This document shows positions 1 through 64,000 of a DNA stretch of 64,000 nucleotides, in pieces. Source of the DNA: Octopus sinensis (Eukaryota); the NCBI RefSeq assembly GCF_006345805.1, contig NC_043005.1:104160001-104224000 (forward strand), given 5' to 3'. Made by a program: the position numbers and the translations under genes. Position 1 is the stretch's first letter, and each line of letters starts with the position of its first letter. Under the pieces are notes generated by a model. The model worked only from the letters and a program-made list of their open reading frames with translations, made no database searches and was not told the DNA's origin.

Positions 1-59
1 AGCAACAATAATTAAGGTGCTGACAATGATGATGATGACAATTGAAATATAAAAATATA

Positions 60-420
60 AAAATCTCTGACAAAGGCTATTTACAACATTTCTAAAAATA
101 GCCAAACAATTGCTGTTTCGGCCAGGGTCAAGATACAGGACTCTTGACATGTCCAACAAAGCGTGACGCCTAAACCAATCAGCTCAACCAACCAATCAGT
201 TTAAGTAATTGAGTGATACTACACACTGATTGGTCAGAATACAGTTTGCAAAACATAGCAATCTGGAGCTTACACAGCTGTATTTAAGGCACAGATTCAA
301 TCATCTCGCTACAGTAAAAAATTGTGAAGCATGACTGTCACCACTACTACATGAACCTGAAGATTGCAGAATTTAATGCATGAAAGTACTAGTTCAATCA
401 GAATGAACATTTAACATTCT
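60..420 (+). mobile_element. Penelope-like pseudo-LTR-type segment (CCAAT boxes, TATA-like TATTTAAG, downstream hammerhead)
   Basis: CCAATC at ~175 and ~192, GATTGG ~229, TATTTAAG ~280, followed by a complete minimal HHR at 352-396; this arrangement is typical of PLE terminal repeats (inference). Confidence 0.45.
352..396 (+). ncRNA. Minimal type I hammerhead ribozyme motif
   Basis: TGAAC-CTGAAGA-TTGCA(gaatttaa)TGCAT-GAAA-GTAC-TA-GTTCA: stem I TGAAC/GTTCA, intact core, stem II, palindromic stem III GTAC, CUA cleavage triplet. Confidence 0.7.
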
Positions 421-560
421 ATTATTTTATTTTATTTTATTTTATTATATTATATTATCTTATATTATTATAAGATTGTAAATAAAACGTGAAAATCAGA
501 CAAGGTTGGAATTCCTTTTATTAATATATTCTTCTATACACAATCACACACACCCGTATA

Positions 561-884
<324 letters not shown>

Positions 885-1435
885 CACATTCAGGGGTAAA
901 GGTGGAGAGAAAAACTTTTAATTTATAGAATTATAGTTTTTTATCATTCTCTGAAGGTAGTAGTTGTTACTAAGTAATATTTGCAGTAATATTTCTCACT
1001 GAGGTAAGAATTATTTAAAATTAAATAATTTTTATAAATACCTTGTAATAATTCTCTTCCAAATTTTAATTGAAACTGACATAATGACCATTAAAGATTC
1101 CAACCACCTTCGTTGCCGTTTCGATGCACCTTGTGGATAACGCTTCTATGAGATTCATTAGTATTTCCCTTGAAACATAAATAATAGAACTACAAACCAA
1201 TTCGATATAGTGCTAGAACAAGATAAATTTAGAGAGCAAATTAATTGAGGAACGAAATAGGGAAATTTGGCGTCATATTAGCAAAGTTTCTTTTAAATTG
1301 CGTGTGTACTTGTGTGTGTGTGCTTGCGCGTCAGTATGTGCGACTGTTCGTATGCGTAAGTATGTGTGTTTGTATGTGTATACACCACTCAGATAGAGTT
1401 AACGTCTCAAGTTCCATTAAACAAGTGTTTATATG

Positions 1436-1880
1436 AGAACTGACTAAACCTCGGAAAGAACACAAGAAGGAGGCTCATGAAAGAAAGCTTTGCCAGATAT
1501 CAGGAGCTTCTAGAGGAGTTGCAGCGACCAAAGACACGGGGGAAGCTAGGCAGGCATTAGATATAGACTGGAATTACTCGCGCCCTATAGAAGAGGGCCA
1601 TCGATTCCATCACCGATGTTTCAGAGAAGATCACTAGGTGGCTTTGGCTAAAGCGGAAGAGGCAGGCCGAATGTTTGGTTCTACAGAATAGCAGAGAAGG
1701 TGACTCTATAGATTTGGATAAAGAGACTAAACTGGTGTATAGTTACTAGTATGATATAAACTGAGATTTTATCAACCTCGGCTTGGTTAACTGTGCGAGT
1801 GTGATATGGAAATACCTGAAATTCCCTAAGACTCCAGAAACACCACTGATGAAGCGTCATAGAAAATCCGTGGGATGAAT
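1436..1880 (+). mobile_element. 3' remnant of an R2-superfamily (HERO-like) non-LTR retrotransposon: restriction-like endonuclease C-terminus and 3' UTR
   Basis: Frameshifted translation ELTKPRKEHKKEAHERK..ARYQELL..PIEEG.R....AE....IWIKRD resembles the ELTVPWEE..AHERK..KY..PIEVG.RG..WIW.KR motif of REL domains; 3' GACTCCAGAAACACCACTGATGA resembles HERO 3' ends (recalled). Confidence 0.6.
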
Positions 1881-2388
1881 CTTGGAACTACATATGTATG
1901 TATATGAGATAAAACATAACACGTAGACCCACTACACGCTCAAAAATATAGACCCACAACAATCGAACTACAAATAGCCAACCAAAATGAAATAGAGAGG
2001 GCATTCAAGTGAGTGTGAAAACAAGCTAAAATAAAGCTTTAGGAAAACAAACAGAGGTGTACACCAACATAAACTTGACTAAAAACAAATCAAAACGAAC
2101 TTGATGGAAGAACGTCAATAACTAGATGAACAGATAAATTTAGAAAGAATAAGCAAATGAAAAGTGCATCAAGTCATCAGCAACTGACCACAACGAATGA
2201 ATATGAATTTAGAACCAAAATCGGTAAACATTCTCGCATAAAGATTTCAGTGGCGTGAAACTTGAGTCACGATATAAACACACACTTTCAATAAACGATA
2301 TGCCCTACAACAAGTATCTATTACTCTTCTCTTCTCTCGTTTCTTTGACTCAATTCATTACATACGTACAGACACGCATAAATACATA

Positions 2389-2441
<53 letters not shown>

Positions 2442-2689
2442 TGTGTGTATGTATATAAATTAATGCTGTATAAGATAAATATACTTTATATATTTAATGA
2501 AATGTGATTGTTATTGTTCGGCGACCACCGCCATCTCCACCATCACCACCACGGCAGCAACAATTACTAATAGATGTGAAATTACAATGCAACCTTGAGA
2601 AGAATCCTACTACTACTGCTACCCTTACATTCTCTGCTATCACAACTACGATGACTACCAAGCAATCTCTGCCAGCCCCAAAACAGCCT

Positions 2690-3041
2690 CACCATCGCTA
2701 TCACAACCACCACCACTACCACCAAAACTAACATCATTATCACCAATAACTCAACCGACAATACACCGCCACCAAGACCACCTATCACAACTACCACTAC
2801 CATCAATAGCAGCAGCACCAGCACCACCACCAACACCACCACCAACAACAACAAAGAGACCACCAACATCACCACTAACACCACCACCACCACCACCATC
2901 ACCACCACCACCACCACTAATAACAACAACAACAATAACAGCAACAACAACAACAGCAACACAGCCGCCGCCGCCACCACCACCACCAACAACAACAAAG
3001 ACAAGAACAACAACAGCAACACGGCCGCCGCCGCCACAACC

Positions 3042-3073
<32 letters not shown>

Positions 3074-3140
3074 CAACAACAACAACCACGAGACCACCAC
3101 CATCACCACTAACACCACCACCACCGACGCCTCCACCACC

Positions 3141-3172
<32 letters not shown>

Positions 3173-3430
3173 CAACAGCGCCGTCGCCGCCACCACCACT
3201 ACGATATCTATAACAACCGACATTATCGCCATCAATCTTCATCAACGTTGCAATAATGCTCACAAATACGACAACATTGATAACGCCCACCACACAGTTC
3301 GTTGTTTTTGTTCTGGATACTATTGTTGTTGTTGTTGTTGTTGTCTTTGCTGCTGCTGCTGCTGCTGCTACTGCCGCTGATGCTGTTCTTCCCGTTACCG
3401 TCGTCTTCGTCGACGTCGTATTGTTATTGT
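2690..3430. repeat. Mosaic trinucleotide low-complexity tract (CAC/AAC/GCC, then GTT/GCT)
   Basis: direct reading; internal ~55-bp sub-duplications. Confidence 0.9.
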
Positions 3431-4126
3431 TGCTGCTGTCAAATGTTGTGCCGATTGTTTCATCATCTTTGTCATTCGTTCATTATTTATTTATCGTATT
3501 TAATATCATTTCATTATCTAATAAGATTCATATCACTAAAATTGCCATACTGTTCTAATATTTCATAGTTGTTACTGTTGATGTTGTTGTTATTGATTAT
3601 GTTGTTTTTGTTTTTAATACAGTTTCCTGCCTTTCTCTGCCAATGTAATCTATATGTGTGTGCATGTGTGTAGTACATTATATGTATGTATGTGTGTAAA
3701 TGTATGCACACACACATGTATATACATATATGTGCAGTTTATAAATTACACATACACACACATATACATATATTTGTATATTTATGTTATTGTTGGTTTG
3801 TTTAAGGGATTTTTTTTTTGTTGTTAGATATTTTCTTGGAATGGGTTGAAGATGATTCGTGACTAACTTGAAATAATAACTGATCTTAGTGAAATTTTAG
3901 CCGGAACTCCGTAGGATTTCTAATCTGATACTTATTAACTCTTCACAACTGAAATAATATGGCAAAAAATAAAAACAAAAAATTTACAACCATGAAATAA
4001 TCATAAATAAACCTTAGAATTAAATAACTAAAATAAAGAAGACAGCAGTGCCAAAACAAAACAAAGAAAATTATTATTTCTTTCTTATTTTGGATCAAGG
4101 CTAGCAATTTTGAGGAAAAGGACATG

Positions 4127-4470
4127 CTGGTTATACCGACCCCACCGCCTTACTAGAATGGTACTTCATTTTATCGATCTCGAAAGAATGGGAAGCAGAG
4201 TTAGCCTCGGTAGTAAACCCTGGATGTAAAAACCGCAAAACATTTACTTTAACGCTTTAACGATTCTGTCATTTCGTTCTACTATAGACACAAGAATTGA
4301 AATTGAGGGGGCGGGCGCAGAAAGTCGATTACAGCGACCTTAGTGCCTAAATGGTACTTTGTTTATCAACCCCGCAAGGATGAAAAGCAAAGTCATCTCC
4401 GACGGCATTTCAACTCAAAACGTAAAAACGGACGAAATTTGGCTAAGCATTTTACCCAACGTACTAACGA
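4127..4470 (-). mobile_element. Two degenerate tRNA-derived SINE fragments (family A)
   Basis: TTTATCGATCTCGAAAGAATG / TTTATCAACCCCGCAAGGATGAAAAGCAAAGTC match the better copy at 33522-33749. Confidence 0.65.
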
Positions 4471-4699
4471 TCTCTATTTAAAGAAAACAAATCCGAAAAA
4501 ATACCACAAAGCATTTTGTTCGACGTGATTACTGTTCTGCAAGCTTGCTTCCTATTACAGAAATAAAATAAGGAAAAATAAACATAAATACGAATATAAA
4601 CTCCATAAAATGTTCATATCACTTGACACTTAAATTGTCTTGTGTTATGTCATACTTGATCAGCCAGGCTTAAGAGCAATGACATTTCAGTTTGGTCTC

Positions 4700-5150
4700 C
4701 TCTCAAAACACTACTGTATATATCAACTCTCAACCCTAGAAACAATGAGACATACAACACTAATGTACAAAATCTGCCTATGTGCATTAGAGATCTAAAA
4801 ATGAACGACATTCTGAAAACACATAAATTCATCAATTGCAAAAAGCAACACAAATCGCTAAAAATACTTCTAACAAATGTGAAGCTTTATACAACAGTCA
4901 CGAAACCAATAGTTAAAAAATGTAGACGGCCAAACTGTGGAACATGCCCCAACTTACTAGAGGACTCTTAATTCCTATTCAAACAAGGAGAGAGGTTCAC
5001 AATAAAAACCAACTTCACTTGTGCTTCCGAGAATCTAAATAATGTTATAACTTGCTCAGATTGTGGACTTAACTATATAGAACAGACAAGTATGACACTG
5101 AGACGGATAACCACACTACATAAGGAACAGATCCGGTTCTGCAATACAGA
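4700..5150 (+). mobile_element. Penelope-like element fragment, linker plus GIY-YIG endonuclease (Neptune-like)
   Basis: KCRRPNCGTCPNL..F..K.GERFTIKTNFTCASENLNNVITCSDCGLNYIEQTSMTLRRITTLHKEQIR with one stop; the C..C.TC / TC.S.N..Y.I.C..C...YIG.T pattern of PLE endonucleases. Confidence 0.75.
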
Positions 5151-5453
5151 TTCCTTAAAGATGAACAATTACCTCCCCTGTCCCTAATAATAACGATCAC
5201 CAACTACCTCCTCTTGGATTTTTCTATTTATTGAATCATTCAGTCATAAACTTGTCCACACACAACATAGATTAAAATCTTCTCAAGAAAATACGAAATT
5301 ACAATAATTTCAATGTCATGCTTAGCGATAGCAAAACCGGTCGACAAATACATTATAAAATATATTTTTAAAATATATTAAAACTATGTAAAGTGTATGC
5401 ATTTTCTTTTTAACTCACCACGTGGGGATAATTGAAATTCCTCCCTTTTTATT

Positions 5454-5499
<46 letters not shown>

Positions 5500-5564
5500 T
5501 GTATGTATGTATGTATGTATGCATATACATTTTATTAAAGTTGCAAAACTATCACAGAAGCGTC

Positions 5565-5856
5565 TCCGGTTCACGATCGTAAAGTCAAGAGTTCGATATG
5601 CGGCCGCGTGTTGTGTCCTCGAGTAAGACATTTCATTTTACTTTGCCCAGTCGACTCACCCGGCTAAAACGAGTAGTACCTGTAATTGAAAAGTTCAGCC
5701 TTGTCACATTCTGTGTCATGCTGAATCAACCTGAAAACTACACCAAGTATACATGTATCTGTGGGTTGCGTAGCCACTTGCACGTTAATTTCACGCGCAA
5801 GCTGTTTCGTTCACCCATTAAACTGGAACGTTCGTCGTCGTAACCGATAAAGTGTT
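5565..5856 (+). mobile_element. tRNA-derived SINE sharing a central/3' domain with 7676-8057 and 44920-45200
   Basis: GAGTTCGAT B-box-like motif; CCTTGTCACA..TGTGTCA.GCTGAATC and CCACTTGCACGTTAATTTCACG shared between copies. Confidence 0.75.
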
Positions 5857-7675
5857 AGTTTTGAGTTCAAATAACGCCACAGTCTACTTTGGTGATAGAT
5901 TTATGTCATCGCCTTGTTTAACACTACAAGATTCGGGAAGTTAGACATTATACAAATGTCAATGTAAGAAGAACTCGCTATTTGACAAGATATCATATCC
6001 TGCTTGTTAGTTGAGAGAAGAGAATAAAACGGAATAGCATTATTAGAAGAAACAGTAAGGAGAGAGAGAAAGAGAGCGCGGGAGAGAGAAAGAGCGAGAA
6101 AGAAAGAGGGAAAGGAGAGAGAAAGAGCAAGAAAGAAAGAGGGAGAGTTTGAGCTTATAAGGCTTAACGGTCACTACATTGGTATGGTTTCTCAATTATC
6201 CTGATGGCGTATTTTGATGTTTGTTTGTTCGAGTGCGTGCGCGTGTTTGTGAATATGTGTGCGTGCGTACGCTTGCGCATGCACGTGTTGAAATGGTTAC
6301 CCGTGGAGCAGTTGTACCGTTCTAAATCTGTACAGTGAATGGTAAAATATTTATGCTTTTCGAACAACTTTTGAAATCGCTTGATTTTCATAATCCCTTT
6401 TTTTTCTTTGCAAGTAATTTTAAGCACAATTTAACGCCTGTAAGTTGGCTGAATTTTAATTTTAATTTTTTAAGATCTTCCAAAAGGAAGGCAATACATG
6501 ACTGTTCACAGGGTCTACAAAATTGCTGGGACGAAAACAAGAAAGTACCTCCAACTGGAAATTCGATCCAATGTGGGATCATGCTAAAACCACCCAAGAT
6601 ATCAGATAGTAGTGTTATACAGGGTGGTGATAGAAATTTACCACCTAAATTTACCAGCGTGATTTGGACTCAGAATGTATAGAGCTGGAACAACTATCAC
6701 GTGGCGTACTGTCCAGTATTCTTACAGTTCCGTCAATCTGCTGTTCCAGATGGGTAAATTTTCTTAGTACGAAAAGTCATGTTGGTTTCAACTGGATTTG
6801 AACTCATATCACAGAGTTGATGTCCTTGTTGTTTAATACTAGCTCAGATCATATCGAGTAAATCTATGTTGGAAGATGTTTCAGACATGGCCATTTTTCA
6901 ATTTTTTTAAAGAGTAATGAGAAATTTCAAGCAGTTTTGGCTGATATTTCTTCATAATTTGCTCTCGGGCGAAATGGTAGGTCATCAGCGTAAATATCTT
7001 AGAATAGACGTTTCTTCCTACTCATCACCTCTAAGTTCAAATTCTATTGAATTTCACTTTTCCTTTTATCCTTTCGGGGTCGATCAAATAAATTACCAAT
7101 TGACCACTGACAAGATCAATGAATTCAGTTAATTCTTCCTCTAAAATTTCTGGCCTCGTGCAAAAATTTGGAACCCTTTTTAGAACATATTTCATTTCCA
7201 TATTCCTCGGCGGTTGACCTAATTCGACAAACGGTTTATTTAAAACTTTTGTTAGAATTAGTCCACCATGGCTTTCATTCTAACATTAATTACTCTTAGT
7301 GTGTATATGTAATTAATTATTACATATGTACACTTGAAGGATCCCCCCCTGACCCCGTTAGCTTAGATTATTAGCACGCAGTTGTTTCATTAACTAAATA
7401 GACATGTCAGTGGTTGAATATTCCACATAAACGTGCATCCTAATAAGTAAGATAGATCCGATGGACTTTTATGCAGTTTTTGCCTATCACATTATACTGA
7501 AAAACTGCAGCCCTCCCAAGGGTACGATATATGAATGGCATGCAAAGGGATTGAAAACGGTGTCTCAAGGTTACGAAGCAAGTTTCTTAGCCTGTCGGCC
7601 TTGCCTGCGTTCTGTATTCATACATGCATACATGCATACATGCATACATACATATATACATACATACATAGGATA

Positions 7676-8057
7676 GGAGCACTCCGTCGGTTGCGACGAT
7701 GAGGGTCCCAGCTGATACGATCAACGGAACAGCTTGCTCGTGATATTAACGTGCAAGTGGCTGAGCACTCCACAGACACGTGTACCCTTAACGTAGCTCT
7801 CGAGAGATTCAGCGTGACACAGATTGTGACAAGGCTGACCCTTTGAAATACAGGTACAAGAGAACAGGAAGAAAGAGCGAGAGAAAGTTGTGGTGAAAGA
7901 GTACAGCAGGTTCACCACCATCCCTCCCCTGCCGGAGCCTCGTGGAGCTTTAGGTGTTTTCGCTCAATAAACACTCACAATGCCCGGTCTGGGAATCGAA
8001 ACCGCGATCCTCCGACCGCGAGTCCGCTGCCCTAACCACTGGGCCATTGCGCCTCCA
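7676..8057 (-). mobile_element. Near full-length tRNA-derived SINE (family B)
   Basis: minus strand starts GGAGGCGCAATGGCCCAGTGGTTAGGG (A box) ... GGTTTCGATTCCC (B box), then the shared body. Confidence 0.85.
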
Positions 8058-8216
8058 CACATACTAGTACATACATACATACATACATACATATATACAT
8101 ATATACACACATACGTACGTACGTACGTATGTATGTATATATATACATATATATATATATGTACATTTACATCCAAATACGCACTTCCAAACATTCACAT
8201 GTGTATATATATATAT

Positions 8217-8443
8217 TTCTTTACTACCCACAAGGGGCTAAACATAGAGAGGACAAACAAGGACAGACAAAGAGATTAAGTCGATTACATCGACCCAAGT
8301 GCGAAACTAGTACTTTATTTATCGACCCCGAAAGAATGAAAGGCAAAGTCGACCCAGGCGGAATTTAAACTCAGAACGTAACGACAGATGATATGCCGCT
8401 AAGCATTTCGCCCGGCGCGCTAACGTTTCTGCCAGCTCACCGC
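8217..8443 (-). mobile_element. SINE family A copy
   Basis: high similarity to 33522-33749 and 53960-54178. Confidence 0.85.
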
Positions 8444-8977
8444 CATTCACAGGTATATAAACTTTGAACGGATGTATGCATGTATATGTGTGTTTGTGTG
8501 TATTTTGTGTGTTACAGGATGCGTGTATATATGCTTGCGTACGTATTTTTGTTTACTATGTACAAGTATATATACATTAAATTAATTAATAATGTAATTA
8601 ATGTATATATGTATAATTATAGTTAAATGCGCTTGGACACACGTGCGCATACATACGTATGATTACAGCCAAAGCTACATATATATGTGAATGTCACCCT
8701 AATATTGACATTCACACACATACACACACGTAAACACACATACACGTACACACACACATGCGCCCATACAAATATGCGGTTACATTTATCGATAAAACAC
8801 TGTCTCACTCTCTCTCTCTCTTTCACCCGCTCATTCTGCGTTTGTATGTGTACGTGTGTGTGTGTGTCTCTCTCTCTATATATAAAATAGATAGATAGGT
8901 ATACATATATATAAAGAGACATACATACACATATATATATATAGGTACATATAAGTATATATATATATATATATTAT

Positions 8978-9033
<56 letters not shown>

Positions 9034-10837
9034 ATATACATATATACATACATATATATATACATATATACATACATAGATTTATATATATGTATATACA
9101 TTCATGTATTCATACGTCTGAGAGAGAGAGAGAGAGAGAGAGAGGCAAGCAGATAGACTTACAGATAGATAGAGACAGAGATAAAGTGTGAGCGATAGTG
9201 AGTGAATGTTTTGTATGGTGCGAGGTGTGCCGCGCGATGTTGTGTGTATGTTGTAGTGTGATGATGTGGCATGAGGTGGGGCGGTGTGTTACGAAGTGTT
9301 GTGCTGTGGTGTTGAGCTGTGTGCGACGGTGTGGTGTACGGCTCTGAGCAGAATCTGATGTATTTGTTGAAAAGCTGGCTGTCATTAAAGGGGAGGAAAC
9401 TGTAATTCAGATACACAGTAAAATTTAATGAAATTTATTTAGTGTAATTAGTCCGTGACCGACAAGTAATTTGATTCAATTAAAAGTGGAATTTTTCCAG
9501 TCAGATGACAAAAAGATTGTATTCAATGAAATGACACCTTCCGTTGATGCCAATTGTAAAATCGCTGCTATATGGCAGAGTGGAAGAGCGTTGGCAAGCT
9601 AATTAAATTTCTGTTCAACTTAAATTTAATGATGTACACATAGAAATTAATTGAATTCCCATATGTGGGAAGTCCTTCATCCCCTTCACTTCATCCGTTC
9701 ACCCACCTCCATCTTTCTTCGTTAAGTCTTTTTTTTCTTTTTTTCTTTTGATTGTTTTTTTACATTGTTGCTGTTCTGGTTGTTATAGTTGATGATGGTG
9801 TTGTTCTTTCTTGTTACTGATGTTGTTACTAGTTGATGTTGACTGTGTCTGTGATAGTGAGGATGACACTGAAGGTGGTGTTGGTGGTAGTGGGGGTTGG
9901 TGGTTGTTTATATCGTTGATTTTGTTGTTGTTGATTATGATGGCAATGATGATAACGCTAGTATTATTGTTGTTATTGTTTAAACCAGGGTCACTTCACG
10001 TCAAGCAATCCTGTGATCAAAGCACTTCTAATCTCGGCTATTCTTAATTTTTCCAAACATGGTATACTGCGGACAAACTTATGCAATGAATCATTTCATA
10101 AAGCTTTTTAAAGTTTGGTTTGAGGCATATTTGGCCACTGTTTTTAGTTTCTCTAATTCTCTATAACTGATCTAGAGAAGTCGAAAGTAATTAGACATGA
10201 TTCTTACGCACAATTCGCAAAATCAGTGAACAGTATCAGGTTTCTAAACATCACTTTTAAGACATAAAGGTGTGATCTGAGAGAGATTAGACTGCTATTT
10301 TCGGTGAGGATCCCGACCTCGTTGAGAAGAAGTGAGGAGCGCCTCGTCTACAGGGGTAATAGCACACGCTTTCAAATTCGAAACCGTACGCTAAGGAAGT
10401 CTTAAAAGAAAACAAACTATAAAAGAAACTACTTTACACTTAATTACCAAAAATACACATTTTATGTTACATTTTTAGACATGTAATATTAAAAATTCAT
10501 TACTTGTTTCTTTTCTCAGCATTAATAGAGGATTTTATACATTCACAATTCATATTCAGCCTAGATGTCTTTCAATTTATGCAGGGGCTCATCTTGTCGC
10601 CTATTGTTATTCTGGTTTAGTTTCAGGTCAAACCTAATCAACCATACTTGTAGATGTACGACTAAAGGCATTCTAGGCGTGACAATTTCGTCGAACGGAC
10701 TAAATTGTTCAGAGCTTACCATTTTTTTTAATTGGTGAAGGAGATTTAATATCTATTTCAAGACAATCAATCGATCACGTGCTGTATGCGTGGTGTTATT
10801 AACATTCTCAATGACGACAGCGATGACAACGATGATA

Positions 10838-10869
<32 letters not shown>

Positions 10870-10979
10870 CATCATCATCATAGTCATTCATGATGATGAA
10901 GATTACGATGTCGATTATAATCCCGGTGATAAGTTTGTGGTTTTTGTTGTGGTCATTACTGTTACGGTTGTGTTTGTGC

Positions 10980-11019
10980 AGCAGCAGCAGCAGTTGTAGT
11001 AGTGGTAGTAGTAGTAGTG

Positions 11020-11069
<50 letters not shown>

Positions 11070-11215
11070 AGTGGTGGTGGTGGTAGCAGCAGCAGTAATA
11101 GTAGTAGCAGCAACAGTAGTGATAGTACTTGTAGTATCAGCAGTAGTAAAAGTAGTAGTCGTAGTAGTAGTAGTAGTCACAGCAGCAGCAGTAGTTGTTG
11201 TTGTAGTGGAGGCAT
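10980..11215. repeat. (GTA/GCA/GTG)n trinucleotide tract
   Basis: direct reading. Confidence 0.9.
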
Positions 11216-11533
11216 ATGTTGTTATGGTAGTGGGTGTGAGATGTTCTAATGCTGCCTCCTTATGTTTTGTTGTTGCCTGAGATCAGTTCTTCTCAAGATC
11301 TGGGATCAAAGTCAATCACTGCCACGTCCATGCCTAATTTTGTGATGGCAGAGTGAGTTTTGAAGGTAAATCGGTTACTGTATCTAGCAGATCAAGCAGC
11401 CAAGCAGAGGCAACCTCTCTCAAGACACGATCGTTCATTCAGCTTCTTTTAGCTGTCGTCGACAAGAACGAGACGAGGACAATGATGATGATTCTGTTTA
11501 CGACGGCGATGATGACCATGATTATGATTATTA

Positions 11534-11567
<34 letters not shown>

Positions 11568-11689
11568 GGTGGTGGTGAGGATGATGATGATATCGATGAT
11601 AAAGTGAGCGGTTATGGAAAACTTACAATATGCGAGCAACAATTTTAGTGGATGTGTCGACGGCGACAACGACGAAGTAAGAGAAGAGA

Positions 11690-12560
11690 AGAAGAAGAAG
11701 AAGAAGAAGAAGAAGAAGAAGAAGAAGAAGAAGAAGAAGAAGAAGATGATGATGACGAGGAAGAAGACAGCGAAGAAGAAGAAGAAGATGATGACGAGGA
11801 AGAAGACAGCGAAGAAGAAGAAGAAGAAGAAGAAGGAGGAGAAAAAGAAGAAGAGAAAAGAAGAAGAAAAAAGAAGGATAAGAAGAAGATGATGATGATG
11901 ACGAGGAAGAAGGAAAAGAAGAAGAAGATGAAGAGAAAGAAAATGATGAAGAAGAAGAAGAAGATGAAGAAAAAGAAAATGATGAAGAAGAAGAAGAAGA
12001 TGAAGAAAAAGAAGATGAAGAAAAAGAAGAAGAGGAAGAAGGAGAAGATGAAGAGGAAAAATGAAGGTGAAGAAAAAGAGGAAGAAAAAGAGGAAGAAAA
12101 AGAAGATGAAGAAAAAAGGGGAAGATGAAGAAGATGAAGAAGAAGGAGAAGGTGAAGAGGAAAAATAAAGGTGAAGAAAACGAGGAAGAAGATGAAGAAA
12201 AGAAGTTGAAGAAAAAGAAAATGAAGAAGTAGTAGTAGTAAAAGATGAAGAAGAAAACGAAGAAGAAGAAAAAGAAGAAGAAGAGGAAGTAGAGGAAGAA
12301 GGAGAAGTGGAAGGAGGAGAAGATGAAGAAGAAATAAAAGATGAAGAAAAAGAAGAAGAGGATGAAGAAAACGAAGATGAAGGAGATGAAGAAAATGAAG
12401 AAGAAGAAGAAGAAGAAGAAGAAGAAGAAGATGATGAAGAAGAAGAAGAAGAAGAAGAAGAAGCAGAAGAAGAAGAGACGGTGACAAGAAGAAAGAGAGG
12501 TAGAAGGAAAAGGCAAAGGAAGATGAAGAAGAAACGGGAGGAGAAAGAGAAGGAAGAAGT
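11690..12560. repeat. Long (GAA)n-based polypurine tract
   Basis: ~0.9 kb almost free of pyrimidines on the + strand; internal duplication GATGATGACGAGGAAGAAGACAGCGAAGAAGAAG. Confidence 0.95.
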
Positions 12561-12918
12561 AAAGGACAAGGTGAGGTATTGTGACGATGACAACGAGGAC
12601 AACGACAAAGACGACAGCGATGTTGACTATGATGATGATGATGGTGTTATTGCTGGAGATGTTGATGAGGATGGTAAAAGCGATGATGGCGATGCATCGC
12701 TTGTGACAATTTTCTCCAATAATTTCTGCTTTGATTCCTGGTTTTCAAATATAAATTTTTAATTAATTTTAAAAAGTCTAATGGAATCAAAGACTACAAA
12801 ATAACGTTTAATATTTATATGTATGCTTAGATGCGTAAACGCGTAAGTATTTATTTCTATAAACATTCACTTCGTATTACACACTCTCACACGAACACTT
12901 ACATACACAGATTTATAG

Positions 12919-12949
<31 letters not shown>

Positions 12950-13639
12950 TCTCTCTACGCACAAACACATATACACATATACACACACGTATATATATAT
13001 ATACACACACACATGTACATATATGTAGCATGTGTGTATGTATATGGACAAGCACATATATATATATATATAAATTTATATATATACATATATATATGTA
13101 TATATATACAAATATATATATATATATATATGCGTGCGTATGCCTGTATGCGTGACGTGTGAATGTGTGTGTGTGTATGTGTGTGTGTATGTGTAAGTGT
13201 GTGCATGTGTTAAAACCATTCAATAGAATCTCCGAATTTACTTACTCGTCCTCTCCTGAATGCAACCAGTTTCTTTCCGCTTCCAACAGTAAACGCCTGA
13301 ACGTACTTATACGAAATCCATTCGAAATAATTGTCCACTAAAATATGACTGCTCACTTATGGTCATCCTCTAATAAGCACTAAGTCTTCCACTACATCGG
13401 TATGACATCGGTTCTACAACGGTATGACATCCAACCATTATAAGTTACTAAACAATTCTCTGTATTCTTCTTCTAGATATTCCCGTCCATCAACTGAAAC
13501 TTCTTTAGCTAAGTATGTCTACGACTTAAATCTTCTAACCTCCTGGGGCACTAGATTCTGTCTCAAAAAGACAAAGCTCTTTTTCGAGTCATATAAACCC
13601 ATTAAGCCGGTTTTCCGGTTTCTCTGGTATATATATTGA

Positions 13640-13820
13640 CCCACTGGTCCAGACACCGGTTCACCGCAGGATTACTCAGTTTTGGCAGCTGAATGGACTG
13701 GAGCAACGTGAAATGAAGCGTTTTGCTCAAAAATACAAGGCTTCGTCCAGTCCAGGAGTCGAAACCACAGACGTACGATCATCAGTCCCATACCCTAACC
13801 ATTAAACCACACATCTCCAC
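13640..13820 (-). mobile_element. Degenerate tRNA-derived SINE
   Basis: GGCAGCTGAATGGACTGGAGCAACGTGAAATGAAG and GGAGTCGAAACC (B-box reverse complement) match 45070-45200 and 57340-57480. Confidence 0.7.
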
Positions 13821-13845
13821 TAGATTCTATCGCACCATACATCTA

Positions 13846-13857
13846 TCTATCTGTCTG

Positions 13858-13940
<83 letters not shown>

Positions 13941-13941
13941 C

Positions 13942-13988
<47 letters not shown>

Positions 13989-14030
13989 GTCTATCTATCT
14001 ATCTATCTCTCTATCTATCTATCTATTTAT
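13846..14030. repeat. (TATC)n microsatellite
   Basis: direct reading. Confidence 0.95.
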
Positions 14031-15151
14031 ATACGTACATACATACATGCATATATGCACAAGTACATGTACATACAAGCACGTATAGTACGTTAGATAT
14101 GGAACGCCTTTCCGTTCTACACTCTTATATTAATTCCAAGACTTTGTTCAAGTTTAATCTTTCCGTTTTTTTTCTTTTTCATATATCTTATTGGTCCGTT
14201 AGGTTTCGTTGGGAACGATAACATACTTAATTCTATTTATGTTTGACAAACTCGGCCTCATCTCTCGATTGAAGTATTGATAGCGGCGCGTTGCTCCTGC
14301 GTATTGAAGTAGACAGCAAAATATAGAATTGGTGCTATGATTAAATTCTGTCGAGGTCGACTTTGCTTTTCATCTTTATGACGTTGATAAAGTAAGTACG
14401 AGTAAAGTGCTGGCGTCGTTAAGTGGCTGAGCTTGCAATCCGAGTTAATTTTCTATTTTCTGGATGTTTTAAAACGACTCCCAGTTATACATAATGCTGC
14501 ATTGGGACATACTCACTTTCAAGCTTTATTCTCTACAGGGAGTGACTTCTTTGAACTGCGATGTGTGTATGGGATGTAGGCTTGACTGTTTGGGTTCAGT
14601 TTGTAACTATGTACTTCCAGGTGCTATCCGACGGCGCGAGTATCTTGCACCACAGCCTCAAGTCCACAAAAGTATGAAAATTGTTACACGGTAACAGTAT
14701 AGAAGACTGTCTAAAGAATATTTCTTGTTCTTGGGTGATAAACTTATTCTGTTGTCCGCTATGGAAGACCACCTAACCCTTGGGGATATTTAGCAAAGCG
14801 CAAACTATTACAAATATGCGAGCCAAGTGTATAGTTTGCAGGTAATTTCTCCAATTGCCCACCAGCGTTGATGGCCCCTGCCTGGCAAGGGTCATGAAGC
14901 TGCTCTTCCTACTCTAAATGATCCAACAAAAGCATATTGGGAAGACGGTATATTTCTCTTGAGTGAGTGTTATGCAACTCATATTTGTTTCGTCGTTCAG
15001 TAACGATCACAGTAGCTAACAGTTCAGCATGAATTAAAAGTATGGATTGAAGCGCTGTCACTATTCATGACTAGATTTTGTCATTTCACCAGGCTGCTCC
15101 ATTGTTATGTTGTGTGTGTGTGTGTGGTGTGTGTGTGTGTGTGCCTGTGTT

Positions 15152-15200
<49 letters not shown>

Positions 15201-15364
15201 CACAGTTATTCCTACCTCAGTTCATCTAATTGTATATATCTGTCGTTATCTTTCATAAAAACCCTTTACAATGTGCATTTCCGTTGACTTTTCTTACTTT
15301 CCCCTTACAATACCACGTGTAGTTTCTATTTTCTTTTTGTAACATATTTATATATATATATATA

Positions 15365-15400
<36 letters not shown>

Positions 15401-15433
15401 GCGTGTGTGTGTGTGTGGTGATATAGAGACATA

Positions 15434-15499
<66 letters not shown>

Positions 15500-16614
15500 C
15501 ATATATATATGAAAGCACACATACACGTGCATGCAGACATATGTGAATATAGATACATATATATATGAATATGCGGCAAGAGGGGAGAGTGAGAGAAAGA
15601 GCGCTAGAGAAAGGGAAAAGAAAGAGTTATAGAGAGAAAGAAAGTGACAGACAGTAGAGTGTTTGAAAGACCAATGAGAGTAAAATTTAATTGAATTTTG
15701 TCGTATACTTTAATTATTACCTTATATAATTAGCATCTTCAGTTGAAATTCAAATTAAGAAATTAAAATTTACAACAAATCGATAAAACATTTTGTAAAA
15801 TATTTCTAAATACTGAATTATAAAAATTGATTATTAAATATTTTTCAGCGCAACGAACGTTTCACACCTTATATTATTATACACACATGTATATATACGC
15901 ACACATACATACGTAAGTTCATACATTCATACATAAATACACATTCATATTTATGTATACACACGCACACACATACGTATAAGTATTTATATATGTATGT
16001 ATATACTTACATATACATATATCCACACGTATACACATATGTGTGTGTGCGTATGCATGTATATATAATTTACTATTTCGTTATTAGTGGGATCAGCTGA
16101 AAAGTTGTCCACCAGTGAAAGATATATTTTCCTTAATATACACAGAATTTAAATTCAAGCTAGTGTTAGTTTCAGGCTGTGGAAGCACTATAAACTAACA
16201 ATCAAACTTTCAAACTCAAATATACAGCTTAGATGATACTTTTTTGAAAATAACGAGAAAAGGTTGTGGTCTTTGAGAGAACATGGAGGAAGGACTAGAA
16301 GGACTAGAAGTCAAAAAGTGGAGAGAGAGAAAAAGCAAAAAATAAAATGGAGTGGGGGGAAGAAAAGGAAAAAAAAACTCAAGAGCTACGACCTTTTCTC
16401 CATTCAAATCAGTATAGATGTGCATGGTGTTCGAACCAGAATTAATATTGTTGGTGTATATTAATTTTACAAGAAGAAGATCAAATTCTGTGAAACTGCA
16501 AAGCTCAACCCGGAGAAGGTGGTGTCCGACAGTTCAGCAAAAGATATTTGTTCATTTCTTTTATCTTTTGTCTTTTATTTGTCTTAACCATTACACCCCA
16601 GAACTTGTTTTTTA

Positions 16615-16940
16615 AAGCCTGTCGTTTATTCCAACGGTTTCTATTGCCAAATTACTAAGGTACTGGGACGTAAACACACCAGCACCGGTTGTCAAGCAGT
16701 TGTGGGGGGCAAACATAAGCACAAAGACATACACACTGACACGCGCGTACACATGCAAACACACGCACACAAACATACACGCACACACATACGACGAGCT
16801 TCTTTCATTTTCTACCCAGAAAGCTTTGACCGGCCTGAGGCTATTGTAGAAATCATTTGCACAAGGCGTCACACAGTGGGATTGAAATCAGAACCTTGTG
16901 GTTGGAAAGCAAAATTCTGACCACAGAGCCACTCACGTGC
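16615..16940 (-). mobile_element. SINE family C copy (internal CA/TG microsatellite)
   Basis: GTAAACACACCAGCACCGGTTGTCAAGC..GGGGGCAAACA..AAGCTTTGACCGGCCTGAGGCTATTGTAGAA; homologous to 62222-62560 and 59435-59745. Confidence 0.8.
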
Positions 16941-16959
16941 TTATATATGTTTACATTTA

Positions 16960-17620
16960 AGAAGAATTTCTGATCTGGAATTCTTAAATCTAACAAGAAA
17001 TGAGATTTTTCGGCTAAACAAAGCCTGCATCTTTGTGATTCATTGAAATATAGCATGCATCGCTCCACGATGCTCCATCCGATAGTATGATGTACAGATT
17101 CCATTTATAGCGAGAAAACTTTTATGGCTTTCTTCTGATCTACATGTGGGAAAGAAGAACGATGGTTGCATATCTGTTTTTAAAATTACTTTCTCATAAA
17201 CCAATGTAATTTTTCTTTCGAGATTTATTATATTGGAACGTTGTTATGACTTCGGCTTCAAAACCCACTGAGCTGATCATGCATGTCAGGTCGAATAGGA
17301 AAGCTTCTGGGTCTCAACAGTTATACCTTGGAGTGGGCTCCCCGTATGACATTTCTATATCAACAATATCCTTGCTATACATTTATTGCAAATCACTTTA
17401 CATTTAATCCCTATTTCCCTGGTGTTAATTTTAAAGAGTGAAGTCTGTTACCGAATTTTTACTAGCAACGCATAGTATAATGAATGTAACTGCATAGTTA
17501 ATTATCCGTATAGTACTGTGGTTGTTCATTGGAACATTTCATACTTACATTTTCTTGGATGAAATATCTAACCAATTATACAGATTTGATAAATTCTTAA
17601 ATTTCTGTACGTTGATAGTA
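16960..17620 (-). mobile_element. Decayed Penelope-like GIY-YIG endonuclease fragment (probably Nematis-like)
   Basis: frameshifted translation ENYIGL*ESNFKNRY / NHRSSFPHVDQKKAIKFSRYKWNL / IGWSIVERCMLYFNESQRCRLCLAEKSHFLL; same motif order as the 48-49 kb element. Confidence 0.75.
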
Positions 17621-17632
17621 TGTATATAGATT

Positions 17633-17780
17633 AAGGCGGCGAGCTGGCAGAATCGTTAGCACGCTGGATGAAATGCTTAGCGGTATTTCGTTCGTCGCGT
17701 GGTTCTACGGTCAAATTCCGCTGAGGCCGACTTTGCCTTTAATCCTCTCGGGGTCAATAAATTAAGTACTAGTTACGCAC
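17633..17780 (+). mobile_element. SINE family A copy (3' truncated)
   Basis: AAGGCGGCGAGCTGGCAGAATCGTTAGCACGC..GTCAAATTCCGCTGAGGCCGACTTTGCC. Confidence 0.85.
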
Positions 17781-18143
17781 TATATATAGCAGAACAGAAA
17801 TCATCTCAGTATTCTAAGGTATTAATCCAATTTTCTTGTTAATCTATACCAGCGGTTTTTCTACCTTTGCAACAAATTAGAGTTTATCGAAACAACTAAA
17901 CAATGCATCATTTCAGAACTATTATGTTCGATATTATAACATGTAATCCCAGTTTAAATCGACAATTGATTCGAAAATTCCAATAACTCCTAAGAGACAA
18001 TCACATACAGAGAAAAAATTTCAAATATTTCAGTATCACTTTTTTCGATCAACATACATACATACATATATACGTACATACATACATATATACATACATA
18101 CATACATACATACATACATACATACATACATACATACATACGT

Positions 18144-18186
<43 letters not shown>

Positions 18187-18606
18187 CCCAGACATACATA
18201 TATACATATAAGCATACATTTATACACTCATACATACACACTTATGTGTGCACACACCTACACGCACACACACACATACATACATACATACGTACATACG
18301 TACATGCATGTATATACATATATACACATACATAGACACAGACACACACACACACACACACATACACTCACACACACATATATATATATATAAGCATACA
18401 TATATACACACATACATGCACACACCTTCGAGCGCTCGCACACACACATATGCATACACACACATATGTACACACATAAGTACACATACAAGCACACACA
18501 TTGATACATATCGGTCTTTCTCAAAAGTGTCTTTGCTTTCATACTCTCTGTTTCTGCTACGTCAACTACACCGAACTACAACGAGCCCGCTATGATAGCC
18601 ACAACT

Positions 18607-18648
<42 letters not shown>

Positions 18649-18655
18649 ACACACA

Positions 18656-18700
<45 letters not shown>

Positions 18701-19204
18701 ATACACACAAGCAGCGCGAGCACTCACAAATTCTATTAAGATACTATACTTTATTGGTTACTGTACTTTTTCTGTTTCACCTTTGACAAACAAATGAAAC
18801 AAAATGGTCTAAAATTCTACAGAACCAACAATGAGAACCAATATAAAAATAAGAAGCGAATACACAGAAATACACTCCATCCCACAAAACAAAAATAAAT
18901 GAATAAAAAAAGGCCACAACAAAAACACAAAAAATATATAAGCAAATATTAAATGTCCACGAATATTCTACAAGACCGGATTTATACCAAATATTTAATT
19001 TAGTTTAATTTCAGCTAATTTCTTTAATTCAATCCGAGTCTTCGCAGTGAAATTATCAGTGTCCTTTTTGTTTGCATTCTCCAAGAGCTGTTGACGCGGT
19101 ATTACCATTCTCTTAGACTTCTTTCCCTCCATTCTCAGACACGACTTTATACTTTTATTAATTTTTGTTTTCAAATATTCTTGTTATTGTTGTTGTTCTT
19201 GTAC

Positions 19205-19241
<37 letters not shown>

Positions 19242-19580
19242 GATTTGTCACTAAAAATTTCTCTATTTTGGCAAATTTTCTCGTTTCGTTTCGTTTCTTT
19301 TCTTTTATTTAACTATCATTTATTTGTTCTTGGCTCGTGATAATGGTGGTGGTGATAACTGCGCTGATGATAATGGCGGTGATGAGTATGTTGGGGAATA
19401 CAGTAATGGTGGTGGTGATAATGTTGGGGTGGTGATAATGTAGGTGGCGATGATGACTGTAGTGATAACGTTGGTGGTGATAAACTTGGGGGTATGGTGG
19501 GAGTAATTCGTGGTGTGAGTGTTGAGAATAATGCCAATGGTGGTGGTGGTGAAGCTGGTTGTACTATTGGGGTGATGGAG

Positions 19581-19640
<60 letters not shown>

Positions 19641-19799
19641 GTAGTAGTAGTAGTAGTAGTAGTAGTAAAGCAATGTGATGCAGGCATTGGCAATTGTGGT
19701 GGCGTTGTTGGTTGTGTTGGAGGTAGATAGAGGTTTTCGAACGAGTTGGCAGAAGGTTTGTAGCTCTGTTGGTTTCCGAGGTTATTGTGCTGGAGGCAG

Positions 19800-20445
19800 T
19801 GCTGATGGAGGTAGTTGGAAGCAAGTAATAGTGCTGGTGATAGCAGTGTTGGAGGTAATAGTCTGAGTGATAGTAGTGTTAGATATAATAGTAGTGGAAT
19901 TAGTGGTACTAGAGTTAGTTGTACTGGAGGTAGTAGTGTCGGAGATAGTAGTGTAAGAGATAGTAATGTTGGATGTAATAGTGCTAGAAATAGAAGTACT
20001 GGAGTTAGTGGTACTAGAGATAGTAGTGTTGCAGGTAGTAGTGTTGGATATAACAGTGTTGAATGTAATAGTACTGGAAGTAGTAGTACTGGATATAATA
20101 GAACTGGAGGTAGTAGTGTTGGAGATAGTAGTGCTGTAGGTAGTAGTGTTGGAGGTAATAATGCTGGAAAGAGTAGTACTGTAGGTAGTAGTGTTGGAGG
20201 TAGACAATCATGTTCGAGGTAGGCAGTAGAGTTGGAGGTAGGCAGTAGAGTTGGAGGTAGGTAGTAGAGTTGGAGGTAGGTAGTAGAGTTGGAGGTAGGC
20301 AGTAGAGTTGGAGGTAGGTAGTAGAGTTGGAGGTAGGTAGTAGAGTTGGAGGTAGGCAGTAGAGTTGGAGGTAGGTAGTAGAGTTGGAGGTAGGCAGTAG
20401 TGTTGGAGGTAGGCAGTAGTGTTGGAGGTAGACTGCAGAGTTGGA
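19800..20445. repeat. Minisatellite: degenerate ~18-bp units grading into a homogeneous 19-bp unit GGAGGTAGG(C/T)AGTAGAGTT
   Basis: about 11 near-perfect 19-bp copies at 20216-20430. Confidence 0.9.
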
Positions 20446-21199
20446 AGTGCTAAATAGTCCTGTTGGAGGATGTGGTTGTGGAATTGTGGTGCTTGAGTTA
20501 GCTTGTGATTTTCCTGGTTGTTCTAGTGGAGGCGGATAGTATTGCAACGTAGATAGTGGTACTGGAGGAAAATACTGTTGGACAGGATGACGTATGCCGG
20601 TGGCGATGGGGGCGCTGCAACATATCTTTATATTCTATTTTCTGTTTTTTATTTCCAACTAAATATGTCTGTTTATAGTTTATTTCGTTTTTAATTATTT
20701 TTCTCCTTTTAGTGTTCAATCTTATTAGTCCAGTTTTTAATAAACTGGTACATATTTGAATTTAAACAAAAGAAAAAAAAAGAAATATAATTACAAATAA
20801 ACAGTAAAATAATATAAAATAGATTACTATAAAATACAATTACGTATCAGAAAAAACGAAATTTAAATAAAAAAATATTATTTTTGTTGGAATTAATTTA
20901 AGCATCACACGAAATGCTGTAAATTCAAAAAACACCCGCACACACGCACACACACACACACACACACCACACACACATAAGCAACATACACATACACACA
21001 CGCGCGCTCACGCATACACAAAGACATATTTATAGGTGTCTATCAGTGTGATGTATGCATATATTTATGTGTGTGTGTCTGGGTGTGTGTGAGTGTGAGT
21101 GTGTGTGAGGGGTGTATAAATGTGTGTGCAGGTGCGCGTGCAGTAGCAGCGACAGAAACGAAACACCACCACCACTACCACCACCACCACCACCAATAA

Positions 21200-21400
21200 T
21201 CCCTTCTACTTAAGGCACAAGGCCTGAAATTTTGGGGCAAGCGGACTAGTCGGTTACATCAATCCCATTCCTCAACTGGTATTTATATACCGATTCCGAA
21301 AGAAGGAAAAGCAAAGTCGATTTCGGAGGAATTTGAACTCAAGATAAATTGCCGCCATTTTGAATTTCAACCGGTGCTGTAACGATTCTATCAGCTCGCT
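21200..21400 (-). mobile_element. SINE family A variant
   Basis: CCTTTCTACT..GGCACAAGGCCTGAAATTTTGGGG..GAAAAGCAAAGTCGATTTCGG..GAATTTGAACTC. Confidence 0.7.
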
Positions 21401-21457
21401 TCTTTAATAATAACAACATCATCATCAACAACACAACAATAATAATAATAGTAATAG

Positions 21458-23415
21458 GCCACAGATCTCAGTATGGACCACCGATTGTACCTCTCCAAAA
21501 TTAGAATACATAATAAAGCAACATCAATAATAAATAACATGAACGTGGCCGTCACAGAACTAATGTCAACATCACCAAGCTAAGTAATCTAATATATACA
21601 GCAGCCACTGTGGCCACAAAAGAAGCTGGATACTCCCTCAAACCCATCCAAATAGGAGCAACACCACTCAAACAAATCCTGTGGATGAATAACATCTAGA
21701 AAAAATAGAAAACAAGAGAAAAGATCTATCAATCCTTAACGAAACTAGTAGACAATTAACATTACTAAGCAACAAGAAGAGAACAAAAATACTGTGCAAA
21801 TACAACATTACAGAAAAAGGTTTACCTGAGGTAAAAGAAAAGCTAAAGCAAGATATCCTTGCCAAAGCACAAAGGATCCGCCGGTATGAGAAACGCCAAC
21901 GTTTCTTTGAAGAAAACAAAAAGTTCAACTCCAATCACAAAAGATTCTACCAAGAACTTGGCAAGAATAAAATACATCAAAGCAGCATCAGCAGCAGAAG
22001 AAGTGGAAGAATTTTGGGAAGAAATATGGTCGGCGAAGGAACAGCCTCAGGAAAGGTCTATTAAAACAACGAAATCAGTACCTGAACAACTCTGGACCCC
22101 TATAACAACTGAAGCGGTCACCCAGGCACTGCAAAAACTAAGCAACTGGAAGGCACCAGGGCACGATAAGATCCCCAACTTCTGGTTAAAATATCTGACA
22201 GGAACACACAAAAAGCTGACTGAGAAATTTAATGACATACTACGGGAGCCAGAGACAATGCCTGAATGGCTCACGAAAGGGGAGACTATCTTAATTCCCA
22301 AACCCACTGAAACGGCGAACCCACAAAATTACAGACCACTTACTTGTTTCCCTACAATATACAAAACCTTCACTGCAATAATATCGCAGAGAATTGAGCA
22401 AGCATCTGGAAGAAAACAACCTGTTTCCAGAAGAGCAGAAAGGATGCTGCAAGGGCTCATACGGCTGTAAAGATCAATCAATGATCAATAAAGCCTTAAC
22501 TGAAGATAGCCACAGAAAGAATAAAGGTCTAAGTATGGCCTGGATCGATCACCGAAAGGCTTTTGATAGTATTCCCCACACATGGATCCTAAAAACATTA
22601 ACCATGAACAAGGTAGCACCAATAATCATAAAATGTATACAACACTCTGTGAATAAATGGCAGACAGTGCTACAGCTCCAAACAAAAGACCAAAGCAATC
22701 CCAATTAGAAGAGGAATATTCCAGGGAGACACACTCTCTCCACTCCTTTTCTGCTTGTCACTGACACCTTTATCTGACATGCTAAACAGAACCGGATGTG
22801 GATACAACTGTTACGGCAAAACAATCAGCTGCCTCTTATATATGGGTGACTTAAAACTGTACGTTACAAATGATAAACAGCTGGAAACATTACTACAGAT
22901 AGTACATGGATTTATCAAAGAAATAAACATGAAATTTGGCTTAGAAAAATATGCCAAAGCAACCTTCAAAAGAGGAAAACTAGTTAAGAGTAGCAACATT
23001 GCACTAGATAAAGCAAATACAATAAGAGAATTAGACCAAAGCCATATATACAAATATTCAGGAATCAATGAACTAGATACGATATTATACTCAAATGAAA
23101 AACAAAATAAAAAAAGAATACTATAAACGAGTTAGATCAATACTAAAAACAGAGCTCAATGCTAAAAACAAGATTATAGGTATTAACACTTTAGCCGTCC
23201 TAGTTATAAGTTACAGCTACAATATCCTTAACTGGACGCTAAATGAATTCGTCAAAATAGACGGGAAAACAGAAAAATAATAACAGGATTTAGGACGCAC
23301 CACCCAAAATCTGACATAGAAAGATTATATATACAACGTATAGAATGTGGTAGAAGCCTTATACAGCAAGCAGACTATTACAAAATAACCACCATAGGAC
23401 TGCAAAAATACCTAC
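21458..23415 (+). mobile_element. R4/Dong-like non-LTR retrotransposon, decayed, ORF N-terminal region through RT
   Basis: NITKLSNLIYTAATV, LSNWKAPGHDKIPNFWLK, NYRPLTCFPTIYK, EQKGC..G.YGCKDQ, AWIDHRKAFDSIPH, RGIFQGDTLSP, LLYMGDLKLY; frameshifts and stops; begins just after a short TAA run. Confidence 0.9.
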
Positions 23416-24689
23416 CCCGCATGTATGTTTATATCTCTCTGTCTATACATATACATATATATTTATAAATACATACGCATGTGTATGTATACGCCTACTC
23501 GTCCTTCCTTCCCTTTACATATATGTGTGTGTGTGTGTGTCTGTGTGTGTGTATGTGTGGACGGCATGTAGTATGCTAGCGTGATAATGAGAATAGAACA
23601 TAAATGAAGCAAGTCTTCATAATACATTAGACGTGTGTCTATGAACAACGATGAATTCTATTTATGTGGGAGATGTTTAGCTCTAGGTTAATGATTAACG
23701 AAACAGTGTTGAACATTCCAGCCGTGACCATACTGTCCTTTTCGTGTACACTGTGGTATGAGGGCGATTTAGTTGTCATACTTAGCAGATCTACCGACAG
23801 CATAGAGACACCACCACTGTTTCAAGTAAAAGATTGCTCGCTCTTTGAGGTGGTCGTCTGTAGCTTCTGCTTTAGTTACGGCTATTCTTTAAAGTGTGTA
23901 TCTGATAATAAGAGACGCTGAAGCAGTCTCTCAAATAAACAGAATATATTTCTATAACTAAAACAAATCAACAGAAAAGGTACTGACTATTTGGTCTCGA
24001 AGGAGAAAACGATGAGACAATGGGACGCCGAAACTTTTGCAAATCAAATTCTATTAAAATATATACGAGTCCGTGTGTGTGCGTATATGCATATGTATGT
24101 GGGTGTACATATATATTCTTGTACACAGAATATATATATATATATACACACATATATCTGAATGTGTAGGTATATGTCTATGTGTGTGTGTATGTGTGTG
24201 AACATATGTATATATGTAATTATATTTCATAATTTCATTGGCAACAAAACAACCCAGTAACTGCCAATAATAAAAAGAAATAAATTGTCATATGACAATT
24301 AAGGAAACATAGTTTTTTTATAATGTATGTATGTATGTATGTATGTATGTATGTATGTATGTATGTATGTATGTATACATGTATGTATGTATGTATACAT
24401 GTATGTATGTATATATATATCCATGAATAAATGTATGTAAGTATGTGTGTATGTACGTATGTATACATATACACACACACACATATATATATGTGTGTGT
24501 GTGTGTGGACATGGCTATATTATATAGGTAATAAATATTCAAACATATACGAATATAATATATATACATATATATATGTATATATACATTCGATGTTTTC
24601 TTCCAAGGAATCTAATGCTCCTAGCTTAGTTTTTTTCCTTGGGGCTGGCCAGATTGGAGCAATCTCAAGATTAATCACCCGAAACTGCG

Positions 24690-24835
24690 AGGATGATCCA
24701 GTTCTTGACTGAGGATAGGAAGCTTCGAATGACTCGTCCTTTTTTTGTATCGTCTATCTGGATGTTCTGTTGTCCCTTTTTGTATCATCTAGTTGTCCGG
24801 ATGTTTTGCGTTCTTGTCCCATTTTATATTTTATA
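24690..24835 (+). repeat. Dispersed ~150-bp repeat, second copy at 40620-40775
   Basis: GCGAGGATGATCC.GTTCTTGACTGA.GATAGGAAGCTTCGAATGACTCGTCC.. shared between copies. Confidence 0.8.
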
Positions 24836-24880
24836 TATATATATAAATTTCAAAGCACTTATTTGTTTTAAGTATATATA

Positions 24881-24928
<48 letters not shown>

Positions 24929-25659
24929 GGTGTGTGCGTTTGTGTGCTGGCGCGCGATACACATGGAATCACAGAGTCTAATCAGGTATGGTGTGAGCAA
25001 GAAGTGCTCATATGCACCATGCACATGAGAGTTTCTATCATAAACATAGTAGTATTGTGCCTGTTGTAATACAACATCCACGGTCAAATGGTGATAAATT
25101 TTATCAATATATATATATATATATAGGATATATACACATATACATGCATGCGGTGATCTTTCTGGTTGGGGAAGAAATGACCAAAATTTTCTGTCACAGA
25201 TATTTGAATCAAATTCACACGTTCTTATAATGCTTGCTTTCCTTTTTCTATGTGTCATATAACAACGTAAGATTGCATTATATCATAGGTATTGCGAATT
25301 GTCAGAAACTTAATCTAAGCGTATAAGTATTTATTAACATCTAAAACTATTCGTTATCAGCTCTTATTAGAAAAAAATCTCTTTGTGGCATTTTTTATTT
25401 GAAAAAAATGTTAAAATATTCCACCAAAAAGGATGCAACAGCTCGTGTTGCTTCTCATGCACAGAATTTCTGTTTTCTGTCGTCTTCCACCGCCTGTCAT
25501 TTCTTGCTTATCCTGACAATAAAAATCTGAAGCCTATTGTGTCATATAGTTTATATCAATTTTACAGATCATTACAGGAACGAACCTATGAAAAATAAGT
25601 AATACAATTTCAATTTTGTTTCTATAATTTTTATGGAAAGCACGCCTAAGAGGTATATA

Positions 25660-26047
25660 TCTATTATATAAAATCTGTTCTGTCTATCTGCGTGTGCGTC
25701 TTCTAGGATCTCGGGCATCCTCCATCCGATTGCGCTCAAATTTCATAGGTATAGATACCGACGGTATCAGGGCGTGTATGAGTCTTGAAAAAATTACAAA
25801 AATCGATTCCAGGTGAGAATGCGATCGATAAAGCCGTGGGAATGTGCATTTGTACGCGCAAGTACATCAGCTGTTGCGATCGATACTGCGCGTGCGCGAG
25901 AAAAATGCACGTGCAGTTTGCGCAAAAAAAGCCGGCTGGCTTGAAATAATGCCACAAAATGGGATGGTCGGACAAGATATTTTGAGAAAATTTGGTTTAT
26001 ATGTTTGACAACTCAGCACCGTCCATTGGACGGGGGGCGTTTGCTCG
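25660..26047 (+). mobile_element. Non-autonomous Helitron-like element
   Basis: A|TCTATTATATAAAATCTG 5' end; subterminal hairpin CCGTCC-ATT-GGACGG (26019-26033); 3' end CTCG|T (CTAG variant); no TSD. Confidence 0.55.
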
Positions 26048-26139
26048 TATATATATATATATAAATATGTACATACTTTGATACGTAAATATATTAAACA
26101 GTCCTGTTGTCAGAGACTATTCAATCTTTTGTATAGTAT

Positions 26140-26480
26140 ATACAGATTTTAGAAGAGGGGCGAATCAATCACATCGGCTCTAGTGTTCAACTGATACTTC
26201 TTTTATCGACTCCACGCGTACGAAGGCCGAAGTTGACATCGGTGGTATTTGTGTTCAGAGTGTATAGTCGGAAAAAATGCCGCTAAGCATTTTGCCCGGT
26301 GTTGTAACGATTCTGCCGGCCCACAGCCTTAGTTATATCCCCGTAATAATCCTTTCTACTAAAGGTACAAGACCTGAAATTTGGGGAAGGATACTAGCTG
26401 GTTACATAGATCCCACTATTCAGCTTGTACTTATTTTATCGACCCCGATAGGATGAAAGGCAAAGTTGACCTCGGCTCAA
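26140..26480 (-). mobile_element. Two adjacent SINE family A fragments
   Basis: TTTATCGAC..GAAGGC..AAGTTGAC..GCCGCTAAGCATTTTGCCCGG and TTTATCGACCCCGATAGGATGAAAGGCAAAGTTGACCTCGG. Confidence 0.7.
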
Positions 26481-26807
26481 CCCGTAATAATAAAACAAGT
26501 TATTATCTTTGGATAAACGCCTAGAATTAATGAAGCAACGAAATTTTTAATGAAAAAATAACAGAGATTTCTACAATATATAATATGGCAAGACAGGAAA
26601 CTAGAGTTATTTATCGTAGGCTGAGGAGCATTCACGAGAAATTCCTGTGAACTTTTGAATTTAAATAATTATGCTGTAACGATTTTACAAAGAGATTATG
26701 TCTAATCCGATTACTTACTTAGGAAAGATGAAGAGCTACTGGGGTGGGGCTAAAATGTTCTAATTACACATAGTTAGGAATGAAACAATTGCAACAGGCC
26801 TCGTTTA

Positions 26808-26830
26808 AAATAATAATAATAATAATAATA

Positions 26831-26870
<40 letters not shown>

Positions 26871-26896
26871 AATAAAATGATGATGATGATGATGAC

Positions 26897-26940
<44 letters not shown>
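26808..26940. repeat. (TAA)n tract abutting the 5' end of the Dong-like copy
   Basis: direct reading. Confidence 0.95.
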
Positions 26941-26942
<2 letters not shown>

Positions 26943-29125
26943 TATGCATTCATGGAGAAGAACGATATTTTCCCCATTGAACAAAAAGGGTGCCGCCGAG
27001 GCTCTTACGGATGCAAAGATCAACTGCTAATCAATCGTATGATCCTTGAGAACTGTCACAACAAGCGCAGAAATCTCAGCACCGCATGGATTGACTACAA
27101 AAAGGCCTTCGACAGTATACCGCATCCATGGATCTTGAGATCGCTGGACATCTTCAAAATTTCCCCTGTGATTTCAAACTTCCTGAAGCACAATATGTCG
27201 TTGTGGAATACGAATCTCCAATTATACCACTCTAATGGAGATTTTGCCTCAGAAAATATAAACATCAACTGTGGAATTTTTCAAGGTGAATCACTTTCAC
27301 CTTTAATATTCTGCATAGCCCTAAAACCCTTTCAAGTGAATTAAACAGAACAGGGTATGGGTATAAAATTGCCAATAAAAAAAATAAGCCATCTATTTTA
27401 TATGGATGACTTAAAACTTTATGGTAAAGACAATAATGAACTTGAAGGCCTATGTCGCACCGTGAAAGCATTCAGCGATGACATCGGATGGAGTTTGGAC
27501 TTGAGAAGTGTGCCAAGGCCACTTTCCAGAAAGGGAAAGTGAAGACCACAAATTCAGTCGTGTTAGATGTTGACACAGTCATAAGAGAGCTTGAGCAAGA
27601 ACAAACATACAAATATTTAGGGATAAATGAAGGCTCTGGTATTCAGCATGCAAGCATGAAAGAGAAAATCAGGAAGGAATGTTATAGGAGAGTTCGTGCA
27701 GTCCTGAAATCTGAACTAAATGCACGTAACAAGGTGTTAGCTATAAATTCTTTAGCAGTCCCAGTTGTTACTTATAGCTACAATGTGTTGAACTGGAATA
27801 TGAGTGAAGTAAAGAATATAGATAGAAAAATACGCAAGCTGCTGAGTTGTAATAGGATGCACCACCCAAAGGCAGACGTAGATCGCCTTTACCTTCCCAG
27901 AGCCCAAGGAGGTCGAGGCCTGATCCAATTTGAACTAGCTTACAAAACAACCACAATTGGACTGGCCAAATATCTCGAAATATCGAATGACTGGATGCTA
28001 AAGCTCGTGGAAAATCACGAGAGACGAAAGAAGCTTCATTCTATCATAAAGGAAAGCAAAAAATTTGCTATTGATCTCGTGCAGGATACCCAAACTGAAC
28101 AACCCGAGGGAAGTACGGCAACTATTGTTGCAAAGAAGGTGAAAATGATGGCAATGAAAAAAGCGCACGAGCAATTGGCTGATAGGTGGGAGGAGAAACC
28201 TCTGCACGGCAAATATGTGACCCGCAGCAAACAAGCTGATGTTGACCAGAAGCACCCATCAGTGGCTACGGAGCTCAGGGCTAAAAGCAGAGAGCGAAGG
28301 TTTCATCCTGGCTGCTCAAGATCAAAGCCTATTAACCCGGAACTACCAGGCCAATGTGATGAAAAATGGAGCAGACCCAAAATGCCGATTCTGCAACGAC
28401 ATGATTGAAAGAGTGGACCACCTAATCTCTGGATGTAAAGTCTTAGCACCAGTGGAGTATAAATTAAGACATGACAGAGTTGGCCAATATCTCCACTGGC
28501 TAATAAGTCGGCATTACAATATCAAAACTGCCGACAAGTGGTATAATCACCACCCTGAGGCTGTAACTGAAGGAGAAAATGTAACGATTCTGTGGGACTT
28601 TCCAGTACATACAGACCGAACCATCAAGGCCAATAAACCAGATATTGTTGTGAAAGACCAAAACAATAAAGTTTGCTTATTGATCGACATGAGCATCCCC
28701 TGTGATCATAATATCTCAGCGAAAGAGTTTGACAAGCTCAGAAAATATAAAGACCTACTCATTGAAATTAAGAAAATGTGGCATCTCAAGGCGGTTACAA
28801 TACCAGTGATCGTAGGAGCACTAGGAATGATCAAGAAGGGAACCGAAAATTATATGAGAATGATCCCTGGCTTACCATCCCTGCAAGAAGTGCAAAAGAT
28901 TGTCTTAACTGGTACATCACACGTATTGAGAAGAGCATTGTCGATGTGAGAACTGTTGCTGCTCATGTATTTTAATTTAACTTTAAAAAAAAAAAAAAAA
29001 GAACGAACTACTGAGTTTGGTTTAATGGCCTACCAATGTATACTATGAGTTTCTTTGCCCTAGGAGTCGGGAAGACATTCGGCAAGAAATGGAAGCAAAT
29101 TTGAAAGAAGAAAATAAAAAAAAAT
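26941..29125 (+). mobile_element. 5'-truncated R4/Dong-like retrotransposon: RT C-terminal half, CCHC knuckle, restriction-like endonuclease, 3' UTR
   Basis: EQKGCRRGSYGCKDQL, WIDYKKAFDSIPH, GIFQGESLSP, FYMDDLKLY, YKYLG, GGRGL, CRFCNDMIERVDHLISGC, KPDIVV..LIDMSIP..KEFDKLRKYKDL; stop at 28947-28949; three single-base frameshifts; TAA tracts on both sides. Confidence 0.95.
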
Positions 29126-29155
29126 TATAATAATGATAATAATAATAATAATATA

Positions 29156-29188
<33 letters not shown>

Positions 29189-29189
<1 letters not shown>

Positions 29190-30026
29190 CAGAGGGGTTT
29201 ATCATAGCAGCTCAAGATCAATGCCTACCAACAAGAAACTACCAGGCCAACATATTAAAGATCAGAAGCAGTCCAACGTGTCGTGTATGCAAGCAACAAA
29301 ATGAAACCATTGACCATGTGGTCTCCAAGTGCAGTCTTCTAGCGCCTACAGAGTATCTCAACAGGCACGATAGAGCTGCACAATATATTCACTGGGTAAT
29401 CTGTAAAAACCTGGATTTGCCCCATGAAAAAAACTGGTGGGAACACAAACCACCCCCAGTGCTTGAAAATGACCACATCTCACTCCTCTGGAACTTCACC
29501 ATTCAAACTGACAGAAAGATAGATGCAAATAGGCCAGACATCATATTGAAAGACTTCAAACAAAGAACATGCCTCCTCATTGATATGACTCCCAATCGAT
29601 ATAAACGTATCTGTCAAGACCTACCAAAAACTGAGCAAATATAAAGATCTTGAAATAGAAATCAGCAAAATGTGGAACCTGAAGACTAAAACAATACCTG
29701 TTGTCATAGGTGCCCTGGGAATGATAGCAAAAGGGGCTGATAGCTACCCAACTCAGATACCAGGAAACCCAAAAATGGCAGAAATTCAAAAGATAGTGCT
29801 CATGGGAACTGCTCATATCCTACGCAAAATACTTTCCATGTAATCTCAAGGTTTAAAACAAACATAATTTTCGGTTTAAAAAAAAAAACACTTTTTTTAG
29901 ACATTCATTAGTACAACACCCCCACCCCCCAAATATATGGCACACTAGGCATAACGACAACATGAACTTCCAACCCTGGGTGAGACTTGGAGCCAACTTG
30001 TACATATAAAGCAAAAGTCAAACATA

Positions 30027-30027
<1 letters not shown>
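29189..30027 (+). mobile_element. Second, divergent Dong-like 3' fragment (CCHC + REL + 3' UTR) ending in (TAA)n
   Basis: TEGFIIAAQDQCLPTRNYQ..CRVCKQQNETIDHVVSKC..NRPDIILKD..CLLIDM; followed by TAA at 30028-30093. Confidence 0.9.
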
Positions 30028-30095
<68 letters not shown>

Positions 30096-30097
30096 TA

Positions 30098-30240
30098 AGG
30101 TGTCTTGGGGAAATTTTGAAATTTCCCCAAGACACCTGATGAAGGCTGGAGAGTATATCAGTCGAAAAGTTGTGTTTATAACAAAGATGAGGACAAATAT
30201 TCGTCAAATGTAAATAATATAAATAATGAAAACAATGTAT
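30098..30240 (+). mobile_element. 3' part of an HHR-bearing SINE-like element with a 5' fold-back
   Basis: homologous to 58620-58790 (minus): AAATTTCCCCAAGACAC.TGA.GAAGGCTGGAG.GTATATCAG..GAAA.GTTGTGTT..GATGAGG.CAAATAT.CGTC.AATGTAAATAAT. Confidence 0.75.
30129..30177 (+). ncRNA. Minimal hammerhead motif, stem III mutated
   Basis: AAGACAC-CTGATGA-A-GGCTGG(agagtata)TCAGTC-GAAA-AG-TT-GTGTTT; AG replaces the palindromic CG seen in the 58.7 kb copy. Confidence 0.5.
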
Positions 30241-30399
30241 GTAAGCAAGGTACATACAGCTCGGTCGGCTTAGTAATGCAGTGAAAAGTTGAACACAGAA
30301 AGTAAAAATCCCCAAATTCCGGTAAGCATCTTGCTCGATACGAAAGCGTGTCTGTCATATAACAAAGTTAATAATGGCAATAAGTTTTTTCAAATTATC

Positions 30400-30600
30400 G
30401 CACTAGGTCAGCAAATTTTAGAGGAGAGGTTTAGCCTCTATCTTCGAGCACAGTACTTCACTGGTACTTTATTTTATCTACCTCGAAACGATCACAGGAA
30501 AAAATCGACCTTAGAAGAGTTTGAACTGAGAACGTAATAAATAGGAAAAAATGTCGCTAAAGATTTTGTCCATCGCACTAACGATTGCACCAACGCGCTG
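30400..30600 (-). mobile_element. Degenerate SINE family A copy
   Basis: CTGGTACTTTATTTTATC..CCTCGAAACGAT..AATCGACCT..GAGTTTGAACTGAGAACGTAA. Confidence 0.6.
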
Positions 30601-30722
30601 CCTAACCACATCAATGAGAAAACAAAACCGATCACTGACAATATTAATAATTTTCCATGCAAAAATATAAATAAGCGAATATTTCTTTGTATATTACATA
30701 TTATATATATATTGTATATATT

Positions 30723-30771
<49 letters not shown>

Positions 30772-30936
30772 GTGTATATATATATAAATCTGTGTGTGTA
30801 TGTATGGATGTATATATATGTATATACATATATATATATATTTATATATATATGATATATATATATATATATAATATATATATATATATAATATATATAT
30901 GCATGCATGTATATATATGTATATATATATATATAT

Positions 30937-30991
<55 letters not shown>

Positions 30992-31743
30992 CATGTATAC
31001 ATACACATACGCAGATATGTATTTATATGAGAGAAATGTTTTTAAATGGAAAATTTCCTGTATCTGATATATTAGAATGTTCGCATTTGTTCAGCAATAT
31101 ATATACAACTGTAAAAATAACAGTTTGCATTCATAATAGCCAGCCGTGGCCACCTGTACAACTATGTAATTCTTTCCCGTGTTCGGTGCCATTTTTAGTT
31201 GATACCAAAATATACCAGACGAAAATAAGTGGACTGAGTTTATAGATGGCAATCGGAAATTGTGCCACACTACTATTAATATTATTAATATTTTCCAAGT
31301 CTTCCTATTTTTATTGCATGCTTTCATTGCATTACTAAGCCGAGCTGTATGTAGCTCGCTTACATGCATTGTTTTGTCTTGGTTTTGTATAGAAATACCA
31401 TGCGATATGTGTGCACTGCATACTAGTTCTATTTGGACATATTTGTGAAAGCATATGACCAAGTGGTTAGTGTGTACAGCTAACGATCATAATCTCTTCG
31501 ATTCAGTTCTTGAAGCGGGCGGCTCATTGGATTCATGAGGAAGGCACATTTTCTCCCATTGCCCCGGTTCACTCAGCTGAAAATATGTAACAGCAGAGTG
31601 CTGGTGCAGTTATCTCTCCCTCCAGCAGTCACATATTATCGGATCAAAGCTTGGGAGAGCCTTAAGAATATCTCTATCTGCTCACAAGTACATATGTATC
31701 TAAAACAATTGTTATTGTTATTATTATTATTATTATTATTATT

Positions 31744-32298
31744 GAGTGAGAGAGCAGTGCATGCCATCAAAGTGACACGGGTAAAATATACGAAGCTCAT
31801 TACACCCATCATGACTGCCCATCTGATAAGGGTACACTAGGCACGTGCATCACAACCATATGTGCATGACACGGTGATCTCATATCAAGATAAACAGCAC
31901 ACGACTTTGCAGGCGGTGCCCAGTTAGAATTTTTTTCTGGTCGAGTAGCCCATCCCGCTCAAAAGGTCCCTGAATAAGGGTTGGTTAAGGATGTTGAACG
32001 AAACACCCATCTTTCCAGGGGTGAATAATTCAAACCCCAAAGAATCCCTCTCAGCACACGGATATGATGCTCCCTCACTACTTCTGCTCGTGATCAGAGA
32101 TGCACATATCACCAGCCACTAAGGGACATGCTCAACTGGTTAAGGTCAAACAACTGACAAGCAAACCTGTGGTATTGAGCAAAATATTTGCTGTAGCCCA
32201 TCTTTTATACCAAGACAAAACAATGTACATGATAACACTTGCAATCAGTTAAGATCAGAAGCCACGAGAGCCACTGCCTGGTACTGCATCAGGGTATT
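31744..32298 (-). mobile_element. ~555-bp non-coding element embedded in a TAA/TTA microsatellite
   Basis: GC-richer unique-looking block bounded by (TTA)n at 31710-31743 and 32297-32760; no long ORF. Confidence 0.5.
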
Positions 32299-32331
32299 TA
32301 TTATTATTATTATTAATTATTATTATTATTA

Positions 32332-32401
<70 letters not shown>

Positions 32402-32433
32402 CGTTGTTATTATTATTATTTTTGTCATTATTA

Positions 32434-32495
<62 letters not shown>

Positions 32496-32505
32496 GTTAT
32501 TATTA

Positions 32506-32600
<95 letters not shown>

Positions 32601-32670
32601 GTTGTTGTTATTATAATTTTTATTATTATTATTATTATTGTCGTTGTTTTTATTATTTTTGTTATTATTA

Positions 32671-32711
<41 letters not shown>

Positions 32712-32721
32712 GTTATTATTA

Positions 32722-32753
<32 letters not shown>

Positions 32754-32760
32754 GTCATCA
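32297..32760. repeat. Long (TTA)n microsatellite
   Basis: direct reading. Confidence 0.95.
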
Positions 32761-33521
32761 TCACGACGATGACGACGACGACGACGACGACCACCACCAC
32801 CACCATCACGAACATCACCACGACCATCACACCACAATCACCATTGTCATTGTTATTGTTATTAGTTTTATTGTTGGTGTTGTTGTTTACGTCGTCGTTC
32901 TCGTCGTTGTTGTTGTTGTTTATCGTTGTCATAGATATTATCGCCAATATTGATAATAATATTAATAATGATGGTCTTTTTATTGTCATTGTCTTTCACG
33001 ATGTTGTTGCTTTATTTTATGTGTTTTCTAATTTGTTTTTTTTTACCATTTATTTGTTTCCTCGTTCTCGACATCGTTGACTTCGTTGTTGCTGTCATCG
33101 GCGTCTTGCTGTCATCGCTGTTGCTTTGGTCGTCGCTTTTAACGATTTTAATTGTTTTTGAATTTTCACATTCTTTTTTATTGGCATGAATTCTTGGTGC
33201 AAATATCTTTGCATTGACTGGTGTAGTAGTAGTAGTAGTAGTAGTAGTAGTTGCTGCTGCTGCTGCTGTTATTATTTCTGTTTTTCTTACAGCAGCAGTA
33301 GCAGTAGGTGTAGGAGCAGCAATAGTAGCATCATCATAATCATCGTTATAATCATCGTACCACCACTGATACCATCACCACCACCACCATCACCACCATC
33401 AACCACCACCACCACCACCAACCACCACCTACACCACCACCACCACCACCTACCACCCACCACCACCACCATCACTACTACTACCACCATCACCACCTCC
33501 ACCACCATCAATACTACTACT

Positions 33522-33749
33522 ATTTCTTTATTACCCACAAGGGGCTAAACACAGAGCGGACAAACAAGGACAGACATAGGTATTAAGTCGATTACATCGA
33601 CCCAGTTCGTAACTGGTACTTAATTTATCGACCCCGAAAGGATGAAAGGCAAAGTCGACCTCGGCGGGATTTGAACTCACAACGTAACGCAGACGAAATA
33701 CCGCTAAGCATTTCGCCCGGCGTGCTAACGTTTCTGCCAGCTCGCCGCC
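33522..33749 (-). mobile_element. Full-length SINE family A copy
   Basis: minus: GGCGGCGAGCTGGCAGAAACGTTAGCACGCCGGGCGAAATGC..GAGTTCAAATCCCG (B box)..CCCCTTGTGGGTAATAAAGAAAT. Confidence 0.9.
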
Positions 33750-33813
33750 TTCAATACTACACATCAATACTACTACTACTACTACTACTTCTACTACTAC
33801 CACCACCACCACC

Positions 33814-33870
<57 letters not shown>

Positions 33871-35902
33871 CATATCAGGCCATGAAAAGAGAAGCAAATC
33901 ATGTATATTTATAGCTGAAGGATTGTAGAAAAATGCAAACCTTATATCAATAGCAACGAAAATCATATCCAAAATCATAACCAAAATATTTGTCCCGAAG
34001 AACTCAAATGGATGTAATTAAAAGCTGGAAACTTGCAGGTTTGCAAGCCCACCCATAAGATAGTTTCACGATACTCGACATGCAAATCCATATGAAAAAG
34101 TATGTTTATACAACTCCGGGTGTCGAGAACTTCCATTTGACATCAACAATTTTCGGAAAAATTATATCACCTCCTTTCTTTCCTTCTATACCTTAATTCT
34201 TCGCTGATCGTTTTCTTTGTTTTTCTTCCTTTCCTCCACACTTTTTACTTTACAATCTACCTCTTATTCTGAGTTGAAACTACTATCACGATGTACATGA
34301 AATTGTTTATCACTAACTCTTCACCTGAATCCTTTCAAATTATCTTTCCAATTCAACGGGGTGGTAATGTATTTGCCATGGGTGCACGAATGATCTCTCT
34401 CTCTCGCTAACACGGGTTAAAATTAGAAATATAATAAAATGTTATATATTTTTTTCCAGAATGTTCATGCCAAAAAACGGAAGCAGGGACTACATTTCTG
34501 ATGCACGAAGCAGATCACGCGCATAAAGAGCCAGTTGAATAAGTCAACTAGAAATTGTGAAAACGAAAAAATATATATTTGAGTGATATTACACTCACTG
34601 TGCACTATTTGCGCAAAAACATTTACATAAATATTATCCCTCAGAATACGCTGCCAGTATATTTCAGTGGACATTGAAACGCAGAAATGTGCACTACGCA
34701 ACCACTCTAGAAACAGGTGTAAAGAAATAACGTCGCAAGTCTTTTCTATCAATTCGAAGGTTTTATTTATGACATCATTAATCTATTTACCAAACTGTTT
34801 CATCAACACTCGAAACGTCATTTCTATCTTATCCTGGAGCATACATATTCTACATCTGAACTATTATGAACTTCTCACATTCTGGTCTATTCCTGACCTC
34901 CTGCTATAAATATTCCTTATATATATATATATACATTTTTACAAGAAATGAAAATTGCCGAGTGGATTGTCCTCTTCTGTATGCTGAATACACTTACGAC
35001 AGTGTCTAACATATATAATAGAGAGAGTTGAAAATGTTCTGTTAAATAAGATTATCCTTGCAATTACAAAACGAAATATATTAAAATTTCGTCCATACAA
35101 ACACACACACACAGATACACATACACAAAAACACACACACATACACACACACACAAACACATACACACAAACACACACACATACACACACACACACAAAC
35201 ACATACACAAATATGAATAGAAATGCATATATTTATAGATACACGTCAATACAACTATAAATACATAAATACATGCATATATTTATACAAATTACATACA
35301 CGTATACATGCATAGCTATGTGTGTGTGTGTATGAGTACATAAGCATATATTCATATATAAATACACGAAAAGTTACAAATGCTGTCAAAATTCCAATAA
35401 AAGACACATGTTTGTGTGTTGAAAACCGGCTGTTCTTGTCATACACGTATACATACATGCATTAAGCGTACATACATGCATGCATACATACACGCATACG
35501 TATCTACATATAAACATGCATGCATATATACATACTTACATACGTACACACGCACACATACTCAATATAAGCATATATACACACGTATGCACATACATAC
35601 CTACATGTGGACACACATTGCTTCTAAAAATTCCGCTGCACTTCTCTGCGCTTGTGTTCAATAAGCCAGTTTTGCTATCAGGAAAACAGTAAGCAGACAG
35701 CCGTCAACTAGGTTAACTGCTATTAGTCTAAGAACCCACATGAAACATTAATGCATTCCTCCTGTAGGGAATAAAGCTCAAATATAACCGCTACAATTGA
35801 GCAAATTAATTCATTGTTCTTTCGGTCGTTTTCGCCTTTTGTCTTCGATTGTTTCCATTCTAATGGGACTTATTCTTAGAAATGTGCGACGAAATACAAA
35901 TG

Positions 35903-36249
35903 TGTGTGTGTGTGTGTGTGTATGAATGTATACATAGACACATACTACATATATACATACATACCTACATACAGATAAGCGTGTTTGTATGTGAGAAAGA
36001 GTGGGAGAGAAAGTATGTGTGTGTACGTGTGTACAACAAAACGAAAAAATATATACAACGGGTACAAATACGTTATTAATTTTATATGAATATATATATA
36101 TGTGTGTGTGCGTGTATGTATGTGTATCTGTGTGTTTTTATATATATATGTGTGTGCATGTACATATGTATGTATGCATGTAAGAATGTATGAAAGTGTG
36201 TATGTATGTATGCAACAAAACTAAATTCGTAAGTATAAATAGCATACAC

Positions 36250-36288
<39 letters not shown>

Positions 36289-37840
36289 TTTTACTTGTTT
36301 CAGTCAATGGACTTCGGCCATGCTTGAGTACCGCCTTAGTATATAGATATGTGAAATTTGAATATTCATTTTAACATTGTGACGGCATCTGAACGATATG
36401 ATAGATTATTTTCACGTTTTTTTTATTTATTCCATCTCTTTCTCCCTTATTTTTTTTACTCTTTTCACCTTTTTCTTCTCTTCCCTAACTCACATACTTA
36501 CATCCGCGTACATCCGCTCATGCACACATTCACAGAGCACCCAACACACATTCGTAACTGGAGTTATATACCTCTAGATACATATGCGTACCTGCCTACA
36601 TTTCTATGTACACATACATACATACATACATACTACATACATACATACATACATACATACATACATACATACACACATACATATACATATACATACATAC
36701 AGATTAGGTTCCGGACTATCTCTCGGTGACACACCTTCAGGTTTACATGAGCGTTCCCTCCGTCTTGATATGGTCTTATAATATATGTAACATCAGTGTT
36801 AGTCTACGTTTTAAAAATATACCAGCATGCACATCTTACTATATGCGTATGTATGTATGTGGTGTGTGTGTGTATGAATGTATACATAGACACATACTAC
36901 ATATATACATACATACCTATATACCTACATACAGATAAGCGTGTTTGTATGTGAGAAAGAGTGGGAGAGAAAGTATGTGTGTGTACGTGTGTACAACAAA
37001 ACGAAAAAATATATACAACGGGTACAAATACGTTATTAATTTTATATGAATATATATATATATGTGTGTGTGCGTGTATGTATGTGTATCTGTGTGTTTT
37101 TATATATATATGTGTGTGCATGTACATATGTATGTATGCATGTAAGAATGTATGAAAGTGTGTATGTATGTATGCAACAAAACTAAATTCGTAAGTATAA
37201 ATAGCATACACAAATTATATATATATATATATATATAATATATATATATATATTCTTTTACTTGTTTCAGTCAATGGACTTCGGCCATGCTTGAGTACCG
37301 CCTTAGTATATAGATATGTGAAATTTGAATATTCATTTTAACATTGTGACGGCATCTGAACGATATGATAGATTATTTTCACGTTTTTTTTATTTATTCC
37401 ATCTCTTTCTCCCTTATTTTTTTTACTCTTTTCACCTTTTTCTTCTCTTCCCTAACTCACATACTTACATCCGCGTACATCCGCTCATGCACACATTCAC
37501 AGAGCACCCAACACACATTCGTAACTGGAGTTATATACCTCTAGATACATATGCGTACCTGCCTACATTTCTATGTACACATACATACATACATACATAC
37601 ATACATACATACATACATACATACATACATACATACATACATACACACATACATATACATATACATACATACAGATTAGGTTCCGGACTATCTCTCGGTG
37701 ACACACCTTCAGGTTTACATGAGCGTTCCCTCCGTCTTGATATGGTCTTATAATATATGTAACATCAGTGTTAGTCTACGTTTTAAAAATATACCAGCAT
37801 GCACATCTTACTATATGCGTATGTATGTATGTGTGTGTGT
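35903..37840 (+). repeat. Direct tandem duplication of ~965 bp (35903-36860 / 36861-37840)
   Basis: unique sequence identical between copies; visible differences are microsatellite lengths and small indels. Confidence 0.95.
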
Positions 37841-39970
37841 GTGTTTGTGTTAGTGTGTGAATATGTGTTTTGCATGCTTGTGTATGTACATATATGATTA
37901 TACATACAAATCCAGCCATATATATATATATACATGGGAATATAGAAATTTCGAAATATATACAGACATACACATACTCACATATATATGTTTATACATA
38001 GATACACATACATATATACATTCCTTTGTACTGGCACCATACGCATACAGGCAAAGCATATATAATGCATACTTGCTCACGCCCACACATATACACATTT
38101 ATATATGTACGTACAAATACCTTTATGCGTACATAATACACACATGCGTTTGTACGTAGATAAATCCATACATCATTAACACATTGACACATGCGTTCAG
38201 AAATCTAGTCTTTGTCTAAATGCGTTGAAAGCAATATGAGAATGCGTAAACCAAGAGATCTTGTCTATAAATTGGGTGTTTACTATTTCCAGAGTATTTT
38301 AACACAGAAGATGTATTCAGTTATTGTAGAACCTACAGGGAACTAATGGCAAATCTTCAATATATATATTCATAGCAGCACACAGCAGAAATAAATGACA
38401 CCCTAAATAATCCAATATGATGCAGAATCTAAGAATGGTAATATGTATACTGTTGAATAATTATATTGATTTTTTTTTTTTACTCAGGCATAAAGCAAGT
38501 TGTAATTCTTTGAAATCTTCCTGTATAGAAGACGCTGGATTCCAATTAAGAAATAAAGCTTCATTCTTAGAATTTGGTTAGCAGTAACAATAAAGTGTTA
38601 CACCTAGAATTTTTGAAACCTTGCATATTCCAACTGTTCTGCTTGCATTATAATTTGTAAAATAATAACTCTTGGGTACTTTCCTTCTTTGATCGAAAAT
38701 AAGATCGTGTTGTAAACATGTGTACCAATTACTATGTGAACAAATGTAAATATATGGCCTGTATGAGGAGACTATGATATTCAAAGTTTGTTTGAGATGA
38801 TCTGAAGAATTTTCTGCCAATTTTTCGTCTAGGTTGAGCTTCAAAACAGATGTCTGTCAATGTTTTCTTTGTTTACTTATTTTGAAAGAAACGTTCACAT
38901 ATAGATGCGGCAGCTGGTTTCCACAACAGTACATAATTCTTGCTTTCTGGTCTAAACAAGAATATCAGACATAATTAGAATTGACTGAGACTTTCCATCA
39001 ATATTGGTTGCATTGCTACGCATGAATATACTCTACATCAGACATTATTTTATATTTGTTCGACAGATGGCATTGTATATTGTTTTTGCAGCAATGATAT
39101 ACCACATGTGAAGGTCAAATTTTGATGACATCTTGTGGAGGCTTCTACCCTTATGCATAAATAATGTTCCCATTGACATACGATAAATAAAATTTCAGCC
39201 GCATCATTGGACTTTAAATATTTTCAAGTCTATTTTGTTCAATAGGGATTTTATAGCCATTTCTTGCTTTTGGATTACGAAAGAACAATCTGTGACACAA
39301 CGGTCGCGAGTCGAGAAGTTACACGCATTGTCAATAATGGCATTATATTCGGGAAAGTTGCCCATGCATAAACTGTTGGTATATGGCGTGTTGTCATATT
39401 CCTTTGGTCATATCAAATAGCTTCCAGATACCCCAACTCATTGCATGTTCCTCTCCTCACTTTTGAGCATCTGGTTCATGTATATGTTTTTGTCGTTGGT
39501 GTGTAAGAGTTGATATTTTATACTGTTCGGCTCTCTGGGCAACTCTTATGCTCCTTCACATCTCTTTCTGAGCTGTGAATGAATCGATGCCATATGAACA
39601 TTTTGCGTGTTTTAATAAGTATCGACTGCATTTTCTTTATACTCTTAAAGGTCCTAGAATTAGACTTAGTCCGTTATTGGATATTTTCTTGATGATAGTC
39701 AGAGGTATAAAGCTCAGTCAGTTAGTTCCAAGACCACTCAAAAGTACTCAGGAACGTCAAACTCTAGTTTTCAAAAACTGGCGTTAGGCACTTTGTTCAC
39801 TCTATCTTAACGCACAATACCTTTATTTAATAGATTTTCGTTAATACTTGGGTATTTATATCAAACATTGTGAGAAAAAGGAAAAAGAGAGAAGTGAACT
39901 GTTCTAAGAAGCGTTAAGAAAGTTTTTACAAGAGCTATCACGGAGCAGCATTGTGTATGGTTGTATTTTT

Positions 39971-40395
<425 letters not shown>

Positions 40396-41814
40396 GTATA
40401 TCTTTTATTTTGTTTCAGTTTTTAAACTGCAGCCATGCTAGGGCACGCCTTAAATATTTTATTGGAAAAGATCGACTCTTGTAGCTGATTCTGTCGGCTA
40501 CTTATTGTGAAACCGCTAGCTTAAGAAGACGTAAACAAACCAGCACCGATTGTCAAGCGGTGGTGGGGATCTATTACAAGCACACATACGTAGATAAACA
40601 AGATTAATCAGCTGAAATTGCGAGGATGATCCGGTTCTTGACTGACGATAGGAAGCTTCGAATGACTCGTCCTTGTTTTTTTGTATCGTCTGTCTGGATG
40701 TTTTGTTGTCCCTTTTTGTATCACCTAGTTGTCCGGGTGTTTTGTATTCTTGTTCCATTTTGTATTTTATATATAGATAAACACATACACACATGCACAC
40801 ACAAACATACACACACACGTCGACACCATTTTTGCCCTACCAACCACTCCACCTTACACCTCATTGTCTTCGATCTGGTCATACACCATAGATCCACTAC
40901 TATTAGATTTCGGCCTGAACAGAACGACATCTTCTCTTTTCAAAAACATATAGAGTTTGGACTAAACCCCACCTCCTTCCTGAAACAGCTTTCTCATTCG
41001 TTTTTTTGTTTCTTTTAAAATTTAATTTTAGTTTTTTAATTTTATTTTAATTTCACAACATTAAAAAAAAATAATTTAAAAGAATTCTTAATTCAAAGCT
41101 TATTTTGAGTTTGAGTTGCTAATTAGTTTAATTAATTTTTAAAAGATTATTTTTATTTTTAATTCATCTTCCACACACTGCTACACACCCATATACTTAA
41201 CTCAGATCCTCCCCACATTACATACATACAAGAAACACATATATTTCCAGGTACAAAAAAAATCATCACTCACACCAACACATACAGATATGCAAATATA
41301 TATAGACACATACACATCCACATCCACACACACACGCACATACAAACGTACACACACATAGAGATACAAGCACATACTCGTACACACGCACTCACACGCA
41401 CAAACACACACGCACACACATAGCAAAACCAACGCACTCACGCGCTTGTCAACTTGACTCTCGCCACCAAATCTAACTGCTTCTACAAACCTGTTAGTTC
41501 CACACCCTCATATGCGCATCACTCACATAAGCACAAGCACACAGGCACACACATACACTGGCTATTTTCGCACTCTATTACTTTCAGAAACGCTTTTCTC
41601 AACCTCTTTCCATTTCCGGTAATTTCAGGCATGTAAACTCACACGTGCTCTTCATTTCCTTCTCTTGGAATCTTTCTTCTTTCCTTTTTATGATGAAGTG
41701 TCATGCTCGAAACGTCACACAACTTCTTTTTCCATCTCAAACTGAGCGTCAGCGTAATGCATTCACTGCGTACGTCCTTTTCACTTTTGTTGATATGTTC
41801 TAATATATGACTTG

Positions 41815-42075
<261 letters not shown>

Positions 42076-43812
42076 ACGCGGTCACATATATATATATGTA
42101 TGTATATGTATATGTGTATATATATACACGTCTACCAAATGCACTCACAATGTTTTGGTCGGCCTCGAGCTACAGTAAAAGACACTTATCCAAAGTGCCA
42201 AGCAAAGAGATTGAAACCAGAACCATATGCATGTGTGAGTGTATTTATGCTTGTGTCTATATCTGTGTGCGCATCTGTGTGTGTGTGCGTCTGTGTGTCT
42301 ATGTTTATAATGAGCATTATCTGTATTTGCTTGTATTTGTGCATCGACATTTCTTTATTAAAGTAGTGGATATCCAGTCAAGTTGCTAAACAGTGTTATA
42401 CTATACCTATATATCTTAACTATACTGCATGTGAAGCAAAGAGAGAGGAAAAAGAATGCCTTCACACACAAACAACACTCAGCTCCTCTCATCACATACA
42501 TATGTGTATATATGTATATATATATATATATATGCGTGTGTGTATATGTATGTGTACTGGCATGTATACTGACATATACGGATTAATGTGTATACATACA
42601 TATGTAGGCAGAAGCACATGTAGATATATCTTACGTATGTGTGTGAACAGGAATATTATACTCACACGGAGCACATATAAGTGTATGTCTTGCCGTAGAT
42701 ATTGGTCTGTGCATAAGAGATTTGCTGTATGAAATTGCACATATCTACTCAAAAACATATATGCACATACACATTGATATAGATATAGTCGCATATTAAT
42801 ATGAATAACCACATATATGTCTGCATGTGTGTGAGTGTGTGTAAGCGCGAGCGTGCGTATGAAAGCATGGGTGTTTGCGGATTTATATGTGTATATGTGT
42901 ATATATATATGAGCGTGTGTATATGTATGTGTGTGTATATATATTAATATATATGTTTAATATACAGGCATACGTATATATATACATACACACATAGATT
43001 CATATACATACACACATAGATACAAACGCACACACACATACACACACACACACACACACGCATATATATTCGTATGTATGTATGGTATGTATGTATGTGT
43101 GTATAAAAGAGTGTTTGCACCTACGCGAAAGAAGTATGAGATGTTAATGTCCAGAGCGTATTAATCTATATGGCGAGATTTTGATGAATGCTTTGACAAA
43201 CATTCGGCTACGGTAGTCCGGAAACGAAATTGGCGCCATTTTCTTTTCGCTCTTATTGTCTACTGCCGACCGGGGACAGGTGGTGCCACCTTACGGGAGA
43301 AAACGTGACCGACACTTTACGTTATTCTGTCGGTTTATATATATATATTATAGGAAAAGAAGGGAGGAAAAAACAAAAAGACGAAACCAACAAACAAAAA
43401 AAGAAGCGGCAAAGCCTGCGGTGTTTGTTCTTTTGATAAGTTTATTGCTTTAAACGCCAAGCGGTCGTCTGCATTGAAGAGGATAAGAGGCAGAGAGGCT
43501 AGAGAATGTAGGGGAATAGAGGGAATAAGTGAATAATGGTATGAAAGAATCACATCATTGGTTGATGAAAATAGTAAAGAATCTAAGAAGAAAAACAAGA
43601 AAACGAATATAAAAATGAAGGATAATGATAAAGGGACGCCGAGTAGTCAAACTTGGATTTAGATTAATAAGAAATCACAATTACAGCAGCAACAACAACA
43701 ACAAAAGCAACAAACACTGTACTGTTTGTTGTAACTTAAGTAACAACAACAACAACAGTGACAATAGCAATAATGACAGCAACAGAAGAGATACACTTTT
43801 TGTATTAATAAG

Positions 43813-43909
43813 AGAAGTGCTCAACAACGACAGAGGCAACGTCTAAAGCAATTTCAACATACATACACACATCATCATCATCGTCGTCGTCGTCGTTGTC
43901 GTCATCATC

Positions 43910-43976
<67 letters not shown>

Positions 43977-44160
43977 ACAAGAACCGCAGCAGCAGCAAGA
44001 GCCGTTCAAGAATTTGGACCTGGAGATCTCCATTTCCAGCGACTTCGAGGGCCACCTCCCAGTGGTGTCAGGTGTCAACGAAGAGCCCTCGACTACAACA
44101 AGACGACCAAAGTTTTTTTCTTTTTTCCAAGATCTGGGATCTCCCGCCACTAAACCCTAG
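43813..44160 (+). CDS. Candidate terminal coding exon of an unidentified host gene (His/Gln-rich, then PFKNLDLEISISSDFEGHLPVVSG...ATKP*)
   Basis: frame open from 43777 to TAG at 44158-44160; 29 of 40 codons at 43981-44100 end in G/C in an AT-rich window; the 5' boundary (weak TAAG acceptor) is uncertain. Confidence 0.45.
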
Positions 44161-44198
44161 ACCATCACCTAATCACCCTTACCGGTCTTGTTGCTTAA

Positions 44199-44237
<39 letters not shown>

Positions 44238-44627
44238 CAACAACAACAATTACATTAATATATATATTATCAGAAAAATTACAGCGGGTCCCTGTCCGGT
44301 CACTCAACTTCCTACAAATAGCTACCAAATCTCCCTAAAACAACCACGTCCTATTTTTAAATAACTGCGGAATGGTCACGGTTGGAATACTTTATAGGTG
44401 TACTTTTTCAGGGCTCAACAGATACTGAGCAATGACGAAACAGCAGCATGTCTAAAAAATAACATGAACAGCACCATAAGAAATATTATAACTATCATAA
44501 TACCTCCCACTACCACCATCGCCTCCACCAACGTCACCAGTGCCAACGCCACCGCTGCTACCATTATCACCATCATTACAACGAAAGCACCAATTAAAAG
44601 TACTAAATTAGAACAAAGGATTTATAT

Positions 44628-44795
44628 ATTTCTCTACTACCCACAAGGGGCTAAATACAGAGCGGACAAACAAGGACAGACATAGGTATTAAGTCGATTA
44701 CATCGACCCCAGTGCGTAACTGGTACTTAATTTATCGACCCCGAAAGAATGAAAGGCAAAGTCGACCTCGGTGGAATTTGAACCTCAGAACGTAA
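44628..44795 (-). mobile_element. SINE family A copy (5' part missing)
   Basis: near identical to 33522-33690. Confidence 0.85.
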
Positions 44796-44919
44796 AGGAC
44801 ATTCCATTCATACAGAACACCAATAACATTAACGCATCCTCCTCAACCATCCTAGATTTTGTAATAACAAGAACAACAGTAGCAACAATAGCAACAAGTG
44901 CTTTCGCAGTCCGTTACAA

Positions 44920-45200
44920 AGACACGCTTGTTCCAGCTGACCCGATCGACGGAACAGCCTGCTTGAGCGCTCCAAGGATACGTGAACCCTTAACGGAGTT
45001 CCCAAGGAGATTCAGCGTGACACAAAATGTGACAAAGCTGGACATTTGAATTACAGGTACTATTCAATTTTGCCAGCTGAGTGGTCTGGGACAAAGTGAA
45101 ATAAAATGTCTTGCTCAAGGATAGAACACGTTGCCAGGAATTGAACTCACGATCTTAAGATAATGAGTCGAATACCTTAACCACTAAGCCACGCGCCTTC
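44920..45200 (-). mobile_element. tRNA-derived SINE
   Basis: minus starts GTGAAGGCGCGTGGCTTAGTGGTTAAGG..GAGTTCAATTCC; body shared with 5565-5856. Confidence 0.8.
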
Positions 45201-46104
45201 ACAGCAATAACAATTAGAACCATCAACAACAATACTTGCAATATCTTCGGTTAGTAAAAGCGCTGTTATAAAACTTATCTGTGTCTACAGTGTATATTAG
45301 AATAACAACAACAACAATAACAAGCAAACAAGGGAACCTCTGCGTGTTTCTCAACCCACAAGAAATAGTAGACAAGAGTTACTTAAATCAGGGACTACTA
45401 ATAAGGCACACGGAATGATATTGACCGGAATACGTTGTATCTAAAAAAAAAAAAGTTGGGGAGGAAAATGGAATCGTTTTGGTTCAAATACTCTTAGTTG
45501 TATGTTTACTTTGATCAGGATAGATTTAGGCTAAATGATAATAAAAATGATACCAATAACACCAATAACAAGAATAACCGCATCAGCTACAATAATGGCG
45601 TCAAGTACTGAAAAACAAAGCAAAGACAGAGTCAATTAGATTGTAAATGACAAAAACAACATTGCAAAATTAGTCACAAAATAACAACAGTCTAATAAGG
45701 GTGATGTCATAACAACAGGATAAACAGTATATAAATAACAATATTAATAACAACACTAACAGCATAACAGCGATAAAGACAACATAGCAACAGTATAAAA
45801 ATTCCTGAAGTCACATAGATTAGTGAAATACTTATTAAATCTTAACTCTTCGAATACGGAATACAAACTACAATGAGACATCATAGCAAGAAAACTTTGT
45901 GTTCATAAGCAACAAAAAAAGTGCATTCAGTGTTCTACTGAAGCACCACATATTTTATAAAGGTATTCAAAAACTACTTAACATACAAACGGGATGTTTT
46001 TCTTGTGCAAACCTGAAATTTTAAGACGTTTAAATGTTATAAATGCAATACTACCCAAATAAGATGGTAAATAATAGTCGAATATATAAGATGTGTTGAA
46101 TTTA

Positions 46105-46232
46105 AGACGGCGAGCTGACAGAAACGTTAGCACTCCGAGTGGAATGTATTGCGCTATTTCGTCTGCCGCTACGTTCTGAGTCCAAATTCCGCCGAGGTCG
46201 ACTTTGCATTTTAACCTTTCGGGGTCGATTGA
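46105..46232 (+). mobile_element. SINE family A 5' half
   Basis: ACGGCGAGCTGACAGAAACGTTAGCAC..AAATTCCGCCGAGGTCGACTTTGC..TTTCGGGGTCGA. Confidence 0.85.
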
Positions 46233-46393
46233 TATCAGCGTTTCCTTACGTCCGCGTGATAGAAAGTTAAAATTATTTTTGTCTCTGACGGGTTGTCCAG
46301 AAAGGTTTGGCTTTCGTGGATACAAAACCTTTGGTAATCCTATGACCAGAATTTAAGTTTTTGTTTTAAAATACATGTATATATATATTTATA

Positions 46394-46465
<72 letters not shown>

Positions 46466-46505
46466 TATACATACTATATATATATATATATATATAATAT
46501 ATATA

Positions 46506-46537
<32 letters not shown>

Positions 46538-46580
46538 ATATATATATATACTAATATAATATATATATATATGATATGTG

Positions 46581-46613
<33 letters not shown>

Positions 46614-46669
46614 CATTCTTCATGAGCATCAAACTAAATTATATATAATTGTAACCATACTATATTGAT

Positions 46670-46786
46670 AGGCGCATGCGTGGCTGTCTGATAAAAAGCT
46701 TGTTTCTCAGCCACATGGTCCCGGGTTCAGTTCCACTGTGCCACCTTGGGCACGGAATCTGAAAGAAGCCTGTCGTATGTATGTAA

Positions 46787-46872
<86 letters not shown>

Positions 46873-46900
46873 ATGCGTGTGTGTGTGTGTGTGTATGTGT

Positions 46901-46944
<44 letters not shown>

Positions 46945-47100
46945 GCTTGTTCCCATCACTGCTTGACAAGCGGGGCTGGTGTGTATACGTCCGCGTAAAC
47001 TAGCGGTTCGGCAAAAGAGACCAAAAGGTATGTACCAGGCTTAAAACATTCGACTAAGAATTCTTGAAGGATGTTCTCCAGCATCGCCGCAGACTAATAA
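46670..47100 (+). mobile_element. SINE family C with expanded internal (TG)n
   Basis: AGGCGCATGCGTGGCTG..CACATGGTCCCGGGTTCAGTTCCACTG..CTTGACAAGC..AGCGGTTCGGCAAAAGAGACC. Confidence 0.8.
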
Positions 47101-47211
47101 CTGTATACATACATACATACAAACATACATACATACATACATACATACATACATACATTCATACATACATCAATCCATACATACATACATACATACATAC
47201 ATACATACATT

Positions 47212-47242
<31 letters not shown>

Positions 47243-47441
47243 CTTATTAACTAGACCCATATATGAGATAATGCTTATATTGTTTTCGCTTAATTTAAAC
47301 TTTGAATTGCTAACTGCCCCTGAAATTGCTGCTGTATTATTTATCTACAATTCTATCTTTTTATAAATTCTCTTTTTCGAGTAAAATGAGAGCGTGTACT
47401 ACCATTTTCGTATATGTGTAGATATGCTTGCTTAGACGGAT

Positions 47442-47477
<36 letters not shown>

Positions 47478-48143
47478 ACACACCCATACATACATGAGTG
47501 AGCAGGAATAGAAAAAATATATTTATGAATGTGTGAGTGTGTCTATATGTGTACAGGTGCGTGCGGCTGCGTTTCGCTCGACAGGTTTCTGGCAGTTCTC
47601 ACCTATACTGCCATCTAAACCATCTATCATTATCAAGTTAGAATTTTCTTTGATCTATGGCAGCTTAGAGGGTTCACCCTTCCATTTCTCCTTAGACATC
47701 CTGACAACAGTATTCTCCTTTATTTCCCAAAGGTGAAGTAAACATCAGAGAGGCTTTTCCTAACGCAGAAACTGTTGGAGCTACTCGGAGGTCTTATAAG
47801 CTTTTCTGATGCATCACAGTGTTGGAAACCCTGTCATATAAGTATCGTCAACAGGTAAAGTTGTAAAAAGTGTATAGCGGTGACACAGGCAAGATTGATA
47901 TCAAGAGGTAATATTTATTCCCATTTAAACGTGTATGTTCTGTTAGGACAAACTTCATTGCAGAAGATATCACGAGACATTCTTATAGCCTTTTGGTGCA
48001 GAATACTCAGTCGTCTGTTCATATCACCTGCGGGGAGATAAACGCTCGCCAACTCAAGCGCTAAGACCACAATTCCCATTCTACAAACTGGCAAACAATT
48101 CCGTGAATACTTTACCGGGTAACGCCGGGTAGTAAGTCTAGTA

Positions 48144-49700
48144 TGCATTTTATTTTGCGCTCTTCACCAGTATTAAGTAAATTATCATACTTATAAAATA
48201 AAATTTCTTTAAACTCATTAGAGCATAAATAACAACAATTAGCTCCTATAGTATATGATTTAGTTTTACAAATTATTTCCCAATTAAACTATAATTAATA
48301 TTTAGTGATTTAAGACTTCAAAGTACTTACTAAGTCCGGTTGAGTTGATTAAGTTTTTATTTTTAAAAGAATTCATATGTTGTGCGATTCTTAGTTTTAT
48401 TTTTGAGGAAGTAGAACCTATATAAACCGCTTTTGGGTAATTATTATTCTTAAAGTTATTATCATGTAATGTAACTATACATTTATACACTACATCGTTA
48501 ATATCACAATTATTATTTAATATACAATTAGATTTATCTCTACATGTACAATTAATATAAGTCTTATCATTATTATATATTATCAAATAATTTCTTTTTA
48601 TAAAAATTATTCAGTTTATATTTATTAAATGAAGAAATAATGTTACCAACATTATTAGTGGTAGAGTAACCAACTCCAAATTATTAAAAGAGAAAATGTT
48701 TCTATATTTACGATTATCTCTAATAAATAGTTCTATAACATCTAAAATCTCTTTAATAATATTCGTTTTTACTTGATCTCCATAAGGAACTATTAACCAA
48801 ATTTTATTCTTATTAACCTTATTATTATTATCATTATTATAAATATATTTATAATTCTTTATTTTATTAAAATTATTATAATAATTATATTGATAAAATT
48901 AATAATATTAATAATTCCTTAAATGCTGTACATAGATATAATTCTGATAATAATTTTAATAAAATAAAGAATTATAAATATATTTATAATAATGATAATA
49001 ATAATAAGGTTAATAAGAATAAAATTTGGTTAATAGTTCCTTATGGAGATCAAGTAAAACGAATATATTAAAGAGATTTTAGATGTTATAGAACTATTTA
49101 TTAGAGATAATCGTAAATATAGAAACATTTTCTCTTTTAATATTTTGGAGTTGGTTACTCTACCACTAATAATGTTGGTAACATTATTTCTTCATTTAAT
49201 AAATATAAACTGAATAATTTTTATAAAAAGAAATTATTTGATAATAATATTAATAATGATAAGACTTATATTAATTGTACATGTAGAGATAAATCTAATT
49301 GTATATTAAATAATAATTGTGATATTAACGATGTAGTGTATAAATGTATAGTTACATTACATGATAATAACTTTAAGAATAATAATTACCCAAAAGCGGT
49401 TTATATAGGTTCTACTTCCTCAAAAATAAAACTAAGAATCGCACAACATATGAATTCTTTTAAAAATAAAACTTAATCAACTCAACCGGATTTAGTAAGT
49501 ACATTTGGAGTCTTAAATCACTAAATATTAATTATAGTTTAATTTGGAAATAATTTGTAAAACTAAATCATATACTATAGGAGCTAATTGTTGTTATTAT
49601 GCTCTAATGAGTTTAAAGAAATTTTATTTTATAAGTATGATAATTTACTTAATACTGGTGAAGAGCGCAAAATAAAATGCAGACATAAGTTACTTTACCT
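48144..49700. mobile_element. Fold-back (head-to-head) palindrome of a Penelope-like RT-tail/GIY-YIG endonuclease ORF
   Basis: arms 48144-48879 and 48947-49681, 67-bp spacer; composite translation KIWLIVPYGDQVKTNI..YSTTNNVGNIISSFN..CTCRDKSNCILNNNCDINDVVYKC..VYIGSTSSKIKLRIAQHMNSF..STG.SKYIWSLK..NLLNTGEERKIKCRHK. Confidence 0.85.
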
Positions 49701-52700
49701 ATATAATAAGTTTCATGATAAATAGCAATAATAGTTCCCTTTTAGGTTACTTTAGTTTAGTTTTAAATTAGTTTAGATAATATATTTTTTGGTTATGTAG
49801 TCTAGGCTTTAATATAGTTAGTCTTTATTGATATTTCTTTGTTTTAATTAGTTCATTTTTAATGTATATTAATATAACAGTTTATGGTATGTTAAAACTT
49901 TAATAATTTATATTAGATTTTTTTATTTTCTTTATTTATATATTTTTTATTTTTTTTTTTATTTTATTTTATTATGTATTTTTATTATGCATTTTTTATA
50001 TGTATTTTGGAGGATATATATATATTTATATGTTGATGGGTTATTTAGTGGTGTTTTTATTGAGTTTTGTATGTATGTGTGAATGTTTACGATCCCTTTG
50101 TTTTTTGTTTTTTATTTGGTATGTTGAATTGACAGATTTTATTTGGGTATTGTCTGTTATAATAAAGTAAACACACCCATAACAAATATAAGTGCCCACT
50201 TCATTCGCGCGTACCTGGAATTGCATGTGAGCCTCAACATATACACCAAACGGCCACTCCCACCCCATACGGACAAATAAACACATACATCCCCAAAAAT
50301 GGGTGTAATCCCACTCACACCAATCATATGTATACAATTATACACACTAGAATAATACATAACTAACCCAAATATACAGAACATACCAAAAATCACCAAC
50401 TAACCACCTTCACAATTCCAAGCAACGCTAGTCCACCACCCGGTTACAATTCCCAACTCCCCCCTCCATACCCAATTTACACCCACATAGCAATCCCAAT
50501 ATATCCATCCATACATGGACGCACGTGCGTGAAGCACATGCACACAATAAATACGTACAACCCCCCAATACACACTCATATACATACGTATCAAGCTCGA
50601 CATCCACAGCAATACGCTTACACCCACTCACACCCAGATGGGTGAATTGCACAACCAGGGAACGCACACACACACGTGTGCGTATTTTGATTGTGCAACT
50701 CGCCCATATGCATGTATGCGGGCGCGATTACATTGTTGCACATATCGAGCCCAAATAGCATGCATATGTACATGTGAGGGGGTACACGCACATGACGTGC
50801 GCGTGTACCCCCTGCATTTACCCGTGCGTGAATATACACATGGAGACTACCACACAGGTACAAATGTGTATAGTAATGGGAGCCCCATCACTACACTCAA
50901 TGTATACTTTCACCCATCCGCACGGATGTGAAAGTGAATCTCCGGTGTATATGTTGAGGCTTATATGTAGCGCGTGGAGGCGAACGTCGTTGAAATTGTG
51001 AATGAATGGTGGAGTTGGGAATTGTAACCGGGTGGTGGACTAGCGTTGCTTGGAATTGTGAATGGAATAGTGTAGTAGTAAGGCAGGCATCGAGAATAGA
51101 TTTGGGTTACTGCAAGTTGTTTGTTAGAGCTGCTAAGATGAGCTAAAGCTCATAAATGTATATAATAATTTATCATGGTAGTTTTTTAAAGAATCCATTC
51201 ATAATAAATTTTTTTTTAAGTAGTGTTGGTTTGCCACGTGGATATAGTTTTTAGTTCCATTTATTCTATTTCTCCATTCATAATTTTAAATGACGTTTAC
51301 TTTCCATGGCGCGTATTCTTTTTTTACATAAGTTATATTTCTATGGTAACGTAATTTTGGTTTGATTTTTTTAACGGCTAAGAATTTAATTTCACTTCAT
51401 AATTTGAAACTGACTTGTAAGTATGTATTTTATTTCTCCTTATGTCATATTGTTATTTTTGATATTCTGGTTAATTACGATGTATTTAATGTTGTTTTTC
51501 ATAGGAGTGTTATGTATATGAGATTGCGTGTGAGTTTTTAGTTGTATAATTTATTTATCTGTATGAGTGTGGTGTGTAAATATTGTTGTATATATCGAGT
51601 TTAGTGAGTATGTATATGTGTATATGTGAGGGAGTATATGTATCTGTTGTGTTTGTGTGTTTTGCGTGTGTGTGTGTTTGTGTGTGAATGTGTATATGGG
51701 TTTGTTATTTAGATAAACAATGAACGGTAAACTTATCTCGGCAGCATTGAACTCGGAACGTAAGAGCCAAGAGAAATGTCCCCAAGCACTTTGTCCAGAA
51801 TGCTAACGATTCTGCCAGCTTGCTACTGTGCTAAAGTTGTAAATTTGTCTGTGTGGGGAGGGAGTGGGTTTTTGGTGTATATTGAGGTTTATAAGTTAGT
51901 ATAGGTATGTGTATAAGTCGTGGGTCTGTGGTTTACGTGTGTGTATTTGTGTGTGAATGTTTAGGTTAGGGGGATTGCTATATAGGTTTGTTATAGAGTT
52001 TAGCAAAGGGAGATTTTATCGTTATATGTTTTTAAGAGTTTTGGTTTATCATGGTTTTTTTAGGGAATTCGTGGTAATTTGTCTATTTTCGATGTTGGTT
52101 GTTTTATTACATTGTTTCATTCATAATTTTTGAGTGGTGTTCGTTTTGCCACGTGAATATTATTTTTAATTCCATTTATTCCATTTCTCCATTCATTATT
52201 TTAAAAGATGTTCGTTTCCAGAGCGGTTATACTTTTTATACATATGTTAAGTTCCTTGGTAAAGTAATTTTTGTTTGGTGTATATGTTGAGGCTTATATG
52301 TACTTGTGGGTGTGTGTGAGTGGGGTGGGTGTTTGTATTTGTTATGGGTGTGTGGTTTGTGTGTGTATTTTTGTGTGTGAATGTATAGGTTAAAGGGATT
52401 GCTATATAAGTATGTTATAGTGTTTAGTAAAGGGAGGTTTTATCATTTATGTTTTGTGAGTTTTAGCTTATCATGGTAGTTTTATAAAAGAATCCATTCA
52501 TAATTTTTGTGTTTATTTGTCTGTGTGGGTTGAGTGGGTTTTTGGAGTATATGTTGAGGTTTATATGTATGTATAGGTATGTGTAAGTGGTGTGGGTATT
52601 TGTATATGTCGTGGGTGTGTGGTTTACGTGTGTGTATTTGTGTGTGAATGTTTAGGTGGGGGATTGCTATATAGGTATGTTATAGAGTTTAGTAAAGGGA

Positions 52701-53340
52701 GATTTTATCATTATATGTTTTTATGAGTTTTGGTTTATCATGGTAGGTTTGTTAAGGAATTCGTAGTAATTTGTGTCTATTTGCGATGTCTGTTGTTTTA
52801 TTGCATTGTTTCATTCATAATTTTTAGTAGTGTTCGTTTTACCAAGTGAATATAATTTTTAATTCCATTTATTTCCATTTCTCCGTTCATAATTTTAAGT
52901 GATGTCCGTTTTCTAGAGCGTGAATGTGGGTTGTATGTGTGTGTGTGTGGGAGTATGAATAAGTATTGTGTTGAAGTATTTAGCTATTTTATTTTATTAT
53001 AGTTGCCTAGACGTTTTTAAGTGTATGTATAGGGATATATATATAGTGTGTGATTTAGTGTATGTATTTAGATATGGTTATATATAATTAGGTATATGTG
53101 TATGGGTGTATATATAGTTTATTATTATATTATTATTATTTTTTTGTTTTGTTTTATATTTTATATTTTATATTTTATATTTTATATTTAATTGTGATAG
53201 GTTTATTTTAGTTTATATATTGTTTATATATTGATTATTATGGATTATATATAGGTTATATAGGATTATATATTTATATTTTTTCATTCATACTTTAATT
53301 ATTTTAAATTATTATTTTTATATTTTAAATATTGATATTT
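49700..53340. repeat. Strand-skewed (G/T-rich) region with diverged 250-400 bp tandem units, an inverted block and a hairpin cluster
   Basis: unit copies at ~51160-51320, 51861-52230, 52275-52520, 52531-52925; C/A-rich inverted block ~50165-50640. Confidence 0.8.
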
Positions 53341-53352
53341 TAGATTGGAAGT

Positions 53353-53395
53353 CCACCTGAAGATTGTCGATCAAGACAAGAAACAATTGTAGTGG
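53353..53395 (+). ncRNA. Minimal type I hammerhead ribozyme motif, all elements intact
   Basis: CCAC-CTGAAGA-TTGTC(gatcaa)GACAA-GAAA-CAATTG-TA-GTGG. Confidence 0.8.
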
Positions 53396-53516
53396 CGGTT
53401 TTTTTGACTATTATTAAAATTTTATGTATTGATTAAGTCTTTCCTTGTTGTTTTGCAAAATAGTGGTTTTGTCTCTAATAATATTTTATAATATTTTACT
53501 AAAATAAAATGCAGAC

Positions 53517-53830
53517 TACATGGCGTGCGTTCAGTCCCACTGCATGACATCTTAGGGAAGTATATTTTACTATAACCTCGGGCCGACCAAAGCCTTGTGA
53601 GTGGATTTGGTAGAAGTATGTATATATTTGTGAGTGTGCGTCTGTGTTTGTCCCCCACCATCGCTTGACAACCGATGTCAGTATGTTTACGTCCTCGTAA
53701 CTTAGTAGTTCGGCAAAGGAGGCCGATTGAATGAGTACTATGCTTACAAAGAATAAGTCCTTGGATCATAAAGGCAGTGCTCCATCATGGTCGCAGTCAA
53801 ATGACTGAAAATCAAATATATTCTTTTACT
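53517..53830 (+). mobile_element. SINE family C, 5'-truncated
   Basis: GTTCAGTCCCACTG..CCTCGGGCCGACCAAAGCCTTGTGAGTGGATTTGGTAG..CATCGCTTGACAACCGATG. Confidence 0.85.
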
Positions 53831-53959
53831 CATTTTTTTTACACGTTTCAGTCATTTGACTGCAGCCAAGCTGGAGCACCATCTCCGAGTGTGTGTGTGT
53901 GTGTGTGTGTGTGTACATGCACAACAATTATATGTAAGATTACATACAATTATATGTAG

Positions 53960-54178
53960 ATGGTGGCGAGCTGGCAGAAACGTTAGCACGCCGGGCGAAA
54001 TGCGTAGCCGCATTTCGTCTGCCGGTACTTTCTGAGTTCAAATTCCGCCAAGGTCGACTTTGCCTTTCATCATTTCGGGATAGATAAATTAAGTACTAGT
54101 TATAATCGACTTAATTCGTGTGTCTGTCCTTGTTTGTCCTCTCTGTGTTTAGCCCCTTGTGGGTAGTAAAGAAATAGA
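53960..54178 (+). mobile_element. SINE family A copy
   Basis: GGTGGCGAGCTGGCAGAAACGTTAGCACGCCGGGCG..TTTAGCCCCTTGTGGGTAGTAAAGAAAT. Confidence 0.9.
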
Positions 54179-54472
54179 TATTGTTTATGTACTAGAGAAT
54201 CGAACCCCGCAATATGTATTATGTTTTTTTTTTCTATTCAATTTATTATGCATACTTTGCTTTCGGGACTCACAGTCTCTCTAGTGAAAAATATGCGTAG
54301 TTTCTGTAATAACGCAGAACGTATTGAGTGTCGAATCCTCATTTAATGAAAAGTTTTATATTAAGAATACAACACAGTATCTATCTATCTAACTGTCTAT
54401 ACCCATGCACACACACATACATACATACATACATACATACATACATACATACATACATACATACATACATAC

Positions 54473-54503
<31 letters not shown>

Positions 54504-55223
54504 GTCTGATTTGGACTGGGATTGTAAGTTATAAGCCTGTGGTCATCATTTCGAGTATTTGAGAACCCGATACATATTCATAATAAGGAATTTTTTTCTT
54601 TTTAATCAACAGATAAACAAGATCACCGCTATGTCTCCATAGGATACATTGGGGAAAAGGTTCCAAGCAGTGATTAAGCAAGTAAACACAGACAAAAGAC
54701 TGCATATAGATTAGAGTATGTAGTGGTCCTTAGTGGAAGCGAATTCAAATCACGTAAAAACACGTGTCACCCTCATACTATAATATATTGCTGGGGATTG
54801 TGACAATTTATATGAGATTGTGAGACCTAGGGGTCATCTATGGTTCTCAAAATATAGAAGATTATAACGGAAAAAAATTGCTCAGAAATGAGAAAACGTT
54901 GGTTAAATATGAGTTTTGAGACAATATCGTTAAAGAAAAGAGAAAAAAAATAGTTGTCAATAAATAACATATATATACACACAAATGTACATACCTATAT
55001 CTATGTATACATATTATTTATAAGAATGTATGAGATATATATATGTGTGTATATGAGTATGTATATATGTATGTATGTATATATATGTATATATATCTTT
55101 ATAAATATGTCTATATTTGTGTGTGTGTAGATGTACAGAAAAATATATATTACATATGCAATATGTATATTTATGAAGAGACGAAAATTAGTTGTCAATA
55201 AATGACACATATAAATATGTATG

Positions 55224-55257
<34 letters not shown>

Positions 55258-55377
55258 CGCATGCATGCATACATACACACATACATATATACATACATAC
55301 ATACATAAATACATACACACACACATACATACATACATACATACCTACCTACATACATACATACATACATACATACA

Positions 55378-55408
<31 letters not shown>

Positions 55409-55676
55409 GGATGTATCTAAAATGTATATTTATGAAGGGAAGGAAATTACTTGCTGATAAATTAGATGTACCTTCACACACTCACACACACACTCTCTCT
55501 CTCTCTCACACACACACACACTCTCTCTCTCTCTCTCTCTCACACACACAACGCAACATATTAGTATATTATTTATGCAATATAAGCAATATTAAGCATA
55601 TTTATATTCCTTATTTTGTAGTTTGCAAATGCATCCTTCGTGACGAGATTCGAAACTGATACATTTTGTTTATTAG

Positions 55677-55832
55677 AGAAGCGTACTACCTTTACCAGTA
55701 CACCGAGAGATTAATTCTCAAATTAGATATAACCGTCTATGGACTCTGCAATACGCTTATATGACCGGAACCTCACTGCAAACAGCTAATTGGCTGGTGA
55801 ATACCACAAGCTTAAATGGGAACTTCGAGAAG
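55677..55832 (+). CDS. Candidate internal coding exon, 156 nt, phase 0-0
   Basis: acceptor ACATTTTGTTTATTAG|, donor GAAG|GTAACG, one open frame: RSVLPLPVHREINSQIRYNRLWTLQYAYMTGTSLQTANWLVNTTSLNGNFEK; protein not recognised. Confidence 0.35.
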
Positions 55833-56078
55833 GTAACGACTCTGATAAACAATGAAACATTTTCACCAAATTTAGGAGATGAGACATTTCCTGCTCAGAG
55901 TGTGTGTAAACGTTGTTGCATTTAGTTAGGAAGTGTAGTGCACGTGGTATTACTGCTACCATGGTCTTGTTTTACTTTCTTGTCTATAAGCGGTGTGTAA
56001 TGTTTAAAGACGCCATCTGTACCTTTCCATTTGTGCGGCTAGCAAAAACGTGTATATAGATACTTAAATACATAGTGT

Positions 56079-56154
<76 letters not shown>

Positions 56155-56175
56155 ACTATCTATCTATGAATACCC

Positions 56176-56233
<58 letters not shown>

Positions 56234-56457
56234 TATATATGTATATATATATATATTTATACATATGTGTGTGTATGTAATTTTTTTGACTAATGGGTAT
56301 ATGTCAATTAGTGTATTTTCTTTATATATATCTGTGTGTGTGTGTGTGTGTGTGTCTATGTGTACGTGTGTGTATGTGTACGTGTGTGTATGTATTTATG
56401 TATGTATTGTATAGATAAATAGATAGATATAATAACACAGCTGGGCAGAGGTTCACT

Positions 56458-56513
<56 letters not shown>

Positions 56514-57339
56514 TATATTATTTAATGTTACTTTAGAACCTGTATCATGTTCGTAAGAAGCACGAGGGGTAGAATTTGCAACTTAAGGATAATTACACGT
56601 ATTGAATATTTCTAAACGACTACACCTTTTGTTTCATTTTTATCAAGACACACACACACACTCACACACACGTGCACACAGCACACGCACACACGCATGG
56701 ACATATACATACATATCACAACCTTTACTAGTATATAGGTAGACACTGTCTATTTACTGATACACGGTATAATATATACATACCTGCACACACATATATG
56801 AGTGTGTGTGTATATATAAACACAGACACACACACAGACATGCACACACACACAAGTACATAGACACGTACACATACACATACATACACACACACACACG
56901 AGTTCTATGTATTGAAATGAATCTACAGTTTCTCCAGTATAACTCCATTTTAAAAGTACAATGTTCTCACAAATCCGTCATTTCCTTCTAACTTCATTCA
57001 ATTTTCAAGCGCTTATCCATGACAAAATCAAGCGTTAGATAATTGAATTAATTCGCTATCTTCTGTTTCTCTTCTGTCGTTAGTTTAGAATGTTAACATA
57101 CTACAGTACAGTTTATATTGGTTTATAAATGTTTGGATTATCCTGTTAAATTCTCATATAAGGTGTTCGTGTAAATGAGATGAGGGAATAATACATCTTA
57201 CCTGTCTGAAATGTTTACAGGAGTGTTTATTCTTCCTAGCACACATTTTGTCTCATTGACGCTTTTCAACAAATAATTTCAAACTTTGAATACGTATGTA
57301 TAATGCATGCGCATGTATGTATGTATGTATGCACGCGGT

Positions 57340-57825
57340 GAAGGCGCATGACACAGTGGTTAGAGCGTCAGGCTCACAATCATGAGGTAGTGAGTTCGAT
57401 TCCCAGAACGGTCTATGTGTTGTGTTCTTGGGCAGGAGACTTATTTCACGTTATTCCAGTTCACTCAGCTGTAGAAATGAGTTGCGACGTCACAAGTGCC
57501 AAGCTGTATCGGCCCCTTTGCCTTTCCCTTGGACAACATCAGTGGCGTGGAGAGGAAAGAATGGTATGCATGGGCGACTGCTGGCCTTCCATAAACAACC
57601 TTGCCCAGACTTGTGCGTCGGAGGATAACTTTCTAGGTGCATCCCATGGTCATTCATTTGTCTTTACCCTTATAAGTCTTTCCTCTGTCTTCCCTTCTCT
57701 GGATCTTTCCTTCTCCTATGTTTCCTTCTTTCCTTCCTTCCTGAGCGTCCAATAATACTACATTTGTTGCACGTCCTCGCGTTGTGGTGTTTTCTCTTTG
57801 TGTTTTCATGTTTGGATTAACTTTA
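57340..57825 (+). mobile_element. tRNA-derived SINE joined to the HHR-family 3' domain (ribozyme core deleted)
   Basis: GAAGGCGCATGACACAGTGGTTAGAGCG..GAGTTCGATTCCC head; 57680-57825 homologous to 61870-62048. Confidence 0.8.
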
Positions 57826-58619
57826 TGTATGTATGTACGTATGTATGTATGTATGTATGTATGTATGTACGTATGTATGTATTATGGATATATGGATGGA
57901 TGGATGGATAGACAGATGGATATTCCCCTTTTCTCTTCGTTCTAAGTGTATTTTTGAATTTCTCGGTGGCAAGGTTATAAAGCCCCCCCCCAAAAAAAAA
58001 AAGAAAAGAAAATTGTCACCATTTCTGGCGTAAGTGTCCATCCTTTGAATCGTATAAGAACATTTTACATATTTTGAAGGTTTCAGACATCGAGAACGTT
58101 TGTAGCTTGTGAATTAAGGAGTGACGTATTTTCCCCACGAATACAAGGGCAGTTATACAATGCTCCACAGCGGTCGGGGTATAAATTCTTGATTCAATAA
58201 TAACGGGTATGAAGCTGATAGTGTATCTTGTATAAAAGATCTGGAAAATTCTCATTAATAGCCCACATGTACCCTTCTCCATTTGCAATGTTCACATCAA
58301 GCGAATTGCTGATTTCAACGACAGACTTAATTTGTGGTCCCAAAGTACAATGTCGGTTTGGTTTTAATTTGATAGCATTTTTTTTTACTTTTAGGTTTCA
58401 CCAATATTCCTTTGAGCTCGCAGTGTCAATATATTCTGCTTTGTTTGATTTGATTTTAATGTATGTATATATGTGAATATGTATTTATGCATAAATGTAG
58501 ATATGTGTGTGTTGTGTGTGGGTGTGTGTAAGTGTATATGCATACATTATATATATGCTTTTCTCGCTGTATTGCGTGTTCGTGTATTTTTGCATCTTTT
58601 ATTTTATTATTGATCTTCA

Positions 58620-58945
<326 letters not shown>

Positions 58946-59434
58946 AATAACGTAAACAATGTACATAATTCCTCATCACTTAAATATAGAACTAATTACC
59001 TTTTAATTTGCTGCTTTTCTTTTCACAAAATGAGAAGAAACATTGTAGCACTAATATTTTAACGAGTAATATCTATTTATTACCCGAAGAGACACAGCTG
59101 TGCCATCGGATACTCCTGAACCAGTTGTTAAGTGTCCCACTCGATGCCAGATATGTCGAAACAATTGTCGTGATCAATAAAAGTTCTCGTATCCTCCATC
59201 TTTCGTTTATCATTTACCATATATATTATATATATATATATGTATATATATATGTGTGTGTGTGTGTATTGTGTGTGTGTGTGTATGTGTATGCATATAT
59301 ACAAACATGTATGTATGTATACATATATTTTAATGTTTAATTTTATGCTATAATAAAAATAGTTCTACATTAAACTGATGCATTACTTAATACACACCCA
59401 CACTAACACATACGCACGCACACGCACATATAGG

Positions 59435-59745
59435 GTACTATAGCCCCAGGCCGACCAAAAGCCTTGTGAGTAGATCTAGTAAACGGAAACTGAGAGAAGT
59501 CCTTCGTATATACACACACACACATATGTATATTATATATGTGTGTGTGTGCGTGTGTATGTGCGTGAATTTGTGTGTGCATTTCTGTGTTTGTCCCCCC
59601 TCCATCGCTTGACAATCTATGTTGGTGTGTTTACGCCCCCGTAACTTAGCGGTTGGGCAGAATAAGTATTAGGATTACAAATAATAAGCCCTGGGGTCGA
59701 TGCCCGGCATGGATGCCTCTAAATAACTGAAACAAGTAAAAGAAT
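59435..59745 (+). mobile_element. SINE family C 3' portion
   Basis: CTATAGCCCCAGGCCGACCAAAAGCCTTGTGAG..CATCGCTTGACAA..ATAACTGAAACAAGTAAAAGA. Confidence 0.85.
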
Positions 59746-59881
59746 AGGTATATATATACATTATATATACACCATACATACATAGATACATACACACATA
59801 CATACACACACTCACACACACACACACATACACACATACACACACACACCACACACACACACATACACACACACACACACA

Positions 59882-59943
<62 letters not shown>

Positions 59944-59945
<2 letters not shown>

Positions 59946-60135
59946 AGTAACGATAAATTTTTTTTTAAATGCAGAATGCTCAAATGAAAGAAAATTTTAA
60001 TAAAATGAGAAATTGATAAAATATATAAATATATATTTTTATATATATTTATATATTTTAATCAATTTCTCATTTTATTAAATTTTTCTTTCATTTGAGC
60101 ATTCTGCATTTTTAAAAAAATTTTTCCTTACTTAT
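59944..60135. repeat. Fold-back palindrome, ~85-90 bp arms
   Basis: AAATGCAGAATGCTCAAATGAAAGAAAA..AATGAGAAATTGAT mirrored by ATCAATTTCTCATT..TTTCTTTCATTTGAGCATTCTGCATTT. Confidence 0.9.
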
Positions 60136-60179
60136 CATTTCTCCACGTGCGGTCAACACAACCCCACCATTTATTGATC

Positions 60180-60249
<70 letters not shown>

Positions 60250-60342
60250 ATATAATATATTTATATATATATATATATATATAAATTTTCTGAATGTGAT
60301 AAAAAACTAAGGCTGTGAAAGATTCAGGACATTTATGAATAG

Positions 60343-60390
60343 GTCTTACAGCTGTTTCCGGGATATTTTATATATCCCTTCATCGGAGAC
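60343..60390 (-). ncRNA. Minimal type I hammerhead motif (CCGAUGA core variant)
   Basis: minus: GTCT-CCGATGA-A-GGGATAT(ataaa)ATATCCC-G-GAAA-CAGCTG-TA-AGAC. Confidence 0.65.
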
Positions 60391-60759
60391 AGCGTGAGAA
60401 AATGGTTAAGCAATAGTTAATTTAGATAAGATATGGAATTGAGAGTGAAGTGGAGGAATGAAAACAGACGTGAGATATGCAGGGATATTGCATCTGTAGT
60501 TCCATTATTTAGGCAGAATGGTATACATATAAGATTCCAGTACCTTGTGAGTAAGTTCCAATAGTATTTAAAATTGGTCATTCCAAGCATTGAGTTTGTA
60601 CTCAGTGTTATTGAAACGGTGTTATTGAATGAGTGATGGGAATGTCTATCTTGGGTTGCCTTATTCTTCTTATTTTTCTTTCCGTGTGCCTTCTTATTTT
60701 TCATCAACAATTTTAACAATTCAGTCAGTAGTGCATTCTCTTTTATTTATCATGACTTC

Positions 60760-61298
60760 TTGCCAATATTTTGCCTCGCTGTTAGCGAGCGGTCAAAAAT
60801 GGTAATAGTTTGAAAGTTCAGGAGAATACGTATCAGGAGAATACGTTGAGTGCAGTAGAATATCTTAACTGGGCTCTTACATAGCAAATAAACGTCGTCT
60901 GGGTGAGCATTGTGTTGAACAAATACGCTGTGCCATCGGTCAGGTCATTTCAACCGGATTGCCCATTGAATGAATGTGACCGGCGACTATATCATGAAAG
61001 CACCCAATCTGCTGGATTATTATCTCGTGGATTGACACAAATTCTCGTTGGTAAACTCATTCAATCGATATTCATTGAAATGAGCAAGTCGGCCGGAACG
61101 CAGAGAGTCTCCAAGATTGAGTTTCTCCTCCTTGAAGCCCGAAAACTATTTCTATGCAGTTCTTTCAGTTATAGCGCTTTTCCTGGAGACAGCACAAATA
61201 TCTCGAACGGATTTGGCAGCTTCGGAACCTTCACTAAGAGCGAAAAGAAGCTTCTGTCGAGAAAGCTCACATTCTTATGTTTCCACTTAGCACTCTAT
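60760..61298 (-). mobile_element. Mariner (Tc1/mariner) transposase relic, N-terminal HTH region
   Basis: IEC*VE..LLFALSEGSEAAKSVRDICAV...AITERTA*K*FSGFKEEKLNLGDSLRSGR..FNEYRLNE..EN..QSTR / GCFHDIVAGHIHSMG; matches the mariner pattern ICxVYG..ERT..WF..F..G.F.L.D..RSGRP. Confidence 0.85.
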
Positions 61299-61502
61299 CA
61301 TCATTTGCCTGAAGAGAGTTAAGTTAAACAATAAACAAAAGTTGTGGGTAAAGAATAGAGCTACAACCCCCATGCACTACCAACGCCTCCCCCCACACAC
61401 ACATAAAACGCTAGCATAAAATGCTATTTTCGTGTTATTACAAATATCATTGGAAATAACATTGGGAAAAGAATTTACCTGACAGCAGTATACATATATA
61501 TA

Positions 61503-61571
<69 letters not shown>

Positions 61572-61659
61572 GTATGTGTGTATGTATGTATGTATGTATG
61601 TATGTATGCATTATGTATGTATGTATGTATGTATGTATGTGTGCATGTATGTATGTATA

Positions 61660-61828
61660 CCGTATTTTAATGTGTATAAGAAATCCATTTTTGTCAAAAA
61701 TTTAGTTTAAAAAATATGGGAGTTTCTTATACATGGATAGTATTGTAATCCCTTACAAAACCTTTTTTTCAGAATTTTAAGCGCCCCCCGCCCAAATTAG
61801 AGGGTTACCTATACACGTTAACATGCAG
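61660..61828. mobile_element. Degenerate pogo/Tigger-like MITE, 169 bp
   Basis: TA|CCGTATTTTAATGTGTATAAG ... CCTATACACGTTAACATGCAG|TA; 16/21 TIR match with TA flanks. Confidence 0.55.
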
Positions 61829-61849
61829 TATATATGTGATCGCGAGTGT

Positions 61850-62048
61850 ATCGTTGACGATTTTCTTTCTACGTCTTGCCTTCCTTCGACCATTCCTTTT
61901 TCTATGTTTCTGACGAAGAGCTCCGCTCGAAACGTTAGATCCTCCTTCTTTCTTTCCTTTCTTCAGTGTCCAATAACAAACACTATACTTGTTCTACGTC
62001 CTCGCGTTGTTGTGCTTTCTCTTTGCGTTTTCATGTTTGGATTAACTA
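61850..62048 (+). mobile_element. HHR-bearing short repeat; motif at 61906-61940
   Basis: GTTT-CTGACGA-A-GAGC(tcc)GCTC-GAAA-CG-TT-AGAT; homologous to 41915-42075. Confidence 0.75.
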
Positions 62049-62053
62049 TATAT

Positions 62054-62113
<60 letters not shown>

Positions 62114-62172
62114 TATACATATATAGTGATATACATATACATAGTAATAGGGATGAATAACTATATAAATAA

Positions 62173-62209
<37 letters not shown>

Positions 62210-62221
62210 ATTATTTTATTT

Positions 62222-62556
62222 TCACTTGTTTCAGTCATTTGACTGCGGCCATGTAGGAGCACCACCTTTGGTCGAACGAATCGACCCCAGAACTTATTCT
62301 TTGTAAGCCTAGTACTTATTCTATGGCTTCATTGCCGAACCGCTAAGTTACGGGGACGTAAACACATCAACATCAGTTGTCAATCGATGATGGGGCGGCA
62401 GACACAGAAATACATACATACATACAGTTTCCGTCTACCAAATCCACTCACAAAGCTTTGGTCGGTCCGAAGCTATAGGTGAAGGCACTTGCCCAAAGTG
62501 TCTCAAAGTGGAAGTGAGTGCCTAAAAATGTGGTTGGGAAGCAACCCACTCCTGCG

Positions 62557-62560
<4 letters not shown>
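62222..62560 (-). mobile_element. SINE family C copy
   Basis: minus starts AGGCGCAGGAGTGG..; ends GCCGCAGTCAAATGACTGAAACAAG. Confidence 0.85.
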
Positions 62561-62594
<34 letters not shown>

Positions 62595-62623
62595 TATATA
62601 TATATAATATATATATTCATATA

Positions 62624-62657
<34 letters not shown>

Positions 62658-62823
62658 ATATATATATATATATATATTTCATGATATATATATATTATAT
62701 ATATATATATATATATAATATATTATATATTTCAACAATTGAGGGTAAAATTAATTAATTATTAATCAATTTCACCATATTCAGTATGCAAAGGGACCAT
62801 TTAAGGCGAATTCAAATTATTAC

Positions 62824-63604
62824 ATATATAAAAGGGCTTAGTAAAATAAATTACTTTGCCACATACTGAACTCATTAAAAATAGCAGCTAAAAAAAAAAC
62901 TTTTTTAAAACTATTTCCAATACTTAAAGAAAATCTCTCTCATATAGTGTTTGCTCAATTCACTCACGAAAGTATGGGGGTAAAGACATTAAAAAATCAA
63001 ATGCAAAGGTTATTTGAGAACGTACGTTTCTAGATTAGTCAACTCGACATTTCTATCATAAGCTCAGAACTCCTTGTTTGGATTTGAAAACACTGAAGTG
63101 GGAGCATACCCTTTCGGCTTCTTATCGCTTCTGAAGATCTGCTCGAAACTAACAATGGCCAGCAAACTCAAAATATGCAAGCGAAGAATTTCTGCTCTCC
63201 CCTTTCCACCAGCGTGGGTTAAAATCAGTAAACACTATGCTTTTTCGGTAAAATCCGAGTTTGCTGGCACTGTTAGTTTCGAGCAGATCTTCAGAAGCGA
63301 TAAGAAGCCGAAAGGGTATGCTCCCACTTTCAGTGTTTTCAAATCCAAACCAAGGAGTTCTGAGCTTATGATAGAAATGTCGAGTTGACTAATCTAGAAA
63401 CGTACGTTCTCAAATAACCTTTGCATTTGATTTTTTATGTCTTTACCCCCATACTTTCGTGAGTTGAATTGAGGCAAACACTATATGAGAGAGATTTTCT
63501 TTAAGTATTGGAAATAGTTTTAAAAAAGTTTTTTTTTTAGCTGCTATTTTCAATGAGTTCAGTATGTGGCAAAGTAATTTATTTTACTAAGCCCTTTTAT
63601 ATAA
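62824..63604. repeat. Fold-back palindrome, ~346-bp arms, 87-bp spacer, between (TA)n tracts
   Basis: 62824-63169 is the reverse complement of 63257-63604 apart from a few indels and substitutions. Confidence 0.95.
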
Positions 63605-63661
63605 TATATATATATAATATATATATATTCATATATATATTATATATATATATATACTATA

Positions 63662-63718
<57 letters not shown>

Positions 63719-64000
63719 TATATATATATATATATTATATATATAAGGGGAAGGAGAGAGAGAGACAGATAGGCAGATTGACAGAATGACAGAGGCAGAG
63801 GCAAAGAGAAAGTGGAAACAGGGGGAGGAGATGGAGAGAGAGAAATAGACAGAGTAAAAGAGAACTAGAATGAGTTGGATGGATAAAGGATCAGTGACAA
63901 ATTATGACGGAAGAAGTGGTTGCAAAAGAGAAAATATCTGGAGGTAACCAAGCCGAAGAGCGGGGATGGGGGTAGATGAGGAAGAAGACGCTGAAGAGAA

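What the first reader, a model, noticed from the sequence alone, without database searches (positions are those of the whole stretch)
48139..53518. 5.4-kb AT-rich composite bounded by an inverted 16-mer and TA dinucleotides
Seen: AAAATAAAATGCAGAC at 53501-53516 is identical to 49669-49684 (end of the PLE ORF) and matches 15/16 the reverse complement of 48141-48156. TA lies directly outside both ends (48139-40, 53517-18), and composition changes abruptly at both. Inference: PLE palindrome + 3.6-kb repeat region + HHR behave as one unit with TIR/TSD-like ends. That could be a PLE with an unusually long repetitive 3' region, a PLE captured in a TIR-type cassette, or microhomology-driven template switching. 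I do not recognise this architecture from described elements.
Basis: partly seen in the sequence, partly recalled or inferred. Interest (0 to 1): 0.72.

Follow-up and report, generated by a model that had tools for sequence, protein, structure and literature searches.

The report
Rearranged Penelope-like retrotransposon insertion, not TIR cassette
The 5.4-kb block is a compound insertion of a Hydra-clade Penelope-like retrotransposon (an inverted truncated copy next to a direct copy that ends in a hammerhead ribozyme); its 16-base "inverted ends" are three copies of one piece of the element's own endonuclease gene, so this is an unusual example of a known kind of element, not a new kind.

Summary
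AAAATAAAATGCAGAC lies at 49669-84 and 53501-16, and its reverse complement (15/16) at 48141-56. TA flanks both ends and GC drops from about 38% to about 20% at both edges.

The interpretation as a TIR/TSD-bounded unit does not hold. The 16-mer encodes K-I-K-C-R-H(1) of the C-terminal GIY-YIG endonuclease of a Hydra-clade Penelope-like element (PLE). This clade has a CxCX5C linker, no CCHH motif, CxxC/CxH motifs, a hammerhead ribozyme and a TA target preference.

The block consists of:
- an inverted 5'-truncated copy (48141-48890);
- a direct 5'-truncated copy (48891 onward);
- a 3.6-kb spacer of host-like repeats;
- a minimal hammerhead (53353-53395);
- 125 nt to the right end.

Head-to-head copies with matching outer termini at TA-rich sites are the described PLE architecture. 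I found the same layout in three other Hydra-clade loci.

Two features are atypical. The spacer is very long (stop-to-ribozyme distance is 61-235 nt in relatives). The inverted copy also ends at the ORF-internal 16-mer rather than beyond a ribozyme. The second feature is best explained by a template switch, a deletion or a 16-bp target duplication at the repeated 16-mer.

No other copy of this family and no empty site could be retrieved, so the exact route stays open.

The parts
48139..48140 (.). TA directly outside the left end
   Evidence: Read directly. It is consistent with the TA preference of Hydra-clade PLEs (PMC8557442), but it is not shown to be a target-site duplication.
48141..48890 (-). 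Inverted 5'-truncated PLE copy. It holds the C-terminal linker and GIY-YIG endonuclease region, and its outer end is the reverse complement of the 16-mer (48141-48156).
   Evidence: Inverted repeats I1-I5. Arm alignment shows about 98% identity, ending exactly at 48141. HMM match to the Hydra-type EN, E=2e-28. The 94-aa ORF lies at 48302-48586.
48891..49725 (+). Direct 5'-truncated PLE copy, coding part. It includes the 45-nt unique centre (48891-48935) and the EN domain, with the stop codon at 49723-49725.
   Evidence: Translations. Alignment to homologues. The centre reads as open frame only on the + strand.
49669..49684 (+). Internal 16-mer, reading AAA ATA AAA TGC AGA C = K I K C R H(1). 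It covers the conserved CxH motif of the EN domain.
   Evidence: The residues after it (HKLLYLYNKF...) still fit the family's C-terminal consensus.
49726..50170 (+). AT-rich, T-rich untranslated stretch contiguous with the ORF (19% GC)
   Evidence: It contains no hammerhead. Its similarity to 52951-53352 is no better than shuffled sequence.
50171..50672 (-). Inverted block of about two GT-rich repeat units. It reads AC-rich on the + strand, at 44% GC.
   Evidence: Reverse-strand matches to 51838-51924, 52273-52353 and 52503-52809.
50673..52950 (+). Direct array of diverged repeat units, with sub-units of about 265 nt and 150 nt. It includes a roughly 120-nt fragment of a host SINE at 51715-51835.
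   Evidence: for the units and for the SINE fragment. No Pfam domain is found in its ORFs. The units are not found elsewhere in the window.
52951..53352 (+). AT-rich, T-rich stretch upstream of the ribozyme (16% GC)
53353..53395 (+). Minimal type-I hammerhead ribozyme motif. The sequence is CCAC CUGAAGA UUGUC-GAUCAA-GACAA GAAA C-AAUU-G UA GUGG, with the predicted cut at 53391|53392.
   Evidence: Only hit in 64 kb to my descriptor. Helices are tabulated beside the hammerheads of four other Hydra-clade loci. The layout matches PLE hammerheads in PMC4209133. Rfam gives no match.
53392..53516 (+). The 125 nt between the ribozyme cut and the right end. The last 16 nt (53501-53516) are the terminal copy of the 16-mer.
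   Evidence: In relatives, insertion ends lie 41-155 nt after the cut. The value for PAc is from PMC11167929.
53517..53810 (+). Right flank. The TA is followed by a host SINE copy that starts at about its own nt 41 (ACATGG at 53518).
   Evidence: The left flank shows no SINE-head similarity above shuffled sequence.

Best explanation
**What it is.** This is a compound insertion of a Hydra-clade Penelope-like retrotransposon (PLE).

**Shown**
- Two 5'-truncated copies of the element's 3' coding end lie head to head (48141-48890 on the minus strand, 48891 onward on the plus strand).
- The direct copy runs through its stop codon, then a 3.6-kb non-coding stretch, then a minimal hammerhead ribozyme. 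It ends 125 nt after the ribozyme cut site.

**Inferred from published biochemistry**
- PLE proteins cut both target strands and prime cDNA synthesis from both, starting at a fixed internal site a short way downstream of the ribozyme (PMC11167929).
- This yields an inverted truncated copy beside a direct copy with the same outer terminus, preferentially at TA-rich DNA.

**The 16-mer (inferred)**
- The 16-mer is native coding sequence (K-I-K-C-R-H).
- The template that made the direct copy carried it twice, at the ORF end and at the very 3' terminus. The terminal copy is possibly a short 'tail' read from a neighbouring truncated copy in the source locus.
- The inverted arm was then shortened to the internal copy in one of two ways. 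Either the nascent 16-nt cDNA re-annealed to the ORF-end copy (copy-choice, like a strong-stop transfer), or a later deletion occurred between the two direct 16-mers.
- Either route makes the same 16 nt appear as an 'inverted end'.

**The spacer (inferred)**
- The 2.8-kb GC-richer core (50171-52950) is a spacer of host-like repeats. It was either captured or inserted later into the 3' untranslated region.
For: **EN domain identity**
- An exhaustive phmmer search gave 2994 relatives. The full-length relatives are about 700 aa and carry RWK, DKT and YRDDG motifs.
- The alignment shows the CxCX5C linker, no CCHH motif, and CxxC...E...N...CxH. These are the diagnostic traits of the Hydra clade (PMC8557442, section 11).

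**Hammerhead**
- It has a full catalytic core and three helices, and it is the only such motif in the window.

**Comparator loci of the same clade**
- L003: arms of 1189 nt at 100% identity. Each arm has a hammerhead and ends 41 nt past the cut. There is an extra tail of about 58 nt on one side, and the flanks are (TA)n.
- L006: a 3766-nt palindrome.
- L008: an inverted copy plus direct copies within (TA)n, with a tail on the direct copies only.
- L004: a tandem unit ordered ORF, 235 nt, hammerhead, 190 nt, ATG.

**The 16-mer and the arms**
- Arm homology stops exactly at the end of the 16-mer.
- The sequence after 49684 is genuine ORF.
- Both arms share a frameshift, so they come from one defective source.

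**Spacer**
- It contains a host SINE fragment and no coding domain.
- A. vaga Pen1 has 0.9-1.5-kb spacers of captured host DNA before the 3' pLTR, as well as microhomology-mediated deletions (PMC3846280).
Against: - Only one copy of this family was available. The family's normal 3' terminus, and whether it carries the 16-mer, are therefore unknown.
- In all three comparator inverted pairs both arms keep the ribozyme. The arm seen here is atypical.
- The origin of the 16-mer duplication is not shown.
- The spacer's own inverted sub-block (50171-50672) is unexplained.
- No empty site is available, and the TA cannot be shown to be a target duplication.
- The hammerhead is not scored by any Rfam model, even at E<=10.
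Confidence: 0.7

Rival explanations
1. Two-step self-targeting. First, a symmetric head-to-head insertion formed whose two arms both ended at the CRH codon (48141-49684), flanked by TA. Later, a second PLE cDNA (49685-53500) inserted into the last 16 bp of the right arm. Its 5' end joined by homology to the resident copy, which keeps the ORF seamless. Staggered nicks duplicated the 16 bp as a target-site duplication (49669-84 = 53501-16).
For: - A 16-bp direct repeat flanking a 3.8-kb segment is what a TPRT target duplication looks like.
- Symmetric arms with one shared terminus are the rule in the comparators.
- PLE endonucleases cut at PLE ends and form tandems, and 5' junctions by microhomology annealing are documented (PMC11167929, PMC3846280).
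- The canonical terminus would then be 53500, 109 nt after the ribozyme cut. That falls within the range seen in relatives.
Against: - The first event would need to start reverse transcription inside the ORF on both strands. None of the comparators shows this.
- No independent sign of two events was found.
Confidence: 0.2
2. The ORF-internal 16-mer is itself a second reverse-transcription start site, specified by sequence. The inverted arm was primed there directly.
For: - The left arm begins exactly where the terminal 16-mer ends.
- A second, older Hydra-type fragment in the window (about 17330-16947, minus strand) stops one codon after its CxH motif and is followed by ATATATAA. The normal tail after CxH is 9-15 aa.
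Against: - In PAc the start site needs flanking RNA on both sides (+20 to +172, PMC11167929). Here only 16 nt are shared.
- Among 269 relatives, almost none end at CxH.
- The three comparator pairs end only downstream of the ribozyme.
Confidence: 0.12
3. Adjacent but separate events. The palindrome with its short untranslated stretch, the repeat core, and the ribozyme-bearing end arrived independently. The core is either resident host DNA or another element.
For: - Composition breaks sharply at 50171 and at about 52950.
- The two AT-rich stretches are not demonstrably homologous.
- The core has its own inverted/direct structure and a SINE fragment.
Against: - It does not explain why the final 16 nt equal the ORF-end 16 nt, or why the left arm stops at the same base.
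- The direct copy has no ribozyme of its own before 53353.
Confidence: 0.1
4. A DNA-transposon-like cassette with 16-bp terminal inverted repeats and a TA target duplication has captured a PLE.
For: - Inverted 16-mers (15/16) lie at both ends.
- TA lies outside both ends.
Against: - The 'TIR' is PLE coding sequence and also occurs internally as a direct repeat.
- There is no transposase or any Pfam domain.
- No other copy was found in the window or in the scanned collections.
- The TA is equally expected from the PLE target preference, and the right-hand A belongs to the SINE.
Confidence: 0.03
5. Assembly artefact: a hairpin or chimeric long read created the palindrome or joined unrelated pieces.
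For: - Half of the arm differences are 1-nt indels in A/T runs.
- PLE tandem and inverted structures are known to trouble assemblies (PMC8557442).
Against: - Unique host sequence flanks both sides.
- The centre is asymmetric and coding.
- The same architecture recurs in independent assemblies of other species.
Confidence: 0.04

Closest known systems
Hydra-clade Penelope-like elements (Craig, Yushenova, Rodriguez, Arkhipova 2021, PMC8557442)
   Same: - C-terminal GIY-YIG endonuclease with a CxCX5C linker, no CCHH motif, and CxxC/CxH motifs.
- A hammerhead ribozyme downstream of the ORF.
- TA at the insertion site.
- An inverted 5'-truncated copy beside a direct copy.
- I saw the same layout in loci L003, L006 and L008.
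   Different: - Described members are compact (<3 kb). In my comparators the stop-to-ribozyme distance is 61-235 nt, against 3627 nt here.
- The inverted arm here lacks the ribozyme and ends inside the ORF.
- The flanks carry a single TA, not a (TA)n tract.
- The RT part is absent from both copies.
Adineta vaga Pen1 and related PLEs with captured spacers (Arkhipova et al. 2013, PMC3846280)
   Same: - A long unique spacer (0.9-1.5 kb) of captured host DNA lies between the element body and the 3'-terminal pLTR.
- Inverted pLTRs, microhomology-mediated junctions and deletions, and palindromes at inverted junctions are all described.
   Different: - It belongs to a different PLE clade.
- The spacer here is longer, internally repetitive, and partly inverted.
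- Capture is inferred here, not shown by comparing copies.
Poseidon PAc from Anolis: in vitro mechanism (Frangieh et al. 2024, PMC11167929)
   Same: - It cleaves and extends both target strands.
- Reverse transcription starts at an internal site roughly 90 nt downstream of the hammerhead cut. Here the right end is 125 nt downstream.
- An optional 'tail' arises from a second start site.
   Different: - In PAc the two start sites are adjacent. Here the two termini are 3.8 kb apart and share 16 nt.
- No biochemistry exists for this family.
L1 twin priming and retroviral direct-repeat deletion / strong-stop transfer (my own knowledge, not tested here)
   Same: - Priming from both strands creates inverted segments.
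- Reverse transcriptases switch between short direct repeats and delete what lies between them.
   Different: - Twin priming inverts the upstream segment and does not duplicate it.
- Those systems use other enzymes, and the analogy is mechanistic only.

Membership tests
Hydra-clade Penelope-like element | C-terminal GIY-YIG endonuclease with the GIY, YIG, R, H, E and N positions | tested here: met
   phmmer gave 2994 relatives, the best at E=3e-22. In the alignment Y30, Y51, R62 and E121 are invariant, and G53, H66 and N135 are nearly invariant. The HMM hits both arms. Pfam's own GIY-YIG model does not score it.
Hydra-clade Penelope-like element | Linker with CxCX5C in place of CX2-5CxxC, and no CCHH motif between GIY and YIG | tested here: met
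   C-T-C-RDKSN-C is followed by VVYKCIVT...YIGST, with only one Cys between the two motifs. The criterion is from PMC8557442, section 11.
Hydra-clade Penelope-like element | [quoted passage not shown] | tested here: met
   The sequence reads CYLCSNE...LLN...E..KCRH. The 16-mer encodes the CxH motif.
Hydra-clade Penelope-like element | Reverse transcriptase with RWK and DKT motifs in the same ORF | tested here: inconclusive
   Both copies in the window are 5'-truncated and hold no RT. Full-length relatives carrying this EN (P0024, P0037, P0085) do have RWK/RWQ/TWK, KADKT and YRDDG.
Hydra-clade Penelope-like element | Canonical hammerhead ribozyme in the untranslated region or pLTR | tested here: met
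   The motif at 53353-53395 has a full core and helices I, II and III, and is the only hit in 64 kb. It sits in the same position and has the same layout as in L003, L004, L006 and L008. Rfam models do not score it.
Hydra-clade Penelope-like element | Insertion into (TA)n | tested here: inconclusive
   There is a single TA on each side, whereas comparators L003 and L008 sit in long (TA)n tracts. No empty site is available.
Hydra-clade Penelope-like element | Partial tandem and/or inverted 5'-truncated copy (pseudo-LTR structure) | tested here: met
   The inverted copy 48141-48890 abuts the direct copy. There is no direct pLTR beyond the 16-mer.
TIR DNA transposon with TA target duplication (Tc1/mariner-like cassette) | Terminal inverted repeats specific to the element ends | tested here: inconclusive
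   An inverted 16-mer at 15/16 is present. However, it is PLE coding sequence, it is the tip of a 750-nt inverted arm, and it also occurs internally.
TIR DNA transposon with TA target duplication (Tc1/mariner-like cassette) | Transposase gene, or other copies sharing the same ends | tested here: not met
   No Pfam domain is found in any ORF of the block. No further copy was found in the window or in the metagenome scans. The host genome itself could not be searched.
TIR DNA transposon with TA target duplication (Tc1/mariner-like cassette) | Target-site duplication verified against an empty site | not testable with these tools
   The joined flanks match nothing else in the window. The right flank is a SINE starting at its nt ~41, and the left flank is not SINE.
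Hammerhead ribozyme, type I, PLE style | Core CUGANGA ... GAAA ... UH, with helices I and II and a short helix III capped by a palindromic loop | tested here: met
   Helix I is 4 bp. Helix II is 5 bp. Helix III is A-U plus C-G closing the loop AAUU. H17 is A. The criteria are from PMC4209133.
Hammerhead ribozyme, type I, PLE style | Self-cleavage | not testable with these tools
   This needs an in vitro transcription assay. PLE hammerheads are reported to cleave poorly as monomers (PMC4209133).

The most novel reading that the evidence does not exclude
In this PLE family a 16-nt sequence present at both the ORF end and the 3' terminus acts like a retroviral R repeat or a sequence-defined initiation site. 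Reverse transcription can then start at, or transfer between, two places 3.8 kb apart. This would mean that as few as 16 nt direct PLE cDNA initiation or strand transfer. The older fragment at ~16950 that also stops at its CxH codon next to TA-rich DNA would be a second instance.
Probability: 0.15. Interest if true: 0.55.

Novelty: new member of a known kind. Interest (0 to 1): 0.3.

Why it matters
- **Annotation.** Head-to-head PLE copies can mimic TIR-bounded cassettes. PLE hammerheads are missed by Rfam models.
- **Mechanism.** The locus is a natural record of PLE integration. It shows priming from both strands, a precise junction at a 16-nt repeat, and a long spacer between the ORF and the ribozyme-bearing end. 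With more copies, it could show where reverse transcription starts in Hydra-clade elements and how far short repeats steer template switching.
- **Host range.** It places a very AT-rich (20% GC) Hydra-clade PLE in a genome of about 35% GC whose SINEs look cephalopod-like. That resemblance rests on my recollection and was not tested.

Tried and rejected
- **Rfam.** Neither the gathering threshold nor E<=10 gave a hammerhead. The only hits were microsatellite-driven miRNA look-alikes.
- **Single-sequence word-indexed protein search.** No hits. The exhaustive search and a profile search were needed instead.
- **Pfam on the EN translation.** Only a spurious weak hit.
- **Exact look-up of the 94-aa window ORF in public assemblies.** Not on record.
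- **Metagenome scans.** One for the hammerhead and one for relatives of the EN protein. Both found nothing.
- **'Flanks rebuild one SINE'.** The right flank is a SINE from its nt ~41. The left flank scores no better than shuffles against three SINE heads. SINE-head patterns I recalled from memory found nothing in the window.
- **Simple '3.8-kb insertion with a 16-bp TSD of unrelated DNA'.** Rejected, because 49685-49725 is a genuine continuation of the ORF. It survives only as the self-targeting variant.
- **Homology between the two AT-rich stretches.** Not above shuffled sequence.
- **Terminus-like motif TTTACT-N-CAGAC at 50152-71.** It gives two hits in the window against 0.28 expected. However, its TTTAC belongs to the repeat unit, so it is weak.
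- **RNA folding of the last 125 nt and of the ORF-end context.** No structure beyond shuffles. The ribozyme is likewise not found by plain MFE folding.
- **General habit of Hydra-type copies ending at CxH.** Not seen among 269 relatives.
- **MAFFT alignment of five hammerheads.** It misaligned the 3' half, so I tabulated the helices by script instead.

Full report
**1. The observation**

- The 16-mer AAAATAAAATGCAGAC is exact at 49669-49684 and 53501-53516.
- Its reverse complement matches 15/16 at 48141-48156. Allowing two mismatches, 0.08 hits are expected in the window. The one further hit, at 5395, is unrelated sequence.
- TA lies just outside both ends.
- GC falls from 0.38 to 0.20 at the left edge and rises from 0.16-0.27 to 0.39 at the right edge.
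- The interior is not uniformly AT-rich: 50171-51080 is 44-47% GC and 51501-52950 is 34%.
- The palindrome has arms 48141-48890 and 48936-49684, about 98% identical, around a 45-nt centre. Arm homology stops exactly at 48141|49684.

**2. What the palindrome encodes**

- Merging frames gives a protein of about 235 aa. Its last 158 aa found 2994 relatives in an exhaustive phmmer search, the best at E=3e-22.
- A word-indexed search with the single sequence had found nothing, and Pfam does not recognise the domain.
- The alignment shows a CxCX5C linker (CTCRDKSNC), then VVY...YIGST with only one Cys between them (so no CCHH motif), then conserved R, H, E and N, with CxxC and CxH around E and N.
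- These are the traits that define the Hydra clade of Penelope-like elements (PMC8557442, section 11).
- Full-length relatives of about 700 aa carry the clade's RWK and DKT motifs and a YRDDG box.
- Both copies in the window are 5'-truncated and hold no RT.
- They share a frameshift, so they derive from one already defective source.
- The centre reads as open frame only on the + strand. The direct copy therefore extends 45 nt further 5' than the inverted one.

**3. The 16-mer is coding sequence**

- It reads AAA ATA AAA TGC AGA C, which is K-I-K-C-R-H(1), and so covers the conserved CxH motif.
- Twelve codons and the stop (49723-25) follow it. Those codons fit the family's C-terminal consensus.
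- The left arm therefore ends inside the ORF. The terminal copy at 53501-16 is most simply derived from the ORF-end copy, because the ORF-end copy is constrained by coding.

**4. The right-hand end**

- A descriptor for type-I hammerheads finds one motif in 64 kb, at 53353-53395.
- Its sequence is CCAC-CUGAAGA-UUGUC/GACAA-GAAA-C(AAUU)G-UA-GUGG. The cut is predicted at 53391|53392, 125 nt before the end.
- The short helix III with a palindromic loop is the layout reported for metazoan PLE hammerheads (PMC4209133).
- Rfam does not score it, even at E<=10.

**5. Comparators from the same clade**

| Locus | Structure | Hammerhead position | Terminus after cut | Flanks |
|---|---|---|---|---|
| L003 | inverted and direct copies, arms 1189 nt at 100% identity | 116 nt after the stop, in each arm | 41 nt on both arms; about 58 nt extra tail on one side | (TA)n |
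| L006 | perfect 3766-nt palindrome | present in each arm | about 45 nt | not TA-rich |
| L008 | inverted plus direct copies | 61 nt after the stop | +57 (inverted arm); about +155 (direct copies) | long (TA)n |
| L004 | tandem unit of about 2.5 kb: ORF, 235 nt, hammerhead, 190 nt, ATG | in the inter-ORF stretch | not determined | not applicable |

- The five hammerheads share one architecture.
- The literature describes the same features. An inverted 5'-truncated copy next to the element and a one-sided tail are reported in PMC8557442. Cleavage and extension of both target strands, with an internal reverse-transcription start downstream of the hammerhead, is reported in PMC11167929.
- Matching outer termini on an inverted pair at TA are therefore the expected footprint of a PLE, not evidence for a TIR cassette.

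**6. What is atypical here**

- *Spacer length.* The stop-to-hammerhead distance is 3627 nt, against 61-235 nt in relatives.
- *Spacer content.* The stretch holds the following, in order:
  - a T-rich part contiguous with the ORF (49726-50170);
  - an inverted block of GT-rich units (50171-50672);
  - a direct array of diverged units, with a 120-nt host SINE fragment at 51715-51835;
  - a second T-rich part.
- *What the spacer lacks.* It encodes no recognisable domain, and its units are not dispersed elsewhere in the window. The two T-rich parts are not demonstrably homologous.
- *Precedent.* In A. vaga Pen1, 0.9-1.5 kb of captured host DNA separates the element body from the 3' pLTR (PMC3846280).
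- *Inverted arm.* It lacks the untranslated region and the hammerhead, and it ends at the ORF-internal 16-mer.

**7. How the 16-mer pattern could arise**

All routes are ordinary PLE or RT behaviour, and none needs a transposase.
- *Route A (preferred).* The template carried the 16-mer twice. The inverted arm lost the interval through one of two events. Either the nascent 16-nt cDNA re-annealed to the ORF-end copy, or a later deletion occurred between the direct repeats. The terminal copy could be a short tail read from a truncated copy lying downstream in the source locus.
- *Route B.* A symmetric palindrome ending at the CRH codon formed first. A second PLE cDNA then inserted into its last 16 bp. 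Its 5' junction was homology-mediated, and the 16 bp became a target duplication. This reproduces the sequence exactly, but it needs an unusual first event.
- *Route C.* The internal 16-mer is a second initiation site.
  - A second, older Hydra-type fragment (about 17330-16947, minus strand) stops one codon after its CxH motif and is followed by ATATATAA and then a SINE. This is suggestive.
  - However, endings at CxH are not a general habit among 269 relatives.
- With a single copy of the family, I cannot separate these routes.

**8. Flanks**

- The right flank is a host SINE that starts at about its own nt 41 (ACATGG at 53518).
- The left flank is unique in the window and scores no better than shuffles against three SINE heads.
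- The flanks therefore do not rebuild one SINE, and no empty site is available. The TA cannot be called a duplication.
- Attempts to find other copies outside the window failed.

**9. Verdict**

The TIR/TSD-bounded-unit reading is not supported.
- The block is a rearranged member of a described family. Its two unusual features, the long spacer and the arm ending at a repeated 16-mer, both have precedents in the PLE literature.
- Interest is modest. It would rise if a genome-wide census showed that the 16-mer is a reused initiation or transfer site.

Noticed in passing
window 16947-17330 (minus strand): A second, older and decayed Hydra-clade PLE endonuclease fragment. Its ORF reads ...NSRSEILLKCKHI* and stops one codon after the CxH motif. 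It is followed by ATATATAA and then a full SINE head. This may be another copy that ends at the CxH codon.
   Followed up: partly
window 48141-50170 and 52951-53516: The PLE sequence is only 16-20% GC in a window averaging 35%. The ORF is rich in N, K and I. Some metagenomic relatives (for example P0037) are similarly N-rich.
   Followed up: no
window 48680 / 49143 region (both arms): Both arms share a frameshift between ...RNIFSFN.LEL and GVGYSTTNNVG. The source copy was therefore already defective and must have been mobilised in trans or duplicated at the DNA level.
   Followed up: partly
window 50152-50171 (minus strand): TTTACTTTATTATAACAGAC resembles the right terminus TTTACTAAAATAAAATGCAGAC. 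It sits at the outer edge of the inverted repeat block, just after an ATT. These are the only two hits of the pattern in the window, but part of the motif belongs to the repeat unit.
   Followed up: partly
window 53518-53810; also 16600-16941 (-), 46672-46800, 62229-62545 (-), 42118-42187 (-), 59436-59659: Copies of one SINE family with a tRNA-like head. A second SINE family is at 53960-54181, 33520-33746, 8209-8446, 17635-17775, 44623-44794 and 46109-46223, with a fragment inside the spacer at 51715-51835.
   Followed up: partly
window 46380-46610; 47098-47250; 54400-54500: A long (TA)n microsatellite and (TACA)n tracts near the block. The tracts give spurious miRNA matches in Rfam at relaxed thresholds.
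   Followed up: no
L003 3523-8017: In the comparator locus, a Copia-like LTR retrotransposon with 180-nt identical LTRs has inserted between the two arms of the PLE pair.
   Followed up: no
L007 8393-8865: A 235-nt tandem repeat, each unit carrying a canonical hammerhead on the minus strand. It is either retrozyme-like or the pLTR of another PLE.
   Followed up: no
L001 1-145: The start of this metagenomic PLE contig is a perfect hairpin palindrome. It is either a head-to-head junction or an assembler artefact.
   Followed up: no
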